Source: Rickettsiales bacterium | Lineage (GTDB): Bacteria > Pseudomonadota > Alphaproteobacteria > Rickettsiales > UBA998 | Direction: 5' to 3' | Length of the DNA stretch: 64,000 nt | Assembly: GCA_024304995.1 (NCBI GenBank) | Contig: JAMWZD010000001.1 | Coordinates: forward strand, 385,472 to 449,471 | Part shown: positions 1 through 64,000 of the stretch, piece after piece | Numbering within the stretch: the first letter of the stretch is position 1 | How the letters are laid out: each line of letters opens with the position of its first letter | Made by a program: the position numbers and the translations under genes | Notes under the pieces: model-generated | Seen by the model: the letters and a program-made list of their open reading frames with translations, nothing else | The model's database searches: none | Told to the model about the DNA's origin: nothing

Positions 1-330
1 CATTAAAGCACCTGGCAGCAAACCAGACTCTGTCAGCACCTGAAAACCATTGCACACACCAATCACATATCCACCGCGCTCTGCATGTTTTTTTACTGCA
101 TCCATGATGGGGGAACGAGCGGACATCGCGCCAGAGCGCAGGTAATCTCCATAAGAAAATCCGCCTGGCAGCATTACCAGATCCACTTCAGGCAAAGACG
201 TTTCCTGATGCCATACTTTGAGGACTTCACCAGTTTCACTTCCCCATTGTCCCGATAACATTGCATCCAGCGCGGTGAATGCATCGCGGTCACAATTTGA
301 ACCTGGAAATGTTATGACTGCTGCTTTCAT
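1..330 (-). CDS. purQ: Phosphoribosylformylglycinamidine synthase I (glutaminase subunit), 3' end outside the window
   Basis: Reverse translation from ATG (rc) at 328-330 gives [16 protein letters not shown]...[12 protein letters not shown]...GVCNGFQVL, the class I amidotransferase PurQ signature. It sits directly downstream of purS. Confidence 0.85.
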
Positions 331-576
331 TTATGCCTCGACAATCTCTGCGCGGTAACTTTCAATTACTGTATTTGCGAGTAACTGCTCACACATAGCG
401 TCCAGCTGTTTTTGGGCAGCATTCTTATCCGTTTCATTCAGTTCCACTTCGATAAATTTTCCCTGACGGACAGATTCCACATTGTCAAACCCAAGATGAT
501 GCAGCGTATTTTGTGATGCTTTGCCTTGCGGGTCTAATACACCATGTTTCAATGTAATAAAAATATGCGCTTTCAT
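331..576 (-). CDS. purS: Phosphoribosylformylglycinamidine synthase subunit PurS
   Basis: 81-aa ORF (MKAHIFITLKHGVLDPQGKA...) of typical PurS length and sequence, in purC-purS-purQ order. Confidence 0.9.
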   Translation of the reverse strand: MKAHIFITLKHGVLDPQGKASQNTLHHLGFDNVESVRQGKFIEVELNETDKNAAQKQLDAMCEQLLANTVIESYRAEIVEA

Positions 577-578
577 CT

Positions 579-1358
579 TTAGTCCTTTTTGTCACTTTTA
601 TTATCATCAATGGAAGCAATCTCCGCGCTCGGCAGCACACCAAGACGCTCAGCCACTTCGCGGTAGGCTTCCTCAATCCCGCCTAAATCCTGACGGAAAC
701 GGTCTTTATCCATTTTTTCGTCTGTTTTAATGTCCCATAGACGGCACGAATCAGGGCTTATTTCGTCTGCCAGAATGATTTTGGAACGTCCATCTTCATC
801 ATATACGCGACCAAATTCTATTTTAAAATCCACCAGCTTTAAACCGATGCCGCGGAACAACCCCGTCATAAAGTCGTTGATGCGCAATGCCATCAAGCGG
901 ATTTCTTCCACTTCCAGCGGGTCTGCAATATCAAATGTATACATATGTTCTTCAGAAATAAACGGATCACCCAACTCATCATTTTTCAGGCAATATTCCA
1001 CTAATGGCATTCCCAAAGGCGCACCTTCATCCACCTTGAAGCGTTTCGCAAAGCTGCCTGCAGAACAGTTGCGCACAATCACCTCAAGCGGAATAATTTC
1101 CACTGCGCGGATGAGCTGCTCACGCATATTCAGCGTACGAATGAAATGGTTTGGAATGCCAATTTCCTGCAACCGAAGCATGACAAACTCGGAGATTTTA
1201 TTGTTAATCACCCCCTTGCCACGAATCGTGCCTTTTTTTTCATTATTGAAAGCAGTCGCATCATCTTTAAAATGCGCAATCAACGTTCCAGGCTCAGGGC
1301 CTTCAAAAAGTTGTTTGGCTTTGCCTTCATATATCGGCACTCGTTTCGCTGTGTTCAT
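579..1358 (-). CDS. purC: Phosphoribosylaminoimidazole-succinocarboxamide (SAICAR) synthase
   Basis: ORF 579..1391. An internal Met (rc ATG 1356-1358) gives [20 protein letters not shown], the usual PurC N-terminus. The IPLEVIVRN motif is present. Confidence 0.9.
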
Positions 1359-1552
1359 AACTTTTCTGGCTTTGTACTGCAATAAATTCATATCTGGTTA
1401 TTCGCGTGCATGGGAATCACACACATTTGAAACCTCATGCGCACATTAATGCGAAATCATGCATTTGAAAAGCATAAACTCCATTTTCTTATTGGTTTTT
1501 TACTGATATTATAAGATATAAGCTAAAATAGTTAAGAATAAGGAACGATTAA

Positions 1553-1885
1553 ATGAATGATCTACATGAACGCGCACACGCATTTGAATCTCGCTATGCG
1601 CATGATAATGAAATGAAATTTAAGGCAGAAATGCGCCGCAACAAGCTGGTGGGTCTGTGGGCTGCTGCGTTGCTGGGCAAGGCATCAGGGCATGAGAGTG
1701 AAAAATACGCCAAAGAAGTGATTGAGTCTGATTTTGAAGAACCAGGTGACGAAGATGTGCTGCGCAAAGTGCTGGGTGATTTGCAGACCGCAGGCAAAGG
1801 CGTGACGCGTGAAGATGTTCGCAAAAAGATGGATCAGTTGATGATTGAAGCGAAAGCACAGGTCTTTGCTGAGGCAGATATATAA
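1553..1885 (+). CDS. DUF1476 family protein (F1-ATPase inhibitor zeta-subunit family of Alphaproteobacteria)
   Basis: 110 aa. RAHAFESRYAHDNEMKFKAEMRRNKLVGLWAA...SDFEEPGDEDVLRKV closely follows the Paracoccus zeta-subunit pattern as I recall it. Confidence 0.8.
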   Translation: MNDLHERAHAFESRYAHDNEMKFKAEMRRNKLVGLWAAALLGKASGHESEKYAKEVIESDFEEPGDEDVLRKVLGDLQTAGKGVTREDVRKKMDQLMIEAKAQVFAEADI

Positions 1886-1894
1886 GTGTTAATC

Positions 1895-1973
1895 GTCATA
1901 CTGAACGTAGTGAAGCATCTAATGATACCTAAAAAAAATAGTAAGATAGATTCTTCCTCACCCTCAGAATAAC
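1895..1973. repeat. Palindromic REPIN/MITE-like element, copy A (degenerate right arm)
   Basis: Left arm gtcatactgaacgtagtgaagcatc (1895-1919); right arm agattcttcctcaccctcagaataac (1948-1973). Lies between convergent gene ends, and the right arm supplies the last codons and stop of the SDR gene. Confidence 0.6.
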
Positions 1974-2683
1974 GATGCCGATAACCGCCCCCCATGCGGA
2001 GCGTTTGCTTGCATCGCACGCACAAACAGGTCTGTTAATGCCAGATCATCTGGCTTTAGCAGGCTTTCTTTTTTCTCACTCGGAAAGGCTTGCGCGCGCA
2101 TGTCTGTTGCCACAATCGCGGGGTCAATGAGATTCACTCGCATGGCGCTATCTTCACGCTCCACAGCGTAAGTCATGGCTAAACTTTCCAATGCATGTTT
2201 GCTGGCAGCATATGCCCCCCAAAATGGCGCGTTCATCTGCGTGATGCCTGAGGTGACAAATGCCACACGCGGCGCATCACTTTGCATTAATAACGGATCA
2301 AGAATACGCAGCAACCGCCAGTTCGCCGTTACATTCACTGCCATAACTTTTTCAAACAGTTTTGTGTCATGATGTGTCAGTGGTGTCACCTGCCCTAAAA
2401 TGGCGGCATTACCGATGAAGCCGTCAATCCTGCCAAATTTCTGCAGCAGTCCAGCCCCCAATGCATCAATCTTGTCCATCTCCGTTAAATCTAACGGAAC
2501 AATTGTTGCGGGTTCACCTGTAATTTCCTGAATCACATCATCCACTGCTTCCAGTTTCGCCACGTCACGTGCCACCAGCACGCAGTGCGCTCCTTCGCGC
2601 GCCAGCCGTTTGGCAACGCCCGCGCCAATCCCGCGGGACGCGCCTGTGATTACAATAATTTTGTCTTTAAGTTCTTTTGTCAT
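1964..2683 (-). CDS. Short-chain dehydrogenase/reductase (SDR) family oxidoreductase
   Basis: ORF 1964..2722. The Met at rc 2681-2683 gives MTKELKDKIIVITGASRGIG (TGxxxGIG Rossmann motif), followed by YAASK (catalytic YxxxK). Confidence 0.85.
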   Translation of the reverse strand: MTKELKDKIIVITGASRGIGAGVAKRLAREGAHCVLVARDVAKLEAVDDVIQEITGEPATIVPLDLTEMDKIDALGAGLLQKFGRIDGFIGNAAILGQVTPLTHHDTKLFEKVMAVNVTANWRLLRILDPLLMQSDAPRVAFVTSGITQMNAPFWGAYAASKHALESLAMTYAVEREDSAMRVNLIDPAIVATDMRAQAFPSEKKESLLKPDDLALTDLFVRAMQANAPHGGRLSASLF

Positions 2684-2774
2684 AACGGCAATATAGCGCC
2701 TAACACATAACCCGACCAGCAAAGAAGAACGGTTTTTAATATCTTTTTTACATGCAAGGCAGTAAAAGGCGATA

Positions 2775-4589
2775 ATGCAGCAACGTATATTCTATATTCT
2801 GGTCACAGGCTGTTTGTTACTTGCCCACCCAGCTCATGCGCTCATCTGGCCGCTCAGTGTGTTCTTTGATCCATCTGTGGTGGATTATGATGTGACCTTC
2901 ACCAATATTGAAGATGAACTGGTAGAAGATTACACATTAGAGACTTATGCACGCGAAGCGATAGACCCGAAAAACCCACCGCAGGATGCAGAGAGCCTGC
3001 GAATTGTCAGCGGCGTGATGGCAGACAGAGTTCGCAAAAAGCTGATTTCCGAAGCCTATTATGACGCAACCGTATCCGCATTTCTGAAAACAGAAGATGA
3101 TGAAGGGGAAACCACCAAACCAGAAATGGTGTTTAGCGTGGTAACAGGGCAGCGCTACAAAATTGTTGAAAGTGAGATTAAATGGAAATCAGACCCGCTT
3201 GCATTAAACACAGAAGATATATTTTTGAAAAAAAATGTGCCTGCTACATCTGAAAATGTGCTGGAAAATAAAAATAATTTAGAAACCGCACTGGAAGAAG
3301 AATTTTGCCTGCTATCCTACACCGTGGAACCAAGACTCGTTTTAGACAAGCTCGATGGCGCTGCCAAATTGCGCTATCGCATTGAGCATGGCGGGCGAGC
3401 TGACTTTGGAGCATTAAGTTTCACAGGTGATGATGGCATTTCCGAAGAAATTCTGATGAAATCCATCTCCTGGAAACAGGGTGAGTGTTTTTCACAGAAG
3501 AAACTGGATAAGGCGCAGACATCCTTACTGCAAACACAGTTAATTGCCTCTGCCAATATTGAAGTGGCCGAAACACCCAATGAACAGGGCGAAGTGCCTG
3601 TTACAATAGACATTACAGAACGCCCGCATCGCACCATTACCGCAGGAACGAGTTTTGGTACGGATGAAGGAATTGCCGTGAAAACAGGCTGGGAACATCG
3701 CAATTTTACAGGCAATGCAGACAGGCTGAATGTTGATGCCCGCTGGTCGCAACTGAACGCCCAGCTTTCCACCCGTTATACTATTCCCTATTTCCTGCGG
3801 GATGATCAGAATTTCTCTCTTGCTGGCACGATTGAACGCCAGACAACAGACACATTTGACTCGCTCTCGGCGTCCGTTCTGGCAGATATTGATCGCAATA
3901 TTAATGAATATCTGGTTGTTGGCGCTGGCGGAGGCTTCCGTTTTTCTTCGGTGGAAGAAGATGGCGAACCGACCGAAAATTACGGATTACTCTATTTTCC
4001 TGTTTATGCTCAGTGGGATTCGCGCGATAGCTCAGTTGATTCGCGCAAAGGACTATATGCCCGCGCTTCCGTATCCCCTTATGTGGATGTGACGGGGCAG
4101 GATGTGGCGTTCACCAAACTGGAGGGGGAAGCCAAAACCTATCTCACGCAGGAAAAATGGAAGTGGAAACCAACGCTGGCATTACGCGCACTTTATGGGC
4201 AGATTAACGGGGCTGACGTAAATGACGTGCCTGCGGATCTGCGTTTCTATTCAGGCGGAGGTGGCTCTGTTCGCGGGTATAATTTCCGTGCCATTGGTCC
4301 GATAGATGATGAAGGCAACCCAGAAGGTGGCACAATTCTAACTGAATTGACCAGTGAATTGCGATTGCGCTTTACAGACACTATCGGCGGTGTTGCTTTT
4401 GTGGATGCGGGAACCGTGTATAATGCAGAAGCACCCGATTTTTCTGAGGATTTGTTTCTTTCCGCGGGTCTGGGCGCACGTTATTACAGCCCGATTGGCC
4501 CTATCCGTTTCGACGTGGGAGTGCCTCTGGATGAGGTGGAAGATGACACACCCTTTGGCGTATATATCAGCATAGGACAGGCATTTTAA
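2775..4589 (+). CDS. tamA: Outer-membrane BamA/TamA-family protein (translocation and assembly module A)
   Basis: 604 aa with a signal peptide (LLLAHPAHA) and a surface-antigen D15-like beta-barrel ending ...YISIGQAF (C-terminal Phe). Translationally coupled (TAATG) to the DUF490 gene. Confidence 0.8.
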   Translation: MQQRIFYILVTGCLLLAHPAHALIWPLSVFFDPSVVDYDVTFTNIEDELVEDYTLETYAREAIDPKNPPQDAESLRIVSGVMADRVRKKLISEAYYDATVSAFLKTEDDEGETTKPEMVFSVVTGQRYKIVESEIKWKSDPLALNTEDIFLKKNVPATSENVLENKNNLETALEEEFCLLSYTVEPRLVLDKLDGAAKLRYRIEHGGRADFGALSFTGDDGISEEILMKSISWKQGECFSQKKLDKAQTSLLQTQLIASANIEVAETPNEQGEVPVTIDITERPHRTITAGTSFGTDEGIAVKTGWEHRNFTGNADRLNVDARWSQLNAQLSTRYTIPYFLRDDQNFSLAGTIERQTTDTFDSLSASVLADIDRNINEYLVVGAGGGFRFSSVEEDGEPTENYGLLYFPVYAQWDSRDSSVDSRKGLYARASVSPYVDVTGQDVAFTKLEGEAKTYLTQEKWKWKPTLALRALYGQINGADVNDVPADLRFYSGGGGSVRGYNFRAIGPIDDEGNPEGGTILTELTSELRLRFTDTIGGVAFVDAGTVYNAEAPDFSEDLFLSAGLGARYYSPIGPIRFDVGVPLDEVEDDTPFGVYISIGQAF

Positions 4590-7500
4590 TGAAACAGTTT
4601 TTCAGATTTTTACTTGCTACATGTCTTTCGGTTGTTCTGTTTCTGGCAGGACTTATTGCCCTTGCTTACGGTGCATTGCAAACACCTTACGTGAAAGACC
4701 ATCTGGCAGAAATGGCAAGCAACCTTGCGAGCAATGAACAACAGACCATTCAGATTACCGATATTCAAGGACATGTGCCGTGGGATTTCTCTGTTCCCTC
4801 CATTACCATAGCAGATGCAGACGAGGTATGGCTGCGCATCAATGCGCTTCGCATAGACTGGCATCCTCTGGATTTGCTGAAATACACACTGCATATTGAT
4901 CAGCTTACTGCAGATGAAGTGATCATTTCACGCGCGCCCAACGCGCAGGAGCAGGAAGAACAGGCTGAAAGCACACCGCTGACCTCCCTGCCCGACCTTC
5001 CTACGCTGAATATCGGCACAATAAAAAGCCCGCATATTGCGCTTCCAGCTGCATGGATGGGGGGTAAAGATACGCTATGGACACTGGAAATTACTGGAAC
5101 GGACATAAATGCATTGCAAGGGGCATTGCGCACTAAAGACACACAGGCAGATACATCTCTCACTTTTCTGGCGGATGTAGAAGACGCAATAACATTAGAT
5201 ATCAAATTGCAGGATGATGCTGGCGGAGTGATCAACCGCATTGCAAATTATCCCGAGCAACGCCTTTCTGCCAGCATCACTGCTGAAACCAGCAATAATC
5301 TGGCAACCGCAGGGCAGGCAGTAATCACATTGGGTGATACTCAGGCGCTGGACGCAACATTTTTAGTTGCAGATGTTATTACACTGGAAGCAAATGGCAC
5401 ATTGCCAGAATTTGTTCGCCCGCCTTTCACATTTGATTCACACGACTGGACACTGAATCTGAATGCGCAACAAAATGATGCGTTGTGGACAGTTAGCGAT
5501 GCTAAAGCAACATATGGGAACGCAATGCTCAAAGCTGCAGGCGGAGTTAATCTGGAAGATGAAACATTTGCTTCACCTGAATTACTGCTGAGCATTGACG
5601 ACCTATCTCCTTACGCAGAAAATATAAGCGGTAATCTGCGTCTGTCTGCTGTTATTGACGGAACATTTGATGATACTAATGCGCAGATTAATCTCTCCAG
5701 TGACAGCATTAAAACAGGAGATACCCGACTTGCTGCACCTGCTGCAAAATATTCGCTGGCTACATCCTTAAATGCATGGCTGGAAGAAGGCTGGGCGGCA
5801 TCTGACTTTGCGTTGCAGGCAGGCACTGCACTGAATGACCAGAATATCAGCCTCTCTGCCAAAGGAGAGACGCAGCAAAACCGTGTGATTGCAATTAATT
5901 CACTGAAAGCAACCACGCCTTATGCTACGGCGACAGGCACTTTATCTTATGGGCTGGAAAATGGTGCTATTAAAGCAGATATTAATGCAGACCAGCTTCG
6001 CTTAGCAACGCTGACAAATGGGCAGATAAAAGGCACGCTGAATGCCAATGCAAAGGCAGATGGCACACTGGAAAAACTGCCTGTATCCCTCAGCGCATCT
6101 GCAACCAACCTGCAGGGCTTGCCTGACGCTGTGTCGCATTTAATTGCCAATAGCGCCAGTCTGGATGCGAACAGTGTGATTACGCCAAAAACAGTTACTA
6201 TTGATAAGGCAGAATTGTCATCAGGCTCACTCAACGCCATTGTAAAAGGGGCAATTCCACTGGAGCCAAAAGATGCCCCTGCCCCGCTGACATTGTCTAT
6301 CACACATCCGAATTATGCTGCCATCAATGCCAGCACAGAAATGCAGCAATTGCCTGAAAAACTGGTGCTGCGTGACATTGTTTTTAACACGCAAGGCACG
6401 AAAGCAAGTGGCACATTGAACGTGATGCAGCCAAGCGGGTTGCTGGATGGAAATGTAAACATCAATAGTAGCAACATCGCACCTTTGCTTGCATGGGGCA
6501 ATATGCCACGTGCGGAAGGGGCTATGCGGGCGGATATTGCATTGAAAGCCAGCAAACAACAGGCATTCAATGCACAGATCAATGCGGATAATATTATTAT
6601 ACCCAAACAGCAATTAGCCATAGAAACACTCTCTCTTGATGCTTCCTCTCCAAATCTTTCACAACTGGATCAGATGAATATTGCCCTGCAAAGCAGTGAC
6701 ATTCGAAGCAATGATCTGCTCTTACAGACCTTGCAAGTGGCTCTGACACCCTATCAGAATGCCTCGGCATTTGATATTTCACTGGATGGCGCGCAAGCAG
6801 GAAAACCTGTAACATTATCCAGCACAGGTTTAATTGCGTCTCAGCAACAACAGACGGACGTTACATTAAACACGCTGAACGGAAAATATGACTTACTGCC
6901 GTTTGAATTGCAGCGCCCAACCGCATTATCACTGAATCAGAATAATATTACATTGCAGGATACATTGCTGAAGCTGGATGACGGCACATTGCAGCTAAGC
7001 GCACAAAAAACTGCGCGCACTGTGGAAGCGATGCTGAGACTCTCAGACATGCCGCTTTCACCATTGCTCAGCAGCGCAGGTGGTTCACTGCCTCCTGCCA
7101 TTGCTAATGCTACGATTGCAATAAATGGTGCGTCAGCAAAACCTGTTATCCAGACAGACGCAACAATCACTGCAGATATTCCAGGTGATGCACCAAATGC
7201 GAAGATCAATATCACCAGCAACTGGAACAATGCACAGCCTACCCCTGTGATCCGCAATGACATCAGCATGAGCATGAAACAAGAGGTGATTACGGGCAAC
7301 GTCTCTGTGCCTGCCAGTCTTTCCCTGCAACCTTTTGCGTTTAATATGAACGATAATGCACCGCTTGATGGCGCACTGACAGCAGATATGAGCCTGAACG
7401 AATTTGATGGTTGGACAAAACCGCTCGGACACCAGATTGCAGGACTATTGAAAGCAAATATGGCATTGCAGGGCACAGTGGCAGAACCAGACTTTAACGG

Positions 7501-8620
7501 CACTATGGATTTAAGCAACCTCACCTATGACCATCTGCGTTATGGCGTGTGCATTCGTGAAGGTGAAGTCAGCGCAAATTTCAAAAAGGATGAAATGCTG
7601 ATTGCCCGCATTTCTGCACAGGGGCATCGCCGCAAGGGGACGCTGGATGGCAAAGGAAAAATCAATTTTACGAATGGAGACATTACCAGCAATCTGGATA
7701 TGAATAAACTCGCTATTTTCTGTCAGGGAATGGCGGAAGGGCAGATTGCAGGCACAATGAGCGTGAACGGAAAGCTGACTGATATGCTTGCCAAAGGAGA
7801 TATTGCTCTTGGACCATTAGATATTTATATTCCAACAGGTGGTGCGGAAACGATTAAAACAGTGGATTATGTCTATCAGAGTGATTTAAAACGCCAGAAA
7901 GAAGATGCACTGATTGCACTGGATATTAACGTCAATATTCCTGAGACAGTATATGTTCGCGGGCGCGGACTGAACGCAGAGCTTGGCGGTGGCGTGCATG
8001 TTACGGGGTCTGCCACCAACCCCAAAATTGAAGGCAAATTCACCACTGAACGTGGCTCTTTAGAATTTCTCGGTTCTAATCTCAGCATTAATGACGGATA
8101 TGTACGCTTCATTAATCAGAATCCGTCTAAGCCGTATGTCTATCTGGAATCAGATGCCTCTGCTGATGGGGTTGATATTGATTTCACCATTAAAGGCCCT
8201 GCCAGTGACCCCAAATTCACCTTTGGTTCTTCTCCAAACCTTCCAAAAGATGAAATTCTTGCCTTGCTGTTATTCGGCTCTCGCCTGAATGAGATCACAC
8301 CATTTCAGGCATTGCAGCTTGCCAGCGCGGCAGCAAGCCTTTCTGGCAAAGGTGGCGGCGGTGTAGGGCTTCTGGGTTCCACGCGAGATAAATTAGGGCT
8401 GGATGCATTAAATGTGGATGTGGATGAAACAGGCTCAGCCACAGTGGGCGCAGGAAAATATCTGACAGATAAGGTCTATGTTGGCGTGGAACAGGGCACG
8501 CAACCTGGCAGCAGGCGTTTCACAACTGAAATTGAAGTCACTCCGAGCATCACGGCAGAAACCTCGACCACGCAACAAGGAGAGCCGACGGTTGGTGTGG
8601 AATGGAAATATGATTATTAA
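4589..8620 (+). CDS. tamB: Translocation and assembly module protein TamB (DUF490)
   Basis: 1343 aa with an N-terminal anchor helix, a long beta-rich repetitive body and a DUF490-like C-terminus (...LSGKGGGGVGLLGSTRDKLGLD...GKYLTDKVYVGVEQG...). Follows tamA. Confidence 0.8.
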   Translation: MKQFFRFLLATCLSVVLFLAGLIALAYGALQTPYVKDHLAEMASNLASNEQQTIQITDIQGHVPWDFSVPSITIADADEVWLRINALRIDWHPLDLLKYTLHIDQLTADEVIISRAPNAQEQEEQAESTPLTSLPDLPTLNIGTIKSPHIALPAAWMGGKDTLWTLEITGTDINALQGALRTKDTQADTSLTFLADVEDAITLDIKLQDDAGGVINRIANYPEQRLSASITAETSNNLATAGQAVITLGDTQALDATFLVADVITLEANGTLPEFVRPPFTFDSHDWTLNLNAQQNDALWTVSDAKATYGNAMLKAAGGVNLEDETFASPELLLSIDDLSPYAENISGNLRLSAVIDGTFDDTNAQINLSSDSIKTGDTRLAAPAAKYSLATSLNAWLEEGWAASDFALQAGTALNDQNISLSAKGETQQNRVIAINSLKATTPYATATGTLSYGLENGAIKADINADQLRLATLTNGQIKGTLNANAKADGTLEKLPVSLSASATNLQGLPDAVSHLIANSASLDANSVITPKTVTIDKAELSSGSLNAIVKGAIPLEPKDAPAPLTLSITHPNYAAINASTEMQQLPEKLVLRDIVFNTQGTKASGTLNVMQPSGLLDGNVNINSSNIAPLLAWGNMPRAEGAMRADIALKASKQQAFNAQINADNIIIPKQQLAIETLSLDASSPNLSQLDQMNIALQSSDIRSNDLLLQTLQVALTPYQNASAFDISLDGAQAGKPVTLSSTGLIASQQQQTDVTLNTLNGKYDLLPFELQRPTALSLNQNNITLQDTLLKLDDGTLQLSAQKTARTVEAMLRLSDMPLSPLLSSAGGSLPPAIANATIAINGASAKPVIQTDATITADIPGDAPNAKINITSNWNNAQPTPVIRNDISMSMKQEVITGNVSVPASLSLQPFAFNMNDNAPLDGALTADMSLNEFDGWTKPLGHQIAGLLKANMALQGTVAEPDFNGTMDLSNLTYDHLRYGVCIREGEVSANFKKDEMLIARISAQGHRRKGTLDGKGKINFTNGDITSNLDMNKLAIFCQGMAEGQIAGTMSVNGKLTDMLAKGDIALGPLDIYIPTGGAETIKTVDYVYQSDLKRQKEDALIALDINVNIPETVYVRGRGLNAELGGGVHVTGSATNPKIEGKFTTERGSLEFLGSNLSINDGYVRFINQNPSKPYVYLESDASADGVDIDFTIKGPASDPKFTFGSSPNLPKDEILALLLFGSRLNEITPFQALQLASAAASLSGKGGGGVGLLGSTRDKLGLDALNVDVDETGSATVGAGKYLTDKVYVGVEQGTQPGSRRFTTEIEVTPSITAETSTTQQGEPTVGVEWKYDY

Positions 8621-8823
8621 GCGATAATATCAGGATATAATTCTGCTTCAATCTGCATAATCTTGTCACGCAGAGACAGTTTTTCTTTTTTGTAACGCTG
8701 AACCGTAAACACATCTTCAGGTGTCTGTTTTTCACATACGGTAATTTTATGTTCTATTGTGCGGTGCTGGCGTCGCAATTCATCCAGTTTTTTATATAGT
8801 TCAACTTCAGCAGTTTCATCCAT
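8617..8823 (-). CDS. DUF465 (YdcH-like) small protein
   Basis: Start at rc ATG 8821-8823 gives MDETAEVELYKKLDELRRQHRTIEHKI...QRYKKEKLSLRDKIMQIE, the DUF465 pattern (LKK.KL.LKDEI). Confidence 0.6.
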   Translation of the reverse strand: MDETAEVELYKKLDELRRQHRTIEHKITVCEKQTPEDVFTVQRYKKEKLSLRDKIMQIEAELYPDIIA

Positions 8824-9066
8824 GTAAGCACTCTTCCAGATACAATATTTCCGCAACTATATCATATTTTTAAAGAGGGTTACAAGCGATTACGACTTTA
8901 ATTTACGCTTTCTTAATTGCAACAATAGTGCCATTTGGAATTTCCTGCACTAAAATATTTTAAGATTTTTGCTTAGAAAATAGTGCAATTTTGTGATATG
9001 ATTATGGTCTCAGTGGGTTGCGAAACGCATCATAACCTATTGATATATAATAATGTAACAACCGTA

Positions 9067-9252
9067 ATGGAGGAAACATTGAGTACATTATCACACATCC
9101 ACAGTTTACAGGAAAAACGCGACCATTTGAGGTTAGCCATCAAGCAGGAAATGGCATCCGCCTCGCATAATGACCTCAAAATAGCTTCGATGAAAAAGAA
9201 GCGACTCCACTTAAAAGATGAAATTCAGATGCTGCAACGCAAAGCATCCTGA
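9067..9252 (+). CDS. DUF465 (YdcH-like) small protein, divergent paralogue
   Basis: Internal ATG at 9067 gives MEETLSTLSHIHSLQEKRDHLRLAIKQE...ASMKKKRLHLKDEIQMLQ, the same family pattern as 8617..8823. Confidence 0.6.
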   Translation: MEETLSTLSHIHSLQEKRDHLRLAIKQEMASASHNDLKIASMKKKRLHLKDEIQMLQRKAS

Positions 9253-9272
9253 ATCTGATACCCTTAAATATA

Positions 9273-9362
9273 AGACCGACGCAATACGACAAGAATTATG
9301 GTGAGCCATCAGATTGCTCACAGCTTTATCAGATTTTCATGTCGCATTGCGTCGGCTTTTTG
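9273..9362 (+). terminator. Long compound hairpin followed by a T-run (terminator or small structured RNA)
   Basis: Outer stem 9276-9291 (ccgacgcaatacgaca) pairs with 9340-9355 (tgtcgcattgcgtcgg), 15 of 16 bp. Inner hairpin gtgagc/gctcac at 9301-9321. Followed by cttttt at 9356-9361. Confidence 0.45.
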
Positions 9363-9367
9363 TTGCT

Positions 9368-9441
9368 ATCATTCTGAACGTAGCGAAGAATCCTTGTTCA
9401 TCTGTCGCAGATAGTAATGTGATATTTCGCTTAATGTAACA
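9368..9441. repeat. Palindromic REPIN/MITE-like element, copy B (right arm degenerate/shortened)
   Basis: Left arm atcattctgaacgtagcgaagaatcc (9368-9393). Possible eroded right arm gtgatatttcgcttaatgtaaca (9419-9441), abutting the rlmE stop. Confidence 0.5.
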
Positions 9442-9443
9442 TC

Positions 9444-10166
9444 TTATATTTTAAACAGCTTTTCCATCCCTTCACGAAGCCCCATCGCAATCACGTACGT
9501 CTCGGGGGATTCTTTGCGGCTGGATTGGGGTTTGAAGTGGGCGACCTTGTCAAAACGCTGCTTCATATCCGTCAACATATTCGCTTCCGTGCCGCCCTGC
9601 CGCACTTTGCATACAAACGTACCACCAACGGACAATACTTCCAGCGCTAATTCATATGCCAACTCACAAAGCAAAATAATGCGCATATGATCGGTTGAAG
9701 AATGTCCTGTTGTATTTGGTGCTAAATCGGACAGCACCAAATCCACGCGATCATCCATCAGTGCGTGAATGCGCTCTGGAGCATCGTCATCATTCATATC
9801 ACATTGCAGAAAATTGACACCTGCAATCGACGGCATATCTAATATATCCACCGCCACAACAGACGGGTTTTTGGCAGAAGACTGTACCGCCTTCGCTGCA
9901 ACTTGGCTCCATCCGCCAGGGGCTGCGCCCAAATCCACCACATGCATCCCCTGCTTCATCAGGCTGAATTTGTCGTCCAGTTCAATTAATTTATACGCGG
10001 CACGGGAACGATACCCATCGCGTTTGGCTTGCTGCACGTAAGGGTCATTTAACTGACGCTGCAACCAGCGCGTGGAAGACGTTTTGCGCCCACGCGCGGT
10101 TTTCACACGAACCGTAAGATCGCGCTGCCCAGCAATGATGGGTGGTTTTGGCGGTTTTTTTGGCAT
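9444..10166 (-). CDS. rlmE: 23S rRNA (uridine2552-2'-O)-methyltransferase RlmE/FtsJ
   Basis: RWLQRQLNDPYVQQAKRDGYRSRAAYKLIELDDKF...VVDLGAAPGGWSQVA is the canonical FtsJ N-terminus and SAM motif. Confidence 0.9.
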   Translation of the reverse strand: MPKKPPKPPIIAGQRDLTVRVKTARGRKTSSTRWLQRQLNDPYVQQAKRDGYRSRAAYKLIELDDKFSLMKQGMHVVDLGAAPGGWSQVAAKAVQSSAKNPSVVAVDILDMPSIAGVNFLQCDMNDDDAPERIHALMDDRVDLVLSDLAPNTTGHSSTDHMRIILLCELAYELALEVLSVGGTFVCKVRQGGTEANMLTDMKQRFDKVAHFKPQSSRKESPETYVIAMGLREGMEKLFKI

Positions 10167-10266
10167 ATCATCATCTTAATACATAGTTAGCCAAAAAATA
10201 ACCACCAATAAATGACTATGTCAGTTTTTCTAAACTCAAAACGCAGAAACTAAGCGAATAATATCT

Positions 10267-11301
10267 TCACTCACTCTCCGTTTCATCCATCATCAGCCCC
10301 ATAATAACGCCTTCGCGCACGCCTCGGTCTGCAATGGTGACGAAGCGGAAGGGGAAAGAACGCACGATGGCTTCAAAAATCACGCAGCCTGCCAGAATAA
10401 AATCTGCTCGGTCGGGTCCAATGCATGGATGCATAAACCGCTCAGACGGGCGCATATTCAGCAGCAGCCGTACGGTTTTCTGCAAGTCTTTGACGGACAG
10501 CTTCACCCCATCCACACGATTGCGGTCATAACGGTGCAAATCCAAGTAAATCGCCGCAAGCGTAGTTACCGTGCCAGAGGTGGAAAGCAGCTGCGTTGAA
10601 TCCTGCTCCAGATTTTCGGCGATGGAACTGCTTTGTGCCAGCGGTTCCATATAGCGCATACATTCGCGCACCATATCCTCGAAATAGAGTTCGATATAGG
10701 TCGTGTCACCTACCATTTCAGATAAGCTCATCACGCCATATGGCATAGACAGCCAGCCCTTTGTTTCAGGCACGAATGGGAAGACGGGGTCTTCTGCCGT
10801 ATAATAACTCTCAGGTGTTTTCACCCACATCAGCTCTGTGCTTCCCCCGCCTATGTCAAACGCAAGCGCACGTTTGATGCCACGTTCCAGCAGGGAGCAA
10901 CAGCCCATCAGCGCCAGTCGCGCTTCTTCTTCGCTGCTGATAATTTCAATATCCATGCCCGTATGGGTGCGAATATCTTCAACAAATTCTTCTGAGTTCG
11001 TGGCGCGGCGGCAGGCTTCCGTGGCAACAAAACGGCTGCGCTTCACAGGGTATTGCATGATTTTGTCAGCGCAATGCATGAGTGATTCGCGCGTGCGCAG
11101 CATCGCCGCTTTAGACAGCGCCCCATGTGCGCCAATCCCCTCCCCCAGCCGCACAATGCGCGAATAGCTATCAACGACGCTTAATGATCGCCCATTGGCA
11201 GTGTCTCGAAAGGTGGGATGCGCAATCAGCAAACGGCAATTATTCGTCCCTAAATCAATCGCGGCATAATATGCGTCGTCGCCTGAATCTAGGAGTGCCA
11301 T
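10267..11301 (-). CDS. ppx: Ppx/GppA family phosphatase (exopolyphosphatase-like)
   Basis: AAIDLGTNNCRLLIA...ALAFDIGGGSTEL are the ASKHA-fold Ppx/GppA phosphate-binding motifs. 344 aa. Confidence 0.85.
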   Translation of the reverse strand: MALLDSGDDAYYAAIDLGTNNCRLLIAHPTFRDTANGRSLSVVDSYSRIVRLGEGIGAHGALSKAAMLRTRESLMHCADKIMQYPVKRSRFVATEACRRATNSEEFVEDIRTHTGMDIEIISSEEEARLALMGCCSLLERGIKRALAFDIGGGSTELMWVKTPESYYTAEDPVFPFVPETKGWLSMPYGVMSLSEMVGDTTYIELYFEDMVRECMRYMEPLAQSSSIAENLEQDSTQLLSTSGTVTTLAAIYLDLHRYDRNRVDGVKLSVKDLQKTVRLLLNMRPSERFMHPCIGPDRADFILAGCVIFEAIVRSFPFRFVTIADRGVREGVIMGLMMDETESE

Positions 11302-11437
11302 TGCGTTGCTTCATTTTAGAGGTTAATAACCCTTTTATTATGCTTGAGTTTTGCAGGATTTGCAACCATTCAATCACGCGTGAAAAACGCTGAAATAGGG
11401 GATGACAAATGCATGATGTCATGGCACAATCACCCGC

Positions 11438-12703
11438 ATGAACACACAATATCCACTCAACACCCCTTCAGGGGATGCTTCTAAAACACTGATTGAAACT
11501 GGCAAAACCTACTGGAGCCAGAATTACGCCCCGCGCAGTATGATTATTGACCGTGGCAAAGGCGCGCGCATCTGGGATAAGGATGATAATGACTATATTG
11601 ATTTAGGGGCGGGCATTGCAGTGTGTTCTTTGGGGCATCAGGATGAAGATTTGTTAGCTGCGCTGGATGCACAATCGCGCAAAATATGGCATACAAGCAA
11701 TATATTTTATACGCAGCCTCCGATTGATTTGTCTGAAATTCTGGTAAACTCTGCGCCATTTGCAAAGCGTGCTTATTTCTGCAATTCTGGCGCAGAAGCA
11801 AACGAAGCAGCGATTAAAATTATCCGCAAATGGGCAGCGAATGAAGGGCGCGCACCCGACCACCGCGAAATTATCACTTTCAAAGGGTCATTTCATGGAC
11901 GCACCATTGCTGCGGTCACTGCGACCGCACAACCGAAATATCATGAAGGTTTTGAGCCGATGCCAGCGGGGTTTGTCTATTGTGATGAGTTTAATAATCT
12001 TGAAGCGCTGGAAGCACTGATTACGGAAAAAACAGCGGCGATCATGCTGGAACCTGTGCAGGGCGAAGGCGGCATCCGCCCTGCCACCATTGAATTTATG
12101 CAAGGAGTGCGTGCCTTGTGTGATAAACATAATATACTCTATGTTGTGGATGAAATTCAGTGCGGCGTGGGGCGCACGGGCGTGCTATATGGGCATATGT
12201 ATGGATGCGATGCGCAGCCAGATATTATGACACTTGCAAAAGCGCTGGGGTGCGGCGTGCCGATTGGGGCAACCTTGCTGGGCAAGAAAGTTGAACATAC
12301 GCTGCAAGTTGGCTCACATGGTTCGACATTTGGTGGCAATCCACTCATGTGTGCGGTCGCGATTGCAGCGATGAAAAAAATCAACACACCTGAAATGATG
12401 CAGCATGTGTGTGAACGTGCAGAGCAGGCATTTTTGCACCTGAACCAAATCAATGATGATTTGCACCTCTTCAAAGAAATTCGCGGACGTGGCTTGATGA
12501 TTGGGGCAGAGTTGATTGATGCACATGCTGGAAAAGCAGGTGCGATCGCCGAAGTAGCACGCCAGCATGGAGTGTTAGTGCTGGTGGCTGGACCTGATGT
12601 CTCCCGCCTGCTGCCACCGCTGAACATTACAGAAGATGAATTGCGTGAAGGGCTAGAACGTTTTCACGCTGCATGTAAACATTATCTGGAAAACGACGCT
12701 TAA
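11438..12703 (+). CDS. argD: Class III aminotransferase, acetylornithine aminotransferase-like
   Basis: SGAEANEAAIK...SFHGRT...LEPVQGEGG...VDEIQCGVGRTG...DIMTLAKALG (PLP-lysine context). 421 aa. Confidence 0.8.
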   Translation: MNTQYPLNTPSGDASKTLIETGKTYWSQNYAPRSMIIDRGKGARIWDKDDNDYIDLGAGIAVCSLGHQDEDLLAALDAQSRKIWHTSNIFYTQPPIDLSEILVNSAPFAKRAYFCNSGAEANEAAIKIIRKWAANEGRAPDHREIITFKGSFHGRTIAAVTATAQPKYHEGFEPMPAGFVYCDEFNNLEALEALITEKTAAIMLEPVQGEGGIRPATIEFMQGVRALCDKHNILYVVDEIQCGVGRTGVLYGHMYGCDAQPDIMTLAKALGCGVPIGATLLGKKVEHTLQVGSHGSTFGGNPLMCAVAIAAMKKINTPEMMQHVCERAEQAFLHLNQINDDLHLFKEIRGRGLMIGAELIDAHAGKAGAIAEVARQHGVLVLVAGPDVSRLLPPLNITEDELREGLERFHAACKHYLENDA

Positions 12704-12855
12704 TCTTTTTTCTTCACTTCCTTATGCAAGCCAGGTTTTGGCGCAGCTTTGCGGCGGCGCATATTCTGGCGCAATGCCTGCTGCAGTTTTTCGTCCTGCA
12801 CCCTGTCCTGATGGGAGCGTGCAATCGGCTTGTCTGATTCTTTTGATGAGTCCAT
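12700..12855 (-). CDS. Small basic hypothetical protein
   Basis: An internal Met gives a 51-aa Lys/Arg-rich product (MDSSKESDKPIARSHQDRVQDEKLQQALRQNMRRRKAAPKP...). No recognisable family; coding status uncertain. Confidence 0.3.
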   Translation of the reverse strand: MDSSKESDKPIARSHQDRVQDEKLQQALRQNMRRRKAAPKPGLHKEVKKKD

Positions 12856-12933
12856 GAAAATGCGTATAATGCAGAACTGGGTGCTTGCCAACCGCAAATA
12901 ACTGTGGCAAAAGAATGGCGCACATGATAATGT

Positions 12934-13008
12934 GCCGATGTAGCTCAGTGGTAGAGCACGTCATTGGTAATGACGGGGTCGGAAGTTCAATTCTTCTCAT
13001 CGGCACCA
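12934..13008 (+). tRNA. tRNA-Thr (anticodon GGT)
   Basis: Hand-folded cloverleaf: acceptor gccgatg/catcggc, anticodon stem cgtca/tgacg with loop ttGGTaa, T-loop ttcaatt, encoded CCA. Confidence 0.9.
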
Positions 13009-13020
13009 GCTGCATAATAT

Positions 13021-13106
13021 GCCCAGATGGCGGAATGGTAGACGCGCTAGCTTCAGGTGCTAGTTCTCTTCGGGGAGTGGAGGTTCAAGTCCTCTTCTGG
13101 GCACCA
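13021..13106 (+). tRNA. tRNA-Leu (anticodon CAG)
   Basis: Acceptor gcccaga/tctgggc, anticodon stem ctagc/gctag with loop ttCAGgt, long variable arm (ttctcttcggggagtg), T-loop ttcaagt, encoded CCA. Confidence 0.9.
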
Positions 13107-13216
13107 TCCAAAAAACAAATCACAAGTAACGCAACGCCCCACATTCTTTATAGCTTCTTAATATGCTTTATTGCTACCATTATACTAATCTAATTTAATA
13201 TTCGGAGTTATAGTTT

Positions 13217-13720
13217 ATGAGCAAGTCTGCTTTAAAGATCACAGATGATGTATCTGTTGATATTGGTGTGAAGGAAGCAAAACGTGAGGAAGTCGCCAAG
13301 AAACTTGCTGGCTTTCTGGCAACAACCTACACACTTTACATGAAAACATTATATTACCACTGGAATGTGACAGGCCCACAATTCCACAGTTTACATACAT
13401 TGTTTGAAGAGCAATATAATGATCTGCACGCTGCGGGAGATGAAATTGCTGAGCGTATTCGCGCATTGGGTCATTTCACACCAGGAACCTACAAGGCATT
13501 CGGCAAATTATCTGCCATCAAGGAAGACAGTGAATTGCCGCAGGACGCAATGCAGATGGTGAAAAATCTGTTGCATGACAATGAACTTGCTTCAAAAGAA
13601 GCGCGCAAAGTGCTGGAAAGCGCTGAAGAAGCCACAGATGAAGTGAGCATGGATATGATGGTGGAACGTATGTCCATCCATGAGGAAGCAGCCTGGATGC
13701 TTCGCGCAACTATCGGCTAA
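13217..13720 (+). CDS. dps: Dps family DNA starvation/stationary-phase protection protein (ferritin-like)
   Basis: LYMKTLYYHWNVTGPQFHSLHTLFEEQYNDLHAAGDEIAERI is the Dps ferroxidase-centre region. 167 aa. Confidence 0.9.
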   Translation: MSKSALKITDDVSVDIGVKEAKREEVAKKLAGFLATTYTLYMKTLYYHWNVTGPQFHSLHTLFEEQYNDLHAAGDEIAERIRALGHFTPGTYKAFGKLSAIKEDSELPQDAMQMVKNLLHDNELASKEARKVLESAEEATDEVSMDMMVERMSIHEEAAWMLRATIG

Positions 13721-13746
13721 ACGCTTCAGACATATGAACGACTAAG

Positions 13747-13781
13747 GACGAAGCGTTTTAATCAAGCGCTTCGTCTTTGAT
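13747..13781 (+). terminator. Rho-independent terminator downstream of dps
   Basis: Stem gacgaagcg (13747-13755) / cgcttcgtc (13767-13775), followed by tttgatt. Confidence 0.6.
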
Positions 13782-13825
13782 TATTAACTCAAACAAAACA
13801 TTTTTAGCGGGATCAACATCACGTA

Positions 13826-15817
13826 ATGACAATCTTAGTTTGTATTGACGGTACAGCAAAAAGCAAATCCCTGTTACATGCTGCCAGATTGAAGGCAAAT
13901 GTGCATGGATGTGGTTGGATTGCATTACATATTAATACATCACATGGTGAGACGACCAATGCTGATTCCGAAACACTGACATCATTATTTGCCACCGCTG
14001 AACAAATGGGTGCTGAATGTGTGTCCATCAATGCAAATAATGTTTTTTCAGGCATTACTGATTTTTTGTATAATGGCTCTCTGCATAATCAGAATATTAT
14101 ACAGATTATTGTTGGTCAGACTCCGAAGAGCGGATTTTTGAAAGAGTTGCGGCTCACCATCGGTGAACGTCTGATACGCGAATTGCGCAATTCTACTACT
14201 GAAATCCGCATCGTTCCACTGACTGCAGATTATTATACTCCTTCATGGTATGACCGCCTGAAACTTCGCAAACTCCATATTCATGATATGGGAATTGTCG
14301 TATTATCCAGTATTATCGCGCTTGGCTGCGCCCGCACCATCCAGCATTACGGATATTATTTCAATTCAGGCTCCATCAGTTACCCTCTATTATCGTTCTT
14401 CTTGCTGGCAACGATTTTTTCATCGCTAAGATGCGGTTTTCTTTCTGGCGTTATATCACTGCTAATCAATAGCTTTATTGTGAATTTCATATTTACTGTG
14501 CCGTATGGAAGTTTATTCATTGAAGCGCCACAGCAGCGCATCGGCATGGCTTTATTTATTTTTACAGGTCTGATCGGGGTGTTATTTGGTGCGTATAACA
14601 GGGCAAGCAATCGGGCGCTTATTCGCCGTGAAGAAAATGCGCTGGCATTTTATTCTTTGCACCGCGCCACCAGCAATGTATCCAATATTCCCAAAGCGCT
14701 GAAAACCCTGCATGAAGAATTGGACAGATTGCTGGATATGGATGTCGCTTTCTTTTTGCCAGAAGATAATCATCCTGAACATCTTGCTCCTGCCTATCCA
14801 TATGATTTCACCTTGTCTGAAGAAGATGCTGAAAGACTGAACAAACACTGGGATCTGGCGCGGGCAGAAGGCGTGGCAAAAAGTGCCGCAGATAAACACT
14901 CAGGCTGGCGTTTTGAAATTATGCACGGCATGTCCGTGGGGGATATTGGCGTACTGGGCATTAACACCAAAACCTATAAAGCTATTGATATTTCTTCTGC
15001 AAGATTATTGCGCGCGCTGGCAGATCAGTGTGCCGCCACATTAGAGCGCATCCAGCTGGCAGAAGAAGCGCAGCGGCTGCGTATTCAGAAAGAACGCGAA
15101 AATCTTCGTGCTATGCTATTGTCCAGTGTTTCGCATGACTTAAAAACTCCGCTTGCTTCGGTTATTGGCTCACTTAGTGTGTTTCAGCGAATGCAGCAAT
15201 CAGGCAAGCTGAATCAGGATATTGGCAAGGAGCTGATTGAAACAGCATATAATGAAGCGAATCGGCTTGATGGCTTCATCACTAACATTCTGGATATGAC
15301 GCGGATTGAAAGTGGCGATATTGAATTTGATATTGACTGGTCATCTCCTGCTCAGATGATTGACAAAGTAACGCGACGTATGCAACACAGGTTGAATGAA
15401 CGCAGGTTAGTACTGGATATTCCTGACAAACCGATTGAAGTGCGTGCAGACAGTATGCTGACGGAACAGGTCTATCAGAATATTCTGGACAATGCTGTGA
15501 AATATTCACCTGTCAACACAGAGATTATTGTCTCATTGAAATATGATAAAACCAATTGTCATATTTGCGTGCGCGATCATGGCTACGGTATTCCTGAAGA
15601 AAAGCTAGGCCGTATCTTCGATAAATATGAGCGTCTGAAACAAACTGACTCTACTGTTGCAGGCACGGGACTTGGGCTGGCTATTGCCAAAGCAATTATG
15701 GAAGGTCAGAATGGGAGCATAAAAGCCCTATCCCATGACGATGGCAGTGAATTTATTATCAGTTTTTCCGAATGGCGTCTTAATGATGAAGCCGATATGA
15801 TGAAAGAAACAGGTTGA
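13826..15817 (+). CDS. Sensor histidine kinase of the KdpD C-terminal type (Usp-like domain, membrane DUF4118-like block, HisKA, HATPase_c); lacks the N-terminal KdpD P-loop domain
   Basis: Usp-like start MTILVCIDGTAKS; four hydrophobic helices around residues 150-260; H-box LSSVSHDLKTPLASVIGS; G-boxes RDHGYGIP and GTGLGLAIAK. Confidence 0.85.
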   Translation: MTILVCIDGTAKSKSLLHAARLKANVHGCGWIALHINTSHGETTNADSETLTSLFATAEQMGAECVSINANNVFSGITDFLYNGSLHNQNIIQIIVGQTPKSGFLKELRLTIGERLIRELRNSTTEIRIVPLTADYYTPSWYDRLKLRKLHIHDMGIVVLSSIIALGCARTIQHYGYYFNSGSISYPLLSFFLLATIFSSLRCGFLSGVISLLINSFIVNFIFTVPYGSLFIEAPQQRIGMALFIFTGLIGVLFGAYNRASNRALIRREENALAFYSLHRATSNVSNIPKALKTLHEELDRLLDMDVAFFLPEDNHPEHLAPAYPYDFTLSEEDAERLNKHWDLARAEGVAKSAADKHSGWRFEIMHGMSVGDIGVLGINTKTYKAIDISSARLLRALADQCAATLERIQLAEEAQRLRIQKERENLRAMLLSSVSHDLKTPLASVIGSLSVFQRMQQSGKLNQDIGKELIETAYNEANRLDGFITNILDMTRIESGDIEFDIDWSSPAQMIDKVTRRMQHRLNERRLVLDIPDKPIEVRADSMLTEQVYQNILDNAVKYSPVNTEIIVSLKYDKTNCHICVRDHGYGIPEEKLGRIFDKYERLKQTDSTVAGTGLGLAIAKAIMEGQNGSIKALSHDDGSEFIISFSEWRLNDEADMMKETG

Positions 15818-15821
15818 GGAG

Positions 15822-16199
15822 ATGGGCATCGAAAATAGTACCATATTGTTGATTGATGATACACCGCCAATTCGTTATTTCATGCGTCTGACGCTGGAAG
15901 AAGAAGGGGCGGAATGCATTGAAGCATCCAGCATTGAGGATGGTATAAAATTCAGTTTGCAGCATAAACCCGATATGATTGTGCTGGATATGGATTTGCC
16001 AGATGATGCCATATTTCAACATATGCAGCAGCTAAAAAACACCCATCACATGCCTAGCATTATTGCTTTGACAGCGCGGCGTGAAAAACGCTTTATTGAT
16101 AAAGCAATCAGCCACGGGGCTGATGCGACCATCAGCAAACCATTTGCCATTAGCGATTTATTAGATGTTATTGAAAATGTCTGCGACGTAGTGAACTAA
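15822..16199 (+). CDS. Single-domain response regulator (receiver only)
   Basis: 125 aa. ILLIDDTPP...MIVLDMDLPD...ISKPF are the CheY-like acidic pocket, phospho-Asp and conserved Lys. Starts 4 nt after the kinase gene. Confidence 0.85.
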   Translation: MGIENSTILLIDDTPPIRYFMRLTLEEEGAECIEASSIEDGIKFSLQHKPDMIVLDMDLPDDAIFQHMQQLKNTHHMPSIIALTARREKRFIDKAISHGADATISKPFAISDLLDVIENVCDVVN

Positions 16200-16219
16200 G
16201 GAAAATACAGAGGAACTTT

Positions 16220-16672
16220 ATGCATTATTATACGATTGTAAAATCACAGGAAAAAGCCAATAGACTGATTGAAGAACTGGAAAAAGAAGGTATTAAATCA
16301 GAACAGATTAACGTGATCATGAAGTCTGGCACTACAGACGACACTACTGATATGAATAAACAGGATTTGCTTAACCGCAATGTTAAAGTTGAAGATGCAC
16401 CCAAAGGCGCTGTTGGTTCTGTTGGTGCAGTCGGCGCAGCGGCAACAGGCATTCTGACAGGATTAGGAATTGTAGTGGCAGGCCCTGTGGTTGGTGCAAT
16501 TGCAGGCGGCGCGGCATTAACTGCTTCTGCAGCCGCGTTATTTACCAATCTGGGCATTCCTGCAAAACATCATGAAGAATATATGGATCGTCTGCATATG
16601 GGTGATATTTTAATTCAGGTATATTGTGAAGATCAGCCTGATATCGCCCATCATTTTGACCAAGCGGCATAA
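16220..16672 (+). CDS. General-stress-like protein with glycine-zipper membrane segment (YflT/DUF1269-like, tentative)
   Basis: N-terminal MHYYTIVKSQEKANRLIEELEKEGIKSEQI, then GAVGSVGAVGAAATGILTGLGIVVAGPVVGAIAGGAAL. Family assignment from memory only. Confidence 0.4.
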   Translation: MHYYTIVKSQEKANRLIEELEKEGIKSEQINVIMKSGTTDDTTDMNKQDLLNRNVKVEDAPKGAVGSVGAVGAAATGILTGLGIVVAGPVVGAIAGGAALTASAAALFTNLGIPAKHHEEYMDRLHMGDILIQVYCEDQPDIAHHFDQAA

Positions 16673-16677
16673 TTACG

Positions 16678-17748
16678 TTGAGCCAGGATGTTCAATACCA
16701 TATTGACGCGCCTATGGCTTGGGACGCGATGCTGGATGCTGCTTACAGCGCAAAAAAGTCACTTAAAATTGAACAATATGCCATTGACCCTGACGACATC
16801 GGCACAAAGTTCGTTAAGTGTTTTATTGATAAAGCCAAAGAAGGGCTGGATGTTCAGTTATTGATTGATGGCTGGGGCTGCTATAATCTGACAAAGTCAG
16901 AGCTTTACACACAGATGATTGACGCTGGCGTGAAAGTGACCATTTTTCGCCCCGTGAATTTTAAACGTCTTGCCACTTTTTCCGTATTGCCGCGCAATCA
17001 CCGCAAAATGCATGTGTATGATGACGAAGTGGTGTTTGTAGGCGGCATCTGCCTGTATGATGAAATACGTGACTGGCGTGACACTATGCTGGAAGTGTAT
17101 GATGAGCATATTGTGCAGCAATGTCTGGCGGTGTTTAGCGATACGTGCGACAGGGCAGATGACAATATGACATATGGTGATATGCCCTATCATAAAGATG
17201 ATGAGCATGACATGACCATTTATGCCAATGCGCCCACGGTCAAAAAACAACGTTTTACGCATGTGCTGCATCAGATGATTGATAATGCTCAGGAGCATAT
17301 CGTCCTGACCACACCGTATTTTGCACCAGATGATGAGTTAATGAGCAGCATTAAAGCAGCAGCGGCGCGTGGCATTAAGGTGGATATTCTGGTGTCGGAT
17401 TATGCGAAAATCGGCCCCTATACGGTTTCAAAGAAAATTGCTAGAACATTGATAGAATGCGGCACAAATATCTATTATTACACTCAGAATATGCTACATC
17501 TGAAAATGATGATCATAGATAGAAAATGGGCGGCTATTGGCAGTTGCAATCTGGATGGTTTAAGCATTCGACAGAATGAGGAGATCATGCTTGCAACCTC
17601 CCGCGAGTCCGTGGTCGAAGAGCTTTTCACCCATTATCAGGCAGATTTGCAAGGTTGCAAACCATTCACCATTGCTGACTGGCATAATCGAACCATAAAA
17701 GAAAAATTTGTTGGTGCGGTGTGCTATCCGTTCAGGCATTATTTATAA
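16678..17748 (+). CDS. Phospholipase D superfamily protein with two HKD motifs (cardiolipin synthase ClsB-like, no TM segment)
   Basis: HKD motifs HRKMHVYDDEVVFVGG and HLKMMIIDRKWAAIGSCN. TTG start at 16678 per the ORF track; an alternative ATG lies at 16714. Confidence 0.8.
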   Translation: MSQDVQYHIDAPMAWDAMLDAAYSAKKSLKIEQYAIDPDDIGTKFVKCFIDKAKEGLDVQLLIDGWGCYNLTKSELYTQMIDAGVKVTIFRPVNFKRLATFSVLPRNHRKMHVYDDEVVFVGGICLYDEIRDWRDTMLEVYDEHIVQQCLAVFSDTCDRADDNMTYGDMPYHKDDEHDMTIYANAPTVKKQRFTHVLHQMIDNAQEHIVLTTPYFAPDDELMSSIKAAAARGIKVDILVSDYAKIGPYTVSKKIARTLIECGTNIYYYTQNMLHLKMMIIDRKWAAIGSCNLDGLSIRQNEEIMLATSRESVVEELFTHYQADLQGCKPFTIADWHNRTIKEKFVGAVCYPFRHYL

Positions 17749-17754
17749 AGCGTT

Positions 17755-18810
17755 ATGTCTCAACGAATTATCTCTTATTTTTCGCAGCCACTGCAGGGAG
17801 ACGTATCTTTTAAAAAGATGCTGAACCATGCAAAAGAAGAATATTATCTGACTGATTATTGGGAACATGAAATGGAAGATGGGCGCGTGGCGCATCATTT
17901 TCTGGTGCATTCCGCATTTTCGCAACCTTTGCTGGATATGTTGCAGCCTTTACTGGACAAGGAAGATAGCGGACGGTTGGTGGTTTCAGCAACGGAAGCT
18001 GTGCTTCCCAAGCCCAAAGATGAAACAGACGAGGAAATTCAGGAACATATTGAAAAACTGAAACAACGCAATGCGTCGGGCATAGGGCGCATTTCGCGCG
18101 AAGAGCTTTATAATGATATTGTCTCAGGTGCAGATATCAGCATGAATTATCTGCTGATGGTGTTTTTCTCCACCATCGTGGCATCTGTTGGGCTGCTTTA
18201 TAATGATATAGCGGTGATTGTTGGGGCAATGGTGATTGCCCCATTTTTGGGGCCTAATCTGGCATTGTCGCTATCAACGGTGCTGGGCGATGGAACGCTA
18301 ACGTTACGCGCTATCAAATCCTCTGCCGCGGGCATTTCACTTAGTATTATCATGGGTGTCATACTGGGTTATCTCTGGCCTTATAATCTGGATAATGATG
18401 AGCTGTTGCGCCGCACGGAAGTGGGATTTTCCAGTATTTTTCTGGCACTGAGTGCTGGTGCAGCTGCAGTGTTATCTCTCACCAAAGGTGTATCCACCGC
18501 TTTGGTGGGGGTGATGGTGGCAGCCGCCCTCCTCCCCCCTGTGGCGGCATGTGGGCTGATGATTGGTTCAGGACAATATTATCACGCAGAGGGAGCAGCC
18601 GTATTATTCGCAGTAAATATTGCGTGCATTAATATTGCTGCAAATATCGTTTTTATTTCTCATGGTGTTGTGCCTCACCGCTGGTATGAAAAAGAAAAAT
18701 CCCGCAAGCACGCTATCACTTCTTTCATTGTGTGGGGCGCGGGTCTGGCATTTCTCATTTTCCTGATTATGACCCGTAAGAAATATTTTGATCTGGAATG
18801 GTTGTTTTAA
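17755..18810 (+). CDS. DUF389 / TIGR00341-family integral membrane protein
   Basis: Soluble N-terminal part, then the multi-TM block ...VIVGAMVIAPFLGPNLALSLS... characteristic of DUF389. Confidence 0.75.
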   Translation: MSQRIISYFSQPLQGDVSFKKMLNHAKEEYYLTDYWEHEMEDGRVAHHFLVHSAFSQPLLDMLQPLLDKEDSGRLVVSATEAVLPKPKDETDEEIQEHIEKLKQRNASGIGRISREELYNDIVSGADISMNYLLMVFFSTIVASVGLLYNDIAVIVGAMVIAPFLGPNLALSLSTVLGDGTLTLRAIKSSAAGISLSIIMGVILGYLWPYNLDNDELLRRTEVGFSSIFLALSAGAAAVLSLTKGVSTALVGVMVAAALLPPVAACGLMIGSGQYYHAEGAAVLFAVNIACINIAANIVFISHGVVPHRWYEKEKSRKHAITSFIVWGAGLAFLIFLIMTRKKYFDLEWLF

Positions 18811-18907
18811 AAATTCAACGGAACTGACCTGCTTTCTGCGCTTTTGCTTTTACATAAAAACAACATGCCATACAATTAGTTATGTCATTTTCATGACATG
18901 GGGCAGA

Positions 18908-19804
18908 TCAAAATGTATGCTCCGTCAATTTTCGCTGAATGAAATGGCGAAACGCGCGGATGCGTTTGGATTCTTTCATGTCCATTGAATACACCATATA
19001 CGCATCTACTGCAGGAGGCGTAATATCGTCCAGAATGCGGGAGACATGCCGCGCCCGTTCAACTACATAATCTGGCAGCACCGCAATTCCCATGCCCTGC
19101 TTTACGACGCGCAGCATCGCCATGAGATTATTCACGCTGAAATGCACGTTGAGCTCAATGCCTTCTGCTTTTGCCTGTTTCTGCAACCAGTTATGGCCAT
19201 CCATCACATGATGCCCCGTGGTGGATAATGTCAGCACACGATGTTTTTCCAAATCCTTTAAAGACTTTGGGATGCCATGCACCCGCAGATAATCATTTGA
19301 TGCATAAATCGAGCTGTGAATGGTGGTGAGTGGGCGCTGGATAAGATCAGGATTTTTAGATTCATACATGCGAATTGCCACATCCGCTTCACGCATACTG
19401 ATGTTGCGCTGCTCATCTTCCAGCACCAGCTCTACTTTAATTTCGGGGTAAAGCTCCGTAAATTCGTTCATCTGCGCTGCCAGCCAGATGGAACCAAAAC
19501 TATGCCCCGCTGTCACCCGCAATGAACCTTTCGGACGGTCTGAAAGTTCAAGCAGGGCATTTTCAGTCTGCGCCAGCTTTTGAAAAAAGTCGCTTACCGT
19601 TCCAAGCAGAATATCGCCTTGTTCGGTCAGCAATAATCCGCGTGCGCGGCGGTGGAAAAGCTGGGTCTTCATGCTGCTTTCCAGCGCGGTGATTTGCCTG
19701 CTTACCGCAGACTGGCTTGCGTTCAGCCGCTCCGCTGCTTTTGTAATATTCTTTGTTTGTGCAACAATATAGAAAATGCGTAACTTGTCCCAATCCAGCA
19801 TCAT
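18908..19804 (-). CDS. LysR family transcriptional regulator
   Basis: N-terminal wHTH (KLRIFYIVAQTKNITKAAERLNASQSAVSRQITALE) plus a LysR substrate-binding domain. 298 aa. Confidence 0.9.
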   Translation of the reverse strand: MMLDWDKLRIFYIVAQTKNITKAAERLNASQSAVSRQITALESSMKTQLFHRRARGLLLTEQGDILLGTVSDFFQKLAQTENALLELSDRPKGSLRVTAGHSFGSIWLAAQMNEFTELYPEIKVELVLEDEQRNISMREADVAIRMYESKNPDLIQRPLTTIHSSIYASNDYLRVHGIPKSLKDLEKHRVLTLSTTGHHVMDGHNWLQKQAKAEGIELNVHFSVNNLMAMLRVVKQGMGIAVLPDYVVERARHVSRILDDITPPAVDAYMVYSMDMKESKRIRAFRHFIQRKLTEHTF

Positions 19805-19861
19805 CCCCTCCTAATGCCTTATGCGGTCATAATGCCTGAAGAAGAAGGATTGGTAAAGAAA

Positions 19862-20806
19862 TTAGACGAGTCCGTGTTCCACAAGATATTTATCCGCTTC
19901 CAACGCTGCCATGCACCCTGTGCCAGCGGCAGTAATTGCCTGACGATACACTGAATCCTGCACATCCCCTGCTGCAAATACACCTGCAATATTGGTCTTG
20001 GTGCTATCTGGCTTTGTTACCAGATATTGTGATTCATCCTTGTCCAGACCATCGAATAATGCCGTGTTCGGGTCATGCCCGATCGCCACAAATGCGCCTT
20101 CAACAGGCAATTCGGAAATTTCACCAGTGTTCACGTTCTTCAGTTTCAGCGCAGTGAGTGATGGCGGGTTATCTGTCCCCAGAAATTCTTCCACTACTGT
20201 GTCCCAGATCACATCAATTTTTTCGTGATTAAAGAGCCTCTCCTGCATCACTTTTTCGGCACGTAATTCATCACGGCGGTGAATGAGGGTCACTTTGGAG
20301 GCAATCTGCGCAAGGAATAATGCTTCTTCCACCGCACTATTGCCACCACCAATCACAGCGACTGGCTTATTGCGGAAGAAAAACCCATCGCACGTGGCGC
20401 AGGCAGACACACCAAAATTCTTGAACTTGTTTTCACTGTCCAGCCCCAGCCAGCGCGCAGACGCACCCGTAGCAATAATGAGTGCTTTGCCTTCATAAAC
20501 ATCGCCTGAATCACCCTTGCAGGTGAATGGTGAGCTATGCATAGAGACTTCCAGAATGCTGTCATGAAAGATCTCCGTACCGACATTTTTTGCCTGCGCT
20601 TCCATTTGCTCCATCAGCCAAGGTCCTTCCACAGGCTCTGCAAAGCCAGGGTAATTCTCAACATCGGTGGTGATCGTCAACTGCCCACCAGGTTGCATCC
20701 CATGCACCATGATGGTGGAATGTCCTGCCCGCGCAGCATAAATGGCGGCGCTGCACCCTGCTGCACCTGAACCTAAAATTAAAACGTCACATTGATGAGT
20801 GGTCAT
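19862..20806 (-). CDS. trxB: Thioredoxin-disulfide reductase
   Basis: GSGAAGCSAAIYAAR FAD motif, redox-active CATCDG, and GGGNSAVEEA NADPH motif. Confidence 0.95.
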   Translation of the reverse strand: MTTHQCDVLILGSGAAGCSAAIYAARAGHSTIMVHGMQPGGQLTITTDVENYPGFAEPVEGPWLMEQMEAQAKNVGTEIFHDSILEVSMHSSPFTCKGDSGDVYEGKALIIATGASARWLGLDSENKFKNFGVSACATCDGFFFRNKPVAVIGGGNSAVEEALFLAQIASKVTLIHRRDELRAEKVMQERLFNHEKIDVIWDTVVEEFLGTDNPPSLTALKLKNVNTGEISELPVEGAFVAIGHDPNTALFDGLDKDESQYLVTKPDSTKTNIAGVFAAGDVQDSVYRQAITAAGTGCMAALEADKYLVEHGLV

Positions 20807-20846
20807 CGTTACCTGCCTTATTGCAAATCATAGTGTGGAGATATTC

Positions 20847-20969
20847 GTCATTCTGAAAGAGCCTTGAGCGCAGCCACCCGTGGGGTGCGCGTACATAAAA
20901 CAACTGAAGAATCCATGTCGCCGTATGTCTCGGGCGGTGAGATGGATTCTTCGCTGCGCTCAGAATGAC
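20847..20969. repeat. Palindromic REPIN/MITE-like element, copy C (long variant, left arm interrupted)
   Basis: Left arm fragments gtcattctga...gagcgcagc...tgaagaatcc. Right arm ggattcttcgctgcgctcagaatgac (20944-20969). Lies between trxB and the peroxiredoxin gene. Confidence 0.75.
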
Positions 20970-20974
20970 AGTTA

Positions 20975-21577
20975 TTATAAACTTGAAGCGTTTTTCTCTA
21001 GGTAAGAGGATACGCCAGCTGCATCTGCTTTCATGCCTTCTGCACCTTCTTTCCAGTTTGCTGGGCACACTTCGCCATGTTCTTCATGGAAGTTAAGTGC
21101 ATCCACCATGCGAATCGCTTCGTCAACATTACGACCAAGTGGAAGGTCATTCACCACCTGATGACGCACCACGCCTTCTTTATCAATCATAAATGTGCCA
21201 CGGAATGCGACGGACTTGTTCAACAACACATCGTAATCTTTAGCGATTTTCTTGGTAATATCAGCCACCATTGGGAAGCCTACTTCACCAATACCACCTT
21301 TATTGATTGGCGTACCGCGCCACGCTGCATGAGTGAAATGTGAATCTACGGACACACCAATCACTTCTGCGCCGCGTTTTTTAAATTCTTCCAGACGGTT
21401 ATTGAAGGCAATGATTTCTGATGGACACACAAATGTGAAATCCAAAGGCCAGAAAAACACAACGCCAATTTTTCCTTTAATATAATCCGAAAGATTGAAA
21501 TCATCGACAATTTCACCGTTGCCAAGCACGGCTGAAGCTGTGAAATCAGGTGCTTTTTTTCCTACTAATACGCTCAT
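20975..21577 (-). CDS. Typical 2-Cys peroxiredoxin (AhpC/Prx1 subfamily)
   Basis: Peroxidatic DFTFVCPSE and resolving-Cys region GEVCPANW. 200 aa. Confidence 0.9.
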
Positions 21578-21657
21578 GGAGTTCTCCTGTAATTAATTTA
21601 TGTCTTACTGATATAAACCAGCATGAATGAATTGCAAGGCGCGTTTTGTTTTTTTGT

Positions 21658-22572
21658 TTATTTGCAATAATTCACCTGCGCGAAGATGGGGAAGTGGTCT
21701 GAACTTCCGCTGCGCAATTTGTTTTTCTCTGTCACACATACACCGCTGCGCGCCATCACATGATCAATTGGAAACATGAACGGATAAAGTGAGAAGGTTG
21801 GCCAGCTCAGCAATATATCATATGTGCCGAAGCGCAATGCTGTGTCGTTCATAAAATCCTTAAAAGCAGGACGCCACGGCGCACTATTGAAATCCCCCGC
21901 AACCACAAGCGCACGTCCTTCAGGCACGTTTTTCTCAATATAATCTTCAATAATATCAAATTGCGTATTGCGCGTTATGACACGTTCATCCGATTTTGGA
22001 GAGGTAAGATGCACTCCCAGAATGTCAATAATACTGCCATCTATACTAATAGTAGCGTGTTTGAGGAAATAATTATATTGCTGCACAAAATGAATATCGT
22101 GCGGCATTTTGGTGAGCAGTAATGAGCCTTTGCTTTTGAGATATTCAGGATAGATATAAGGGTAACGCGATTTAAATTCTGCGTGTATCTTGTGATATAA
22201 TTCGTTAGACACTTCATTCAGCCACACTACATCTGCATCAGTACTTCGAATCACGTTAATCACTTCCTCATGCTGTGCATTATCAATCCAGACATTATAT
22301 GCCAGCAAGGAAAAAGCGGCGTTGGAAGAAGTGGGGTTTGTGTTGTGAAGACTATGCACAATCCAGCCAAGATTGAATATCGCAACAAGCGATAACATAA
22401 GCGCGGTGCGTCTGTGCTTAATTACAAACAGAAGAAATGCAAAAAGCAACGCGCCAATGGCGAAATGCAACTGCGCCTGCCCTATTAGATCTGCAATTAA
22501 GGCAGTACGGTCAAAAAATGCCCATAGGCTGAGCGCTGCATAAAGCAGTATCAATATAGATACAGTTTTCAT
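21658..22572 (-). CDS. Endonuclease/exonuclease/phosphatase (EEP) family protein with N-terminal membrane helices
   Basis: MKTVSILILLYAALSLWAFF plus two further helices, then an EEP core ending ...SSDHFPIFAQV. The track ORF extends to 22581. Confidence 0.7.
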   Translation of the reverse strand: MKTVSILILLYAALSLWAFFDRTALIADLIGQAQLHFAIGALLFAFLLFVIKHRRTALMLSLVAIFNLGWIVHSLHNTNPTSSNAAFSLLAYNVWIDNAQHEEVINVIRSTDADVVWLNEVSNELYHKIHAEFKSRYPYIYPEYLKSKGSLLLTKMPHDIHFVQQYNYFLKHATISIDGSIIDILGVHLTSPKSDERVITRNTQFDIIEDYIEKNVPEGRALVVAGDFNSAPWRPAFKDFMNDTALRFGTYDILLSWPTFSLYPFMFPIDHVMARSGVCVTEKNKLRSGSSDHFPIFAQVNYCK

Positions 22573-22590
22573 GCAGCGCAATGTAGCGTG

Positions 22591-23490
22591 TTATGCCGCC
22601 GTATCAAGCACTTCTTCATTTGCGGCCAGCATTTTAATATATTCGCGCAATTGCTTGCCCGATGCAGGGTTGTCCAATGCATATGCAATGTTGGCTTGCG
22701 TGAAACCAAAGTTGCTTCCGCAGTCAAAACGTGTTCCTTCAAAACGGTAGCCATGCATTGGCGTGCTGCCAATCATAGAGCTTAGTCCGTCCGTCAACTG
22801 AATTTCATTGCCAGCACCACGCTCCTGATTTTCCAGCACTTTGAAAATTTCAGGTTGCAGGATGTAGCGTCCAATCACAGACAATGTCGATGGTGCGTCT
22901 TTTGGTTTTGGTTTTTCCACCATACCGCGCGCTGTCACCAGATTGCCGTCTTCACTTTCCACATCCAGCACACCATATTTTTGTGTCTCGTTACGTGGCA
23001 CGTCCATCACGGCAACCATGTTACCAGGGTTTTCAGGATTATACGCATCAATCAACTGTTTCAGACATGGCGTTTTGGACTTTACCAGATCATCGGCTAA
23101 AATCACCGCAAATGGCTCATCACCAATTGCATGGCGTGCGCACCAAATAGCGTGTCCTAAACCCAGCGGCTGCTGCTGGCGAATGAAACTGATATTGCCT
23201 GGCTCTGGCAACCAGTTTTTCGTCATGTCCAGCTCGCGCTGTTTTGCCTTGCCATGCAACACATGCTCCAACTCATAAGCATGGTCAAAATGGTTGTTGA
23301 TCGGGTTTTTGTTACGACCCGTTACAAAGATAAACTGTTCTATCCCTGCTTCACGTGCTTCTTCAAATGCGTAATGAATGAGTGGCTTATTATCCACTGG
23401 CAGCATTTCTTTTGGCATAGATTTTGTTGCAGGTAAAAAACGGGTTCCCAGTCCACCTACGGGAAATACAACTTTACGAATTTTTGTCAT
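22591..23490 (-). CDS. galU: UTP--glucose-1-phosphate uridylyltransferase
   Basis: KVVFPVGGLGTRFLPATKSMPKEMLPVDNKPLIHY and VEKP motifs. Confidence 0.9.
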   Translation of the reverse strand: MTKIRKVVFPVGGLGTRFLPATKSMPKEMLPVDNKPLIHYAFEEAREAGIEQFIFVTGRNKNPINNHFDHAYELEHVLHGKAKQRELDMTKNWLPEPGNISFIRQQQPLGLGHAIWCARHAIGDEPFAVILADDLVKSKTPCLKQLIDAYNPENPGNMVAVMDVPRNETQKYGVLDVESEDGNLVTARGMVEKPKPKDAPSTLSVIGRYILQPEIFKVLENQERGAGNEIQLTDGLSSMIGSTPMHGYRFEGTRFDCGSNFGFTQANIAYALDNPASGKQLREYIKMLAANEEVLDTAA

Positions 23491-23561
23491 TTTTTCATTC
23501 TCTCGTTATTTTTATTAATGTCATAAGGCGCGTTGCATCAATACTCCATAAGGAGTCTGCT

Positions 23562-24464
23562 TTACGCTGCCTTTAATTTACTATCAAATTTCAGCGCTAC
23601 TGCGCGTGCAACTGCATCTTTCCAGTCTGGCAGGGTCACATCAAATGTGCGCTGCAATTTTGAACAATCCAGACGCGAATTGAGCGGACGCGCCGCTGGC
23701 GTAGGATAATCCGATGATGGAATTGCACTGGCTTCTTCAATTTTAAGCGAAGCTCCTGCATCTTCTGCCTGACGGAAAATCTCACATGCAAACCCATGCC
23801 AGCTTGTTTCACCTGCATTGCACATATGGTAAATCCCGCTTGGGAAATCATGTTCATGGCTTGCTTCAATCAGCGCCTGCATGGTTGCTTCTGCCAGATC
23901 AGGTGCGTAAGATGGTGCGCCAATCTGATCACCCACAATGTTGAGGCTTTCGCGCTCAGATGCCAGACGCAGCATGGTGTTGAAGAAATTCTTGCCTTCA
24001 GCATCAAACACCCAGCTTGTGCGGAAGATGAAATATTTTCCACCTGCATTCACAATGCCCTGCTCGCCATCCAGCTTGCTGCGTCCATATGCATTAAGCG
24101 GTGCAGTCAGATTATCTTCTTTAAAGGGAGTATCGCCCTGTCCGTTAAACACATAATCCGTAGAATAATGCACAAAAGGAATGTTACGCGCCGCACATTC
24201 AGCTGCCAATGCAGCAGGCGTTAACGCGTTAATCTGCTGGGCTAATTCCTGTTCTTCTTCAGCTTTGTCCACCTGAGTATAAGCTACTGCGTTAATCACT
24301 GCAGACGGATTCACCTGCTTGATTTGCTCTACACATGCGGATGCATCAGTAAAATCTGCTTTGTCACGCCCTACATAGACTGCGCGGTCTCCCAACAAGG
24401 CGGCGAGTGCTTTACCCACCTGCCCTGTTGTGCCGAACACTAAAATCGGTTGCTGCATATTCAT
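23562..24464 (-). CDS. rfbD: dTDP-4-dehydrorhamnose reductase
   Basis: ILVFGTTGQVG...YSTDYVFNG...PLNAYGRSK (YxxxK). Start chosen at an internal Met overlapping the rfbA stop. Confidence 0.85.
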   Translation of the reverse strand: MNMQQPILVFGTTGQVGKALAALLGDRAVYVGRDKADFTDASACVEQIKQVNPSAVINAVAYTQVDKAEEEQELAQQINALTPAALAAECAARNIPFVHYSTDYVFNGQGDTPFKEDNLTAPLNAYGRSKLDGEQGIVNAGGKYFIFRTSWVFDAEGKNFFNTMLRLASERESLNIVGDQIGAPSYAPDLAEATMQALIEASHEHDFPSGIYHMCNAGETSWHGFACEIFRQAEDAGASLKIEEASAIPSSDYPTPAARPLNSRLDCSKLQRTFDVTLPDWKDAVARAVALKFDSKLKAA

Positions 24465-24465
24465 G

Positions 24466-25377
24466 TTAATATACACCCAATTGTTGTTTGTCTGCCGTTG
24501 CAAGATTCATTAAATACTCAGCATAAGTACCCTTTTTCGGCTCTTTGCCTTGCCCTGCCTTGTATGCCAGTGCAATTAGCTGCTCTTTATTGATGAACCC
24601 TTTGCGATATGCCAGTTCTTCGATGCAGGCAATTTTTTGCCCTTGGCGCTTCTCAATGGTGTAAACAAATTGACCTGCTTCCAGCAGCGAATCAAATGTT
24701 CCTGTATCAAGCCACGCAACACCGCGCCCCATACATTCTACCCGCAGATCACCGCGCTCAAGATAGGCTTTATTCACATCCGTGATTTCCAGTTCACCCC
24801 GCGCCGAAGGCTTCAGGGATTTGGCAATTTTCACCACATCATTATCGTAGAAATATAAACCTGTCACCGCCCAGTTAGATTCTGGCTTGGCTGGTTTTTC
24901 TTCGATAGAAGTGGCTGTAGCATTTTCATCAAACGACACCACACCATAACGCTCAGGGTCATGCACGTGATACGCAAAGACGCTTGCACCTGAGGTCAGT
25001 TCTTCTGCTACACGCGCCGTGTTGCGCGCCAATGTGTCACCATAAAATATGTTATCACCCAGAATCAGACATACAGGGTCATCGCCGATAAAGTCTTCAC
25101 CCAGCAAAAATGCCTGTGCAATCCCGTCTGGTGAATCCTGCACCACATAAGATATATTCACACCCAGATCATTACCATTCCCGAGCAACTGCTCAATCAT
25201 CGGCACATCACGCGGAGTGGAGATGATCAGAATATCCTTAATGCCCGCCTGCATCAGTGTGGACAGCGGATAATAGATCATGGGCTTATCATAAACAGGC
25301 AAAATCTGCTTGCTTATGGTTTGCGTCAGAGGGTGCAGGCGCGTGCCTGACCCTCCCGCTAAAATAATACCTTTCAT
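24466..25377 (-). CDS. rfbA: Glucose-1-phosphate thymidylyltransferase
   Basis: [18 protein letters not shown]...LGDNIFYG...EKP are classic RmlA motifs. Confidence 0.95.
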
Positions 25378-25379
25378 GA

Positions 25380-26438
25380 CTATGCCGCCTTTTTGTTCTC
25401 AGACGTTACCGCAGCGCACCAGTCCTGATTATTCAGATACCAGTTCACCGTGTCACGAAGTCCACTTTCAAAATTATGCTTGCGTGTGAACCCAAGCGTT
25501 TTTTGCGCTTTGCTATCATCAATCGCATAGCGACGGTCATGCCCTGCACGGTCTTTTACATATTTGATCTGCTCTTTGTAAGACCCATCAGACTTTGGAC
25601 GCACATCATCCAGAATAGTCGTAAGTGCATCGACCACTTCATTATTGGTTTTTTCTGCGTTGCCACCGAAGCAATAAGTCTCACCAACTGTGCCTTTTGT
25701 GAGTGCAAGTAACACGCCTGCGCTATGGTCTTCCACATGAATCCAATCGCGGATATTCTTGCCGTCACCATACACGGGCAAATCCTTTCCTGCGAGTGCA
25801 TTAGTGATCATCAATGGAATCAGCTTTTCAGGATACTGACGCTGACCATAATTATTCGTGCAGTTCGTCACAATGGTTGGGAAATTATAGGTGTGGAACC
25901 ATGCACGCGCAAGATGATCACCCGCTGCTTTTGACGCAGAATAAGGCGAATTTGGCTGCATCGGATATTCCTCATGGAATTTGCCCGTCTCACCTAAAGA
26001 ACCGAACACTTCATCAGTCGACACCTGCACAAAGCGGAAGGCTTTTTTCGCCGCCGCATCCAGTCCGTTCCAATAAGCCCGCGCTGCTTCCAGCATGGTG
26101 TAAACACCGATCACATTCGTATCAATAAATTCACCAGGGCTTGCAATGGAATTGTCCACATGGCTTTCTGCTGCAAAATTCAGCACAGCATCTGGCTTGT
26201 GCTTTTGCATCAGCTCATGCGCCAGCTTTCCATCGGTAATTGAGCCAACCACCAGTTCATATGAACCTGCGTAATCTTCAGCATCAATCCATGAAAGGTT
26301 TTCTTTATAGCCAGCATAGGTCAATGCATCCAGTACCACTACATGCGCGCCACGCTGGGCCAACTGTCCGACCGCGCAGGAGCCAATAAACCCTGCACCG
26401 CCTGTTAAGATATAAGTCTTATTCCGTAAATCTGTCAT
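25380..26438 (-). CDS. rfbB: dTDP-glucose 4,6-dehydratase
   Basis: TGGAGFIGS...STDEVFG...[10 protein letters not shown] are RmlB motifs. Confidence 0.95.
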
Positions 26439-26607
26439 GGCACTGATATAGCATCACTTTCAGTGTTGCGCAATAATAATTTACCAAATGTTTACTAATT
26501 GTAAATTGTTGTTGATAAGAGTATTATCTGCGGCTATGTAATCTATAGATCACTTTTCATCCATACATTCTTCAACTTTGAATGTAACTTATTCTTAAAA
26601 GTCCTAT

Positions 26608-27081
26608 ATGGCACCTACAGACATGGAATTTGCATTAAAAGGCAGTGTATATAGCATTCCTCTGACACAGGAGCAATTATATAACTCTGGTATTGCCTAT
26701 ATCAAAATTGCAGAACTTGGTTTTTTCCAACTTGCATTTTCAGGTGGCAGTAACGTTATTCAGCTTAAAAAAGCGGATAGACATCCAGAAAGAGGGTTTA
26801 TTGAAGCCTCATATGTAAAACATGCCGCACCACCACGTCAGAACAACATGGATTCATATGATTCCTTTTATACTGCAGAAGAAATCAGCTATGATGTTTT
26901 CTACGGGATTGAGGGTGCATATGATGAGTGGTTTCATCTGGCAACTATAGAAAAAGATCATGCAGCAGAACATAACACATCGCATGAAGTTTTTTTAGAA
27001 AGTCATGATACAGAGCATATTGATACTGATCATCATGATGCTGATTATGATTATAGTAGTTTTGACTATGGCTTTGAGTAA
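26608..27081 (+). CDS. Hypothetical acidic protein with His/Asp-rich C-terminus
   Basis: 157 aa in an AT-rich stretch. Tail is HAAEHNTSHEVFLESHDTEHIDTDHHDADYDYSSFDYGFE. A strong terminator follows immediately. Confidence 0.5.
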   Translation: MAPTDMEFALKGSVYSIPLTQEQLYNSGIAYIKIAELGFFQLAFSGGSNVIQLKKADRHPERGFIEASYVKHAAPPRQNNMDSYDSFYTAEEISYDVFYGIEGAYDEWFHLATIEKDHAAEHNTSHEVFLESHDTEHIDTDHHDADYDYSSFDYGFE

Positions 27082-27100
27082 ACCATAACACTATGTTTAT

Positions 27101-27132
27101 ATGTAGCATAATTTTATGCTACATTTTTTTTA
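27101..27132 (+). terminator. Rho-independent terminator
   Basis: Perfect 9-bp stem atgtagcat/atgctacat (27101-27124), then an 8-T run (27125-27132). Overlaps the 3' end of the convergent GS-like ORF. Confidence 0.7.
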
Positions 27133-27937
27133 TGCACTCTGCCACATATTGCGCTTCATCTGCATTACCATAAATGGGCGCTGGTGGCGTTTCTTTCTGC
27201 TCCAAACCAAGCAAGACCCCCTGCATCACTGCACAAATCACCTGCTCAATATTGGCATTCGCCCCTGCAAGGCGATGTTCAATGCGCCATTGCCGCTCCC
27301 CTTTGCTCGCCAAAATGGCTTCCACGCCCTGCAATTCGGATGTGCCATCAGGAATGCGCAAAGCGCAGCTTCGGTTATTATAGCCCCAGCTATAATTCAC
27401 AGGGGCATTAAAACCTGCAACGAATCGTGCATCATCCGCTTCGCTTGGCGAAAAAATCGAGATATAGTCTGGTGCAGATTCGAGCAATCCTGCAATGGAA
27501 AATGCAAAAGGCGCATTTAGCTCACCATTTTTCTTGTCGAATATTCGGTTTCCGTGCGCGTCTTCCAAATGCACATGAATATGCAGCCCAGACCCATAAT
27601 CATCTGGAAAGGGTTTGGCGCCAAAATCCGCAGTCAATCCCATCGTTTCAGCCACGTGGCAAGCGGCGCGTTTCACTGCTGCTACATCAGCAATCAGCAC
27701 CTCCACATCCCGCCGAAAAGGCAAGGACATTTCCACCTGCCCTACCCCATCTTCCACATCTATCGCATCATAAAATACAGCATCGAAAGAATGCTTCAGC
27801 CGCTCACAATATGCAAACCGCACTTCATCATTCACACCGCACTTCGCATCACAGACATACCACTCAATTTCACAGCCTATAACGGCGTGATAGCCATACT
27901 CATTTGCAAGCCGTTGGGTGAGCGCATCTAATCTCAT
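27119..27937 (-). CDS. Glutamine synthetase catalytic-domain-only protein (GS-like, lacks N-terminal beta-grasp domain)
   Basis: 272 aa. GSGLHIHVHL and NRSCALRIP correspond to the GS motifs GSGMHxH and NRSAxIRIP. No N-terminal domain is present. Confidence 0.7.
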   Translation of the reverse strand: MRLDALTQRLANEYGYHAVIGCEIEWYVCDAKCGVNDEVRFAYCERLKHSFDAVFYDAIDVEDGVGQVEMSLPFRRDVEVLIADVAAVKRAACHVAETMGLTADFGAKPFPDDYGSGLHIHVHLEDAHGNRIFDKKNGELNAPFAFSIAGLLESAPDYISIFSPSEADDARFVAGFNAPVNYSWGYNNRSCALRIPDGTSELQGVEAILASKGERQWRIEHRLAGANANIEQVICAVMQGVLLGLEQKETPPAPIYGNADEAQYVAECIKKM

Positions 27938-27960
27938 AACTTAATCTTTGGAATTGCTCC

Positions 27961-28038
27961 GTCATATTGAGCGTAGCGAAATATCCAGAGACTCTTGCGC
28001 AAGCGGTGACATGGATTCTTCACTTCGTTCAGAATGAC
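27961..28038. repeat. Palindromic REPIN/MITE-like element, copy D (intact, 78 bp)
   Basis: Left arm gtcatattgagcgtagcgaaatatcc (27961-27986); right arm ggattcttcacttcgttcagaatgac (28013-28038); 26-nt spacer containing cttgcgcaag. Confidence 0.85.
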
Positions 28039-28049
28039 AAAATTATAAG

Positions 28050-28904
28050 TTACTCAGCTGAGCGCAGCAAGTCGTTCACACCTGTTTTAGAGCGCGTTTT
28101 TTCATCCACTGTTTTCACAATCACGGCGCAGGCAAGTGATGGCATCACCGTGCCATCTTCACGCGTCTTTCCTGGCAGTGTGCCTGGCACGACCACCGAA
28201 TAGGCTGGAACACGACCATAGCTGATTTCGCCCGTTTCACGATTGATGATTTTAGTGGATGCACCAAGGAACACCCCCATAGAAATGACCGACCCTTCTT
28301 CAACAATCACCCCTTCCGCCACTTCTGAACGTGCGCCAATGAAGCAATTATCTTCGATAATCACAGGATTTGCCTGCAATGGCTCAAGAACGCCACCAAT
28401 GCCTACGCCACCTGAAATATGACAATTCGCACCAATCTGCGCACAGCTTCCGACCGTGGACCATGTGTCAATCATTGTGCCTTCGCCCACATACGCGCCC
28501 AGATTTACAAACGATGGCATTAAAACAGCGTTTTTGGCAATATAAGCAGAGTGGCGGACAATGGCATTTGGCACAGCGCGAAAGCCTGCTTCACGATAAT
28601 CAGATTCGCTCCAGCCTTCAAATTTTGAAGGCACTTTGTCGTACCAGTTTGTCACCGCACCGCTGCGCGTTGGTCCACCAGCGATCGTCTGCATCGGGTT
28701 CAGCGTGAATGACAGCAGCACCGCTTTTTTCAGCCATTCATGCACCACCCATTCACCCTCTTTCTTTTCGCAGATGCGAAGTTCCCCTCTATCCAGTTTA
28801 TATAGCGCATTGGTAACCGCAACTCGGGCATCGCCCTGCGTATTAACAGATAAATCCTGACGATTATCCCAGTAATATTCAATATGTTCCTGCAGCGTTT
28901 TCAT
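28050..28904 (-). CDS. dapD: 2,3,4,5-tetrahydropyridine-2,6-dicarboxylate N-succinyltransferase
   Basis: The internal Met at rc 28902-28904 gives [15 protein letters not shown]. Hexapeptide-repeat region ([19 protein letters not shown]...[14 protein letters not shown]). Confidence 0.9.
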
Positions 28905-28965
28905 GGTTGTCCCTGTATATACAAAATGTTTTAACAAGTGATAAATGCCACGCAGCAAAAGCGCA

Positions 28966-28995
28966 AGAAAAAACCCTTAGCTATTGCCAAGGGTT
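28966..28995 (-). terminator. Putative terminator of the 29014..29394 ORF
   Basis: On the minus strand, aacccttggcaatagctaagggtt followed by ttttttc. Stem aaccctt/aagggtt at 28972-28995. Confidence 0.5.
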
Positions 28996-29013
28996 AATAT
29001 TTATATTGATATA

Positions 29014-29394
29014 TTATTGCCCAAGATGTTCAAACTCTCTTGTAATAGGATGATAACTAAATGCTAATATATGCCCCGTTTCATAGTTCCATGTGATGGT
29101 CATGCTTTCAAGAGCATTCTTCTCTACATAGCAATGGCATTGCATTCTTGGACAGTCATTTTCATCTCTGTCATCTGACTCATATACGATAAAGCCATAA
29201 TAGTCTTCTTCAATATAATTAACGTCTTTATCTGTAATATCATCTTCTAGATAAAAATCTGGAAATGGTGCTAAATCACTTTTGCGTATTCCCAAAATTT
29301 TTAGTGTAGGCATGGCAGCGTCTAATGTGCGATAACCATATAGAGAATCAATCAAATTTGCGATTACGTCAACATGCTTGGTAACAAAACCCAT
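29014..29394 (-). CDS. Hypothetical protein (AT-rich ORFan)
   Basis: 126-aa ORF with its own downstream hairpin and no recognisable motifs (acidic middle, CPRMQCHCY). Confidence 0.5.
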   Translation of the reverse strand: MGFVTKHVDVIANLIDSLYGYRTLDAAMPTLKILGIRKSDLAPFPDFYLEDDITDKDVNYIEEDYYGFIVYESDDRDENDCPRMQCHCYVEKNALESMTITWNYETGHILAFSYHPITREFEHLGQ

Positions 29395-29471
29395 AAGAAA
29401 AAAGCTCTAAACAGACGTTTAGGCATAAAATATTTTCGAAATCATCATATTCTAAATTCCAGATTACTCAA

Positions 29472-29506
29472 GAAAAAAACCCTGCATTTTTATGAGACGC
29501 AGGGTT
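29472..29506 (-). terminator. Rho-independent terminator of hsp20
   Basis: On the minus strand, aaccctgc-(13 nt loop)-gcagggtt followed by tttttttc. Stem coordinates 29478-29485 and 29499-29506. Confidence 0.65.
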
Positions 29507-29527
29507 TAAATCTAAAGCAATTATAAA

Positions 29528-29992
29528 TTACTTCTTCTTATTTTCAATCGCTTTGGTCTGCCCTTTAATGGCAATCTGGCGCGGTTTTTTCTCTTCTGGG
29601 ATTTCGCGTTCCAGCAAAATTTCCAGCAAACCGTTATTCATTTCTGCATCTACCACTTTGATAGTATCTGCCAAGCGGAAGGTACGGTTGAAGTTGCGTG
29701 TTGCAATGCCGCGATGCAAATATTCCTTGTTTGACTCTGCATCTTCCTGCTTGGTGGCGGTCACGGTCAGTTCACCATCTTCCAGTGTGATGGAGAGTTC
29801 ATCCATCGTAAATCCAGCTACTGCCATTACAATGCGATAATCATTCTCGCCTGTTTTTTCGATATTGTAAGGGGGATAATTCTCAAATCCTGCGGTTTTT
29901 TCATTCAGCAGTGATTCGAACAAATCATTAAATCGGTCAAACCCAACGGTCTGGCGCATTAAAGGTGTTGTTAATGTCATTACATTTGCCAT
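29528..29992 (-). CDS. Hsp20/alpha-crystallin family small heat-shock protein (IbpA-like)
   Basis: PPYNIEKTGENDYRIVMAVAGF...LHRGIATRNFNRTFRLAD...GLLEILLERE is a typical IbpA/Hsp20 core. Confidence 0.9.
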   Translation of the reverse strand: MANVMTLTTPLMRQTVGFDRFNDLFESLLNEKTAGFENYPPYNIEKTGENDYRIVMAVAGFTMDELSITLEDGELTVTATKQEDAESNKEYLHRGIATRNFNRTFRLADTIKVVDAEMNNGLLEILLEREIPEEKKPRQIAIKGQTKAIENKKK

Positions 29993-30088
29993 AATTTAAT
30001 CTCCTTTTTAAAAGCAAAATTGTCATTATATGCGGTTAATAAGCGTTCAACCCATTATGGCATTGATTACTCCTTAACCCACTGATTG

Positions 30089-30117
30089 ATATGGTTACTT
30101 CACTTATTATTTTCAAG
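30089..30117 (-). promoter_or_regulatory. Candidate sigma-32 (RpoH)-type promoter upstream of hsp20
   Basis: The minus strand reads CTTGAAA-(16 nt)-CCATATC, resembling CTTGAA-N13-17-CCCCATNT, and lies about 100 nt upstream of the hsp20 start. Confidence 0.35.
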
Positions 30118-30182
30118 AGTGATCTAACATTTTTTTGCATTTTTTTGCTGACGCATCTGAAATATGTTATTATACAGCCTCA

Positions 30183-31244
30183 ATGAAACGCCCTACACTT
30201 ACTGTTCATCTTTCCGCCTTGGTTAAAAACTGGGAATTGCTATGCACGCAGCATGGCAATGCGCAAGTGGGGGCAACGGTAAAAGCCAATGCGTATGGTT
30301 TAGGTGTGCATGAATGTGCGCTGGCGTTGCAAAAAGCAGGGTGCAAACACTTCTTTGTCGCCACTTTGCAGGAAGCACTTACGCTTCGGGAAGCGTTGAC
30401 AGATGCGCCTGTCTATGTGTTTCAGGGGATGCTGAAAGGTGAAGCTGAGATTTACGCAAAGCACCATATCAGCCCTGTGATTAACAATCTCAAACAGTTA
30501 CAGAATTATAATCAGCACAAACTCCCCGCCGCCGCGTTGCATATTGATTCAGGGATGCAGCGTTTGGGGTTTGATATATCCGAATTGACGGACGACGTGC
30601 TTAAGCAGATCAAGCAAAGCAATATTGCCCTTGTCATGACGCATTATGCCTGCGCGTCCGAGCCTGAGCATCCGCTCAATCACCAACAGCTGAGCATTAT
30701 GCAGCGGGCAAAAATATTGCTACCACATTTGCCTACAAGTTATGCCAACAGTGCAGCGCATTTTCTGCCGAAAGACTATCACGGGGACATCACCCGCCCT
30801 GGCTGCGCACTTTATGGCATTAATCCATGTGACAATAGTCCCAACCCCATGCACCATGTCGCCACCTTGTCTGCGCCCATTTTGCAGGTGCGCACCATGC
30901 AGGAAGCAACTACCATAGGCTATATGGCAACGAAGCATTTGCGCAAAAATACAAAAGTCGTTACTGCAGCGATTGGTTATGCAGACGGCATCCACCGCAC
31001 GGCAAGCAATGCGCTTTATGGGTTTATTGGCGATTATAAACTGCCATTAGTGGGGCGTGTAACGATGGATGCATGCTGCTTTGATGCATCACACGTGCCA
31101 GTCTCTGTGCTTGAACAAGCCGATATGATTGAAATTATGAATGAGCGCCAAACAGTGAACCACCTTGCCCAGATTTATGGTACGATTGGTTATGAGGTGC
31201 TGACCTCTTTAGGGCAGAGGATTGAACGACAATACGTTGATTGA
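30183..31244 (+). CDS. alr: Alanine racemase
   Basis: The internal ATG at 30183 gives MKRPTLTVHLSAL. VKANAYGLG is the PLP-lysine motif; the C-terminus has GYEVLTSLGQRIER. Confidence 0.9.
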   Translation: MKRPTLTVHLSALVKNWELLCTQHGNAQVGATVKANAYGLGVHECALALQKAGCKHFFVATLQEALTLREALTDAPVYVFQGMLKGEAEIYAKHHISPVINNLKQLQNYNQHKLPAAALHIDSGMQRLGFDISELTDDVLKQIKQSNIALVMTHYACASEPEHPLNHQQLSIMQRAKILLPHLPTSYANSAAHFLPKDYHGDITRPGCALYGINPCDNSPNPMHHVATLSAPILQVRTMQEATTIGYMATKHLRKNTKVVTAAIGYADGIHRTASNALYGFIGDYKLPLVGRVTMDACCFDASHVPVSVLEQADMIEIMNERQTVNHLAQIYGTIGYEVLTSLGQRIERQYVD

Positions 31245-31296
31245 CCTTAAGCCACAAACGCGCTAGTTTAACAGCTGTTCTTTTTTAAAACAGATT

Positions 31297-31539
31297 ATGA
31301 TACTAAATAATATTACTCTCACTTTTAGAAGTAGAGAATATGCTGGATATGTAGCAATATATAATTCGCAGAGCAAACTGCAATCCATGCAACCCCTTCC
31401 AAAAGGTGAGACCATCACAATATCTGCATTGAATGCGAGTATTGTCAAAGTATGGAAGAATGTTGAGAAATATCACCTTACTGGTGACATCTTGAAACAA
31501 CATCCAGACGAGGTCATTTCCTTATATGTAAGATCGTAA
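31297..31539 (+). CDS. Hypothetical small protein (AT-rich ORFan)
   Basis: 80-aa ORF followed by a terminator-like hairpin plus T-run. No family recognised. Confidence 0.4.
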   Translation: MILNNITLTFRSREYAGYVAIYNSQSKLQSMQPLPKGETITISALNASIVKVWKNVEKYHLTGDILKQHPDEVISLYVRS

Positions 31540-31546
31540 CACGCTT

Positions 31547-31584
31547 ACCCACACAAAAATATTTGTCGTGGGTCTTTTTTTTGG
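31547..31584 (+). terminator. Rho-independent terminator
   Basis: acccacacaaa...tttgtcgtgggt hairpin followed by cttttttttgg (31574-31584). Confidence 0.55.
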
Positions 31585-31615
31585 ACTTTTTCATGCATTG
31601 CGTTATCACTTGTGC

Positions 31616-31972
31616 ATGGAATCACCGCGCAACAGAAACTGGCTGAAAGCCATTATAGAAAATGCCCTCCTTTGGCTGCTGGCATATTTGCTATGCAAAT
31701 ATATTCTGCTTGCACCTTCACAAACCATCATCGCTTCCCTGCCCGCGGCATGGCTGGACGCAGCAGGAATGCTATCAGGCATTGCCATTTTTGGCTCACT
31801 TTATCTGATGCAGGAATATTTTATTTCAGCACATGGCAATCTCTACCGCATCCTATACGCTGCAGGCTGCATTGGACTGGCGGTGTTAAATGCAAACAAC
31901 CTGCCCGTGTTCACGTTGCAGATTGTCTTTGTACTTTATCTGATGAAAAAGATTATCTGGTCAAAAAATTAA
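31616..31972 (+). CDS. Hypothetical integral membrane protein
   Basis: ORF 31568..31972. The GTG start lies inside the upstream terminator, so ATG 31616 (MESPRNRNWLKAI...) is preferred. About four hydrophobic helices. Confidence 0.45.
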   Translation: MESPRNRNWLKAIIENALLWLLAYLLCKYILLAPSQTIIASLPAAWLDAAGMLSGIAIFGSLYLMQEYFISAHGNLYRILYAAGCIGLAVLNANNLPVFTLQIVFVLYLMKKIIWSKN

Positions 31973-32997
31973 AGCGCGTGCAACGCCTCCGCGCTGAGCT
32001 GACCAGATTCCTGTTGCAGCACTTTTCCTGCTACCTTATGTCCCAGCTTTAGCGATGTTTCTTCGTCATAACCACGAATTAACCCTGAACACACACCTGC
32101 CATATAAGCATCACCTGCGCCCAGTGTGCTGACCACTTTTTCCAGCGTTTCGGGTGCAGCATGATATGCGCCTGTCTGGTTCACCAGCATGGCAGGGTGT
32201 TCACCACGTGAGATAATCACGCATGGCATATCATGATGTGTGCGCATCCAGTCAAAGATTGTCTGACAACCTTCTTCAAATGCGGTTTTATCAGATTCCA
32301 TTAATGCATAAAGCTCATCATCATTGCCGCACACCAACGCTGCATGGCGCTTGATAGTGTCTATCATCTTCGCACGATGCTGAACCACCTGTTCCGCGCC
32401 AAACAAGGTGAAGCCAATGTCGGTATTATGTTTTTTTGCCAGCGCAATTAAATCATCCCACAATATATAACCTTGTGGCAGTGCCAGCAATTCACCTTCT
32501 AAAATAATCAGGTCCGCGTCTTTTATGTCATCTTCAATGTCACTTGCCGCAAAGGCAGACATGCTATCACCGAAATAACGCCCAATCGCACGTTCTCCGC
32601 GCGAATCGGTGCATACGTAAGACCGTGATGTTTCTGTGCCGTAAGCATGATGTGGCAACAGATCAATATGTGCAGTTTTCATGGCATCACCAAAAATAGC
32701 ACCATATTCATCATCCGCACAGGCAGCGACAAATTTGATTGTCACGTCTGCGCATAAGGCTTTCATCGCACAGGCACTATTTGCGAGCGACCCTCCAGCC
32801 ACCGTTTCATTATTATATTCCTGAAGATGTTTTTCAATTTCGCGCACCAGCTTGCTGTCCATCAATGAGCGGTCATTGTAAGACATGCCGAACATCTGCA
32901 CGGCTTCAGGGCTCATGCCATCAATCAGAATGTCTGCAACGGGCATACCAATGCAGAGAATCTCTCTTGCCTGAGACAACACGGAATTATGCGCCAT
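31969..32997 (-). CDS. PfkB family carbohydrate/nucleoside kinase (adenosine kinase-like)
   Basis: GGSLANS N-terminal motif and C-terminal TLGAGDAYMAGV (the PfkB GAGD motif). Confidence 0.8.
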   Translation of the reverse strand: MAHNSVLSQAREILCIGMPVADILIDGMSPEAVQMFGMSYNDRSLMDSKLVREIEKHLQEYNNETVAGGSLANSACAMKALCADVTIKFVAACADDEYGAIFGDAMKTAHIDLLPHHAYGTETSRSYVCTDSRGERAIGRYFGDSMSAFAASDIEDDIKDADLIILEGELLALPQGYILWDDLIALAKKHNTDIGFTLFGAEQVVQHRAKMIDTIKRHAALVCGNDDELYALMESDKTAFEEGCQTIFDWMRTHHDMPCVIISRGEHPAMLVNQTGAYHAAPETLEKVVSTLGAGDAYMAGVCSGLIRGYDEETSLKLGHKVAGKVLQQESGQLSAEALHAL

Positions 32998-35018
32998 TAT
33001 GCTGCATCCTCTTCTTCTTCACCCACTGGGCCGAACTCAACCATAATGCTTTCTGCGCGCACGCTTTCACCTGCTTTAACGTGCAGTTTAGTAACGATGG
33101 CATCTTGCTCTGCGCGGAAAATATTTTCCATTTTCATTGCTTCTATCACCAGCAGTTCCTGCCCTGCAAACACCTTATCACCCTCTTTAACATTTACAGA
33201 ACTCACCAGACCTGTGATAGGTGATTTCAGTTGCCCGCTATCATCATCATCGTCTTTTTCAGGCATGTGAATGGCAAGCTCTGCCACGCGCGGAGTGCGC
33301 ACTTTCACCTGCTTTTCTGCTCCGCCATAATGCAATTCAAACCCTTCAATAATCGGGCGAATAACCACGGAAACTGGTTTATCATTAACCGTTCCCTGAA
33401 ACAGGCGACGACCCAGATCCCAGCTGGAACGCACCGTGGCGACCCCTGTGCCAAAGCTGATATCGTATCCACCATCCACCTTATGGGCGATGATAGGATA
33501 GTCGCTTTTGTCAATATGCACCACCCAGCGCGAACCAATCACACGGTTATAGCCTGGCAACTGACCTGAGGTTTGTGACGCACGCTCTGCATCTTTGAGA
33601 TATGCGAATACACCCACCCCAACAAACACGCGCAAGAGCGATTCATTCAGCGCCGCTGCTTCATATCCATCAGGATATTCCTGCGAGATGAAATTGGTGG
33701 AAATGTCTGATTTTTCAAAACGCTCATGCGCTAAAATAGATTGCAGGAAACTGATATTATGCGCCACCCCTTCAATTACAAAAGAAGAGAGTGCATCTTT
33801 CATTAAATCCAGCGATTCCTGACGGGAGGCAGCATGGGTGCAGACCTTTGCAATCATCGGGTCATAAAACATGCTGACTTCACCACCGCCATACACACCA
33901 GAATCCACAATAATTTTTTTGCCGTCTTCTGGTTCTGGTTCTTCGTAACGGCTGACGCGCCCAATAGAAGGCAGGAAAGAGCGTTTTGGGTCTTCTGCAT
34001 AGACACGGCTTTCAAATGCCCAGCCGTCAAACGTCACATCTTTTTGCGTGACAGTTAAACGCTCGCCATAGGCGGCACGGATCATCTGCTCAACAATGTC
34101 GATGCCAGTGATGAGTTCGGTCACGCGGTGTTCCACCTGCAAACGTGTGTTCATCTCAAGGAAATAAAAGTTCTTCTTATCATCCACGATGAACTCAACC
34201 GTTCCCGCCGTGTGATAATCCACCTTTTTTGCCAGCGCAACGGATTGCTTACCCATTTTGGTGCGTAAGGCATTATCCACAAACATGCTCGGCGCTTCTT
34301 CAATCACTTTCTGATGACGGCGCTGAATGGAACATTCACGCTCCCCCAGATGCACTACATTGCCATGTTTATCGGCGATAATCTGAATTTCAATATGGCG
34401 GGGATTATCAAAGAATTTCTCAATAAAGACTCGCGCATCACCAAAGCTGGAACGCGCCTCTGACGATGCCAACCGCATCCCGTCTTTCAGCTCAGACTCG
34501 TCACGCACAATGCGCATACCCTTTCCGCCGCCGCCTGCTGCGGCTTTAATCATGACGGGATAGCCGATTTTTGACGCCTGTTTTTTTGCGTCTGCCAGTG
34601 TGGAAACGGCATCTACCCCACCAGGCACCACATTCACGCCCGCCTTTTTCGCCAGTTTCTTGGATTCAATCTTGTCACCCATAGATTCAATCGCATTTGG
34701 CGAAGGACCGATCAGTGTAATGTTACGTTTTGCCAGCGTTTTAGCAAAATCTGCATTCTCAGAGAGGAAGCCATACCCAGGATGCACTGCTTGCGCCCCT
34801 GTCTGGTCAATCGCGCTTAAAATGGCTTTGACGTTCAGATAACTCTCAGAAGATGGTGACGGACCAATGTAAATTGCCTCATCTGCCTCTTTCACGTGGC
34901 GTGCATTCGTGTCTGCCTCAGAATAGACCGCAACGGTTTTAATCCCCATTTTGCGGCAGGTTTGCATGACACGAAGGGCGATTTCACCCCGATTGGCGAT
35001 AAGAATTTTGCTAAACAT
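32997..35018 (-). CDS. Biotin-dependent acyl-CoA carboxylase alpha subunit (biotin carboxylase + BCCP; propionyl/3-methylcrotonyl-CoA carboxylase-like)
   Basis: MFSKILIANRGEIALRV..., an ATP-grasp domain, and C-terminal EAMKMEN (biotinyl-lysine). Confidence 0.85.
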   Translation of the reverse strand: MFSKILIANRGEIALRVMQTCRKMGIKTVAVYSEADTNARHVKEADEAIYIGPSPSSESYLNVKAILSAIDQTGAQAVHPGYGFLSENADFAKTLAKRNITLIGPSPNAIESMGDKIESKKLAKKAGVNVVPGGVDAVSTLADAKKQASKIGYPVMIKAAAGGGGKGMRIVRDESELKDGMRLASSEARSSFGDARVFIEKFFDNPRHIEIQIIADKHGNVVHLGERECSIQRRHQKVIEEAPSMFVDNALRTKMGKQSVALAKKVDYHTAGTVEFIVDDKKNFYFLEMNTRLQVEHRVTELITGIDIVEQMIRAAYGERLTVTQKDVTFDGWAFESRVYAEDPKRSFLPSIGRVSRYEEPEPEDGKKIIVDSGVYGGGEVSMFYDPMIAKVCTHAASRQESLDLMKDALSSFVIEGVAHNISFLQSILAHERFEKSDISTNFISQEYPDGYEAAALNESLLRVFVGVGVFAYLKDAERASQTSGQLPGYNRVIGSRWVVHIDKSDYPIIAHKVDGGYDISFGTGVATVRSSWDLGRRLFQGTVNDKPVSVVIRPIIEGFELHYGGAEKQVKVRTPRVAELAIHMPEKDDDDDSGQLKSPITGLVSSVNVKEGDKVFAGQELLVIEAMKMENIFRAEQDAIVTKLHVKAGESVRAESIMVEFGPVGEEEEDAA

Positions 35019-35084
35019 AGTCTATGCTTATAATGCAGCTATTTTCTCACCGCAACAGCTTTGCATGAGTATTTTTCAGTTTGC

Positions 35085-35579
35085 TTAGGCAACGCAGCTA
35101 AATGCATCTCCACTGCGTGCAACAATTCCGCGCCATATATCCACTGAATCCTGATTATCAACGGTAATTCCTGCTGCTTCCACTGCATTGAAAAGCATCT
35201 CAACATCCTGCTTTGATGCCACAAAATAGGTCAGTGAATACATTTGCGCAGTTTCACGGTTCGGCGCGTCATAATCCACCTCTTCTACATAAGCTGGTGG
35301 TGTGACAGCACCCCCTTCAGCACGCCTGTCCTTTAAAATGGCATAAATTTCTTCCTGCAAATGTTCACGCTCACTGTCATTAAGAAACTGAATATTGATT
35401 GTATATTGTGTGAGCTTCTGATGCTCCACATCCTGCGTCGAAACGCATTTTTCGGGCGTACGCATATAGGCTGCATTATCCTTGTAATATTGCATCTCCG
35501 CATCAAAATCGCCCTGAGCAACTTCTGCTGTTTCAATGTTTCCGTTATTAACCTGATGTATATTTATATGCGCAATCAT
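35085..35579 (-). CDS. Hypothetical protein
   Basis: 164-aa ORF upstream of, and co-directional with, the carboxylase gene. No recognisable motifs. Confidence 0.5.
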   Translation of the reverse strand: MIAHINIHQVNNGNIETAEVAQGDFDAEMQYYKDNAAYMRTPEKCVSTQDVEHQKLTQYTINIQFLNDSEREHLQEEIYAILKDRRAEGGAVTPPAYVEEVDYDAPNRETAQMYSLTYFVASKQDVEMLFNAVEAAGITVDNQDSVDIWRGIVARSGDAFSCVA

Positions 35580-35670
35580 AACAATATATTAATGAGATTA
35601 AATCAAAATTTCCAGTAGTTAATGAATGCAATGATTGAGCAGCGCAGAATATGGTGCTATCAGCATATAT

Positions 35671-37134
35671 ATGAAAGAAAATATGAGTCTGATAGAAACT
35701 GTAGAAACATTTGATAAAGCGCATCTCATGGTGATTGGTGATGTCATGCTGGATCGCTTTGTATATGGCAATGTCAGCCGCATTTCCCCTGAAGCGCCTG
35801 TGCCTGTAATGCATATCTCCCATGAAGATATGATGCTTGGCGGCGCGGGCAACGTAATGCGCAACATCGCGTCTTTAGGCGCATCCGCTTTTTTTGTTTC
35901 TCTGACAGGAAATGATAATGTTGGCGACAAAATACACCAGTTACTTCAGGATGAAAAACGCGCTACGGCAAAACTGCTTCGCTCATCTCAGCGACAATCA
36001 ACAGAAAAAATTCGTTATATTGCCGAATCTCAGCAGTTATTGCGTGCGGATAATGAATCTGTCAGCGCCATAGATTCAGACGAAGAAGCACAACTGCTGA
36101 ACGCCTGCAAATCGCAAATTGATAACATTCATGCCATCATCATTTCGGATTATAATAAAGGCACACTGCCTGATAGCCTGATCAAATCGCTCATAGCGCT
36201 TGGAAATAAACATACATTGCCTGTATTAATTGATCCTAAGAAATGGGATATATCGCTTTATAAAAATGCCACCTTATTATGCCCGAATTATAAAGAAGCG
36301 CAGCTTCTGCATGGCGCACCCTTTAAAGATGATGCGGATATGATTGCAATATTATCAGGCTGGTGTTCTACTTATAATATCGAAAATATACTGGTGACAC
36401 TCGGCGCAAAAGGCATGATGCTGATTACGGCTGAGGGACTGAAAACACATATCAAAGCGAAAGCAAGAGAAGTTTATGATGTTTCTGGCGCAGGCGATAC
36501 GGTGCTTGCCACACTTGCCTGCGCCATCGCACGTGGAGCAGATGCATCTGACGCTGCCATCATTGCCAATCATGCTGCAGCCATAGCAGTCAGCCATCTG
36601 GGCACTGCAACGGTGCATCGCACTGACATTAAAACAGCACTACATACCGATGCGCTTACCGCAGGAAGTCATAAAATCCTTTCACTGGAGGCGGCAAAGG
36701 AAAAAACAGCCCAGTGGCAAAAGCAGGGGCTGTCTGTCGGGTTCACTAATGGCTGCTTCGATATTGTGCATCGCGGGCATATCACCTCTCTTAGCCAGTG
36801 CAAATCCCATTGTGACCGTCTGGTTCTTGCCATTAATAGTGATGCATCTGTCAAACGCCTCAAAGGTGATTCACGCCCTGTTAACAATGAAATGGACAGA
36901 GCTATGTTGCTGGCTGCCCTGCAGGATGTGGATGCGATAGTCATTTTCCGTGAGGATACTCCAGAAGCCACGTTGCACGCACTTCGCCCAAACGTGTTGA
37001 TGAAAGGTGCAGATTATCAGAAAGAAGAGATTGTCGGCTGGGAATTTGTAGAAAGTTATGGCGGGCGCGTGGAACGCATTCCATTGGTGGATGGTTATAG
37101 CACCACCAACACTATTGAGAAAATGAAAGCTTAA
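35671..37134 (+). CDS. hldE: Bifunctional D-beta-D-heptose 7-phosphate kinase / D-beta-D-heptose 1-phosphate adenylyltransferase
   Basis: N-terminal PfkB-type kinase (VIGDVMLDRFVYG...SGAGDTV). C-terminal cytidylyltransferase (GFTNGCFDIVHRGHI). Confidence 0.9.
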   Translation: MKENMSLIETVETFDKAHLMVIGDVMLDRFVYGNVSRISPEAPVPVMHISHEDMMLGGAGNVMRNIASLGASAFFVSLTGNDNVGDKIHQLLQDEKRATAKLLRSSQRQSTEKIRYIAESQQLLRADNESVSAIDSDEEAQLLNACKSQIDNIHAIIISDYNKGTLPDSLIKSLIALGNKHTLPVLIDPKKWDISLYKNATLLCPNYKEAQLLHGAPFKDDADMIAILSGWCSTYNIENILVTLGAKGMMLITAEGLKTHIKAKAREVYDVSGAGDTVLATLACAIARGADASDAAIIANHAAAIAVSHLGTATVHRTDIKTALHTDALTAGSHKILSLEAAKEKTAQWQKQGLSVGFTNGCFDIVHRGHITSLSQCKSHCDRLVLAINSDASVKRLKGDSRPVNNEMDRAMLLAALQDVDAIVIFREDTPEATLHALRPNVLMKGADYQKEEIVGWEFVESYGGRVERIPLVDGYSTTNTIEKMKA

Positions 37135-37137
37135 AAG

Positions 37138-37434
37138 CTACATCGGCGGACATTCCATACCACCAAATTCTCCTACAAACCAGCCAGCCCCAAAAATAAG
37201 ACATACATCTATTTCTGCGAGGAGACATTTAGTCCAGCTGATCTGCCCCATCAGCGCCAGCAAGCCGATGATAATGATGGACAATGTTGCAAGCCCCGCT
37301 CCCACTTTGCCACTGAACCAGCCAACCACTGTGCATAGGGTTGTGCCAGCAGGGTTGTTTGCCATTGCAATGTCAGGAAAAATTACCGCAACCACAAAAA
37401 GTGATAATAAGAGAAATATATTATTCTTTGTCAT
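37138..37434 (-). CDS. TrbC/VirB2-family type IV secretion pilin-like protein (orphan)
   Basis: 98 aa with a signal peptide ending AMA. LCTVVGWFSGKVGAGLATLSIIIIGLLALMGQISW...IFGAGWFVGEFGG parallels A. tumefaciens VirB2 ICTFILGPFGQSLAVLGIVAIGISWMFGRAS...MFGASFLG. Confidence 0.65.
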   Translation of the reverse strand: MTKNNIFLLLSLFVVAVIFPDIAMANNPAGTTLCTVVGWFSGKVGAGLATLSIIIIGLLALMGQISWTKCLLAEIDVCLIFGAGWFVGEFGGMECPPM

Positions 37435-37563
37435 ATTATAAGTATTTTACAATATAGTTTATTAAAAAACTAATAAAGTTTTAAGACAGTTTTGTTACAG
37501 CTTGCTATTCCGCATCGCATAAATAGAGTGACAAAACGCAGTTTTTAGCCAATACTACAAGTC

Positions 37564-38967
37564 ATGTTGCGCTCTTCAGTTCCTTTTGCGGTACTATTTA
37601 AAGTGATGGCGGCGGTATCCCTGCCCAGCCTTATTGTTATGTCGGTACTGGTAGTCATGGGGTATCTGGATCTCTTTGCATTTCTCGTGTCATATCTGAT
37701 CACGCTGATACTCTCGTTCATATATGTTTATCCTTTCCTGTGCAACATCATGCAACTGACGCATTATGTCAGTGATCTGGCGAAGGACAAAAAAGCCAGT
37801 CAGCCAAAACTGCCTCATATCAGCATGATGTTTGAGCTGTCGCATGAATTGCAAAGCCTGCAGAATTTATGGGAAAAAAAGCGTGAAGAATTACAGAAAA
37901 CCATTATTGAACGTGAAGTGCTGGTGGATGCACTGCCTGACATTATCATCATTATAGACAGCAAACAGCATATTCTACGCACTAATCGCGCTACACGACA
38001 GATATTCTCGCAGAATCTTGCAGGGAAGAAGCTGGAAGATATTATTCCTAGTTCCAACCTGATTGATACTGTTACCCGCGCCATTGAAGGCGGGTCGATG
38101 CAGGAAACCGAGTTTCATATTGAAGAACCAATGTATCGCGATTTTCTGGCGATCATTGAGCATCTTCCCATTGAAGCGCAAGGCGGTGGCGGGTCTTTGG
38201 TGGTTACCATGAATGACATCACTGAACTCAAAGGTGTGGAAAAAATGCGCGCGGATTTTGTTGCCAATGCCAGCCATGAAATCCGCACTCCACTTGCCAG
38301 CATCATTGGTTTTATTGAAACCATTCAAGGCCCCGCTAAGGATGACCCAGAAGCGATTGAGCAATTTCTGGATTTAATGTCGCAGCAGGCAGAGCGTATG
38401 CGTCAGCTCATTAATGATTTGCTGTCATTGTCTAAAATTGAAATGAATGCGCACAGCATCCCGATAGACCCTGTCAATTTTGCGCAGGTAATTAACAGTG
38501 AAGCACGCCATTTTGAACTGCCCGCAAAAGAAAAAGGCATGAGCATTCTGCTGGATGTGAAAGACACTCTTCCGTTGGTAAAAGGGGATAAGAATGAACT
38601 CGCGCAGATTGTTCATAATTTAATTGGCAATGCAATTAAATATGGTGATGCGAACACGGAAGTGCGTGTGGTGGCGCGGGTGACCTCTGACCTGCCGCCA
38701 GACCAATATATGCGCACCATCAACCGCGCGGTGATGCTGTCTGTGCGCGACCAGGGCGAAGGGATTGCAAAAGAACATTTAGCGCGACTGACGGAACGCT
38801 TTTTCCGTGTGGACAGCTCCCGCACACAATCCGTTGGTGGTACAGGGCTTGGGCTTGCGATTGTAAAAGGCATTTTAACGCGCCACCGCGGGGCGATTAC
38901 AATTAATTCTACTATTGGACAAGGCTCAAGTTTTAACGTGTTTCTTCCGCTGTATGAAGATTATTAA
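37564..38967 (+). CDS. phoR: PhoR-like sensor histidine kinase (2 TM, PAS, HisKA, HATPase_c)
   Basis: FVANASHEIRTPLASIIGFIETIQGPAKDDPEA...FLDLMSQQAERMRQLINDLLSLSKIE is the PhoR-type H-box region. G-boxes RDQGEGI and GTGLGLAIVK. Confidence 0.75.
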   Translation: MLRSSVPFAVLFKVMAAVSLPSLIVMSVLVVMGYLDLFAFLVSYLITLILSFIYVYPFLCNIMQLTHYVSDLAKDKKASQPKLPHISMMFELSHELQSLQNLWEKKREELQKTIIEREVLVDALPDIIIIIDSKQHILRTNRATRQIFSQNLAGKKLEDIIPSSNLIDTVTRAIEGGSMQETEFHIEEPMYRDFLAIIEHLPIEAQGGGGSLVVTMNDITELKGVEKMRADFVANASHEIRTPLASIIGFIETIQGPAKDDPEAIEQFLDLMSQQAERMRQLINDLLSLSKIEMNAHSIPIDPVNFAQVINSEARHFELPAKEKGMSILLDVKDTLPLVKGDKNELAQIVHNLIGNAIKYGDANTEVRVVARVTSDLPPDQYMRTINRAVMLSVRDQGEGIAKEHLARLTERFFRVDSSRTQSVGGTGLGLAIVKGILTRHRGAITINSTIGQGSSFNVFLPLYEDY

Positions 38968-39008
38968 AAAAATGCCCAAGCTATGCTCAGGCAAAATAAT
39001 ATCTGTAT

Positions 39009-39401
39009 TTATTCAATGAAAGAGCATTGGGCAGTAATAATATTTAATGTTCCTGCCTGAACGCGTCCTACATTTCCCTCTGCATCAATACCAAAGATCG
39101 CGCCATAATAAACGACTTCGCATTCCGCAAACATCTCGTTTCCCACAAACCCCTTATTAATGTCGTCATACATTCTGCTATCTATGAAAAACACATGATG
39201 GGTTTTATGACATTGGAAACAAAACCGTCTGGAATGTCTGCTTTTAAAGACCACACCTTTTGCAGGTAGTGCATCGCTACAGATATAAGGATTATTGTTA
39301 TTTCTTACTGTTTTTTTTCTTTCTGTGAACAAAAAGGAAAAGTCGACTAGTAATTCACTAAAAATCATAGATGGTATCTGTAATAAAAATGTGCAATTCA
39401 A
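39009..39401 (-). CDS. Hypothetical protein (weak call)
   Basis: 130-aa ORF in an AT-rich intergenic-looking stretch, with unclear start and no motifs. Confidence 0.25.
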   Translation of the reverse strand: MNCTFLLQIPSMIFSELLVDFSFLFTERKKTVRNNNNPYICSDALPAKGVVFKSRHSRRFCFQCHKTHHVFFIDSRMYDDINKGFVGNEMFAECEVVYYGAIFGIDAEGNVGRVQAGTLNIITAQCSFIE

Positions 39402-39518
39402 TGATAGCTTTTTTCGAGTGTTTAATCAACATTTCTTAAATTGTAGTGTAATTGTCATTTTACAGATTGGGCGTGAGTTGTTACATAGGGGCAATATTAT
39501 TTCACCTCGGAGCATCTC

Positions 39519-40454
39519 ATGAAAATCATCTCAGGCAATAGCAATCTTCCACTCGCGCAAGCTATGGCAGAACATCTTGGCATTGAATTAATGCAGGCGA
39601 ATATTCACCGTTTCCCTGATTCTGAAATTCGCATTGATGTGAAAGAAAATGTCCGTGGGGAGGATGTGTTTTTGGTGCAGTCCACCTCTAACCCATCGAA
39701 TGATCACATCATGGAACTGCTGATTATGCTGGATGCCATCAAACGCGCCTCAGCCCGTCGTGTGACAGTGGTGATTCCTTATTATGGCTATGCACGACAA
39801 GACCGCAAGCCAGGCCCCCGCACGCCGATTTCTGCAAAATTAGTGGCAAATTTGATTACCTCCGCCGGAGCAGACCGCGTATTGACGCTGGACTTGCACG
39901 CAGGGCAAATCCAAGGCTTTTTCGATATTCCACTGGATCATTTATATGCTGCACCCGTCATTGTGAATGATATTCGTGATAATTACGACACCTCCAACCT
40001 TATGGTCGTCTCTCCAGATGCAGGCGGCGTGGCACGCGCGCGCGCACTCGCAAAACGTATTGATGCGGACCTGGCGATTATTGACAAACGCCGCGAACGC
40101 GCCAGCGTGTCTGAAGTGATGAATGTGATTGGAAATGTTAAAGGGCGTGACTGCATCCTCTTTGATGATATTGTCGATTCTGGCGGCACGCTATGCAACG
40201 CTGCAAATGCATTAATTGAGCAAGGCGCAGCGAATGTATCCGCCTATATCACACATGGCGTGCTATCTGGCAAAGCAGTGGAGCTGGTCACCAATTCCAA
40301 ACTGAAAGAACTGGTTATTACGAACAGCATCAAGCCAACCGATGACGTAAAAAATGCGCACAATATCCGCGTTGTCTCCATCGCCAAATTGCTGGCAGAC
40401 GCCGTGCATCGCATCAGCGCGGAAACGTCTGTGTCTAGCTTATTTAATGATTAA
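39519..40454 (+). CDS. prs: Ribose-phosphate pyrophosphokinase
   Basis: [14 protein letters not shown]...[10 protein letters not shown]...[11 protein letters not shown]...[10 protein letters not shown] are the canonical Prs motifs. Confidence 0.95.
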
Positions 40455-41085
40455 GCAATGCGTTGCACTTGCAGTCATGTTCTTCATGGTTGCGTGCGCG
40501 CACAAGCCAGAACCATCTGCGAATCTCATTCAGCGTGATTGCAAGATTATTGCCCGCGCACCTTCTGCGGAAGCGGTGGATTTTAGCCAGCCTAATATGT
40601 GTTTGTCTTATATTTCTGGGTTGATAAGTGGTGAGCTGACTTCTTCAACCTATATTTGGGGATTTATCAGAAATATGGAAATGAATGGTGTCTATCAATA
40701 TGGTTCTGATACACCACATGATGAAAAGTTGGCGGAACATACAAAACTGTTCCTTTCTGATTTGGAGAAAGAAAAAAATGAACGATTTTGTATTGCTGGA
40801 GAGATTCGCACTATTATAGAAAATGCAGAGAACGCTGATGATAAATACATAGTATTTAAGGCTATAAGAATTATCTATTATCGGTTAGCTAAAGTATTAG
40901 CTTTAAGCTGGGAACTTGACAAAACACCACCTGACGGCGAAATCGATAATGAACATCTAAAATATTTCAGACACCACTTAGGCTATGCATTTACAAATAT
41001 TTACAATCACAGTATTTTCTGCAAAGCTCTAACTGGAGAATTAGAGCACAAATTTGAAGAAAATAGTGACCTGTTTAAGCACTAA
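40447..41085 (+). CDS. Putative lipoprotein, four-Cys family, paralogue 1
   Basis: ATG 40447 gives [17 protein letters not shown] (lipobox-like). Shares [39 protein letters not shown] with the next gene. Confidence 0.6.
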
Positions 41086-41091
41086 ATAATC

Positions 41092-41697
41092 ATGAAACAT
41101 TTTATCACTCTTTTAGCCTGCACCATGTTGCTTTTCAGCAGCGCCTGCACACCAAAGCCAGAACCATCTGCAAATTTGATTCAACGTGATTGCAAGATTA
41201 TAGCCAGCGCACCTTCTGCGCAGGATGTGGATTTTAGTCAGCCTAATATGTGTTTTTCTTATATTTCGGGGCTGATTAGTGGGGCAGCAAACTCAGCATC
41301 TCGCATTGGTTCGTTTATGGCGTTCCCCTATCACCTGCCTGCAGACACATTTAATCCAGAGGACGGTTCAAGCATACCCCCTAGCAAAGATGTGGTTGAC
41401 GAGCATAACCGCATTTTAAATGATTTAGAAACAGTATTCGATGAAAGCTTTTGCATCGCCCGCTATTTTGAAAAAGAAACTGAAAATAAACTCGAATATA
41501 ATGGAGACATTCGTTTCCTCAGACCTATCTACTATAAGTTAGCTAAAGTTTTGACTGCAATAGGAGATACGTCATTGATTGCAGAAAACAACGGAACAAA
41601 AGATACACAAGATGATTATCTCAAACCACATGCAAATTTAATTTTTAATCATGCATATGATTATCACTCTATTTGCGAAGCACTAAACAAATCGTAA
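41092..41697 (+). CDS. Putative lipoprotein, four-Cys family, paralogue 2
   Basis: MKHFITLLACTMLLFSSAC lipobox. Cys positions (RDC, NMC, FCIA, SICEA) are conserved with paralogue 1. Confidence 0.65.
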   Translation: MKHFITLLACTMLLFSSACTPKPEPSANLIQRDCKIIASAPSAQDVDFSQPNMCFSYISGLISGAANSASRIGSFMAFPYHLPADTFNPEDGSSIPPSKDVVDEHNRILNDLETVFDESFCIARYFEKETENKLEYNGDIRFLRPIYYKLAKVLTAIGDTSLIAENNGTKDTQDDYLKPHANLIFNHAYDYHSICEALNKS

Positions 41698-41755
41698 TTA
41701 GACAAACTGTTCATTCATCCGCATGATTCCGCAAAACAACAAAACGGACAGCATT

Positions 41756-42580
41756 ATGAAAACACTCCTCACCGCTCTCACCTGCATTGCGCTTATAACT
41801 GGTGCAGCACAGGCGAATGATTTTCTGGCAGATGGTGAGCGTGAGCAGCGGGAAAAACCAAGTGGCGTGCATGGCTTTGTAGGCTTCGGCGCTGCCATGG
41901 TGAATGAATATGAAGGGTCTAAAGATTTTCAGACCATTCCGTTCATTGCAGGTCGCGTGATGCATGAACACCGATATATCGAAATGATTGGGCTGGGCAT
42001 CCGCGCTAATATTCTCAATGACGAACATCTACAATTTGGTCCTGTGCTGAATTTCCGTTTCGGGCGGGATGATGATATTGATAATGCAAACATCGCAGCC
42101 CTCGCAGAAGTGGATGACGCATTTGAAGCAGGCGCTTTCATGCGTTATGATTTCTCTCCACACTGGATGGGTGGGGATTCGCTCGGCTTTGAAGGGCGGT
42201 ATCTGGAAGATATTTCATCCGCGCATGATGGTTTTGTAGCAGATATTGGCATGAACTATAACGCCCCCCTCACCCGCCGCCTGCGCGCAGGGGTTGATAT
42301 TGGCACGTCATACGCCAACGATGATTATATGCAGACTTATTACAGCATCACGCCGCAAAATATTGGCAGCAGCAGCTTCTCTCAATTTGAAGCAGAAAGC
42401 GGCTTTAAAGATGCATCTATCGGGCTGAACGCGCAATATGCAATAAGCCCCAAATGGGGCATTTTCGGGCGCGGGTCTTATTCTCGCCTGCTGGGTGACG
42501 CCGCAGACACACCCATTGTGAGCGATGAAGGCAGCGCCAATCAGTTTTTGTTTGGCACGGGGATTTCATATCGGTTTTGA
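41756..42580 (+). CDS. MipA/OmpV family outer-membrane protein
   Basis: Signal peptide MKTLLTALTCIALITGAAQA, a beta-strand-rich body and a C-terminal ...GTGISYRF, typical of the MipA family. Confidence 0.65.
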   Translation: MKTLLTALTCIALITGAAQANDFLADGEREQREKPSGVHGFVGFGAAMVNEYEGSKDFQTIPFIAGRVMHEHRYIEMIGLGIRANILNDEHLQFGPVLNFRFGRDDDIDNANIAALAEVDDAFEAGAFMRYDFSPHWMGGDSLGFEGRYLEDISSAHDGFVADIGMNYNAPLTRRLRAGVDIGTSYANDDYMQTYYSITPQNIGSSSFSQFEAESGFKDASIGLNAQYAISPKWGIFGRGSYSRLLGDAADTPIVSDEGSANQFLFGTGISYRF

Positions 42581-42645
42581 CAAATTTTACCTGCGAAGCT
42601 AATATACTTTTAAGACCTTATTTACAGCCATGCGCTGATTATTGT

Positions 42646-42888
42646 ATGAAAGTATATTTTATTTCCGCAAAATGCCTTGAGGGTGAATGGTGGGAAGATT
42701 ATAAAAGATGCAGCAATTTATATTGCTCCAAATCCGAAGCCACAATCCTTTTGAATGGTTTTGAAAAAGATGCTCAAGTTAATGACACCAGCATGGTGTT
42801 TAAACTGGAAGAAGCAGAACTGGAAACTGGATTAGCATCATTGAAAAATAAACTGCTATTCAGATTCCTTAAATGGCTTCATCAATAA
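42646..42888 (+). CDS. Hypothetical small protein
   Basis: Internal ATG (MKVYFISAKCLEGEWW...), AT-rich, followed by a strong hairpin. No family recognised. Confidence 0.3.
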   Translation: MKVYFISAKCLEGEWWEDYKRCSNLYCSKSEATILLNGFEKDAQVNDTSMVFKLEEAELETGLASLKNKLLFRFLKWLHQ

Positions 42889-42896
42889 ACACTTTA

Positions 42897-42928
42897 AATA
42901 ACTGATGCCCAGCATCAGTTATTTTTTC
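42897..42928. terminator. Bidirectional terminator hairpin
   Basis: Perfect 12-bp stem aataactgatgc/gcatcagttatt (42898-42923) with a 3-nt loop, followed by a T-run. Lies between convergent ORFs. Confidence 0.6.
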
Positions 42929-43425
42929 TATCCCGCCTGTGCATAATCTGATGTTACAGAATTTTCTATCATAAACAGAAACTTCTCAATCGGATTCATG
43001 GCGTTATAATCTTCCTCGCGCTCTTCCTTCAAACGCTGCTCGGATGCACGTGCCATGATTCGCAATTCAGATTGCAATGCTGCTTCATCCAGCGTGGCAA
43101 GATGCAGTGAGTTAATTCTTTCATAGGCCGCACGCTCCTGCTCACTATAGTCCCCATCTTCATGACATAGCGCCAGCGCCAGATTCAGCAGATGCGCACG
43201 GTCATGCATATTAGTTATCTTGTCCCAGATTTCGCCAAGCTCGGTCTGCTCGTCAATATCGTCTAGCAATTGCAAACGCTGCTCTTCCGAAATGACCACA
43301 TTATGTCTGATAATGTCACGAAGGCGATCCTGCTCCTCTGCGTGGAGTCGTCCATCTTCCCATGCCAGTGCTATCGCCCCTCTGAGCATTGCCATATAAG
43401 ATGCAGTTGCTTGCGTCATAATCAT
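42928..43425 (-). CDS. TerB-like (tellurite-resistance TerB / DjlA N-terminal-like) domain protein
   Basis: 165 aa, helical. AMLRGAIALAWEDGRLHAEEQDRLRDII...ALALCHEDGDYSEQERAAYERI fits the TerB-fold repeat pattern. Assignment from memory. Confidence 0.5.
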   Translation of the reverse strand: MIMTQATASYMAMLRGAIALAWEDGRLHAEEQDRLRDIIRHNVVISEEQRLQLLDDIDEQTELGEIWDKITNMHDRAHLLNLALALCHEDGDYSEQERAAYERINSLHLATLDEAALQSELRIMARASEQRLKEEREEDYNAMNPIEKFLFMIENSVTSDYAQAG

Positions 43426-43541
43426 TCTCCTTAAGATGCTTAATAGTGCGTATTATGAAAAAATTGTAAAGTATTTTATGATATGCAGGAAGATATTTAC
43501 AGAAAATATGCATCTGGCACTGCTTTTGCATAATCACATGC

Positions 43542-44135
43542 ATGAGCATAGAACACGTTACACAACTAACCACACCTAAAGCGCACAACACGCAAAAGTC
43601 AGGGCTGAATATGTTCGGCGGCGATGGTGTTGGATTTGACGATCTCATTGATATGGTCAACCCGCTGCATCACATCCCCATTGTCGGGCAGGCATATCGC
43701 GCGGTAACGGGAGACACGATTTCCACAGGCGCTGCCATGATTGGCGGTGGCATTTTTGGTGGCATTGCTGGTGTCATCAGCAGTGGTGTAGGCGCATTGG
43801 TGGATGGCATTAATGGTGAATCCATCAGCACATCTGTTGCGCAGATCGTGACACAGAAAGAAACCAAAACAGCCTTTTTCGCGCCCGAAGCAGGAACAAA
43901 ACTTCAGGCAGATGAAGGACAGGCCTTGCTCGCACTATATGAAGATGGTGCATTTCAAACACCAAAACCGCAGCCAAAAGAAATCTCTGCCTCAACGCTC
44001 ACAAAGCTGAGTGCTTATGCCATTCACAAACAGGATGATGCAGCACGTCTTGACCCGCTGAATCTTGATAAAGGTGAAAAAACCAAGCATTTGCAGGCAG
44101 ACCTGCACAAAACCATGCTGGATACATTATCGTGA
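43542..44135 (+). CDS. Hypothetical protein with glycine-zipper segment
   Basis: 197 aa containing GAAMIGGGIFGGIAGVISSGVGALVDGI. No family recognised. Confidence 0.45.
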   Translation: MSIEHVTQLTTPKAHNTQKSGLNMFGGDGVGFDDLIDMVNPLHHIPIVGQAYRAVTGDTISTGAAMIGGGIFGGIAGVISSGVGALVDGINGESISTSVAQIVTQKETKTAFFAPEAGTKLQADEGQALLALYEDGAFQTPKPQPKEISASTLTKLSAYAIHKQDDAARLDPLNLDKGEKTKHLQADLHKTMLDTLS

Positions 44136-44762
44136 TTATTTTTCCAGCGTCAATTGCACTGGCGCTGGCGGAAGAACCTTCTCAACAGCTTTAATAACAC
44201 GTTCGGAGGTCGGGCTTGTGACGCTGGAAAACCAGTCAACCAGCTGCCCATCTGTATCTATCAGATATTTATGGAAGTTCCATTTTGGCGTGGAGCTGAA
44301 AGGCAATGTTTCATTGAGTTTTGCATAAAAGGGGTGGGCATTCTCACCCGTTACAGATACTTTTTGCATGATGGGAAAGGTGACATGGTAATTCGTTTCA
44401 CAAAAATGCTTGATTTCTTCATTATCAAGCGGTTCCTGCCCGCCAAAGTCATTTGATGGCACAGCAATGACCATTAATCCACGGTCTTTATAGGCATTAT
44501 AAAGCGTTTGCAACCCTTCATACTGGCTGGTGAACCCACATTGTGACGCAGTATTCACTAGCAATATTGCTTTTCCCTGATAATCTGACAAACGGATCTC
44601 CTCATCATCCACCGAAGTAAATGAAGCCACGCGGATGACATCACTAATCTGGTTTTTGCCCGATTCGTCAGATAACGCAGTGCCAGATCCTGTCAACAAA
44701 GCGACAAGCGCCACGAAAGGCTTAAGAAATATTTTGCGCGAAAAGTCAATACGTTTTTCCAT
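44136..44762 (-). CDS. gpx: Glutathione peroxidase (secreted/periplasmic form)
   Basis: Signal-like N-terminus. LLVNTASQCGFTSQY (active-site Cys), FPSNDFGGQEP and WNFHKYLI motifs. Confidence 0.9.
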   Translation of the reverse strand: MEKRIDFSRKIFLKPFVALVALLTGSGTALSDESGKNQISDVIRVASFTSVDDEEIRLSDYQGKAILLVNTASQCGFTSQYEGLQTLYNAYKDRGLMVIAVPSNDFGGQEPLDNEEIKHFCETNYHVTFPIMQKVSVTGENAHPFYAKLNETLPFSSTPKWNFHKYLIDTDGQLVDWFSSVTSPTSERVIKAVEKVLPPAPVQLTLEK

Positions 44763-44885
44763 AGTATCTTAATTTTACGCTATTGCACCATTTCAGCAAG
44801 TTAAAAGCGTGTCACGACAGATTTGTAACCCGCATAAAATAAGAAATTCTTGGTGATTGTGGCTTTGTGGATTATAGCTTAAAAC

Positions 44886-45485
44886 ATGTTTACAGGAATT
44901 ATTACAGATGTCGGTGAAGTGGTGCGCGTCGAAAAAAAGGAAAATGAGCGCCGTTTTGTTGTGCGCACACATTATGACACCAGCATGATTGATATTGGCG
45001 CATCTATTGCGCATGATGGGTGCTGCCTGACAGTTACCGATATTGATGAAGACACGTATGCCGTGGATGTCTCCCCGCACACATTGCAATTTACAACGCT
45101 CGGCAACTGGCAGGAAGGGCAGCGCGTAAATTTGGAACGGGCTTTGAAAGCGGGGGATGAACTGGGCGGACATATTGTCAGCGGCCATGTGGATGGTGTG
45201 GCAACTATTAACAGCATCACCCGCGAAGGTGACAGCGTGCATTACACTATTTCCTGCCCGGATGCTTTGAAAGCCTTCATTGCCGAGAAAGGTTCAGTAA
45301 CGCTGAATGGCACATCCCTCACCGTCACCTGGGTGAACAATGCGCAATTTGGATTAACGCTGATTCCGCATACGCTGGATGTAACCACATGGGGACAGGC
45401 AAAGGAAGGTGATACGCTGAATATTGAGATTGATATGCTGGCGCGTTATATGCAACGCATAATGGACGTGCAATCAGCACAATAA
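44886..45485 (+). CDS. ribE: Riboflavin synthase alpha chain
   Basis: MFTGIITDVGEV...GASIAHDGCCLTV...GGHIVSGHVDG...SLTV is the duplicated lumazine-binding repeat. Confidence 0.9.
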   Translation: MFTGIITDVGEVVRVEKKENERRFVVRTHYDTSMIDIGASIAHDGCCLTVTDIDEDTYAVDVSPHTLQFTTLGNWQEGQRVNLERALKAGDELGGHIVSGHVDGVATINSITREGDSVHYTISCPDALKAFIAEKGSVTLNGTSLTVTWVNNAQFGLTLIPHTLDVTTWGQAKEGDTLNIEIDMLARYMQRIMDVQSAQ

Positions 45486-45757
45486 ATTTTATTAACTTTT
45501 GTTAAATAAAACTATGCCATAATAAGTTTCTATTAACCTATCGGGGCATATTATGAGATTTTTGCACGCCTTTATTGAAATTCTGCGCAAGGAAGTGCGC
45601 GAAGCTGAAAAAGCAAACCGCATTAAAAAGGAGCAACAGCGCAAGCAGCCTGAACACGGTGACATGACTCACTGACAATAAGTTAAATCATCAACTGCTT
45701 CCATTATTTACAATTCGTCTATGCAGGGCTAGTATCACATAAAAAATGATACTTGCT

Positions 45758-46843
45758 ATGACAGACCAACTCGCCACTATTGAAACAATTTTAAAAGACG
45801 CCAAAGCAGGGCGCATGTTCATTCTGGTGGATGATGAAGACCGTGAAAATGAAGGCGATCTGGTTATTCCCGCTGAGTTTGCGGATGCGCAGGCCATTAA
45901 TTTTATGGCGACCTATGGGCGCGGACTTATTTGCCTGCCCATGCAATCTGCCCAGATTCGCAAAATCGGGCTGCCGCCGATGGCAAAACATAATAGTTCG
46001 CGTCATGAAACCGCTTTTACCGTTTCCATTGAAGCGCGTGAAGGCGTGACCACAGGCATTTCCGCCGCAGACCGCGCGCGCACGATTGAAGCGGCAATAA
46101 ATCCCGAAGTGAAAACAACAGACATCGCCACACCAGGGCATATTTTCCCGCTTGAAGCGCGGGATGGCGGCGTGCTGGTGCGTGCAGGGCATACGGAAGC
46201 CGCGGTGGATATTTCGCGTTTAGCAGGGCTGAACCCGTCTGGTGTAATTTGTGAAATTATGCGTGATGACGGTGAGATGGCTCGCCTGCCCGACCTGATT
46301 CCCTTTGCTAAAGAACACGGGCTGAACATTGCCAGCATTGCAGATTTGATTGCATATCGCCGCAAAAATGAAAAGCTAGTCTCCCGCACCCATAGCGCTC
46401 CGTTTGATTGTGCGTATGGTTCAGGATTTACACTACATCTCTATACGGGGCAGTTGCATTACGCAGAGCATATTGCGCTGGTGAAAGGGGATATTAATGC
46501 AGTGGATGCACCATTGGTGCGAATGCACGCGCTGGATGTATTGACAGATGTGTTGCAGGATGCAGCCAATCAGCGCAGCGGGCAATTGCAACGTGCCATA
46601 GAAAAAGTGAATGAAGCAGGCTGCGGCGTTATCGTCCTGCTCCGCGTTCCCCGCCCTGATGTGCTATCTGGCAAGCTGGCAGGGGATTATAAAAAAACCA
46701 ACGACCTGAAAGAATATGGCATCGGCGCACAGATTTTAAAAGACATTGGCGTGAAGCAGATGACCTTGCTGACGAACAACCCGAAACAGGTGGTTGGGCT
46801 GGATGGGTATGGGCTGGAAATTGTGGGGTATGAGGGGATTTAG
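45758..46843 (+). CDS. ribB: 3,4-dihydroxy-2-butanone-4-phosphate synthase fused to a degenerate GTP cyclohydrolase II-like domain
   Basis: N-terminal DHBPS motifs ([23 protein letters not shown]). The C-terminal half aligns to RibA, but RVHSEC / CDCG is replaced by RMHALD with no cysteines. Confidence 0.85.
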
Positions 46844-46846
46844 AGT

Positions 46847-46875
46847 AAAAAAAACCAAAGCATCATGCTCTGGTT
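46847..46875 (-). terminator. Putative terminator of the 46877..47161 ORF
   Basis: On the minus strand, aaccagagcatgatgctttggtt followed by a T-run (the complement of the A-run at 46847-46854). Confidence 0.5.
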
Positions 46876-46876
46876 A

Positions 46877-47161
46877 TTAATCTAATGTTTCAAACTCTTC
46901 CCTTAATTCCTCAACAATTTTTGTTGAGAAATAACGCTTTGTTTCCTCAGATTTTCCAATTATTTTATTTGCCCACATAGCATCCAGTCCTACTTCAAAG
47001 TAGAGTCTTTTGAAATATGGGGCAGCTAAAATAGGTTCTTTTGACTGTATGGCAGATGCCATATATTCCCGAAAACATTTAGGGCGCGTTTTAAGGCAGC
47101 GAACTATTTTTTCTGTTATGGTGAGATATGTTTCCTTTGGTTTCCCAAATCCTTTACTCAT
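46877..47161 (-). CDS. Hypothetical small protein (AT-rich ORFan)
   Basis: 94-aa ORF between ribB and eno with its own hairpin/T-run. No family recognised. Confidence 0.4.
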   Translation of the reverse strand: MSKGFGKPKETYLTITEKIVRCLKTRPKCFREYMASAIQSKEPILAAPYFKRLYFEVGLDAMWANKIIGKSEETKRYFSTKIVEELREEFETLD

Positions 47162-47236
47162 AATAAGATAAACCGCATGGGTTTAAAAAGAACGACTATA
47201 TCTCTATAGCCGTTCATTCTCATCTGGTAAAGTCAT

Positions 47237-48532
<1,296 letters not shown>

Positions 48533-48552
48533 TTAGGGTCACATGAGCAATC

Positions 48553-48632
48553 GTCATACTGAGCGCAGCGAAGTATCCAGAGCGGCTTGCGCCTGACGGA
48601 GAGATGGATTCTTCACATTCGTTCAGAATGAC
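48553..48632. repeat. Palindromic REPIN/MITE-like element, copy E (intact, 80 bp)
   Basis: Left arm gtcatactgagcgcagcgaagtatcc (48553-48578); right arm ggattcttcacattcgttcagaatgac (48606-48632). Confidence 0.85.
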
Positions 48633-48684
48633 GACTATTTTTACTTTAGTCGTGACCTGTTTCTATGTGTAGCGGATTTTGCGC

Positions 48685-48704
48685 ATCATGCAAGGATAGA
48701 CTTG
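48685..48704 (+). repeat. 20-bp direct repeat, left copy, bracketing the AIPR-like islet
   Basis: atcatgcaaggatagacttg is identical to 50258-50277. Confidence 0.8.
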
Positions 48705-48904
48705 TGCATTACACTGAATCAAAAATATTGTTTGACATTAAGGCTAAATTTCGTTCTACTGTTTATAGAGACATGGATTTGTTTCTGTAAATTTAAAACC
48801 TAGGAACTGGTTTTGGGATATGTTTGGCTGGATAGCTTATTATGTTTACAAGGGTTTTCCCTTTCCAAATCTGGTTCTCCAAAAATTAAAATGGAGAATT
48901 TCAA

Positions 48905-50215
48905 ATGAAATCACAAAAAATTATTATTCGGTTTGATCAGGTTTGCGATCAGAACAACGGCGTAATCAAGCGCTACATCGGATTTGTGCAAGCTAAATAC
49001 TTAATAGACTTAATAGAGATAGCTAATCTTGATGCTAACCCTAGATCATCAAAAGTTGGTTCTGTAACTGATGATATTATTGAGAGCATAGAAAAAACTA
49101 CTGATATTTTCCCCTTCAAAACTAAAGGTATATTAGTGTCTGTTTCAAAGCCTCCAAAAGAGCTAGAGCGAAAACGGTTTGAATTTGAGTTTGAAGATAA
49201 TCAATTTGATGGCATATTAGATGGTGGACATAATACTTTAGCCATCGCTATTTATATATTGTATAAAGCTGTCGAGGATCATAAAGCGATTAGAAAAATC
49301 AAAAGATGGCAAGATTTAGAAGAACGATGGATTGATTATAAAGATGAAGTTCAAAAAATTAAAGATACTTTAGATTTTCTTGTACCTATTGAAATATTAG
49401 TTCCAAATGACCAAACAGAAGAAGTGGTAGAACAATTTAAAAAGTCGATATTAGATATATGTGCGGCGCGTAATAATAATGTCCAACTAACAGTTGATAC
49501 GAAAGCCAATGCAGCAGGACATTATGAAATAATAAAAGATGTTGTTGATCCCACACTAGAAAAAGAAATTATTTGGAAAACCAATACGGAAGGACGTATT
49601 CCTGTAAGAGATTTGGTTGCTTTAACCTGGGTGCCATTACTGGAGTTAGAGTTGGAAGGCAAAGTTCCGACCATATCACCAGTTCAACTTTACAGTTCAA
49701 AAGCAAAATGCATGCAAAATTTTGTAAAGCTAATGGAGAGCCCGGATGTTTCAACCGAAAAAGAAGGTAGATATACGTTGAAAAATAGTCAAGTTGAGAG
49801 TGCTTTAAAAATGTTGGAGGACATGCCAAAACTGTATGACTTAATATACGAACTATTTCCAGGCGCTTATAATAAGCATGGAGGAAAGTTTGGACGTATA
49901 AATGCTGTTAAAGAAAAGCAAAAAAGTCAGCCAAAAACACCTTTCTATTACAGAGAAGTTGATATGAGCGTTCCAGAAGGTTTTATTGTACCACTAATTT
50001 ATGGTACATCAGCTCTGATTACTTCAAAAAACGGACGGCTCGCTTGGAAAGAAGATCCTGAAAAATTTATAAGAAAAAACATTAGTAATATAATTGCTAA
50101 TTATAAAACATTACTAGAGGCATTTAATTTTGATCCTCAAAAAGTAGGAAAAAATAGTGGCTCTTATACTTTAGCAAAACAGCAATTTGAGTTTTGCTTA
50201 TTACAAAATCAGTAA
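48905..50215 (+). CDS. AIPR-like (abortive infection phage resistance) protein
   Basis: 436 aa. LDANPRSSKVGSVTDDIIESIEKTTDIFPFKTKGILVSV followed by ILDGGHNTLAI matches my recollection of the AIPR pattern (NxR...I..T...F...NNGIT...NGxQT). GGAG lies 8 nt upstream of the ATG. Very AT-rich. Confidence 0.55.
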   Translation: MKSQKIIIRFDQVCDQNNGVIKRYIGFVQAKYLIDLIEIANLDANPRSSKVGSVTDDIIESIEKTTDIFPFKTKGILVSVSKPPKELERKRFEFEFEDNQFDGILDGGHNTLAIAIYILYKAVEDHKAIRKIKRWQDLEERWIDYKDEVQKIKDTLDFLVPIEILVPNDQTEEVVEQFKKSILDICAARNNNVQLTVDTKANAAGHYEIIKDVVDPTLEKEIIWKTNTEGRIPVRDLVALTWVPLLELELEGKVPTISPVQLYSSKAKCMQNFVKLMESPDVSTEKEGRYTLKNSQVESALKMLEDMPKLYDLIYELFPGAYNKHGGKFGRINAVKEKQKSQPKTPFYYREVDMSVPEGFIVPLIYGTSALITSKNGRLAWKEDPEKFIRKNISNIIANYKTLLEAFNFDPQKVGKNSGSYTLAKQQFEFCLLQNQ

Positions 50216-50230
50216 CAGCTTGAAAATAAT

Positions 50231-50259
50231 AAAGGGCAGGGCAAAAACCTGCCCTTTAT
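50231..50259 (+). terminator. Terminator hairpin after the AIPR-like gene
   Basis: Perfect 10-bp stem aaagggcagg/cctgcccttt (50231-50257) with loop gcaaaaa and a weak U-tail. Abuts the right direct repeat. Confidence 0.5.
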
Positions 50260-50277
50260 CATGCAAGGATAGACTTG
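50258..50277 (+). repeat. 20-bp direct repeat, right copy
   Basis: atcatgcaaggatagacttg is identical to 48685-48704. Confidence 0.8.
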
Positions 50278-50296
50278 CACCAAATTTCAGATTACG

Positions 50297-51772
50297 ATGC
50301 TTGCCATGATTTTAGACGATTTTTCATTAGCTGACGCTCAACAACTTGGCTCTCGCCTGCCGAATGACCCACATGCCGTGTCTGCTGCGCTGCCCGCATG
50401 GCAGGATGTGCTGGATTATGAGGAAGGACGCGCGCGCGTAACAAATGCGCTCAACACAGCCTATCCGCGTTTCATGTTCCATCCATTGGTGAATGCACTG
50501 GCAGAACATATCCGCAAGGAATTTACACTGGGGGATGCGTATTTAACGCTTTACCCGACCTATGACAGCGCGATGGATGCCATGCGCTTTATCAAAAAGT
50601 CCTGCTCGGCTTATGCGGAAATTATTGTGGATACGCAAAAGAATCTGTATGTCTGCTGCACGGGAAAGGACGGCGCAGCTCACTCCAAAGCGCACTGGCA
50701 GCATACAGGTCTGGGCATTTCCTCCCGCCATGCAGAACGTGCCTTGCGCGGGCAAGTGGCAGCGGATGCGTCTTTTAAGAAAATGGAGATCATCCGCACA
50801 ATCGCCAAAGGCGCAGGCGTGGCAGACGATGCCATTACGCTGCACCCGACAGGCATGAGCGGGCTATATATGGCATATAGGCTGGCGCAACAGGTGAAGC
50901 GTGGCGACACGGTGCAGCTTGGTTTCCCTTATGTGGATACGCTCAAAATCCAGCAAAAATGGGGAACGCATGTGCATATGCTGGATGACGCGGGGGACTA
51001 TCTGGCAAAGCTGGAAGCACTCTTCAAAGCACACAGCATTTCCGCCTGCTTCACCGAATTTCCAACCAATCCCCTGCTGCGCGCGATAGACATCAAAGCA
51101 GTCAGCGCCTTGTGCCGTGCGCATGGCGTGTTGCTGATTGTGGATGATACGATTGCGACCTATAATAATATAGACGTACGCGCTTATGCAGATATACAAT
51201 GCACCAGCCTCACCAAAGGCTTCTCTGGCAAAGGCAATGTGATGGCAGGGGCGATGATGATTCACGCGGATGCACCACATACGCAACGTCTGCTGAATGC
51301 GCGTGATGAGCTTTATGAAGATACACTTCACGCGGATGATGTGCGGGTGCTGTGGCAGAATATGTCTGGTGTTGAGGCGCGGATGATGCGCATGAATGCG
51401 AATGCAGCGGAGTTGGTGCAATATCTTAAGGCGCATGAAGCAGTGGATGCGGTATATTATCCGAGCATCATGCATCAGGCATTATATGATGCCGTGAAAA
51501 CGGAGCATGGCGGATATGGGTGCTTGCTGTCTTTCACACTGAAAGACGCAGACAATGCCCCTGCATTTTATGATGCTTTGTGCATCTGCAAAGGCCCCAG
51601 CCTCGGCACAGAATTTACTTTGTGCTGCCCCTACACATTGCTTGCGCATTATGATGAATTAAATTGGGCGCAGGGTTACGGCGTATCCTCGCACTTGCTG
51701 CGCGTGTCTGTCGGGTGTGAAGACATAAGCGAGATTATCGCACGGTTTGAAGCCTCATTTTCTCAAAAATAA
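50297..51772 (+). CDS. Cys/Met-metabolism PLP-dependent enzyme (cystathionine gamma-synthase/beta-lyase family, long form)
   Basis: 491 aa. DDTIATYNN...CTSLTKGFSGKGNVMAG (the SxTK PLP-lysine motif of the trans-sulfuration family). Confidence 0.75.
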   Translation: MLAMILDDFSLADAQQLGSRLPNDPHAVSAALPAWQDVLDYEEGRARVTNALNTAYPRFMFHPLVNALAEHIRKEFTLGDAYLTLYPTYDSAMDAMRFIKKSCSAYAEIIVDTQKNLYVCCTGKDGAAHSKAHWQHTGLGISSRHAERALRGQVAADASFKKMEIIRTIAKGAGVADDAITLHPTGMSGLYMAYRLAQQVKRGDTVQLGFPYVDTLKIQQKWGTHVHMLDDAGDYLAKLEALFKAHSISACFTEFPTNPLLRAIDIKAVSALCRAHGVLLIVDDTIATYNNIDVRAYADIQCTSLTKGFSGKGNVMAGAMMIHADAPHTQRLLNARDELYEDTLHADDVRVLWQNMSGVEARMMRMNANAAELVQYLKAHEAVDAVYYPSIMHQALYDAVKTEHGGYGCLLSFTLKDADNAPAFYDALCICKGPSLGTEFTLCCPYTLLAHYDELNWAQGYGVSSHLLRVSVGCEDISEIIARFEASFSQK

Positions 51773-51811
51773 AAAAAGGACTCATAAATATGAATCCTTT
51801 AATAAGTTATG

Positions 51812-52093
51812 TTATTTTTCTTCCAGTTGCTTCCATTTTTCAGCCTGCTCAATACCATCCAGTTTCATGATGGCATCAACTTTTTGCTGCTCTAATAAAA
51901 GTCTTTCTTTTTCAGTTGCAAGCTGTTCTTTCTGCACTTTTAGAAAAGACTGAGCAAGCACGGTTGCTTGATAGCCTATGAAAGTAACGCAGACTGTGGC
52001 TGCTATAATACCGACTATTATGGGTGATGCAGTTTGCAAAAAAGCGAAAATTGTACCACCGAAGAAAAGTAAGATCCAAAAAAGATATTCCAT
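51812..52093 (-). CDS. Hypothetical small membrane protein with coiled-coil tail
   Basis: 93 aa: two hydrophobic helices, then KVQKEQLATEKERLLLEQQKVDAIMKLDGIEQAEKWKQLEEK. Confidence 0.4.
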   Translation of the reverse strand: MEYLFWILLFFGGTIFAFLQTASPIIVGIIAATVCVTFIGYQATVLAQSFLKVQKEQLATEKERLLLEQQKVDAIMKLDGIEQAEKWKQLEEK

Positions 52094-52202
52094 CTTTGTG
52101 TCTATAATAATAAAGGTCTGAAATCTTTATAAAAAAGAAAATAAGATTAATCAAGCATATTTATTCATGGTTTTTTTAATGGTTTTGCGCCACAATAGCC
52201 CC

Positions 52203-52913
52203 ATGAATTATAATCCCGTTATCTGCGCTATTGACACCACCAACATCCCCGAAGCCTTGCAACTGGTGCGCAGCGTCTCGCCTTATGTGGGGGCGGTGAA
52301 GCTGGGGCTGGAATTTTTTGTGGCGCACGGCGCGGAAGGGGTGAAATTGTTTGACCATTTCAATATCCCCGTCTTTCTGGATTTGAAATTTCATGACATT
52401 CCGAACACCGTTGCCAAAGCCATTGAAGCCACTGCAGGCATCAACACCTTCATGATGACCGTGCATAGCTCAGGCGGGCGCACCATGTTGCAACGCGCAG
52501 TGGAAGCCTCTGCCAGCGTGGCGGAAACCACAGGAAAAACAAGACCATATGTGGTGGGCGTGACTGTACTAACCAGCATGGATCAGGATGATCTCTCCAT
52601 CATTGGCGTGCGGGACATGGTGGATGCACAGGTGAAACGCTTAGCTGACTTGGCGCAAAGCGCGCATCTGGACGGGGTGGTGTGTTCGTCTTATGAAATA
52701 GACATGCTGCGGCGCGAATGTGGCAATGATTTCCTGCTCGTCGTCCCCGGCATCCGCCCCGAAGGCAGCGCCAGGGGAGACCAAAAACGCATCATGACCC
52801 CACGCGAAGCTCTCGACAAAGGCGCAGACTATCTGGTGATTGGGCGACCGATTACACAAGCGGAGGAGCCAGAACGGGCGGCAGAGGCGATTGCGCGGGA
52901 GTTGGGTGTTTAG
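52203..52913 (+). CDS. pyrF: Orotidine 5'-phosphate decarboxylase
   Basis: The internal ATG gives MNYNPVICAIDT. LDLKFHDIPNTV and VIGRPIT motifs. Confidence 0.9.
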   Translation: MNYNPVICAIDTTNIPEALQLVRSVSPYVGAVKLGLEFFVAHGAEGVKLFDHFNIPVFLDLKFHDIPNTVAKAIEATAGINTFMMTVHSSGGRTMLQRAVEASASVAETTGKTRPYVVGVTVLTSMDQDDLSIIGVRDMVDAQVKRLADLAQSAHLDGVVCSSYEIDMLRRECGNDFLLVVPGIRPEGSARGDQKRIMTPREALDKGADYLVIGRPITQAEEPERAAEAIARELGV

Positions 52914-52927
52914 AAAACGTTGTAAAT

Positions 52928-53980
52928 CTAGAAATCTTCTATTTCTTTTGCATCTTCTTTTTTTAAAGCTCTAAGCCTTACCATTCGCTCGTCTCCCAAA
53001 GATGTTAAAGTCCAATATGCTGAAGTATCTTGTATGCTCCTCTTCTTAATACTTTCTTTTATTAAACAAAGTGCTCTGAGCTGTATTATAATTGTATCTA
53101 TGTAATGATTTGCAACTATAGTTTTATCAACGTTCAGTTCTTTATAAGGGTGCTCGTAACAAAAATTAGCGACTTGTCCTAAAAAGTTCTCTATTTTTTT
53201 TCTCAACGCAAAATCCCTTATTTCGTTTATCATGCACGGAGAAATATTCACAAAGATATAATCCCAGCTTACATCAATTTGTATTTTGTGTTTGATACTT
53301 TCTGCATACATTCCTTTATAAAACTTAAGTGTAACTTCTACTGTAAACTTGTCCTTACCTTGCGCTAAATCATTGATATTTTCAGGCGTTGCAGAATTTG
53401 ATTTTGCAATTTTATTTTCTAAATCTGAAATTGTACTTTTTAATTGTAAAATTTCTTTCAATGTAGACTCTTTTGGAACCAAGTCTGCCTTGACCCACCC
53501 TATAGCAGGTTTACGTTTAATTGTTTTAGTTACACCCAATATAACTTGAGATTGTAAACCATCCGCATCTGCCCAATAAACACAGCTATGCTTACTTTCT
53601 ATTTTTTTTCTAAATTCGACGAGTTTTTTTAAAAGTTCTGGGTCTTTTTCGGTTTTACCTGCTGGAATTGCATCTGGGTCTTTATGCAACAAAGGAATAA
53701 CTGCCTTCTTTTTAGAAACCGCATAATCATATTCTTTCTCAGTATAACCTATACCCTCTTTATCAGTTGAGCCATAACGTCCACCAATAATAAGCAAATA
53801 ATAGTCCGATGCATCAATTACATCTTTTATCAAATCCCATGATGAATCATCAGTTGCAGGAAACAACTCCATGCCAGCAGGCATATGCTCCAATTCAAGA
53901 ACTGACTTAATAACATTCTGTCGTTCTTCTACCAAATCAACAAAAGTCGATGATATAAATATTTGATATTTCTTGTCCAT
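52928..53980 (-). CDS. DUF4062-domain protein (TIR/nucleoside-deoxyribosyltransferase-like N-terminal domain + coiled coil + unknown C-terminal domain)
   Basis: Start at rc ATG 53978-53980: MDKKYQIFISSTFVDLVEERQNVIKSVLELEHMPAGMELFPA...YYLLIIGGRYGS...GYTEKEYDYA matches the DUF4062 consensus (FISStf.DL..eR...mE.F.a...G.rYG..TE.Ey). Extremely AT-rich. Confidence 0.7.
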   Translation of the reverse strand: MDKKYQIFISSTFVDLVEERQNVIKSVLELEHMPAGMELFPATDDSSWDLIKDVIDASDYYLLIIGGRYGSTDKEGIGYTEKEYDYAVSKKKAVIPLLHKDPDAIPAGKTEKDPELLKKLVEFRKKIESKHSCVYWADADGLQSQVILGVTKTIKRKPAIGWVKADLVPKESTLKEILQLKSTISDLENKIAKSNSATPENINDLAQGKDKFTVEVTLKFYKGMYAESIKHKIQIDVSWDYIFVNISPCMINEIRDFALRKKIENFLGQVANFCYEHPYKELNVDKTIVANHYIDTIIIQLRALCLIKESIKKRSIQDTSAYWTLTSLGDERMVRLRALKKEDAKEIEDF

Positions 53981-54121
53981 GAGCGAAACTTTTTTTGAAA
54001 TGAATAAAACGCAATTATGACGATATAGCAATATTTTTGAGTAATTAACCCTTTGATAAAGCGTATCGCTTATATTACATTGGTTTTGAACAAACGCACG
54101 CACTTAAGAGAAGGATGCATT

Positions 54122-57004
54122 ATGAGCGCACAGACAGAATCCGCATGGGAACAATTTGCTGAGTCACAATATCTTTACGGCGCGAACAGCCTGTATATTG
54201 AAGAAGTCTTCAAACTTTACTCGGAAGACCCCGAGCAGGTGGACCCTGAATGGCGCGAGTTTTTCAAGAATTTTCAGGATGGGCTGGAAGAACATGAGCC
54301 ATCCTGGGCGGAAGATACCAGCGGCATTGTCGGCGTACTCGACCCTGAAGAGAAAAAGGAAATTGCTGCAAAAGAAAAGCAAATCCGCGCGAAGGATGAC
54401 ACCGCCATTTTGCACTCGATTCGTGCTTTGCAGCTGATTCATGCATATCGCGTGCGCGGGCATTTGAAAGCGAAGATTGATCCGCTGGAGAAATCTGACG
54501 ATAACCGCAAAAAGCAACATCAGGAATTAAACCCACTAAGCTATGGTTTCACGCGGGAGGATTACACGAAAGAGATTTTCCTCGGCGGGACGCTGGGTCG
54601 CCAGAGTGCGACGCTCAACCAGATTTTGAACATTCTGCAACAGACCTATTGCCAGACGATTGGTGTGGAGTTTATGCATATTCAATATCCTGATCAGAAA
54701 GCATGGATTCAGGAAAAATTTGAGAAAATGCAGGGCAAACCGCATATTTCACCAAAAGATAAGCGTGAGATTCTGGCAGATTTAATTGAAGTGGAAGCGT
54801 TTGAAGAATTTCTGCAAACGAAATATCCTGGCATGAAGCGCTTCTCCATTCAGGGGGGGGATGCAATGCTGCCTGGTCTGCAATCCACCATCCATACGGC
54901 TTCCCGCCTCGGAGTGAAGGAAATTGTGATTGGGATGCCGCATCGCGGGCGCATGAACGTGCTGACGAACATCATGAAAAAGCCCTATCCTGAAATGTTT
55001 TCACTTTTCCACGGCAACATGGATTTCCCTGAAAGCGTGAACAGCTCTGGTGACGTGAAATATCATATTGGTGTCTCAGCTGACCGTGACATGCCTGACG
55101 GCAAAAAATTGCATTTGTCACTCACCGCCAACCCGTCACATCTTGAAGCAGTGAATCCTGTGGTGTGCGGAAAAGTGCGCGCGAAGCAGGATCAGCGCGC
55201 GGACAAGGAAAAAGAAGAAGTGATGGGCTTAATGCTGCATGGCGATGCCGCCTTTGCAGGGCAAGGCGTTGTGCCTGAAACGCTCTCACTTTCAGAGCTT
55301 CGCGGATACCGCACTGGCGGTTCATTGCACATTATTGTGAACAACCAGATTGGTTTCACCACCAGCCCGAAATTCTCGCGCTTCACGCCTTATCCGTCTG
55401 ATGTGGCGAAAATGGTGGCTGCGCCTATTTTCCATGTGAACGGGGAAGATCCTGAAGCGGTGGTCTATGCGTGCCGTCTGGCAACGGAGTTTCGCCAGAA
55501 ATTCAAGCGTGATGTGGTGGTGGATATTTTCTGTTATCGTCGATATGGGCATAATGAAGGGGATGAGCCGATGTTCACTCAGCCTTTAATGTATCAGGAA
55601 ATTAAAGCGAAAAAGTCCCCTGCGCGGATTTATGCAGACGTGCTGGTCTCTCAAGGAGTGATGAAAGAAGAAGATGTGAAAGCCGAATTTAACCGCTTTA
55701 ATGAAATGTTTGAAGCGCAGTTTGACACCGCACGCGACCATAAGCCAAACAAGGCAGACTGGCTGGAAGGCGCTTGGTCTGACATGAAAGAAGCGGAAGA
55801 TCACGGCAAACGCACCTCACCTGATACGGGAGTAGACAAAGACGTGCTGAAAAATCTTGCCACGCAGCTGGGCAAAATTCCGCAGGACTTTAATGTTAAT
55901 AGCAAGGTGAAACGCATCATCAAAGCGCGCACTGAAGCCGTCTTATCTGAAGAAGGGATGGATTGGGCAATTGGTGAGCATTTAGCATTTGCCACCTTGC
56001 TCAATGATGGGTATGGCGTGCGCCTGAGCGGGCAGGATTCGCGCCGTGGCACATTCTCGCATCGTCATTCCGTTTTTATTGATCAGGAAAATGAAAAGCG
56101 ATATACACCGCTGAACCATCTGAAAGGTGTGAAAAAGAAATATGAGGTGATTGACAGTTCACTATCAGAATTTGCCATTCTGGGCTTTGAATATGGCTAT
56201 TCTCAGGCAGAACCCAACGCGCTGACCATTTGGGAAGCCCAGTTTGGGGACTTTGCCAACGGTGCGCAGATTATGATTGATCAGTTTATTGCCTCAGGTG
56301 AAATTAAATGGCTGCGCATGTCTGGTCTGGTCATGTTGCTGCCGCACGGCTATGAAGGGCAAGGCCCTGAACATAGCTCCGCGCGACTGGAGCGTTTCCT
56401 GCAACTTTGCGGGGAAGATAATATGCAGGTGGTGAATTGCACCACACCTGCCAACTTCTTCCACGTGCTGCGCCGTCAGTTGCACCGCAAATTCCGCAAA
56501 CCGCTGATTGTGATGACACCAAAATCGTTGCTGCGTCATAAACGTGCAGTCTCCACTCTGGATGATTTTGCCACAGGCACGAAATTCAGCAAAGTATACG
56601 GTGAAGTAAGTGCGTTGCAAGCAGACAAGGACATCAAAAAAGTGATTTTGACGAGCGGAAAGGTCTATTATGATTTGCTGCAAGCACGTGAAGATGCGGG
56701 CATTGATGACATCGCCATTGTGCGCGTGGAACAATATTATCCGTACCCTGCTGCTCAGGTGGAAGAGCAACTCTCGCGCTATCCAAACGCAAAAGTGGTT
56801 TGGGTACAGGAAGAGCCGAAAAATATGGGCGCGTGGACGTTTATTGAGCCCTATATTGAACAGTCTCTCACCACAATAGGACGCGAAAGCTGCCGCCCAA
56901 CCTACGTGGGTCGCAAAACCGCCGCCTCCCCCGCCGTGGGTTATCTGAAGATTCATGAACGTGAGCAGGCAGCATTGGTGAATGAGGCGTTGGGGATTAA
57001 ATAA
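54122..57004 (+). CDS. sucA: 2-oxoglutarate dehydrogenase E1 component
   Basis: ATG 54122 gives MSAQTESAWEQFAESQYLYGANSLYIEE. Later motifs include MPHRGRMNVL, LHGDAAFAGQGVV and LLPHGYEGQGPEHSSARLERFLQ. Confidence 0.95.
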   Translation: MSAQTESAWEQFAESQYLYGANSLYIEEVFKLYSEDPEQVDPEWREFFKNFQDGLEEHEPSWAEDTSGIVGVLDPEEKKEIAAKEKQIRAKDDTAILHSIRALQLIHAYRVRGHLKAKIDPLEKSDDNRKKQHQELNPLSYGFTREDYTKEIFLGGTLGRQSATLNQILNILQQTYCQTIGVEFMHIQYPDQKAWIQEKFEKMQGKPHISPKDKREILADLIEVEAFEEFLQTKYPGMKRFSIQGGDAMLPGLQSTIHTASRLGVKEIVIGMPHRGRMNVLTNIMKKPYPEMFSLFHGNMDFPESVNSSGDVKYHIGVSADRDMPDGKKLHLSLTANPSHLEAVNPVVCGKVRAKQDQRADKEKEEVMGLMLHGDAAFAGQGVVPETLSLSELRGYRTGGSLHIIVNNQIGFTTSPKFSRFTPYPSDVAKMVAAPIFHVNGEDPEAVVYACRLATEFRQKFKRDVVVDIFCYRRYGHNEGDEPMFTQPLMYQEIKAKKSPARIYADVLVSQGVMKEEDVKAEFNRFNEMFEAQFDTARDHKPNKADWLEGAWSDMKEAEDHGKRTSPDTGVDKDVLKNLATQLGKIPQDFNVNSKVKRIIKARTEAVLSEEGMDWAIGEHLAFATLLNDGYGVRLSGQDSRRGTFSHRHSVFIDQENEKRYTPLNHLKGVKKKYEVIDSSLSEFAILGFEYGYSQAEPNALTIWEAQFGDFANGAQIMIDQFIASGEIKWLRMSGLVMLLPHGYEGQGPEHSSARLERFLQLCGEDNMQVVNCTTPANFFHVLRRQLHRKFRKPLIVMTPKSLLRHKRAVSTLDDFATGTKFSKVYGEVSALQADKDIKKVILTSGKVYYDLLQAREDAGIDDIAIVRVEQYYPYPAAQVEEQLSRYPNAKVVWVQEEPKNMGAWTFIEPYIEQSLTTIGRESCRPTYVGRKTAASPAVGYLKIHEREQAALVNEALGIK

Positions 57005-57019
57005 GCTCCCCACGCCCCC

Positions 57020-57045
57020 GTCATTCTGAACGAAGTGAAGAATCC
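57020..57045. repeat. REPIN/MITE-like element copy F, left arm
   Basis: gtcattctgaacgaagtgaagaatcc, 15 nt after the sucA stop. IS200 sequence starts immediately after it. Confidence 0.8.
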
Positions 57046-57703
57046 ATAAGATAATAAGGAACTACCGCCTATGGCGGTACGGCTAGCGTAGTTATACAAA
57101 TTATGCAAGAAACCTCTTTGCTTGAGCCATTGGAGTGGTTTGAGGAATCAAACAAAGAGGTTTTTATTATGTCAGAAATTAGAAGATTATCTCACAGTCG
57201 CTGGGAATGCAATTATCATGTGGTATTTATTCCAAAATACCGCCAGAAACGGATATATGGCGATGTTCGCAATGAATTACGTCAAGTGTTTCATGATCTG
57301 TGTCACCGTAAGGAATGTCGCATTATTGAAGGTCACCTGATGTCCGACCATGTGCACATGCTTATCAGCATACCACCGAAATATTCTGTAGCACATATAG
57401 TAGGTTACTTAAAGGGGAAGACCGCCCTACATTTAGCGCAGAAATATGGACGTAGGAGGAAATATCGAGGCTATAGTTTCTGGGCGCGAGGGTATTTTGT
57501 ATCTACTGTAGTTGCAGACGAACAGGTCGTTAGACGTTACATTCGCAATCAGGAGAAAACGGACAAGCAGTACGACCAAATGTCCTTGTTCACTGAACCC
57601 AATAATAGTAAGTAACAAAACCACTTCCAGTGGTGCAAGCAAAGCGTTACAGACCTCCACCTCTGGTGGAGGTCATTGAATCTTTCGGTTTGTTTTAAGC
57701 TGG
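57046..57703 (+). mobile_element. IS200-type insertion sequence (IS200/IS605 family, tnpA only); ends approximate
   Basis: The Y1 HUH transposase gene is flanked by subterminal hairpins taccgcc-tat-ggcggta (57063-57079) and gacctccacc-tct-ggtggaggtc (57652-57674). No tnpB. Confidence 0.75.
57169..57615 (+). CDS. tnpA: IS200/IS605 family Y1 (HUH) transposase TnpA
   Basis: From ATG 57169 (GAGG 8 nt upstream): SHSRWECNYHVVFIPKYRQK...SDHVHMLISIPPKYSV...GYLKGKTA...FWARGYFVSTV. Close in pattern to Salmonella IS200 TnpA (HTRWNCKYHIVFAPKYRR...DHIHML...FWCRGYYVDTV). Confidence 0.9.
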   Translation: MSEIRRLSHSRWECNYHVVFIPKYRQKRIYGDVRNELRQVFHDLCHRKECRIIEGHLMSDHVHMLISIPPKYSVAHIVGYLKGKTALHLAQKYGRRRKYRGYSFWARGYFVSTVVADEQVVRRYIRNQEKTDKQYDQMSLFTEPNNSK

Positions 57704-57708
57704 GAGAT

Positions 57709-57736
57709 GGATTTTTTGCTGCTACCTTTAAATGAC
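57709..57736. repeat. REPIN/MITE-like element copy F, degenerate right arm
   Basis: ggattttttgctgctacctttaaatgac, preceded by gagat exactly as in copies C and E (gagatggatt 10-mer shared). About 20 of 26 matches to the copy C right arm, with a 2-nt indel. Confidence 0.55.
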
Positions 57737-57787
57737 GGCATGAAGAATAATCTTTTGCGTCTTTTACTTCTGATTGTATGATACGGG

Positions 57788-59599
57788 GTGATGAGTGAAC
57801 AAGCCAGCATAGCCAATATTGATATTCAGCCAGATGACCCTGAATGGCTGGTGCTAAAGAAATTTTGTGAGACATTTGATTCTAAACGCATGAAAGAAAA
57901 ATACGCCTGTTCTAAAACTCACAAAATACTTGATGATAATGCTTCTCGCAGAAACGGCTTTATTTCTTGGAATTTTGTATGCTTTTTTACTGTATCGAAT
58001 GAAGCGCAACAACGTATTGCTCCTGAACTAAAACGCTGGAGCCCTTGGCTTTATTCAATATTAGAAAATGTTCTAAATGACCCTTCATACCAAAATGATC
58101 TTAATAATTATTATAACTCATTTATAGATATTCGTAACAAAAGCTACACTTTGGATATGGCAATCTCTATAATTGAAGGAAAGCTTAATAAACATAGCTT
58201 AGATTATGAAATGCCACCGCTTTCACGAATATGCAATATAGAAACTAAATATTTATTTAAGGATGGTACACAGTTAGATTTTTCTGATTACATATTTTTA
58301 TGTGAATTAGGTTTTTCTGGCAACAAAAACAATCCCTATCGCGCCATAGAAGAAAAAAAAGAATCAAATATATTTAAAGCAGCGACGAAACATACCAAAA
58401 ATTTTAGTTTAAAACGCAATTACTGTTATGGTGGGATATATTTCGGTGTATGCGGATTTGAAAAGATAAATCTAAATGGTCTTCATACAACAAATCTTCA
58501 CTTTATATGCAATGAAGCTAACTATATAACGTTGGCTAATATCAAATGTCATTGGTTTAAGCACGAAACTGACAACACTAATAGTATAGATAAATTAGAA
58601 AAAACCGATATTCCTTTCTTATTTATACATAATATATCAAATAAATTTGAACATATAGATATATCTAATCGGCGCATTCGATTATCAATAGATAGTAACA
58701 CGGAAGTCAGAACGTTAAATTTCTTGAATGTAGTTATTGAGAATGACGTTCAATTTGCAAATTTAGAACTTGAGCACGCAACATTTAGCAGTGTTATATT
58801 TGAATCTGATTTTTCTTTTTTGCAAAACACCGTAGAGAAAACTACATACTTCAGGCATTGCAGCTTTAAAGAATCCTCTAATTTCAAAGGCAGTAAGTTT
58901 TCATGTAATGAACTAAATGAAAAATCATTATCCAATAGAGATGAATTGCTGTCTCCTTCTTTCATCAATTCAAATTTTCAATCGGTTCTAAATTTGAAAG
59001 ACACTAATTTTCATGCTCCTCCTCATTTTGAGGGAGTAGAAGCAGATTGTGTGTTATTCGATGAAAAGTCATCCTTCATCAACCACCCTAGCAAAGACCC
59101 AGAACTTGCTGCATCAGCATGGGCATCGTTAGTGCGGCTGGCAGAGCATACGGGCAATATGCGGATGCGTCAGTTATTTCACGCACGCATGATGGAAAAC
59201 GAAAAACGTATGGCAAGCGAAAAAAGTCATGGCTTTTTCTATCATGTATTTCGTATATTAGGAAGCGGCAGAAATACGCTAGTTCCTATAGCATTCTTGC
59301 TTTTGTCTTTTATATGCTTTGGATTGATTTATATGACAAGCTATCTTGCGATAACACCTGAAAAGATAGCGCCACTATATGCAAATGCATTTGATAATGG
59401 ATTTGCACTATCTATGCAGCACACCGCACCCTTCTTTCCAACTGAAAAAGCACTATTGAAAAATTTGCTTCTCCCCTTCAAAGAAAGTCCTATAAACTAT
59501 TTCATCAATTTAGCCCGCTTCGTTCAAACGATTCTCTCAATAGGCTGCATCTTCATGTTCGGTCTCTCCCTCCGCAACCGCTTCCGCATCAAAACCTAG
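57788..59599 (+). CDS. Degenerate pentapeptide-repeat (beta-helix)-like protein with C-terminal transmembrane helices
   Basis: 603 aa. The middle region has F/L-periodic repeats (VQFANLELEHATFSSVIFESDFSFLQNTV..TYFRHCSFKESSNFKGSKFS). C-terminus is ILGSGRNTLVPIAFLLLSFICFGLIY...ILSIGCIFMFGLSLRNRFRIKT. GTG 57788 or ATG 57791 start. AT-rich. Confidence 0.55.
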   Translation: MMSEQASIANIDIQPDDPEWLVLKKFCETFDSKRMKEKYACSKTHKILDDNASRRNGFISWNFVCFFTVSNEAQQRIAPELKRWSPWLYSILENVLNDPSYQNDLNNYYNSFIDIRNKSYTLDMAISIIEGKLNKHSLDYEMPPLSRICNIETKYLFKDGTQLDFSDYIFLCELGFSGNKNNPYRAIEEKKESNIFKAATKHTKNFSLKRNYCYGGIYFGVCGFEKINLNGLHTTNLHFICNEANYITLANIKCHWFKHETDNTNSIDKLEKTDIPFLFIHNISNKFEHIDISNRRIRLSIDSNTEVRTLNFLNVVIENDVQFANLELEHATFSSVIFESDFSFLQNTVEKTTYFRHCSFKESSNFKGSKFSCNELNEKSLSNRDELLSPSFINSNFQSVLNLKDTNFHAPPHFEGVEADCVLFDEKSSFINHPSKDPELAASAWASLVRLAEHTGNMRMRQLFHARMMENEKRMASEKSHGFFYHVFRILGSGRNTLVPIAFLLLSFICFGLIYMTSYLAITPEKIAPLYANAFDNGFALSMQHTAPFFPTEKALLKNLLLPFKESPINYFINLARFVQTILSIGCIFMFGLSLRNRFRIKT

Positions 59600-59612
59600 C
59601 AACCACACCCAC

Positions 59613-59649
59613 AAAAAAAACCGAGAGCCTAAGCTCTCGGTTTCCTTTC
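59613..59649. terminator. Bidirectional rho-independent terminator
   Basis: A-run (59613-59620), stem ccgagagc/gctctcgg (59621-59640, loop ctaa), then tttccttt. Lies between convergent genes. Confidence 0.7.
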
Positions 59650-59666
59650 AAATATCACCAAAAAGA

Positions 59667-60323
59667 CTAAGCTGCTTTCTGGTCTTTGCTTTTGTTGTCA
59701 GTGTTGCTGTTTTTCTTGTCAAATGGCTCACCGCCGATCTTGATTTCGCCCGTCATCTGACCGCCGCGTTCAATTTCGATCTCGCCATAAGAAATGCGAC
59801 CGCGGACTTTTCCGCTTGAATAGATCGTCAAACGGTTTTTCACGATGAGATCACCTTCAAACAGACCGCTAATTTCAGCGTCTTCAATTTCTGCCGTGCC
59901 TTTGAACGACCCCGTACCAGAAATTTCAACCGTATGCACATCTTTCAATGTTGCATCCACCATCCCTTCAATCACCAAACGGTCACAGGTTGCAATTTCA
60001 CCTTTCAGCAAAATGTCATTACCAACCGTCAATACGCGCTTGCTGGATGCTTTTGAAGCTGCACCTGCTGGTGCTGGACGTGCTTCAGCGGGAGCGCCAG
60101 ACCCTGCAGGACGTGCAGGGGCTGCTGCTGCTCCGCCTTGTGGGCTGCCGCCTGGGCGGTATGATGGAGCGCCTGCAGATGGTGCTGGTGCACGACCCGC
60201 TGGAGCGCGGTTTGCATCACCCGGGCGATACCCGCCAGTGGTGTTGCCCTGATTGTTATTGTCTGTTTTATTGTTCATAACGTCTAACTCTTCCTGTGGT
60301 TCTTCGTCTTTTTTACGAAACAT
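59667..60323 (-). CDS. Bactofilin family cytoskeletal protein with Pro/Ala/Gly-rich N-terminal region
   Basis: Bactofilin beta-helix core: LKGEIATCDRLVIEGMVDATLKDVHTVEISGTGSFKGTAEIEDAEISGLFEGDLIVKNRLTIYSSGKVRGRISYGEIEIERGGQMTGEI. Confidence 0.85.
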   Translation of the reverse strand: MFRKKDEEPQEELDVMNNKTDNNNQGNTTGGYRPGDANRAPAGRAPAPSAGAPSYRPGGSPQGGAAAAPARPAGSGAPAEARPAPAGAASKASSKRVLTVGNDILLKGEIATCDRLVIEGMVDATLKDVHTVEISGTGSFKGTAEIEDAEISGLFEGDLIVKNRLTIYSSGKVRGRISYGEIEIERGGQMTGEIKIGGEPFDKKNSNTDNKSKDQKAA

Positions 60324-60492
60324 AAGTTTACTCTCCTAAAAGCCCGACGCCATGCCAGACCCGTTTTTCTTGTATTTCGCAAGACAAAATGTTGCTTCGC
60401 GAAATATTAATTAAGCATAGAAGATTTGTAATGACAAGACAGAATCATAATCAGACTTGCCTAAATACCATTTTTTCCGCATAAACGAGGCT

Positions 60493-61449
60493 ATGGCAGT
60501 TTATACTCAGGTGAATGATGACGATTTGGCAACACTGGTGCAGGCTTATGGTTTCGGTGCGATTGACAAAGCCCTGCCCATTGCGGAAGGCGTGGAGAAC
60601 AGCAATTACCTGATTCATGTGACGGATAAGCACGCGAAACGCTTCAAAGCGATTCTTACCTTGTTTGAAGCGCGAGTGAATGCGTTTGATATTCCGTTTT
60701 ATATGCGGCTGAAGCAACATCTGAGCAGCAAAGGTATCCCCTGCCCTGTGCCGTTTGAGGCGGGTGGCAATCTTTCGGTGAAAGTGGCAGGCAAACATGC
60801 GGTGATTGTGAGTTTTGTGGAAGGGGCAAGCATTTTGCAACCTAACAAAGCTCAGATTGCAGAGGCAGGTGCAATGCTGGCGAAGATGCATCTGGCAGCG
60901 CAGGATTTCCCGATGACACGCCCGAATGCCATGTCATTCACTGGCTGGCACGAGCTGCGCGCGCGCATTGCTGTGCGTTCCAAACGTGACGACGAGCAGG
61001 AGATGCTGAATATTATAGACAAGGAACTGCATTATTTGGCAGAGCATTGGAATGACCGCCTGCCCTCTGGCATTATTCATGCGGATTTATTTCCGAATAA
61101 TGTGTTCTTTGATGCACAGGGGCATTTGAGCGCTGTGATCGATTTTTATTTCGCCTGTCATGATGTGCTTGCCTATGATCTGGCGATTGTGGCGAATGCG
61201 TGGTGCATTAACAGCAATGGCTCGCTACATCAGGAACATTATGATTCGCTGGTAAGCGCCTATGATGCGGTGCGACCATTAGAAGATGCAGAACGTGAGG
61301 CGATACCCATGTTGCTCCGCGCTGCAGCATTGCGGTTTCTGCTCACCCGCCAGCATGACATACTCTACCCAAATAAAGATGCACTATTAATTCCCCATGA
61401 CCCGCAGGAATACTTAGCAATACTTCAATGTCATCAAACTGCAACATAA
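60493..61449 (+). CDS. thrB: Homoserine kinase, type II (ThrB, protein-kinase fold)
   Basis: The internal ATG gives MAVYTQVNDDDLATLVQAYGFG...IAEGVENSNYLI. Also IIHADLFPNNVFF (the APH-type catalytic loop). Confidence 0.85.
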   Translation: MAVYTQVNDDDLATLVQAYGFGAIDKALPIAEGVENSNYLIHVTDKHAKRFKAILTLFEARVNAFDIPFYMRLKQHLSSKGIPCPVPFEAGGNLSVKVAGKHAVIVSFVEGASILQPNKAQIAEAGAMLAKMHLAAQDFPMTRPNAMSFTGWHELRARIAVRSKRDDEQEMLNIIDKELHYLAEHWNDRLPSGIIHADLFPNNVFFDAQGHLSAVIDFYFACHDVLAYDLAIVANAWCINSNGSLHQEHYDSLVSAYDAVRPLEDAEREAIPMLLRAAALRFLLTRQHDILYPNKDALLIPHDPQEYLAILQCHQTAT

Positions 61450-61509
61450 CTGCCCTCATCTCGTAACATTACGTTGCTATTCTATAATGAATAGCGAATA
61501 GAGGAGATT

Positions 61510-62136
61510 ATGTTAGGAAGAATCGCGGAAGGTTGGGTGCAGGGTGGTGCAAATAATAAATATCAGGCGGTGGATAAAGAATTGGCGCGGGTGATTACCT
61601 CTGAATCTTTTTTGGGGCTGGAATCTATTGGTGCAACCGTTTCTGAAGCAACTAACTGGCTGGGGCAACCAGTGGATCGCGTGCGTGGTTTGCTTGGTCA
61701 TCGTTACGCAGCAGAAGAATTTGCGTTGCCCGAAGCATTGCAAGGCACAGAAACTGGAAAAGATATATTAGAATATCGTGAGAAAATGCATGACGCGATT
61801 GCAGCAGGTGCAACAGCAGATATTGCGAAGCTTAACGCAGCACTAAAGCTAAACTTAAAAGAATATAATGCAGCGCGAAAGCTGGAGTTAGACGAAGAAA
61901 ACCTCAAGCACAAAGCAGAAGAAGTGACACTCCCCATCATGCAGGATGCAGGTGGAAACGTGCTGCTTAATGCGGGCGGCATGGCAGCAGGCGCGGCGGG
62001 CGCAGCAGCAACAGGCGCGGTTGGCAAATTGGGCGAACTGGCAGGGCTGGACAGCCCCATGGGGGAAGCAGTGCAAGTGGTGACACAGAATTTGCCAAGC
62101 GCGAAGGCGGAAGGTGTGGCGCAATTAAAAACGTAA
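61510..62136 (+). CDS. Hypothetical protein with Gly/Ala-rich segment
   Basis: 208-aa ORF of backbone-like composition containing AGGMAAGAAGAAATGAVGKLGELAG. No family recognised. Confidence 0.45.
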   Translation: MLGRIAEGWVQGGANNKYQAVDKELARVITSESFLGLESIGATVSEATNWLGQPVDRVRGLLGHRYAAEEFALPEALQGTETGKDILEYREKMHDAIAAGATADIAKLNAALKLNLKEYNAARKLELDEENLKHKAEEVTLPIMQDAGGNVLLNAGGMAAGAAGAAATGAVGKLGELAGLDSPMGEAVQVVTQNLPSAKAEGVAQLKT

Positions 62137-62355
62137 TCACTTCTCCAGCACCCGCGCTTCTTCTCTCAGCAAAATGGGGATGCCGTTTTGAATGGGATAT
62201 GCCAATTCAGCACTTTCGCTAATCAGTTCCTGCGCGGCTTCGTCATATTTCAAAGGTGTTTTGGTGAGTGGGCAGGCGAGAATATCCAGCAAACTCTTGT
62301 CAAACGATGGATTTTGGGTGGATGCGTGCTGCGCCTTTCCTTTGGTTTCTGCCAT
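62137..62355 (-). CDS. Trm112/YcaR (UPF0434) family protein
   Basis: [47 protein letters not shown] is the typical Trm112-like sequence. Confidence 0.8.
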
Positions 62356-62473
62356 GTTCTGCCTGCCTCAGTTAAAAAATTAAAAAATCGGTTATTTCGT
62401 GCTTGCAAATTATAAATGAAACAGTAATATGCACAACCTAAATGTTGGGCAGCTGCTCACATTGGCAATATAA

Positions 62474-62548
62474 GCGGGTGTAGCTCAGGGGTAGAGCGCA
62501 ACCTTGCCAAGGTTGAAGTCGAGAGTTCGAATCTCTTCACCCGCTCCA
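62474..62548 (+). tRNA. tRNA-Gly (anticodon GCC)
   Basis: Acceptor gcgggtg/cacccgc, anticodon stem caacc/ggttg with loop ttGCCaa, T-loop ttcgaat, encoded CCA. Confidence 0.9.
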
Positions 62549-62635
62549 TTTTCTTCCCCTGTTTTTAACGCAATCCTAACGCATATCATCATATAACTTT
62601 TTGACTTGTTTTTGCATGAGCGTGGCTTATGTTGA

Positions 62636-63631
<996 letters not shown>

Positions 63632-63654
63632 AACAAATAGACCTAATTAACTGT

Positions 63655-63690
63655 AACGGTTTGTGAATTTATTTTCACAAACCGTTTTAT
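63655..63690 (+). terminator. Rho-independent terminator of mdh
   Basis: Perfect 13-bp stem aacggtttgtgaa/ttcacaaaccgtt (63655-63686), loop tttatt, then ttat. Confidence 0.7.
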
Positions 63691-63696
63691 AGAACT

Positions 63697-64000
63697 ATGA
63701 ATGAAAAACCGTTTGCATTTGTATTGATGCCATTTGCTCAAAAGTATAATGATATTTATAAACTTGGAATAAAGGAAGCCGCAAAGCAAACTGGTTTTCA
63801 TGCTGAGCGTGTAGATGAGCAAATTTACACTGAAAACATGCTTGATCGAATCTACAATCAAATTGATGCCTCTGATGTAATCATTGCAGATATGTCTGAA
63901 AGAAATCCTAATGTATTTTATGAGTTAGGTTATGCTGACGCAAAAAATAAAACTTGTATTCTGTTGACCTCCGAAAGCAAAGATATACCCTTTGACTTAC
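63697..64000 (+). CDS. TIR-like / nucleoside 2-deoxyribosyltransferase-like domain protein, 5' part only (runs off the window)
   Basis: Not in the ORF track because there is no stop. ATG 63697 gives MNEKPFAFVLMPFAQKYNDIYKLGIKEAAKQTGFHAERVDEQIYTENMLDRIYNQIDASDVIIADMSERNPNVFYELGYADAKNKTCILLTSESKDIPFDL, the FV.MPF...I...I..aD.vIADlS..NPNV.YELGyA pattern of this fold. AT-rich. Confidence 0.55.
   Translation, partial: MNEKPFAFVLMPFAQKYNDIYKLGIKEAAKQTGFHAERVDEQIYTENMLDRIYNQIDASDVIIADMSERNPNVFYELGYADAKNKTCILLTSESKDIPFDL

Follow-up and report, generated by a model that had tools for sequence, protein, structure and literature searches.

Head-to-Head CGTC-Type REP Hairpin Dimers in an Alphaproteobacterial Genome and Their Probable Relationship to Ssn GIY-YIG Nucleases

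The window, as the whole 64-kb stretch of DNA analyzed in this study is called here, carries six short palindromic elements (copies A to F), all of which consist of two arms in head-to-head orientation separated by a spacer of 26–29 nt. The presence of six such copies in 64 kb, put forward in the original prediction, was borne out by reading of the sequence and by seven matches of the 26-nt arm (consensus GTCATWCTGARCGNAGYGAAGWATCC) with three mismatches or fewer in the 64-kb window (1895+, 9368+, 20944-, 27961+, 28013-, 48553+ and 57020+). This consensus had no matches in 100 dinucleotide-preserving shuffles of the window, and a relaxed scan of the 64-kb window revealed no further arm copies beyond the six elements. 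Five of the six copies have a stop codon within 16 nt, among them copies A, C, D and F, for which this had been claimed previously.

Copy A starts 9 nt past the stop of the ATPase-inhibitor-zeta gene with a left arm at 1895..1920 (+), the CGTC head of which is at 1894 and the stem of which (ATACT/AGCAT) has one mismatch. Its right arm (1948..1973, minus strand; GTTATTCTGAGGGTGAGGAAGAATC) is degenerate, yet retains five of five outer-stem pairs, and it overlaps the SDR gene (1964..2722, minus strand) by that gene's final 10 nt, among them the stop codon, so that the element does supply the end codons and stop of this gene as had been proposed. Copy B has a left arm at 9368..9393 (+) with the head TATC rather than CGTC, and a hardly recognizable right-arm remnant that extends to ∼9441; the copy ends 2 nt from the ftsJ stop. 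Copy C (20847..20969, 123 bp) occupies the spacer that separates ahpC from trxB (start at 20806), 5 nt past the ahpC stop (20975), with a perfect right arm (20944–20969, minus strand) and a left arm broken up by ∼8 and 31 nt of inserted sequence. The spurious ORF described previously at this copy (20787..21068) exists and is on the minus strand ("...VILSAAKNPS..."), and an ORF on the plus strand reads "...ILRCAQND...".

Copy D (27961–28038) is complete and is located 11 nt past the dapD stop. It is composed of a left arm (27961..27986, plus strand) with the fully compensated stem variant ATATT/AATAT, a 26-nt spacer (27987..28012; AGAGACTCTTGCGCAAGCGGTGACAT) that resembles the spacer of copy E, and a right arm (28013..28038, minus strand; GTCATTCTGAACGAAGTGAAGAATCC). 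Copy E (48553–48632), also complete, has the stem variant ATACT/AGTAT in its left arm (48553..48578, plus strand) and a 1-nt insertion in the loop region of its right arm (48607..48632, minus strand). It is flanked by the divergent genes for enolase and an ORF without a family match, in keeping with the divergent promoter region suggested for it. Copy F begins 15 nt past the sucA stop with its left arm (57020..57045, plus strand) and ends with a degenerate right arm (57709..57736, minus strand; GGATTTTTTGCTGCTACCTTTAAATGAC as read on the plus strand). Between them are an IS200-family insertion sequence (57048..57681, plus strand), with the subterminal hairpins ACCGCCTATGGCGGT (left) and CCTCCACCTCTGGTGGAGG (right), and a residual spacer of 27 nt (57682..57708), which is the usual spacer length. 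The insertion sequence encodes a Y1 HUH transposase, TnpA, of 148 amino acids (57169..57615, plus strand; a longer ORF of 170 amino acids starts at 57103). This transposase gene in the 660 bp between the arms of copy F had been overlooked in the original prediction.

Comparison with syntenic relatives shows that two of these elements are insertions. The spacer between dapD and the next gene is 112 nt with copy D, whereas in three syntenic relatives the two genes either are separated by 9 nt or 7 nt or overlap, and the ahpC–trxB spacer is 168 nt with copy C, compared to an armless 57 nt in two relatives. No arms were found in 40 kb of the two closest relatives. The nearest named dapD relatives (Micavibrio, Kordiimonas, and Rickettsiales MAGs) share only 72–73% identity. 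Copies C and D are insertions relative to the syntenic genomes, which agrees with the mobility claimed previously, and the empty sites indicate that the family was gained in this lineage. From these comparisons, the closeness to stop codons is largely a reflection of the shortness of the native spacers, since insertions are tolerated there and these spacers are only 7–57 nt in the relatives.

The arms follow the formula (C/T)GTC - A NNNN - GA - RC - GNA - GY - GA - N'N'N'N' T - CC(A), of which CGTCATACTGAGCGCAGCGAAGTATCCAG, on the purine-rich strand, is an example from the window. This strand would fold as a single-stranded DNA hairpin with an unpaired 5' (C/T)GTC tag and a 5-bp stem starting A-T, T-A. 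The stem continues through a tandem G.A/A.G and an R-Y and a C-G pair to a GNA triloop, and the 3' end of the arm is a CC(A) tail. The heads of the 11 window arms are CGTC (n = 7), TGTC (n = 2, the right arms of copies C and D), CGTT (the right arm of copy A) and TATC (the left arm of copy B), and in all good window arms the stem runs from AT... to ...AT and is followed by CCAG, CCAT or CCTT. Across 126 arms, G3, T4, C5 and A6 of the head are each conserved at 90% or more. Any of the four bases can occupy the variable loop position (A 65, C 40, G 24, T 23). A hammerhead-like reading of CUGA...GAA was dropped on inspection, with the core G8 and A9 missing.

Nearest-neighbor parameters probably undervalue G.A/GNA motifs. 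With such parameters a single arm folds at -1.9 kcal/mol (z ∼ 0), which is no more stable than shuffled sequences; the folding of single arms is thus uninformative, and the structural argument rests on covariation. The R/Y pair, tallied over 152 exact-pattern matches in numerous phyla, reads G..C in 110, A..T in 38, A..C in two and G..T in two (Fisher's test, p = 6e-31). Of 119 arms adjoining GIY-YIG genes, a set collected without a stem-pairing filter, 95 are perfectly complementary at the four free stem positions, and these 95 represent eight stem variants. In the 126 arms, 91.6% of cells are paired compared to 21–53% in slid controls, and there are 95 double-sided changes compared to 11–21, a number reached by none of 500 shuffles. 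Within a single element the two arms frequently differ in their stems, each of which is internally compensated. The earlier claim that each arm has a hairpin of its own is supported by this within-arm covariation, and judging from these patterns of substitution the unit under selection is the hairpin of the single arm, not the pairing of one arm with the other. As the compensation operates inside each arm and on a single strand, it suggests that the target is recognized in the form of single-stranded DNA and not in that of a long RNA hairpin.

The arm is not confined to this lineage. In species-representative genomes the exact arm 25-mer has matches in no fewer than 120 stretches, which belong to ∼18 phylum-level lineages, with ∼0.02 matches expected by chance according to our own arithmetic, and the spread across phyla that had previously been suggested is therefore real. 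The peptides that were named with it as junk translations are also there, with "EILRFAQND" and "ILRCAQDD" found in ORFs of arm-bearing loci. The lineages include CPR bacteria, and arms were found in 105 viral contigs as well. Convergent pairs, with spacers mostly of 4–142 nt, number 62 in the 120 genome loci among the matches listed.

As read from their sequences, the window elements are CGTC-tagged REPs, equivalent to the Ssn-related motifs (SRM; NTS/dRS3 in Neisseria), an assignment made because of the head tag, the A-T stem start, the CCA tail and the head-to-head pairing. CGTC REPs were described as the families CGTC-1 to CGTC-4, with a CGTC/TGTC head (or the variant CCTC), A-T pairs at stem positions 1–2 and a CCA tail, and they occur chiefly as head-to-head dimers, often heterodimers, with spacers of 20–100 bp, chiefly in alpha-Proteobacteria and in intergenic positions chiefly downstream of coding regions (Di Nocera, De Gregorio and Rocco, BMC Genomics 2013; PMC3733652). 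The window arms have in common with them the unpaired CGTC/TGTC head, the A-T first two pairs and the CCA tail, and the window copies the head-to-head layout (with spacers of 26–29 nt here) and the intergenic location, mostly downstream of genes. The published families, however, have a stem of 8–9 bp with no more than one mismatch and a loop of 4–5 nt (PMC3733652), whereas the window type has 5 + 2 Watson-Crick pairs around the tandem G.A and a 3-nt loop, which puts it outside the four families. The scan conducted here also found the window type in ∼18 phylum-level lineages, a lower bound, compared to the five phyla reported for CGTC REPs (PMC3733652).

Similarity to the SRM, which were described together with the GIY-YIG single-stranded DNA nuclease SsnA (Chenal et al., Nat Commun 2025; PMC11893778), is seen in the oriented hairpin, the unpaired (H)GTCAT head, the ATxC... 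stem start and the ATCC(A/G)G tail, as well as in the hundreds of intergenic copies and the wide spread across bacterial phyla. The Neisseria Transformation Sequence (NTS) is CGTCATTCCCGCGMAVGCGGGAATCYRG, and the SRM are defined by the expression HGTCWYN(0-2)YYVSBRHN(0-5)WNVSBRGN(0-2)RNCYNB (PMC11893778). This expression matches the canonical hairpins of Azospirillum lipoferum, Sinorhizobium meliloti and L207 (GCA_028279475.1), a related alphaproteobacterium in which the canonical form CGTCATACCGGCGTAGGCCGGTATCCAG has the head and tail of the window arms, but it has no matches in the window, the arms of which need 2–5 substitutions because of their tandem G.A stem and 3-nt loop. Where SRM have a clean G+C stem and a 4-nt loop, the window type has the inner stem GA-RC...GY-GA and the 3-nt GNA loop. 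On this comparison the family is already described and very widespread, and the window arms are a G.A-mismatch sub-type missed by the published pattern. The arm sequence, when searched as a full-text string in the literature, matched only unrelated primers and plasmid sequences.

The original prediction had held that no mobilizing enzyme was established for this family, which is now out of date, as SsnA is the demonstrated interacting enzyme of the SRM/CGTC-REP family (PMC3733652; PMC11893778). SsnA is a single-domain GIY-YIG nuclease of ∼94 amino acids, specific for single-stranded DNA; in Neisseria and Wolbachia, Ssn binds the hairpin only as single-stranded DNA and cuts a few nt 5' of the tag, with a strand-specific action that is absent on double-stranded DNA and RNA, and SRM are found beside Ssn-family genes, assigned to CDD cd10448, in 71% of Ssn loci (PMC11893778). 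In this study, GIY-YIG ORFs of 93–100 amino acids were found between or beside arms in four different lineages (loci L002, L017, L062 and L109). The L002 protein shares 46% identity (E = 4e-16) with an ORF of Neisseria gonorrhoeae that is surrounded by NTS, 11 copies of which occur within 2.7 kb. Homologues in A. lipoferum 4B and S. meliloti are flanked by canonical CGTC hairpins, and that of Planktothrix agardhii (p1) by G.A-type arms.

When the nuclease was taken as the starting point, at least one G.A-type arm was found in 56 of 80 metagenome loci with Ssn-like GIY-YIG nucleases (upstream in 29, downstream in 29 and both in 12), which compares with the 71% published for SRM, whilst the published SRM expression matches only one of the 80. 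SRM-Ssn pairs are therefore probably more numerous than current surveys indicate. The only Pfam domain of the arm-adjoining nucleases is GIY-YIG, and NCBIfam has no specific model for them. A PDB sequence search gave weak matches to the UPF0213 proteins 1zg2 (E = 0.017) and 1ywl (E = 0.57) and to SLX1, and the weak similarity to UPF0213 would fit a separate family. Unlike the loci in other genomes where G.A-type arms flank a gene for a GIY-YIG protein of ∼94 amino acids, the 64-kb window has no ssn homologue by tblastn; the window copies are without an enzyme of their own, and the description of them as non-autonomous therefore stands.

Whether the dimers act at the level of RNA, as terminators or mRNA-stabilizing hairpins at gene ends like those proposed for E. 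coli REP/BIME and with no dedicated DNA enzyme, has to be weighed first. The closeness of five of the six copies to stop codons would agree with this, as would the long hairpins formed by whole elements (copy C as RNA, -55 kcal/mol, z = -6.1; copy A as RNA, z = -2.45; copy E as DNA, z = -2.4 to -3.0) and the argument of Di Nocera et al. that many REPs are transcribed (PMC3733652). The compensatory changes, however, preserve the self-complementarity of each arm and not the complementarity between arms, and heterodimers such as ATATT/ATTCT weaken the long hairpin, with copy D reaching only z = -0.5 as DNA and -1.1 as RNA. The unpaired tag, which is conserved, and the G.A/GNA features belong to one strand only, a T-tract is absent from the arms, and a terminator scan of copy B (9200–9500) found no terminator-like site. 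Copy E occupies the promoter region of divergent genes, RNA is not bound by SsnA (PMC11893778), and proximity to stops follows from tolerance of insertion in short native spacers. An RNA-level function is thus considered unlikely, and an effect on mRNA 3' ends, if there is any, would be a side effect of position. In the original prediction the elements were REP/BIME-like structures at mRNA ends; the head-to-head hairpin pairs hold, but the mRNA-end role, although possible, is disfavored by selection on the single arm and on one strand.

The layout of copy F, REP-gene-REP with a Y1_Tnp product (PF01797, 1.5e-38), would be expected if the arms were REPs moved by a domesticated Y1 (HUH) transposase and the gene were a RAYT. 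The inverted hairpin pairs with a short spacer are also as described for REPINs (PMC3337134), and likeness to REPIN/RAYT systems and E. coli REP/BIME extends to the small tagged hairpins, the inverted pairs and the non-autonomous unit and, on paper, to recognition of single-stranded DNA by a small dedicated nuclease with its gene flanked by the repeats. The TnpA, however, passes the IS200 model NF033573 with 146 bits (cut-off 55) and fails the RAYT model, on which it reaches 40.7 (cut-off 80), and it has thousands of ordinary IS200 relatives. The insertion sequence shares 81% DNA identity over 57048–57681 with an armless copy in locus L123, along with its own terminal hairpins, and the homology ends at 57048 and 57681, so that the spacer which remains has the normal length of 27 nt. 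No TnpA homologue was found by tblastn in the 120 genome loci listed (844 kb) or in 105 viral loci (934 kb). RAYT-associated REPs have a GTAG tag (PMC3733652), as opposed to the CGTC of the arms studied here, and the partner fold is GIY-YIG rather than Y1 HUH. With its Y1 TnpA, subterminal hairpins, lack of terminal inverted repeats and placement just 3' of a hairpin, the insert has the features of IS200/IS605 and differs from the repeat family as a passenger inside one element. Its sequence features indicate that the IS200 in copy F is a nested insertion, neither the mobilizer nor a RAYT. A RAYT or IS200 partner had been suggested previously, but the sole Y1 transposase in the window is this ordinary nested element, and the REPIN/RAYT reading is regarded as very improbable.

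Even less credence is given to a classical MITE, in which a DDE-type insertion sequence, now deleted, would have supplied the arms as its terminal inverted repeats and movement would be by cut-and-paste with target-site duplication. The size of 78–123 bp, the terminal inverted repeats, the dispersed intergenic copies and their presence or absence among relatives are all as expected of one, but copies A, C, D, E and F have no flanking direct repeats or target-site duplications, a DDE transposase was found between arms in none of ∼300 loci, no gene other than that of the GIY-YIG nuclease recurs there, and each "TIR" is a covarying hairpin, which cut-and-paste does not require. Derivation from a universal gene (tRNA, rRNA or a conserved protein), an origin that the original prediction had named as an alternative for coding or tRNA sequences and that would account for near-identical 25-mers in very distant phyla, can be set aside almost entirely, as Rfam finds nothing at the elements at gathering thresholds (only three tRNAs in the window) and a permissive scan of copy D gives one meaningless snoRNA match (E = 3.4), ARAGORN finds only three unrelated tRNAs, the arms are traversed only by short ORFs that run in either orientation and overlap the ends of real genes, the loop base is free, and the stem changes are compensatory rather than synonymous.

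The explanation that is probably correct is that the window elements are head-to-head dimers of CGTC-REP/SRM hairpins, the likeliest ligand of which would be a cognate single-domain GIY-YIG nuclease of the Ssn family, and that they are enzyme-less derivatives which entered short intergenic spacers of this alphaproteobacterial lineage. What was observed directly is the anatomy of the arms and their covariation, together with the link between arms and Ssn homologues elsewhere and the empty sites in relatives; that an Ssn enzyme of the host recognizes the window arms, and that this enzyme, rather than recombination or another enzyme, spreads them, is what we infer from these. Since the arms are inverted, each DNA strand would have one hairpin with its tag outward. 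This leaves one cleavable site per strand, and single-strand excision like that of IS200 is therefore not obvious.

The arm-ssn-arm units of other genomes would seem to be the enzyme-carrying form. More tentatively, and with the odds somewhat against it, arm-ssn-arm may be an autonomous mobile element of a class undemonstrated in bacteria, mobilized by a GIY-YIG single-stranded DNA nuclease of ∼95 amino acids, of which the window dimers would be non-autonomous derivatives. If this is true, the spread over ∼18 lineages and 105 viral contigs would represent repeated horizontal transfer with tight co-evolution of enzyme and hairpin, and transposition in nature would account for the sites at dapD and ahpC that are filled here and empty in relatives.

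The arms also present a hazard for annotation, as they create spurious ORFs and false N- or C-terminal extensions, and each new pair of hairpin and enzyme is a candidate sequence-specific single-stranded DNA nuclease tool. Beyond the two papers on CGTC REPs and SRM, this study adds the G.A/GNA sub-type, the one-strand compensation within arms and the two filled-versus-empty sites, which are natural evidence of dimer gain and bear on what moves CGTC REPs. What appeared to be an orphan repeat is now a named and testable system of CGTC-type REP hairpins and Ssn GIY-YIG single-stranded DNA nucleases.

At up to three mismatches, the arm consensus of the original prediction matched seven places in the 64-kb window and none in 100 dinucleotide-preserving shuffles, and a shorter arm core gave eight matches (1.0 expected). 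Together with the reading of all six sites (copies A to F), this supports a genuine palindromic family, to which a relaxed scan of the window added no further copies. Copies D (27961-28038) and E (48553-48632) are complete palindromes. The right arm of copy A (1895-1973) has decayed, copy B (from 9368) retains only its left arm in a good state, the left arm of copy C (20847-20969) is broken up by inserted sequence, and the arms of copy F (57020-57045 and 57709-57736) stand 663 bp apart. Spacers between arms measure 26-29 nt, with those of D and E visibly alike. The positions claimed at gene ends also hold, with copy A between convergent genes for the ATPase inhibitor zeta subunit and an SDR protein, overlying the SDR stop, copies C, D and F lying 5 nt past ahpC, 11 nt past dapD and 15 nt past sucA, respectively, and copy E flanked by divergent genes. 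The spurious ORF said to run through copy C does exist, on the minus strand. Two stretches of additional sequence, of about 8 nt and about 31 nt, interrupt the left arm of that copy (20860-20908), and the longer one contains a small hairpin (CACCC-CAC-GGGTG, minus strand). Adjoining copies E and F are long ORFs of no recorded family (48905-50215 and 57788-59599), one of 436 aa without a Pfam hit and the other of 603 aa without a Pfam entry in the contig annotation.

The arms found in matched loci often differ from their partner arm, with changes compensated within each arm (stems ATTCT/AGAAT, ATCCT/AGGAT, ACCCT/AGGGT, ACTCT/AGAGT, ATTCC/GGAAT and ATGCT/AGCAT). Three covariation tests, unbiased by the way in which arms were found, support the single arm, as a hairpin in one strand, as the selected unit. 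At the purine-pyrimidine pair, which was free to vary in the search pattern, 152 matches comprised 110 G..C, 38 A..T, two A..C and two G..T (Fisher's test, 6e-31). The four free stem positions were perfectly complementary in 95 of 119 arms gathered beside GIY-YIG genes with no filter for stem pairing, in eight stem variants. Across 126 arms, 91.6% of cells were paired, vs. 21-53% with the partner slid, and there were 95 double-sided changes against 11-21 in controls, a level reached by none of 500 shuffles. The window itself holds three compensated stems (ATTCT/AGAAT, ATACT/AGTAT and ATATT/AATAT). The hairpin consists of a (C/T)GTC tag, 5 bp, tandem G.A mismatches, an R-Y and a C-G pair, a GNA triloop in whose variable position all four nucleotides occur, and a CC(A) tail. 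As the G.A pairs become C.T on the complementary strand, only one strand of each arm takes this form, and an inverted pair of arms places one such hairpin on each DNA strand. In nearest-neighbor folding the arm does not stand out (-1.9 kcal/mol, z about 0), and the long arm-to-arm hairpin of copy D is unremarkable (z = -0.5 as DNA, -1.1 as RNA) because its arms are heterodimeric. The REP/BIME-like role at mRNA ends suggested originally is possible by position, but it is not what the sequence conservation points to.

Repetitive extragenic palindromes have been divided into GTAG- and CGTC-tagged super-families, the latter with an unpaired CGTC or TGTC head, a stem starting with two A-T pairs and a CCA tail, found mostly as head-to-head dimers, often heterodimers, with spacers of 20-100 bp, chiefly in alpha-Proteobacteria, and which "apparently lack a dedicated transposase" (Di Nocera et al., 2013, PMC3733652). 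The arms in the window have such a head, A-T pairs at the beginning of the stem, such a tail (e.g., CGTCATACTGAGCGCAGCGAAGTATCCAG) and the dimer organization, and their host is likewise an alphaproteobacterium, as indicated by the ATPase inhibitor zeta subunit and the relatives of dapD. However, the stem falls outside the definition of CGTC-1 to CGTC-4 (8-9 bp, at most one mismatch, loop of 4-5 nt), and no window arm fits the published expression for Ssn-related motifs (SRM), 2-5 substitutions being required. The elements are accordingly placed in the CGTC-REP/SRM super-family, as a sub-type (G.A type) set apart from the published main-text descriptions. A relative whose dapD is 76% identical (GCA_028279475.1, JANQNR010000011.1) has the canonical form, unchanged in head and tail (CGTCATACCGGCGTAGGCCGGTATCCAG); its head-to-head CGTC dimer (2414-2481 of the locus) lies just upstream of dapD, has 8-bp stems and 4-nt loops, and matches the SRM expression.

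The original prediction looked to a RAYT or IS200 partner, whereas a family of this kind and its enzyme, the GIY-YIG nuclease SsnA, have already been described. The Neisseria motif NTS (CGTCATTCCCGCGMAVGCGGGAATCYRG) and other SRMs flank ssnA, a single-domain GIY-YIG gene of 94 aa whose product binds to the motif in ssDNA alone, makes its cut just upstream and is inactive on dsDNA, RNA and the reverse strand; the NTS-ssnA-NTS arrangement is IS-like, with mobility not demonstrated in that study (Chenal et al., 2025, PMC11893778). When ORFs within 400 nt of arms were clustered, a single-domain GIY-YIG protein of 93-100 aa was the only recurrent non-housekeeping family among the 120 genome loci listed, being present in one genome each of Saccharibacteria, Gracilibacteria and Ignavibacteriales and in one further genome, and flanked by a left and a right arm in three of these four. 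In the reverse approach, a protein-led metagenome scan returned 80 loci with relatives 52-73% identical, of which 56 carried at least one G.A-type arm and one matched the SRM expression; a plus-strand arm lay within 200 nt upstream in 29, a minus-strand arm downstream in 29, and both in 12. In N. gonorrhoeae, the ORF at the ssnA locus, surrounded by 11 NTS copies within 2.7 kb, shares 46% identity with the arm-adjacent protein (E = 4e-16). The homologues of Azospirillum lipoferum 4B and of Sinorhizobium meliloti have canonical CGTC hairpins on their flanks, and that of Planktothrix agardhii plasmid p1 has G.A-type arms.

Several of these loci have further features. The Azospirillum homologue (plasmid AZO_p3) is located within an essential operon, with sufB and sufC as its neighbors and one canonical CGTC dimer on each side. 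On p1 (NZ_LR882964.1:18247-19713), the Ssn-like WP_083616022.1 has an MmeI-type restriction-modification gene on one side and DISARM drmA on the other, and its arms have a compensated inner pair (GT..AC in place of GC..GC). A 2.17-Mb N. gonorrhoeae chromosome filed in PLSDB as a plasmid (NZ_CP119142.1:1880519-1883185) has an ssnA-like frame that lacks an in-frame ATG where its start would be expected, the nearby ATG being in another frame; this gene may be frameshifted.

At first glance, copy F has the layout REP-RAYT-REP, since a Y1 transposase of the IS200/IS605 family, overlooked originally, is encoded between its arms (tnpA, 57169-57615; NCBIfam NF033573, 146 bits, cut-off 55; Pfam Y1_Tnp, 1.5e-38). 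This reading was rejected: the protein scores 40.7 bits on the RAYT model, under the cut-off of 80, and is related to thousands of ordinary IS200 proteins. A metagenome contig (L123) carries an arm-less element with an 83% identical transposase, 81% DNA identity and both subterminal hairpins in common, the homology spanning 57048 to 57681 and so excluding the arms. To the right, a 27-nt spacer of normal length precedes the right arm. Copy F is thus an ordinary palindromic element with a complete IS200-family insertion sequence (57048-57681, with its own terminal hairpins) nested inside. Neither the arm-bearing genome loci (844 kb) nor the viral contigs with arms (934 kb) contained a TnpA homologue. 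The insertion starts 2 nt past the foot of the left hairpin, and the L123 element likewise follows directly on the 3' side of a G+C hairpin of unrelated sequence, a pattern hinting that insertion at hairpin feet is preferred. In two Logan contigs of the same organism (SRR19707674 and SRR19707681), the break falls precisely on the left arm of copy F, the sequence beginning "CCGTCATTCTGAACG...", which would be expected of short-read contigs if the genome contained many copies of the arm.

Gene order is conserved in the three relatives compared (dapD 89, 84, and 76% identical to that of the window). At the D site, the relatives have a gap of 7 nt or 9 nt, or an overlap, between dapD and the next gene, whereas the window has a 112-nt spacer, 78 nt of which are the element. 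At the C site, the spacer in the two closest relatives is 57 nt long, with a small hairpin of its own and no arm, against 168 nt in the window, including the 123-nt element; the relatives' ahpC-trxB hairpin is G+C and unlike that in copy C. No arms of either type were present in 40 kb read from the two closest relatives. These element-free sites in syntenic genomes indicate, by sequence comparison, that copies C and D were gained in the window's lineage; no target-site duplication was seen.

The very wide distribution suggested originally proved correct. An exact scan with GTCATTCTGARCGNAGYGAAGAATC of one genome per bacterial or archaeal species (596 Gb) matched at least 120 stretches, with about 0.02 chance matches expected by our own arithmetic. 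Judging by record titles, the matches listed include Nitrospirota, Nitrospinota, Chloroflexota, Acidobacteriota, Bacteroidota, Ignavibacteria, Chlorobiales, Planctomycetes, Verrucomicrobia, Omnitrophota, Armatimonadota, Fibrobacter, Treponema, Caldisericales, clostridial Firmicutes, Saccharibacteria, Gracilibacteria, and alpha-, beta-, gamma- and delta-proteobacteria. Among IMG/VR viral contigs, 105 stretches contain the same 25-mer pattern, and in one of them (L300) an Ssn-like protein is encoded as well. Tandem arrays of arms, or of whole units of about 140 bp, are present in some genomes and viral contigs (L108, L109, L263 and L289), with nine exact matches within 9.8 kb in L263 and three, 30 nt apart, in L289.

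We infer that a cognate Ssn nuclease of the host would recognize each arm on its purine-rich strand when DNA becomes single-stranded in replication, repair or on entry, and would nick 5' of the tag; such nicking, directly or through repair and recombination, may underlie the spread of the dimers. As inverted arms offer one cleavable site per strand, the chemistry could not simply copy the single-strand excision of IS200. The family is real and very widespread, its kind and partner enzyme are already known, and the G.A/GNA sub-type is the new part; the question of real interest is whether GIY-YIG nucleases move these repeats.

Follow-up and report, generated by a model that had tools for sequence, protein, structure and literature searches.

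How did a single AT-rich gene, bracketed by a 20-bp direct repeat, come to lie between eno and a gene for a PLP enzyme, and is its product the abortive-infection protein of the AIPR family that was originally predicted? The window (the whole 64-kb stretch of DNA that was analysed) otherwise consists entirely of housekeeping genes. At the locus itself the neighbours are eno, the PLP-enzyme gene, pyrF and sucA, and no R-M or other defence gene was seen next to it.

The repeat copies and the DNA between them

Exact matching over the whole 64-kb window located two copies of the 20-mer ATCATGCAAGGATAGACTTG, at 48685–48704 and 50258–50277. The original prediction had described a perfect repeat that occurs only twice, and indeed no third copy was present in the window, even when 3 mismatches were allowed. 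None of 100 shuffles contained two matches, and the pair is the sole exact direct repeat of at least 20 nt within 8 kb across the window. The 20-mer did not occur in the metagenome or viral contig collections. Two Logan assemblies (L001 and L002), built independently from separate sequencing runs, show both copies in the same arrangement, which is thus not an assembly artefact. The features of the locus are as follows.

48662–48684, no strand: native spacer that borders the insertion on its left (TTCTATGTGTAGCGGATTTTGCGC) and is conserved in the relative L027
48685–48704, + strand: left copy of the 20-bp repeat, by exact match, which could be attL-like or a target duplication; its 5' flank matches that of the lone L027 copy
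48705–48904, + strand: 5' non-coding leader of the insert, read from the sequence
48905–50215, + strand: gene for a 436-aa divergent AIPR (ParB/Srx-like) protein, from the ORF, homologue alignments, BLASTP, AF2 and Foldseek
50229–50259, + strand: terminator-like hairpin with a 12-bp stem (arms 50229–50240 and 50248–50259) that closes the insert on its 3' side, by folding
50258–50277, + strand: right copy of the 20-bp repeat, by exact match; the PLP-enzyme ORF has its first ATG 19 nt downstream

The insert (48705–50257, 1553 bp) has a GC content of 0.334 (33%), against 0.478 and 0.475 (48%) in the 3-kb flanks, which bears out the AT-richness that was first noted. At third codon positions the AIPR-like gene has a GC3 of 0.238, and eno, the PLP gene, pyrF and sucA have values of 0.49–0.63. 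The edges of the repeats coincide exactly with this break in composition. Between the copies the 436-aa ORF was recovered on the + strand as first described, and it stands alone: neither a second ORF nor a recombinase is present in the insert. The absence of an integrase, noted before, extends to about 10 kb around it.

The leader contains a candidate promoter, proposed from sequence only, which consists of TTGACA (48732–48737), a 17-nt spacer and TCTACT (48755–48760), followed by a GGAG Shine-Dalgarno sequence at 48893–48896. The pair was not listed by the promoter scan because TCTACT fails the position-2 rule of that scan. No sigma-70-type promoter could be convincingly assigned to the conserved native block. 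At the other end, the 70-nt stretch 50216–50285 folds at −28.3 kcal/mol (z = −5.4). The hairpin had been described as abutting the right repeat; the hairpin itself was found, but it overlaps the repeat by 2 nt, since the 12-bp stem ends at 50259. Its tail is a short UUU only, and the structure did not pass the terminator scan on the + strand, being flagged on the minus strand only. The insert begins with TGCATTACAC... and ends with ...CCTGCCCTTT, and no inverted repeat connects these ends. The right 20-mer and the next 2 nt form a native palindrome, TGCAAG-N6-CTTGCA, which is visible as a small hairpin in the fold.

Two other elements were noted in the window: a dispersed REP-like element at 48535–48645, in the same spacer, and an IS200-like Y1_Tnp gene at 57103–57615, 7 kb off, which is the only transposase seen.

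The empty site and the route of entry

It had been proposed that the cassette was inserted between eno and the PLP gene, with the repeats as a duplicated target or att-like sites, and that related genomes might show the site unoccupied, with the 20-mer in single copy. In relatives with a 73–74% identical PLP enzyme, eno is adjacent to the PLP gene and the AIPR-like gene is absent. L027 has a 109-bp eno/PLP spacer with a single copy of the 20-mer (19/20 identical) at the homologous position; this sole clean empty site is in a different species (73% PLP-enzyme identity). After removal of the insert, the alignment shows TATGT(T)GTAG.G.ATTTTGCGC to be common to the window and L027, and at the left junction of the window ATTTTGCGC plus 19 nt of the 20-mer make up a 28-nt run identical to L027 9944–9971. 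On the other side, CACCAAATTTCAGATTACG, the 3' flank of the right copy, can be aligned to the L026 spacer. In L026 and L025 the eno/PLP spacer carries another small insert, together with one diverged copy of the site. Occupancy of this spacer differs among three related genomes. A scan of the genome contig collection with the PLP enzyme returned only relatives of at most 41% identity, from Verrucomicrobia and cyanobacteria, which shows that the collection does not contain the host species; an exact look-up of eno matched the same strain only. A lineage with a 96% identical sucA (P0390) was also seen.

The absence of the gene and the single copy (19/20) in L027 confirm that a genuine insertion took place at a native site that is conserved, the eno/PLP spacer, and since one copy occupies the native site there, the repeats are duplicated native sequence, either a target duplication or an att core. 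The islet combines a foreign base composition with a one-copy empty site in a relative; it is tidy but fairly ordinary, and small.

That the repeat is a chance match, or a regulatory or REP-type motif of the genome and no insertion footprint, might be suggested by the REP-like element in the same spacer. Against this stand the shuffles, the lack of a third copy in the 64 kb and the composition break exactly at the repeat edges, as well as the flanks: the single copy of L027 is preceded by the sequence that precedes the left copy, and the sequence that follows the right copy is matched in L026. Together these make either reading highly improbable. Loss instead of gain is a further possibility, in which the cassette is ancestral and the empty site is a deletion scar; recombination across 20-bp repeats 1.57 kb apart would indeed leave one copy, as in L027. 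The GC3 of 0.238 versus about 0.5–0.6 in all neighbours argues for a recent foreign origin, though, and the nearest homologue is merely 62% identical and comes from other lineages. The different insert and diverged single site of L026 and L025 also speak against ancestral presence, and an original insertion that created the repeat is required either way. We consider such a loss improbable. Much the same low probability is given to insertion by a transposase with a 20-bp staggered cut, possibly tied to the Y1 transposase 7 kb away. The duplicated sequence is native target DNA, the Y1_Tnp gene is at hand and a strong hairpin marks the right end of the insert. Yet there are no terminal inverted repeats and no hairpin at the left end, other AT-rich islets in the window are without flanking repeats, and repeats around homologous genes (below) have no constant length.

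Specific classes of element were also compared with the islet. The islet does not have the hallmarks of an IS, transposon or MITE: there are no terminal inverted repeats, the 20-bp duplication is longer than usual (known target duplications are mostly 2–15 bp) and its length is not constant across about 55 family loci. IS200/IS605 and REP-associated transposases were set aside on account of the missing left-end hairpin and because such elements are not known to duplicate their target. For a Xer/dif element (IMEX), a hand comparison with E. coli dif gave a XerC-arm-like part (8/11) but only 1/11 in the XerD arm, and the site lies in a gene spacer conserved with L027, without a switch in GC skew. 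An integron attC site was rejected since the GTTRRRY core is lacking. Flanking repeats above chance were found at 3 of about 55 distinct loci of the protein's subfamily (64 loci examined), with lengths of 16, 20 and 33 (~110 imperfect) bp; at L117–119, in a viral contig, ~110 bp from an intergenic terminator/promoter region are repeated, and at L021 the right copy lies inside an integrase gene. Because only three loci are above chance and their lengths and contexts differ, a transposition mechanism specific to the family was rejected.

The reading that we favour is that the 1,553-bp cassette was horizontally acquired into the chromosome of an uncultured alphaproteobacterium. Its target was a conserved, partly palindromic sequence, TGCAAG-GATAGA-CTTGCA, which lies about 19 nt upstream of the PLP gene of Cys/Met metabolism, within the short divergent spacer that separates this gene from eno; 20 bp of the native site were duplicated. 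The cargo comprises a 200-bp leader, one gene and the 3' hairpin, and no recombinase. Most likely, a site-specific recombinase acted in trans with the palindromic site as att core; capture at a staggered break with filled-in ends is the alternative. As in an att-flanked element, the direct repeats (two 20-mers) correspond to the single-copy attB of an empty site (19/20 in L027), and no recombinase was detected in the insert or within ~10 kb. The arrangement resembles defence or accessory cassettes that lack mobility genes and occupy core-genome hotspots, and integrase-less, cis-mobilisable elements between att repeats, in that one accessory gene lies between conserved housekeeping genes and native sequence is directly repeated on either side, with no recombinase in cis. 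It differs from them by its very small size (1.55 kb) and its target, an intergenic palindrome and not a tRNA or tmRNA gene; moreover, neither a cognate integrase nor a second instance of the cassette was found. The filled and empty sites, the duplicated palindrome and the lack of a recombinase in cis make up a small but well-defined case in which the entry of single accessory genes into core-gene spacers could be studied.

Homology of the protein to the AIPR family

The AIPR assignment had been made from two motifs, with searches of profile HMMs and a structure prediction as proposed checks. The profile searches gave nothing for the protein itself: it had zero matches in Pfam, NCBIfam and PADLOC even at E≤1, did not reach the gathering threshold of PF10592 (25 bits), and obtained nothing useful from a PHROGs scan. 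The family call was established through homologues. BLASTP matched the protein, over residues 45–434, to Terribacillus WP_041592334 (E = 4e-27), which scores 108 bits on PF10592, and tblastn matched regions annotated as 'AIPR family protein' by PGAP (E = 6e-19 and 4e-18). PF10592 was touched, weakly, by 18 of 25 close homologues (19–35 bits, best 4.8e-7), with spans that reach profile positions 1–274 of 308. The closest homologue has 62% identity and comes from other lineages.

The structure prediction agreed with the AIPR call. The AF2 model (pLDDT 90) had a viral AIPR protein as its best Foldseek match in BFVD (E = 6.8e-7), followed by GmrSD-N proteins (E = 7e-4 to 8e-3, probability 1.0) and further by DndB-like (E = 0.04) and ParB-like proteins. 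Foldseek against the PDB gave nothing significant (best match a ParB-N domain, E = 0.7), and sequence-profile searches of the PDB with two alignments gave no match. The protein carries the motifs N45-P46-R47, T73-K74-G75, D106-G107-G108-H109-N110 and A188-R189-N190-N191-N192. In a joint alignment of its subfamily with canonical AIPR proteins, P46, G75, G103, D106-G107-G108-H109 and A188-R189 are invariant. Neither a helix-turn-helix domain nor, in the C-terminal half, a recognisable catalytic motif was detected. These data show true, if distant, homology of the gene product to AIPR proteins, and it probably belongs with them to the ParB/Srx superfamily (DndB/DUF262-like); it is a new, divergent and previously unannotated member of the family.

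Two features that the original prediction had singled out turned out to be common. The GGHNT sequence is no variant of the usual motif, because canonical AIPR proteins carry the same DGGH(T), and a stand-alone AIPR domain is not unusual, since AIPR-only proteins of 397–400 aa are annotated on plasmids. The latter (Terribacillus goriensis pT1 WP_041592334, 397 aa; Lactiplantibacillus plantarum WEZ96328, 400 aa; both PF10592) share the NPR, DGGH and ARN motifs with the window protein. They differ in that the window protein and its subfamily stay below the Pfam and NCBIfam thresholds, and in that the DGGH helix of the subfamily is followed by a helical insertion of ~40 aa, in which W..LK..W is conserved. 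Both plasmid genes adjoin a divergent helix-turn-helix regulator, which the window protein and its subfamily lack.

AbiU1, the HEPN-bearing long AIPR proteins and DndB (Makarova et al. 2012, 2013) have a ParB-superfamily core and linkage to R-M systems (PMC3506569; PMC3632139). In contrast to these, the window protein is taken up over its full length by the AIPR-like region, which leaves no place for an HEPN domain or another toxin domain. It also matches no PADLOC model, though PADLOC covers Abi systems, and no dnd genes lie near the locus. Its predicted fold resembles the N-terminal domains of DUF262/GmrSD and ParB (by the BFVD matches to GmrSD-N and the non-significant PDB match to ParB-N given above), and an Asp-Gly-x-His/Gln motif at a strand-to-helix junction reads DGGH here and DGQQR or GERRxR there. 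Unlike GmrSD, it has no DUF1524/HNH nuclease domain, and there is no match at the sequence level.

Neighbourhoods of the subfamily and putative function

The subfamily comprises ~1,100 clusters at 50% identity (234 at E≤1e-30), and its members are named 'hypothetical protein' by PGAP. It is absent from the phage genome collection. Its setting is defence islands and mobile elements, often beside Type ISP restriction enzymes. The 140 nearest neighbour ORFs of 44 loci included Type_ISP_C (6), Eco57I (6), N6_Mtase (5), ResIII (4), Phage_integrase (4) and GmrSD_C (3); Type ISP/Eco57I/N6_Mtase neighbours were present at no fewer than 6 of the 44 loci and, in addition, at L016. One homologue adjoins a Type ISP R-M gene and Thoeris, one lies between toxin-antitoxin pairs and one is carried by a conjugative element or plasmid that has an integrase; elements with homologues include Roseomonas plasmids and a MobA/TraD/integrase element. 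Nothing here would surprise a specialist in defence islands.

In the literature AbiU1/AIPR/COG1479 is assigned to the nuclease domains of the ParB superfamily, with a link to R-M systems (PMC3632139; PMC3506569). The abortive-infection or defence role is a reading based on name and context: no PADLOC family matched the window protein or any of five relatives at E≤1, canonical AIPR proteins had no match there either, and no experimentally validated defence system therefore anchors the function. The protein may act as a stand-alone or R-M-assisting factor against phage or mobile DNA. Its ParB-like pocket (NPR, TKG, DGGH, ARNNN) might bind a nucleotide, hydrolyse one or cleave nucleic acid, and target recognition or oligomerisation could fall to the helical C-terminal half. 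Taken as a whole, a foreign AIPR-like cassette with a 20-bp site duplication, a putative anti-phage role and integration in trans is the explanation that we hold to be probable.

A role outside defence is unlikely, although several observations point to it. The protein would then be ParB/DndB-like, with a DNA-binding or regulatory task on behalf of mobile elements (maintenance, Osa-like fertility inhibition or anti-restriction), and the chromosomal copy would be inert cargo. The ParB/Srx-type predicted fold, the homologues on Roseomonas plasmids and the MobA/TraD/integrase element, the absent PADLOC match, and the description of the nearest named relative, DndB, as a regulator (PMC3506569) are consistent with this. 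However, the recurrent Type ISP R-M, GmrSD, Thoeris and toxin-antitoxin neighbours are typical of defence islands, and there is no partner parA, no centromere-like repeats and no detected helix-turn-helix domain. We see slim prospects for something unrecognised: a route by which single defence genes move, in which a minimal recombinase-less module of leader, gene and terminal hairpin is integrated in trans at a conserved palindromic, operator-like site and duplicates 20 bp of it, or, as a separate idea, a distinct and unannotated class of ParB-like effectors, made up by the subfamily of ~1,100 clusters, that works with Type ISP restriction enzymes. In a variant of the former, a transcript-derived copy may have been inserted, because the right boundary is the exact hairpin-plus-UUU end expected of an mRNA.

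AIPR proteins are widespread, with no known mechanism and no solved structure that is detectable by sequence. The large subfamily of the window protein is left unnamed by Pfam, NCBIfam, PADLOC and PGAP and is thus under-counted in genome annotation and in censuses of defence systems. Its recurrent Type ISP neighbourhood suggests a partnership that can be tested, a confident model (pLDDT 90) is available, and the invariant residues provide a shortlist for mutagenesis (N45-P46-R47, K74, D106–H109 and R189–N192).

Insertion of a foreign gene into a conserved native palindrome

The spacer between eno and the gene for a Cys/Met-metabolism PLP enzyme has the following layout in the window.

48685-48704, left copy of the 20-mer direct repeat ATCATGCAAGGATAGACTTG
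48905-50215, + strand, ORF of 436 aa, the sole ORF between the repeat copies
50229-50240 and 50248-50259, stems of a strong hairpin, the last two bases of which lie inside the right repeat
50258-50277, right copy of the 20-mer, an exact match to the left copy
50297-51772, + strand, PLP enzyme gene

The sequence observations of the original prediction (repeat pair, 436-aa ORF, hairpin and AT-rich insert) were all real. A scan of the whole window identified the 20-mer as the sole exact direct repeat of at least 20 nt within 8 kb. A third copy was not found in the window when up to 3 mismatches were allowed, and two matches occurred in 0 of 100 dinucleotide-preserving shuffles. The hairpin region (a 70-nt stretch) had a folding energy of −28.3 kcal/mol (z = −5.4). 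The GC content of the 1,553-bp insert was 0.334, compared to 0.478 and 0.475 in the 3 kb on each side, and the GC3 of the enclosed gene was 0.238 versus 0.49–0.63 in eno, the PLP-enzyme gene, pyrF and sucA. Two Logan assemblies, independent of each other and built from different runs, both carried the two repeat copies in the same layout.

The sequence comes from an uncultured alphaproteobacterium, whose sucA has its best named relatives in an 'Alphaproteobacteria bacterium' (77%) and a 'Rickettsiales bacterium' (62–65%). The PLP enzyme is 73–74% identical in two metagenomic lineages, both of which have kept the divergent eno/PLP pair. The spacer in the related contig L027 is 109 bp long and carries a single copy (...GTAGAGTATTTTGCGCATCATGCAAGGATAGACTTA...) that is identical to the 20-mer at 19 of 20 positions, with a 5' flank, ATTTTGCGC, equal to that of the left copy in the window. 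The site has diverged in the related contigs L026 and L025, where GATTAGACTTCAACTAATTTTCATATTACG, in its 3' portion, can be aligned with the sequence flanking the right copy. When the insert was removed in silico, the window spacer aligned with those of both relatives, showing that the 20-mer is native sequence that was duplicated when 48705-50257 inserted. In its native form the sequence is ATCA-TGCAAG-GATAGA-CTTGCA; it forms a 6-6-6 palindrome located some 19 nt upstream of the PLP ORF's first ATG, and its conservation between the lineages suggests a putative regulatory site. Thus, the conserved native palindrome received a foreign cassette of one gene, and 20 bp were duplicated in the process. 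A different, AT-rich insert is found in the same spacer of L026 (4308-4757) and L025 (9552-10000), with an unrelated 69-aa ORF on the minus strand for which no Pfam match was found. The eno/PLP spacer is therefore a small hotspot of recurrent insertion. The islet in the window is small and of a conventional kind, and its footprint is unusually clean.

Family and predicted structure of the 436-aa protein

Searches of the 436-aa protein against Pfam, NCBIfam and PADLOC gave no match, even at E≤1. Homologues were numerous: 1,866 matches in a word-indexed search and, in a profile search of 1.8 billion representatives, 1,109 cluster representatives at E≤1e-3 (234 at E≤1e-30), nearly all of them stand-alone proteins of 440–490 aa. 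Homology to AIPR follows from four lines of evidence: (i) 18 of 25 aligned homologues touched PF10592 (AIPR) near threshold, mostly over profile positions 1-74 and in a few cases over 1-274 of 308; (ii) tblastn against plasmids tied the protein directly to genes named 'AIPR family protein' by PGAP; (iii) BLASTP aligned residues 45-434 with a Terribacillus protein (WP_041592334; E=4e-27) that itself scores 108 bits on PF10592; and (iv) P46, G75, G103, D106-G107-G108-H109 and A188-R189 are invariant in the joint alignment. The AIPR assignment made originally was thus borne out. The accompanying claim of a variant motif was wrong, as AIPR proteins ordinarily carry DGGH (GNVDGGHT in the Terribacillus protein), and the stand-alone form, singled out for a second look, is not unusual, since AIPR-only proteins of about 400 aa are common. 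The hallmark of the subfamily is a helical insertion, about 40 aa long, after the DGGH helix. Its members are divergent enough to slip past all curated models, and those on Roseomonas plasmids are annotated 'hypothetical protein'. The family is known yet uncharacterised; the gene is one of its divergent members and falls in a subfamily that current models and annotation pipelines miss. Among the homologues, P0247 (2054 aa) is a fusion in which an N-terminal UvrD-type helicase and a PD-(D/E)XK nuclease precede the family region at residues 1589-2050; P0248 and P0335 have unassigned N-terminal extensions of about 170 aa.

The AlphaFold model of the protein was confident, with a pLDDT of 90 and a pTM of 0.84. 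Foldseek against viral structures returned an AIPR protein on top (E=6.8e-7, TM 0.50/0.57), with GmrSD N-terminal (DUF262) domains next (E=7e-4 to 8e-3) and DndB-like and ParB-like proteins below these. Nothing significant was found in the PDB, the best match being a ParB-N domain (E=0.7), and a PDB search by sequence detected no solved relative. The Foldseek ranking agrees with the published placement of AbiU1/AIPR/COG1479 in the ParB nuclease superfamily linked to R-M systems (PMC3632139; PMC3506569). The cassette product is a divergent AIPR/ParB-like protein; it lacks the HEPN domain described for long AIPR proteins.

Gene neighbourhoods and predicted function

The two nearest ORFs on each side were surveyed at 44 distinct metagenomic and viral loci. 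The commonest families among the 140 ORFs were Type_ISP_C (6), Eco57I (6), N6_Mtase (5) and Helicase_C (5), followed by ResIII (4), Phage_integrase (4) and GmrSD_C (3). The homologue P0002 sits between a Type ISP R-M gene, directly upstream of it, and Thoeris thsB/thsA, which follow downstream; P0026 is flanked by two toxin-antitoxin pairs, P0032 is an AT-rich solitary gene adjoining a Dam-methylase fragment, P0085 adjoins an integrase on a MobA/TraD element, and the Roseomonas copies reside on plasmids amid IS elements. The GC content of the family gene usually falls below that of the surrounding DNA. Members were not found in the phage genome collection, and the window copy stands alone amid housekeeping genes. 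This pattern is that of a defence-island cargo gene, from which the function is predicted, with Type ISP enzymes as candidate partners.

On balance, the protein probably acts as a stand-alone or R-M-assisting factor against phage or mobile DNA. Its invariant polar residues (NPR, TKG, R91, DGGHN, ARNNN) may make up the pocket with which ParB/Srx domains typically bind nucleotide or phosphate; the pocket would serve NTP binding, NTP hydrolysis or nicking. The helical C-terminal half, in which no recognisable catalytic motif was found, may function in recognition or assembly. The protein is a good target for mutagenesis and structure determination, and nothing about it runs contrary to expectation.

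Route of insertion and other features of the window

Site-specific recombination in trans at the palindrome is tentatively preferred as the route of entry, and capture at a staggered break with fill-in is a somewhat weaker candidate. A transposase-type duplication is improbable, as are other routes. Against a dedicated mechanism count the lack of terminal inverted repeats, a left-end hairpin and a recombinase in the insert, the lack of flanking repeats at the other AT-rich islets of the window, and the finding that flanking repeats exceed chance in only 3 of about 55 distinct family loci, where they differ in kind. A recombinase-less or transcript-derived route of cassette integration, or a distinct effector class, is likewise improbable.

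Family loci with flanking repeats
Window, 20 bp
L021/L044, 16 bp
Viral contigs L117-119, regulatory repeat of about 110 bp

The perfect 16-bp direct repeat of L021/L044, TCGCCATCTGTTGCGC (5629-5644 and 7594-7609), brackets a family member with a GC of 0.54 versus 0.64 in the flanks; its right copy falls within the adjoining tyrosine integrase gene, at the 3' end, on a MobA/TraD element. The imperfect direct repeat of L119 (5778-5890 and 7369-7480; 33 bp exact; the same in L117 and L118) is an intergenic hairpin/promoter-like region and encloses an AIPR homologue of 34% identity together with a small ORF, which suggests module shuffling via repeated regulatory sequences.

Further features of the window were as follows.

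48535-48645, and 1894, 9367, 20949, 27960, 28018 and 57019, REP-like palindromic element with core CGTCATWCTGARCGHAGCGAAG
52928-53980, − strand, DUF4062 protein gene (PF13271, E=1.4e-28), an AT-rich single-gene islet between pyrF and sucA
57103-57615, + strand, IS200-like Y1 transposase gene, 170 aa (PF01797, E=1.5e-38)
57788-59599, + strand, ORF of 603 aa directly after the IS200-like gene

The REP-like element occurs in 7 copies versus 0 expected. The copy in the eno/PLP spacer (about 100 bp) has no counterpart in L027, and the Logan assemblies break at its position; the one at 57019-57040 lies about 60 nt upstream of the Y1 gene, and gene and elements together resemble a REP-associated tyrosine transposase and its repeats. 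The 603-aa ORF lies where the window is richest in AT (GC 0.30–0.35) and had no significant match in Pfam or PADLOC. The DUF4062 islet (GC about 0.31–0.36, GC3 0.254) has no flanking repeats, and its protein matches phage family phrog_15411 over the full length (E=7.8e-102); the region downstream of pyrF differs in the relatives, with a 336-aa ORF and Fic in L026 and a glycosyltransferase in L027. A 140-nt direct repeat (40492-40631 and 41143-41282; 86% identity, 651 bp apart) lies in an AT-rich stretch, and a perfect 16-bp repeat around the biotin carboxylase gene (32432-32447 and 34225-34240, 1,793 bp apart) is close to what chance would give (about 0.1 per window). Beyond the two lineage relatives, the closest homologues of the PLP enzyme are only about 40–48% identical; the best matches in a species-level genome scan were from Verrucomicrobia and marine cyanobacteria, and named matches in the protein search include Patescibacteria, Rickettsiales and Planctomycetaceae. 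The enzyme has an N-terminal extension of about 200 aa ahead of the Cys_Met_Meta_PP match.

Follow-up and report, generated by a model that had tools for sequence, protein, structure and literature searches.

A protein-coding gene lies on the minus strand between pyrF and sucA in a 64,000-nt stretch of the Rickettsiales contig JAMWZD010000001.1 (hereafter the window; Table 1). Its open reading frame (ORF) begins with ATG, ends with TAG and encodes 350 amino acids. A longer alternative ORF with a GTG start extends to position 54103; because all homologues begin at the MDK(R/K)YQ motif, the real start was placed at 53980 and not at 54103. The ORF is convergent with pyrF and divergent from sucA. 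A 14-nt spacer (52914–52927, AAAACGTTGTAAAT) separates the end of the pyrF stop codon at 52913 from the beginning of the ORF stop codon at 52928, and 141 nt lie between the start codon of sucA at 54122 and that of the ORF. The gene has a G+C content of 33.0% and a GC3 of 25%, compared with a G+C content of 45.2% for the window, 55% for pyrF and 49% for sucA. An earlier sequence-only reading of this DNA had described the 350-residue minus-strand ORF, its convergence with pyrF with 14 nt between the stops, and its AT-richness, all of which we confirmed; its two hand counts of G+C per line, 10/60 at 53401–53460 and 35/60 at 54901–54960, were exact. The same reading had noted that no NTPase partner lies nearby and, indeed, no NTPase gene adjoins the ORF, whose neighbours are pyrF and sucA.

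Table 1 Coordinates of the genes, protein parts and cargo segment at the pyrF–sucA locus of the window
Feature	Positions	Strand	Evidence
pyrF (orotidine 5'-phosphate decarboxylase)	52179..52913	+	Pfam OMPdecase, E=6.9e-56; kept in the related contigs L084 and L085
Strain-specific cargo segment, from the pyrF stop to the shared sucA upstream region	52914..54032	.	Homology to L085 stops and resumes
Swarozyc-type CDS (350 aa + stop)	52928..53980	-	ORF list, translation; full-length phmmer match to KpSwz chains
AUX winged-helix core and C-terminal helix, residues 239–340	52961..53266	-	AUX profile, AUX model, Foldseek, conservation
AUX beta-hairpin, residues 211–238, tip G223-M224-Y225	53267..53350	-	Models; alignment with the KpSwz hairpin anchor
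Predicted long helix, counterpart of the KpSwz helical stalk, residues 174–196	53393..53461	-	AlphaFold model; 33% identity
DUF4062/TIR-like NADase domain (predicted), residues 1–165	53486..53980	-	Pfam PF13271, 52% identity to the KpSwz core, model, Foldseek
E83 codon, predicted catalytic glutamate, motif TEKEYDY	53732..53734	-	Alignment with the KpSwz E97 position
sucA (2-oxoglutarate dehydrogenase E1)	54122..57004	+	Pfam E1_dh, Transket_pyr, OxoGdeHyase_C

The N-terminal part of the protein gave a strong match to the Pfam model of DUF4062 (PF13271; E=1.3e-28, 99.5 bits). The sequence-only reading had assigned DUF4062 to residues 1 to about 150; the assignment stands, but the 82-position model spans only residues 6–87. 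In the full-length AlphaFold model (pLDDT 78.6), strands and helices alternate up to residue 156, and the TIR-like fold extends to about residue 165. Querying the PDB with this core by Foldseek returned the TIR domains of RRS1, AbTir, SARM1 and SPARTA TIR-APAZ with probabilities of 0.9–1.0. DUF4062 is the only Pfam family found in the protein, and no nucleoside deoxyribosyltransferase-like (NDT) or TIR model matched at E up to 1. Membership of the NDT or canonical TIR families was rejected accordingly, the resemblance to TIR being one of fold. PADLOC v2.0 and NCBIfam, both of which are older than the 2026 descriptions discussed below, yielded nothing useful for this protein.

Downstream of the core, the AlphaFold model predicts the long helix, a beta-hairpin with strands at residues 211–222 and 227–238, and then further helices and a two-stranded wing. 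The peptide LKEILQLKSTISDLENKIAK, previously read as a coiled coil, corresponds to residues 174–193 and thus falls within the predicted helix. The remainder of the protein comprises about 150 residues (199–350), not the approximately 190 once given for it, and it proved assignable. When this auxiliary (AUX) region was modelled separately (pLDDT 86.7, pTM 0.80), its closest folds in the PDB were PadR/LmrR/MarR-type regulators (probability 1.0, target TM 0.55–0.65). The Foldseek library of PDB structures predates the entries of the closest homologue identified here.

That homologue was found with phmmer, which gave a sole match among all PDB chains, namely KpSwz (10wc/11cq/11cv; E=9.1e-65), with residues 1–340 of the query aligned to residues 2–323 of the 326 in the chain. 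KpSwz, from Klebsiella pneumoniae, is the founding member of the Swarozyc systems (Osinski et al., preprint 10.64898/2026.05.01.722283; PDB 10wc, 11cq, 11cv). In a global alignment, identity to KpSwz is 52% over residues 1–170, 33% over 171–200 and 28% over 201–350, or 41.5% overall. A profile of the core matched KpSwz with E=3.7e-60. As the core might carry the whole alignment, we built a profile from the C-terminal columns of 36 family members alone and adjusted its E-value to the number of sequences in the PDB. This AUX-only profile matched KpSwz residues 204–322 colinearly (E=2e-9), indicating that the C-terminal domain, which had been left unassigned, is homologous to the AUX domain of KpSwz; in the models, it consists of a beta-hairpin and a PadR-like winged helix. 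The family profile was needed for this step, as a single-sequence search with the AUX region against the PDB was not significant (E=0.12).

The two proteins share the same order of parts over their full length, with a DUF4062/TIR-like core, a helical stalk, a beta-hairpin and a winged-helix AUX domain. The catalytic glutamate and the Trp at the core–stalk junction are conserved in both. In the deposited KpSwz chain, which carries the E97A substitution, the Ala at that position lines up with E83, and the conserved pair G161-W162 lies colinear with AIGWVRAD in KpSwz, which contains the junction Trp (W176). Judging from the model, the predicted helix that follows the core is the equivalent of the KpSwz stalk. 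A hairpin is likewise predicted where KpSwz has its anchor, and its G-M-Y tip (M224/Y225) falls in the most variable region of the family. In both membership and architecture, the gene is thus a new, divergent member of the Swarozyc-type DUF4062 single-gene anti-phage systems. The architecture is already known, having appeared in three 2026 preprints (Swarozyc, Evangelion and, as the third reportedly names it, NIR) with structures solved, and the description of it as uncharacterised is out of date.

The published work on KpSwz provides the functional frame for this assignment. Its DUF4062 domain is a TIR-like NADase, distantly related to NDT enzymes, that turns NAD+ into ADP-ribose plus nicotinamide only, with no cyclic signal; the protein acts as a single-gene abortive-infection system, and defence needs both E97 and the AUX domain (10.64898/2026.05.01.722283). 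At rest, KpSwz is assembled into intertwined dimers that have helical stalks and whose active sites are occluded, and the AB dimer interface is distinct (10.64898/2026.05.01.722283). Bas14 phages that escape KpSwz carry portal mutations, the NADase can be switched on in vitro by the portal on its own, and up to 13 AUX domains assemble around the dodecameric portal (10.64898/2026.05.01.722283). Each AUX domain has an HTH/winged fold that serves protein–protein assembly and not DNA binding, together with an "alpha-loop-beta" module and a "hairpin anchor", whose aromatic tip (W238/Y239) inserts into the portal (10.64898/2026.05.01.722283). For the window protein, NADase activity, abortive infection and a portal trigger would follow by analogy with KpSwz.

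The sequence-only reading had proposed a compact one-protein defence system with a TIR/NDT-like effector and a C-terminal sensor. Homology to KpSwz, whose defence function is published, spans the whole protein and supports this functional guess. Overall, we consider it likely that this is a horizontally acquired gene whose product is a single-protein anti-phage system of the Swarozyc type.

We compared the protein with the other known DUF4062 and TIR systems. Eva01 of the Evangelion group, carried by S. aureus plasmids of the pMW2/pSAS type, is likewise a single-gene system of core-plus-AUX design, and its DUF4062 core is 36% identical over residues 4–188. Eva01 confers defence with loss of NAD+, and this defence requires F11, E87-Y88, W162 and the AUX region (Ibarra-Chavez et al., preprint 10.64898/2026.06.25.731849). 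As read from the alignment, F8, E83-Y84 and W162 of the window protein would correspond to F11, E87-Y88 and W162 of Eva01. However, BLASTP against the pSAS Eva01-type protein detected nothing significant beyond residue 188, and an Eva01-type auxiliary region was rejected for the window protein, the alignment being confined to residues 4–188. Eva01 differs further in that it is linked to phage recombination functions rather than to the portal: its escaper mutations map to RecA/UvsX-like genes, and it binds overhang, recombination-like DNA (10.64898/2026.06.25.731849). The same preprint treats Swarozyc as a separate DUF4062 lineage (10.64898/2026.06.25.731849).

The DUF4062-NACHT/STAND proteins, which include human TEP1, NWD1/2, NPHP3 and bacterial TEP1-like proteins, share the TIR-like DUF4062 domain, and TEP1 is an active NADase (10.64898/2026.05.01.722283). 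In contrast to them, the window protein contains no NTPase, WD40 or TROVE domain and has no NTPase gene nearby. Pfam finds DUF4062 only and the flanks are pyrF and sucA, and a DUF4062-STAND or TEP1-like assignment was rejected. The canonical TIR effectors (Thoeris ThsB, SPARTA TIR-APAZ, AbTir and SARM1) resemble the window protein in fold, as detected by Foldseek, and may by analogy share its predicted NAD+-consuming abortive logic; they differ from it in that the window protein has no Pfam TIR match and the AB dimer interface of KpSwz is distinct.

To describe conservation, we used an alignment of 105 family members and a separate alignment of 36 sequences. KpSwz itself can be aligned end to end with each of the 105 members, at 32–44% identity. 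Among the 105 sequences, conservation is at least 97% at F8, W48, E83 and W162, and Y84 is invariant in the 36-sequence alignment, as are R314, S315, D318, Y322 and W323 of the wing loop (KKRS..D...YW). Mean entropy across the 105 members is 1.1 bits in the core and 1.3 bits in the winged helix (residues 291–340). Two stretches are hypervariable: the hairpin (residues 208–238, 2.8 bits, with a peak of 3.4 bits at 221–230) and residues 261–290 (about 3.0 bits). In the sequence alignment, the hairpin is matched with W238/Y239, the hairpin anchor of KpSwz. Segment 261–290, which together with the conserved wing (R314, S315, D318, Y322 and W323) is part of the winged-helix feature in Table 1, is by position the likely counterpart of the KpSwz alpha-loop-beta module. 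This distribution, with a conserved core and winged helix and a hypervariable hairpin and 261–290 segment, is consistent with an effector and an assembly scaffold that are both conserved and with recognition elements that evolve fast.

The window protein also departs from KpSwz. It belongs to a large and deeply conserved Swarozyc-like clade of proteins of about 365 residues; the clade spans many bacterial phyla at about 50% identity, and some of its members are archaeal. Compared with KpSwz, this clade has a conserved basic wing loop, a longer variable segment and no anchor Trp: the 9-residue loop (KKRSxxDTxxY) is missing from KpSwz, the variable segment is 11 residues longer, and the hairpin tip of the window protein reads M-Y, compared with W-Y in KpSwz. 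The hosts differ as well, an uncultured alphaproteobacterium in one case and an enterobacterium in the other. As KpSwz lacks the basic wing loop of the clade, the trigger may differ. A protein of the same family, with the same NADase output, might use its basic wing or winged helix to sense nucleic acid or some phage protein that is not the portal. Such a reading would fit the closest folds of the AUX domain, which are DNA-binding PadR/MarR regulators, the identity of only 28% between the two AUX domains, the change of the anchor Trp to Met, and the example of Eva01, with its escapers in RecA/UvsX-like genes and its binding of overhang DNA. However, the AUX domains of the window protein and KpSwz are homologous and colinear, variability is focused on the hairpin that aligns with the KpSwz anchor and on the likely alpha-loop-beta counterpart, and the winged helix of KpSwz itself is an assembly surface for proteins rather than for DNA. 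We regard a different trigger for this protein as unlikely. That the clade senses a non-portal signal, perhaps one linked to nucleic acid or replication, via its PadR-like winged helix is a similarly unlikely proposition; if true, Swarozyc-type proteins would constitute an NADase family with several distinct trigger classes. An NADase and defence role is predicted for the clade by analogy with KpSwz.

A further rival reading is that of a passenger gene which looks intact but is silent or decaying and serves no current function in this host. Promoter and terminator scans of the gene gave no signal above chance, no obvious Shine–Dalgarno sequence was seen by eye in the printed upstream region, and one homologue, on an Acinetobacter junii plasmid, contains an in-frame stop. 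Against this, the 350 codons are uninterrupted in AT-rich DNA, where stops arise easily, and two other assemblies yielded exactly the same protein. The window protein also keeps every family residue whose conservation is at least 97%, including all invariant ones, and at columns conserved at 85% or more it deviates at only four positions (K4, A93, K164 and C305), mostly conservatively. We consider a silent or decaying gene very unlikely, and an intact Swarozyc-type gene remains the preferred reading.

The setting of the gene was compared with that in two related contigs, L084 and L085, which were reached through enolase homologues (90% and 98% identical, respectively). Named sequences of the Rhodospirillales/Azospirillum type reach at most 74–79% identity to the host enolase. 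L085 and the window are homologous up to the pyrF stop and again from 54033 onwards, upstream of sucA, and the cargo segment of the window was delimited accordingly as 52914–54032. In L085, the intervening 1.7 kb has a G+C content of 32% and encodes PDC-M59A (E=6.5e-88) and the Fic-domain protein PDC-M59B, a candidate defence pair in PADLOC. The gene thus occupies a swappable slot, which in a sister strain is filled by other, candidate defence cargo. In L084, unrelated genes follow pyrF, and a restriction-modification system lies nearby. When exact PyrF matches were sought for a strain with an empty site, only the same contig was returned.

The 5' end of sucA and its upstream region are 96–98% identical in L085, and the sucA-side flank is 97.6% identical between the two strains, compared with 84–87% for pyrF and enolase. 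At the borders of the cargo segment, we detected no target-site duplication, no inverted repeat, no flanking repeat beyond chance, no tRNA and no integrase. In the absence of such repeats, tRNA and integrase at the borders, a classical integrative element is not supported, and exchange by recombination through the conserved flanks would be the simplest explanation.

Searching a protein database with the window protein returned more than 5,800 hits, of which the top 120 are all 346–402 residues long and cover 87–100% of the query, with coverage of at least 95% in all but one. Relatives occupy at least 557 loci in species-representative genomes from many bacterial phyla; archaeal labels are carried by 2 of the 80 loci kept, one in a Heimdallarchaeota and one in a Methanoflexus metagenome-assembled genome. 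A relative is encoded on 240 viral, prophage-type contigs of IMG/VR. Most plasmid hits (201/221) are Staphylococcus records, and those listed match the core only, which is the Eva01 type; near-full-length copies occur on four plasmids. One of these four, from A. junii, has as neighbours of the copy a gene of the reverse-transcriptase family, a restriction-modification system of the MspI type and a toxin of the RelE/ParE type.

A search with the AUX domain only, against 1.84 billion cluster representatives, gave 483 hits. The domain follows a DUF4062 core at about residue 200 in the eight hits that were checked and, to judge by length and match position, in the rest. As exceptions, one protein carries added leucine-rich repeats and in another a weak canonical TIR_2 match replaces DUF4062; a further hit (P0381) was discarded as a spurious match to a PYRIN-repeat protein.

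The genes around the homologues were surveyed at 72 loci. Genes of homologues were called with a longest-ORF caller, as a GC3-based caller had missed 21 of the 72, which are compositionally foreign. The gene usually has less G+C than its flanks, with a median difference of −9 points and a gap wider than 5 points at 54 of the 72 loci. No neighbour family within 6 kb recurs in more than four of the 72 loci, indicating that the gene travels alone. The protein is thus a single-gene unit with a horizontal-transfer signature, a feature that it shares with KpSwz. As to the kind of neighbourhood, the picture is mixed. Some nearest neighbours, counted per family, are of defence or mobile type (Type I, II and III restriction-modification components, a CBASS-type cyclase, PDC-S05/S08, integrases, transposases and TrbL), and others are housekeeping genes (a tRNA synthetase, fumarase, GAPDH and histidine biosynthesis genes). 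The sequence-only reading had named as refuting either consistently housekeeping surroundings of homologues with no defence-island enrichment, or no DUF4062 match; on this the result is mixed, the DUF4062 match being strong and the surroundings of both kinds. For DUF4062 genes in general, about 20% lie in defence islands and more than half lie next to a defence gene (Osinski et al., 10.64898/2026.05.01.722283).

That the gene encodes a housekeeping or regulatory protein, such as an NDT-like enzyme or a winged-helix transcription factor of nucleotide metabolism, might be argued from its position beside pyrF, the distant NDT relationship of DUF4062, the PadR-like C-terminus and the many homologues beside housekeeping genes, but this is highly improbable, as the gene is convergent with pyrF and so shares no operon with it, has a G+C content of 33% where the genome has 45%, is missing from two related genomes (one with other cargo at the site), has no conserved neighbour, yields DUF4062 and neither NDT nor TIR in Pfam, and has in KpSwz a homologue of demonstrated defence function.

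Returning to the Swarozyc-type reading, a mechanism can be proposed on the model of KpSwz. In the uninfected cell, the protein would be held as an autoinhibited oligomer of intertwined dimers. Upon infection, the auxiliary domain would bind a multimeric phage protein, which for KpSwz is the portal dodecamer. Many copies of the protein would then align side by side via the rigid winged-helix core, allowing the stalks to realign and the TIR-like domains to become active. Hydrolysis of NAD+, giving ADP-ribose plus nicotinamide, would follow, and the infected cell would die or arrest before phage release, as in abortive infection. The hypervariable hairpin (about residues 211–238) and segment 261–290 would set which phage is recognised.

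At the level of the chromosome, our results document a small pyrF–sucA slot in which sister strains carry alternative, putative defence cargo. The divergent auxiliary domain of the window protein may recognise the portal or another phage signal. For the family, the annotation "DUF4062 domain-containing protein" can be replaced by that of a predicted Swarozyc-type NAD+-depleting abortive-infection protein, a prediction that extends to thousands of full-length homologues of about 365 residues. The range of the Swarozyc-type family includes uncultured Alphaproteobacteria as well as loci from genomes that carry an archaeal label.

Swarozyc-type genes, which encode a DUF4062/TIR-like core followed by a C-terminal auxiliary domain, had systematically lower G+C than the surrounding DNA in hosts from different phyla, with a median difference of −9 points over loci L003–L082. 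The gene fell more than 5 points below its flanks in 54 of 72 loci, and in Methylobacterium adhaesivum (L078) it had 40% G+C versus 70% in the flanks. A homologue was also carried by the Acinetobacter junii plasmid pAJ_068-3, with 44% identity both to the window protein and to KpSwz, the Klebsiella Swarozyc protein of solved structure. An in-frame stop interrupts this copy, and its annotation gives a truncated CDS of 285 aa. Its neighbours are a gene of the reverse-transcriptase family on one side and an ISNCY transposase on the other; on the far side of the transposase lies an MspI restriction-modification system. Full-length relatives (40–41% identity) were additionally found at L053 and L059, on contigs of archaeal MAGs labelled Heimdallarchaeota and Methanoflexus, labels that may reflect binning errors. 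Two proteins from the auxiliary-domain search are rare architectural variants: P0468 (654 aa) combines DUF4062, the auxiliary domain and leucine-rich repeats, and in P0502 (418 aa) a weak canonical TIR_2 match precedes the auxiliary domain.

Features in the window, in the sister-strain contig and on the plasmid
Feature	Location	Strand	Details
AT-rich single-gene insertion	window 48905–50215	+	436 aa; 33% G+C, GC3 24%
IS200-type Y1 transposase gene	window 57103–57615	+
AT-rich ORF	window 57788–59599	+	603 aa; 35% G+C; next after Y1 transposase gene
PDC-M59A + PDC-M59B	L085 313–1907 (contig ERZ27264536 k141_693238)		pyrF-sucA slot, replacing Swarozyc-type gene
Swarozyc-type homologue	L087 6001–7041, plasmid pAJ_068-3		in-frame stop

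The second AT-rich single-gene insertion in the window lies between enolase and a Cys/Met PLP enzyme gene, and both contigs from relatives of the host (L084 and L085) have this junction without the inserted gene. Searches with the 436-aa protein itself gave no match in Pfam, PADLOC or PDB. It has ~1,866 homologues, roughly 450 aa in length, and about one-tenth of the top 120 carry a PF10592 (AIPR, abortive-infection protein) flag. The insertion is probably another stand-alone defence-type gene. The product of the 603-aa ORF showed a weak pentapeptide-repeat match only, with no match in PADLOC and PDB searches; reading of its sequence suggests hydrophobic segments at the C-terminal end.

In the sister strain, the pyrF-sucA slot holds a PADLOC candidate defence pair, comprising PDC-M59A (336 aa, E = 6.5e-88) and the Fic-domain protein PDC-M59B. 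Window positions 54033–54253, which span the DNA upstream of sucA and the 5′ end of the gene, were 96–98% identical to L085 1–230, and pyrF and enolase of the same two strains shared 84–87% DNA identity. The higher identity on the sucA side hints at a recent recombination tract adjoining the cargo. Since the sister strain carries PDC-M59A/B instead of the Swarozyc-type gene, the pyrF-sucA slot is a small defence hotspot.

Follow-up and report, generated by a model that had tools for sequence, protein, structure and literature searches.

The window, by which we mean the whole 64,000-nt stretch of DNA analysed, carries at 57019-57737 a pair of palindromic units in inverted orientation, with an IS200-group insertion sequence (IS) of 634 nt between them. 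The two units form a REP doublet, which begins 15 nt 3′ of sucA. The features of the locus are the following:

57002-57004: stop codon of sucA, the upstream neighbour of the doublet
57019-57046, plus strand: left unit of the REP doublet, CGTC-tagged, reading CGTC / ATTCTGAAC / loop gaa / GTGAAGAAT / CCA
57044-57047, plus strand: target and left cleavage tetranucleotide CCAT (REP tail CCA plus T), as judged by the empty-site comparison, the guide GGAA and the CCA(N) of relatives
57048-57681, plus strand: IS200-group insertion sequence, 634 nt, delimited by its conserved ends and by scanning possible excisions against the empty site in a related strain (L114)
57058-57061, plus strand: predicted left guide GGAA, the 4 nt 5′ of where relatives have the foot of an 8-bp hairpin
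57063-57079, plus strand: left-end (LE) subterminal hairpin TACCGCC-TAT-GGCGGTA
57112-57161, plus strand: 5′-UTR stem ACCTCTTTG / CAAAGAGGT, overlapping the tnpA ribosome-binding site AAGAGG
57169-57615, plus strand: tnpA, encoding a 148-aa Y1 HUH transposase of classical IS200 type
57620-57634, plus strand: small hairpin ACCACTTCCAGTGGT directly after tnpA, found in all close relatives
57652-57674, plus strand: right-end (RE) subterminal hairpin GACCTCCACC-TCT-GGTGGAGGTC, followed by TCATTGAAT to the IS end
T57047 and 57682-57707, plus strand: remaining doublet spacer, 27 nt in total, equal to the spacer length of the empty orthologous site
57708-57737, minus strand: degenerate right unit of the doublet, TGGATTTTTTGCTGC...AAATGACG, with TGGAT tail and GACG head kept and the stem decayed

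The IS starts directly 3′ of CCAT, and CCA(N) stands at the equivalent place in relatives. With an AT at either end, its junction can be shifted by up to 2 nt, and 57046-57679 and 57047-57680 would serve equally well. The 26 nt after 57681 end in GAGA, and the pentanucleotide gagat lies at 57704-57708. On rechecking, all coordinates of an earlier note on this DNA proved correct (left arm 57020-57045, LE hairpin, tnpA, RE hairpin, gagat 57704-57708 and right arm 57709-57736). The IS has no terminal inverted repeats and carries subterminal hairpins at both ends. The RE hairpin folds as DNA at -11.2 kcal/mol (z -4.6), and its core is identical in 9 metagenome loci. The 5′-UTR stem is also present in one relative (L085), with compensatory changes, and probably limits tnpA translation, as described for IS200. 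An Rfam scan returned three tRNAs only, and neither the repeat nor the IS ends were covered by any described RNA family.

The repeat is dispersed in the window, where 11 REP arms were found at 6 loci, 5 of them inverted doublets, all lying between long ORFs. With an arm profile made from eight arms, the arm under test being excluded, nine strong arms were detected in the window (E 2e-10 to 6e-7), plus one arm split by an insertion. The left unit reached E 3.5e-9 with a profile made without it, and its stem shows compensatory changes across copies. The left arm 57020-57045 is identical to the reverse complement of 28013-28038, where 0 matches are expected by chance. In intact doublets, 24-27 nt separate the CCA tail from the partner's TGG, in agreement with the approximately 26 nt between arms noticed previously.

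Each unit is a small palindrome, ATTCT-GA-GC / loop / GC-GA-AGAAT, with a stem of 9 positions including a tandem G.A. The first two pairs do not vary (AU, UA in 10/10 arms), and standard pairs fill 91% of the pair cells across the ten arms. Compensatory changes occur in 3 of the 7 stem pairs (ATTCT/AGAAT, ATACT/AGTAT, ATATT/AATAT; GC/GC vs AC/GT). The covariation score of the stem was reached by 0 of 500 shuffles and collapsed in slid controls. Since the two partners of one doublet may differ while each keeps its own stem intact, selection acts on the unit hairpin. Single units fold weakly under standard DNA parameters (-0.8 to -1.9 kcal/mol, z about 0), so that the case for the unit hairpin is made by covariation and not by energy; a whole doublet (copy E) folds at -16.3 kcal/mol (z -2.5).

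The head of the units is CGTC or TGTC in 7 of 10 aligned arms, with CGTT, TATC and CGTC in the others, the loop has 3 nt (4 in one arm; 5 if the closing pair is opened), and the tail is CCA in 7 arms and CTA, CT and CCT in three. By this CGTC/TGTC head, the A-T and T-A first stem pairs, the CCA tail and the arrangement in inverted doublets, the repeat falls within the super-family of CGTC-tagged REPs (Di Nocera et al. 2013). Members are defined by a stem of 8-9 bp, a loop of 4-5 nt and the head CGTC (or TGTC/CCTC); they occur mainly in Alphaproteobacteria and "apparently lack a dedicated transposase" (PMC3733652). Set beside the four published CGTC families by description only, the window repeat has the same head, first stem pairs, CCA tail and inverted doublets of 24-27 nt, and is likewise extragenic, downstream of genes and in an alphaproteobacterial host. 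It differs by the tandem G.A mismatch in its stem and by a loop of 3-4 nt vs the published 4-5 nt.

The right arm is degenerate. Scored alone with the profile from the 8 other arms, it obtained 4.8 bits, which is not significant (E = 2.1 window-wide), and chance matches of this strength number 4-5 in 128 kb. It lies nevertheless on the expected strand and at the expected distance, and about 0.002 such matches are expected in the ~60 nt after the IS. The segment 57683-57740, comprising spacer and arm, aligns to the equivalent half of three intact copies with z = 3.5-4.7, scores that were matched by 0, 1 and 0 of 2000 shuffles; the copy E score was reached by 9 of 5000 random 58-mers of the window. 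In addition, this same degenerate arm stands at the orthologous site of the related strain L114. Thus, the right-arm similarity pointed out in the earlier note fails as a match on its own, and we accept the arm from its position and strand, the half-doublet alignment and the orthologous degenerate arm of L114.

TnpA matched Pfam Y1_Tnp (PF01797) with 132.7 bits (cutoff 23) and NCBIfam transpos_IS200 (NF033573) with 146.9 bits (cutoff 55), while the RAYT model REP_Tyr_transpos (NF047646) gave 41.3 bits, below its cutoff of 80. Its PDB matches 2ec2, 2f4f, 2a6m and 2xm3 comprise Sulfolobus IS200-type transposases, IS608 TnpA and ISDra2 TnpA, and no RAYT chain was among them at E <= 0.01. The HVH motif and Y-x3-Q are intact in the translation. 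The protein had been described from its N-terminus as a classical IS200 TnpA and not a YafM-type RAYT, and its passing the IS200 model and failing the RAYT model bear this out. A RAYT-like class, 'IS200 Group 3', has been defined by Bertels et al. 2017 (PMC5581495); that TnpA scores so well with the core IS200 model, and that its relatives are multi-copy, speaks against membership in this group.

TnpA is at best 86% identical to anything retrieved. Relatives with 70-86% identity (L001, L002, L085, L097, L103 and L104) have in common the LE hairpin, the RE hairpin followed by TCATTGA, the hairpin after the ORF and the 5′-UTR stem. The flanks differ among relatives whose LE and RE hairpins are conserved. 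As to copy number, two sequencing runs of one organism gave identical IS sequences. De Bruijn contigs begin or break exactly at the REP arm and cross both IS ends unbroken into the next gene, and the exact TnpA protein is recorded on one contig only, which indicates that the IS is probably single-copy in the source genome. It is probably a recent arrival. A single copy had been put forward as a RAYT-like trait; single-copy status fits the contig data, but RAYT-likeness does not follow from it. Relatives are multi-copy, as in L001, a 630-nt collapsed-repeat contig which starts at CCA and stops 2 nt past TCATTGAT, leaving no room for arms.

Whether doublet or IS came first can be read from empty sites. 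L114 belongs to a strain whose SucA is 96% identical and has the same layout at the orthologous site without the IS: the sucA stop is followed by CGTCATTCTAAGGCGAAGTGAAGAATCCA, a 27-nt spacer and TGGATTTTTTGCTGCTTTATAAGTGG. We compared every possible excision from the window with this empty site. Deletion of 57048-57681 gave the best colinearity, with 81% identity over 210 nt and no gain or loss, and left a spacer of 27 nt, equal to that of L114. The mdh-region loci of the related strains L110, L111 and L113 are either short of the end of sucA or rearranged. Among named relatives, those closest to the malate dehydrogenase encoded in the window (72-76% identity) come from alphaproteobacterial MAGs.

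A second comparison is provided by the metagenome contig L104, where two doublets of another CGTC family, one empty and one occupied, are ~100 nt apart. The empty doublet reads ..GGCATCCAG ATCAAATTATAGGC TGGATGCC.., i.e. CCAG followed by ATCAAATTATAGGC and TGGAT. In the occupied one, ..GGCATCCAG, the IS, ATCAAATTATAGGC and TGGATGCC.. follow each other, i.e. CCAG, the IS and ATCAAATT; its 29-nt arms are 100% complementary and 646 nt apart. These data show that the doublet is older than the IS, that the right arm had decayed before the IS arrived, and that insertion was exact, directly behind the left unit's CCA(N) tail, without target duplication. The first of the two readings proposed earlier, insertion of the IS200 into the spacer of a pre-existing element, is thus established by the empty sites of L114 and L104.

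IS608 reads its target tetranucleotide through a guide of 4 nt located 5′ of the left hairpin (GL AAAG with CL TTAC), and the same scheme operates at the right end (GR GAAT with CR TCAA) (PMC5934647). We applied the IS608 pairing scheme, in which guide base 1 pairs with target position -3, guide base 2 with -4 and guide base 4 with -1, to the window IS, its relatives and further families:

Window IS: guide GGAA (57058-57061), CC-n-T predicted, CCAT observed
L097: guide GGAA, target CCAT
L002: guide GGCA, target CCAT
L001, L103 and L104: guide GGAC, target CCAG
L085: guide GGAC, target CCAA, an exception at the fourth base
Marinacidobacterales family, 11 loci (10 with an intact left end): guide TAAA, target TAAT
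Rudaea family: guide AGTT, target CTAA
MFD01223 family: guide AGAT, target CTAA
Widespread 73%-identical IS (P0056): guide AAAA, target TTTT

The rule fits 6 of 7 close relatives and the 4 control families, which are multi-copy. The fourth bases of guide and target covary in 6/7 cases, GGAA or GGCA going with CCAT and GGAC with CCAG. By analogy with IS608 and from this covariation, we infer that GGAA pairs with CCAT. Fitting the rule at the right end gave no consistent pairing, and the right end was placed from the empty sites. The window IS would resemble IS608 and ISDra2 in inserting 3′ of a fixed tetranucleotide paired with a guide of 4 nt on the 5′ side of the left hairpin. It differs from them in having no tnpB, in the distance between cleavage site and guide (10 nt vs 15) and in its target, CCAT vs TTAC or TTGAT.

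Association with REPs would follow from such a guide because it specifies CCAN, which is the conserved REP tail. The earlier proposal that the hairpin acts as a target thus holds roughly, in that the sequence read appears to be the 4-nt tail CCAT beside the hairpin, matched by the guide GGAA. The window contains 579 TCCA sites, of which 85 are outside ORFs, and REP tails account for 8 of the 34 ATCCA sites outside ORFs. Sequence preference together with selection against genic insertions explains much of the pattern. Since the tetranucleotide is not rare, the frequency of relatives at REP tails is not fully explained by sequence, and hairpin context, selection or both must add to the sequence preference.

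We then examined the wider distribution of the clade among JGI metagenomes, searched with the right-end core sequence, to which the loci found earlier were added. Close relatives of the IS were found in unrelated metagenomes at CCA tails of CGTC units, often within doublets. CCA(N) is the left flank in 7 relatives; the sequences up to the junction are TGTCATTATCGGACTTGATCCGATAATCCA in L097, CGTCTTTGCGAGCGTAGCGAAGCAATCCA in L103 and TGTCATGCCAGCGAAGGCTGGCATCCA in L104. A CGTC tail forms 4 of 7 left flanks, the exceptions being L085, at another hairpin ending in TCCA, L101, in a GTAG-like doublet, and L100, at a terminator. Beyond the right end, an inverted CGTC unit is present in 7 of 10 right flanks, at 14 nt in both L104 and L098, 21 nt in L002, 39 nt in L106, 44 nt in L099 and 93 nt in L103. 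A strict automatic finder placed a CGTC unit beside 3/7 left and 2/7 right flanks of the clade. For other IS200 clades, the same finder detected 0 CGTC units at 90 flanks on each side, and the background frequency is 2.7e-5 units per nt.

Arm types vary by genome (CGTC-type, GTAG-like in L101, unrelated in L085). The REP stems are wholly different between genomes, while the transposase and the end hairpins barely change. This is unlike cognate enzyme-substrate pairs and speaks for an absence of co-evolution. In the AAAA-guide lineage (P0056), the TTTT target is preceded by an intrinsic-terminator-like hairpin in 7 of 8 distinct sites with readable left flank. A search of plasmids returned only the sister lineage, adjoining T-tract hairpins in 2 of 3 cases, and no CGTC cases. 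The sites of the AAAA-guide lineage hint, short of proof, at a role of an adjacent hairpin in targeting.

We conclude that the IS200 very probably inserted at the CCAT of an older CGTC REP doublet by means of its GGAA guide, and that the transposase serves the IS and not the repeats. This tnpA-only IS200-group element landed in a pre-existing CGTC-tagged REP doublet, directly 3′ of CCAT, presumably through the 'peel and paste' mechanism by which the IS200/IS605 family moves as single strands. The 4-nt guide GGAA beside the LE hairpin would pair with CCAT, in the way that transposon DNA reads the target in IS608, and the adjacent hairpin may give extra help. The two 'arms' are the halves of the older doublet, pushed apart by the IS.

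A Y1 HUH gene between inverted REPs, apparently in one copy per genome, is also what a RAYT in a REPtron looks like, and the second reading proposed earlier was that tnpA is functionally tied to the repeat family. TnpA would then be the cognate enzyme of the CGTC REPs, domesticated or of dual use, which nicks REP tails and spreads the repeats. Besides the geometry and the apparently single copy in the source genome, such a link could draw on the IS relatives adjoining CGTC units in several unrelated metagenomes, as 0/90 copies of other IS200 clades do, and on the CGTC REPs described without a known transposase (PMC3733652). We regard it as quite improbable. The tnpA gene is absent from the same locus in L114, where the orthologous doublet stands with its right arm already decayed, so that the decay preceded the insertion. 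The protein is a classical IS200 transposase, not a RAYT by the curated model, and complete IS ends with conserved LE and RE hairpins of their own are kept, the element inserting as a discrete unit. Close relatives such as that of the 630-nt L001 contig are multi-copy IS, and sister lineages with another guide occupy terminator T-tracts. Furthermore, the REPs of the window are headed by CGTC and not GTAG, and RAYT-style covariation of enzyme and REP is absent, given that stems differ completely among hosts with near-constant TnpA and end hairpins. The 'REPtron-like geometry' is a by-product of target choice.

This REPtron look-alike is therefore an ordinary IS insertion, a clean negative dated by the empty site of L114. 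No tyrosine-transposase gene flanked by CGTC units was found by Di Nocera et al. 2013 (PMC3733652); the locus and its relatives are counter-examples, showing that tyrosine-transposase genes can be flanked by CGTC REPs. Such flanking can arise without a functional link, which calls for caution in screens for RAYT-like genes based solely on flanking repeats. We give only a slim chance to a related possibility, that the CCAN-guide clade, or a relative without IS ends, nicks every accessible CCA tail in single-stranded DNA and thereby moves, duplicates or erodes CGTC REPs; if true, this would supply the enzyme missing since CGTC REPs were defined in 2013.

The IS could also have landed neutrally in intergenic DNA, inside the doublet by coincidence and with no target relation to the repeat. 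A model using sequence only gives this about a one-in-four chance per tolerated insertion, in view of the 8 REP tails among 34 ATCCA sites, and the source genome probably holds one IS copy. Against these two points, the junction lies exactly at the tail and not elsewhere in the spacer, and the same junction recurs in L097, L103 and L104, with inverted CGTC units after the RE in L002, L098, L099, L104 and L106. Coincidence is likewise hard to reconcile with the 0/90 of other clades, with the low background of units and with the covariation between fourth bases of guide and target, and we consider it very unlikely. Finally, inverted arms around the IS in the window, L104, L085 and L101 could be taken for the terminal inverted repeats of a mobile unit larger than the IS, made of arm, IS and arm, with short doublets as its internal deletion derivatives, but this is scarcely credible: empty sites retain both arms and the full spacer without a scar, which we count as refuting, arm types differ among genomes, the L001 contig leaves no room for arms, and arms and IS end hairpins show no resemblance. 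A PATE-like origin of the REP doublets, as miniature elements derived from the IS, was also considered and rejected, since neither the LE nor the RE hairpin has anything in common with the arms.

Taken alone, the locus is unremarkable, an IS200-group element in a CGTC-type REP doublet, both kinds being already known. With the IS200/IS1541 group the IS shares a Y1 HUH transposase of ~150 aa, subterminal hairpins, a 5′-UTR stem over the ribosome-binding site, the lack of target duplication and a size of ~0.6-0.7 kb. It differs from described members in targeting CCAN and in being probably single-copy. What is modestly new is that, across genomes, an IS200 clade defined by its guide is linked to the CCA tail that CGTC REPs carry. 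Insertion into REPs is known for IS1397, ISKpn1, IS621, ISPpu9/10 and ISRm22 (Tobes & Pareja 2006, PMC1525189) and documented for the IS3, IS110, IS4, IS256 and IS5 families (PMC1525189); our literature search found no report of REP targeting by IS200/IS605 elements. As in these cases, the IS clade appears to recur at one defined REP position, with the doublets as putative landing pads. In contrast to them, it belongs to IS200/IS605, and its specificity appears traceable to DNA-DNA pairing between guide and tail. The REP hot spot would thus have a transparent cause, a 4-nt guide complementary to the conserved tail of the repeat, and the landing sites of IS200-group elements could be predicted by reading their guide.

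The association with inverted repeats was also seen among relatives of the window IS. Of the full-length relatives retrieved together with flanking sequence, the closest is the IS at locus L085 (TnpA 83% identity); it too lies between inverted repeats, at 4813-4878 and 5605-5659. These repeats (23 nt, 91%; 27 nt, 89%) show no relationship to the CGTC units, and the hairpin CTCCCCCC-TTGC-GGGGGAG occurs in each. At locus L101, another relative is located between perfect 15-nt inverted arms, GAAAATGTAGGTTGG, at 2722-2736 and 3429-3443. These arms constitute a GTAG-headed, REP-like doublet, so that landing in doublets extends beyond the CGTC class.

Sister IS200 lineages, with TnpA identities of 68-73%, were represented by the widespread P0056 IS (L087-L096) and by elements on Rhizobiaceae plasmids (L107-L109). 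Members of these lineages mostly lie immediately 3′ of a GC-rich hairpin with a T-run behind it, an arrangement typical of intrinsic terminators. Among the distinct P0056 sites whose left flank was readable, this held for seven of eight, and it also held for two of the three plasmid sites. The P0056 left guide (the 4 nt 5′ of the left-end hairpin) is AAAA, for which the predicted target is TTTT.

Solitary perfect palindromes, (T)TCAATGACCTCCACCTCTGGTGGAGGTCATTGA(A), were observed at two further loci (L102 1205-1230 and L105 608-633). Each has the sequence of the IS right-end hairpin, its stem extended, and lacks a neighbouring tnpA; they may represent stand-alone derivatives of the IS right end. 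A separate observation concerns L086, where about 80 residues spanning the HUH region are duplicated internally and in tandem in an IS200 transposase of 223 aa (5001-5672), which is adjoined by a group II intron reverse transcriptase.

Other REP units of the window were also found in altered form. In the doublet at 20843-20971, the left unit (20843-20919) is split in two (CGTCATTCTGAAAG + CTGAAGAATCCATG, about 45 nt of unrelated sequence between, agccttgagcgcagccacccgtggggtgcgcgtacataaaacaa), and its loop has received an insertion. The unit at 9364-9396 has no clear partner. Since only a short arm-like remnant, gtgatatttcgcttaatgtaac, is present about 35 nt downstream, unit and remnant together suggest a decayed doublet.

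The doublet downstream of sucA (57019-57737) adjoins a variable region, as seen by comparison with L114, the related strain with the empty site. Homology between the two stops about 45 nt past the right arm of the doublet. In the stretch beyond this point (57780-59599), the window encodes a protein of 602 aa whose function is unknown and which gives a weak pentapeptide-repeat match, and the corresponding place in L114 (3120-4153) a 334-aa PLD-like protein. Elsewhere in the window, two adjacent paralogous genes (40354-41697) have in common a segment of 140 nt with 86% identity (40492-40631 and 41143-41282), the copies being spaced by 651 nt; this arrangement is a local tandem gene duplication.
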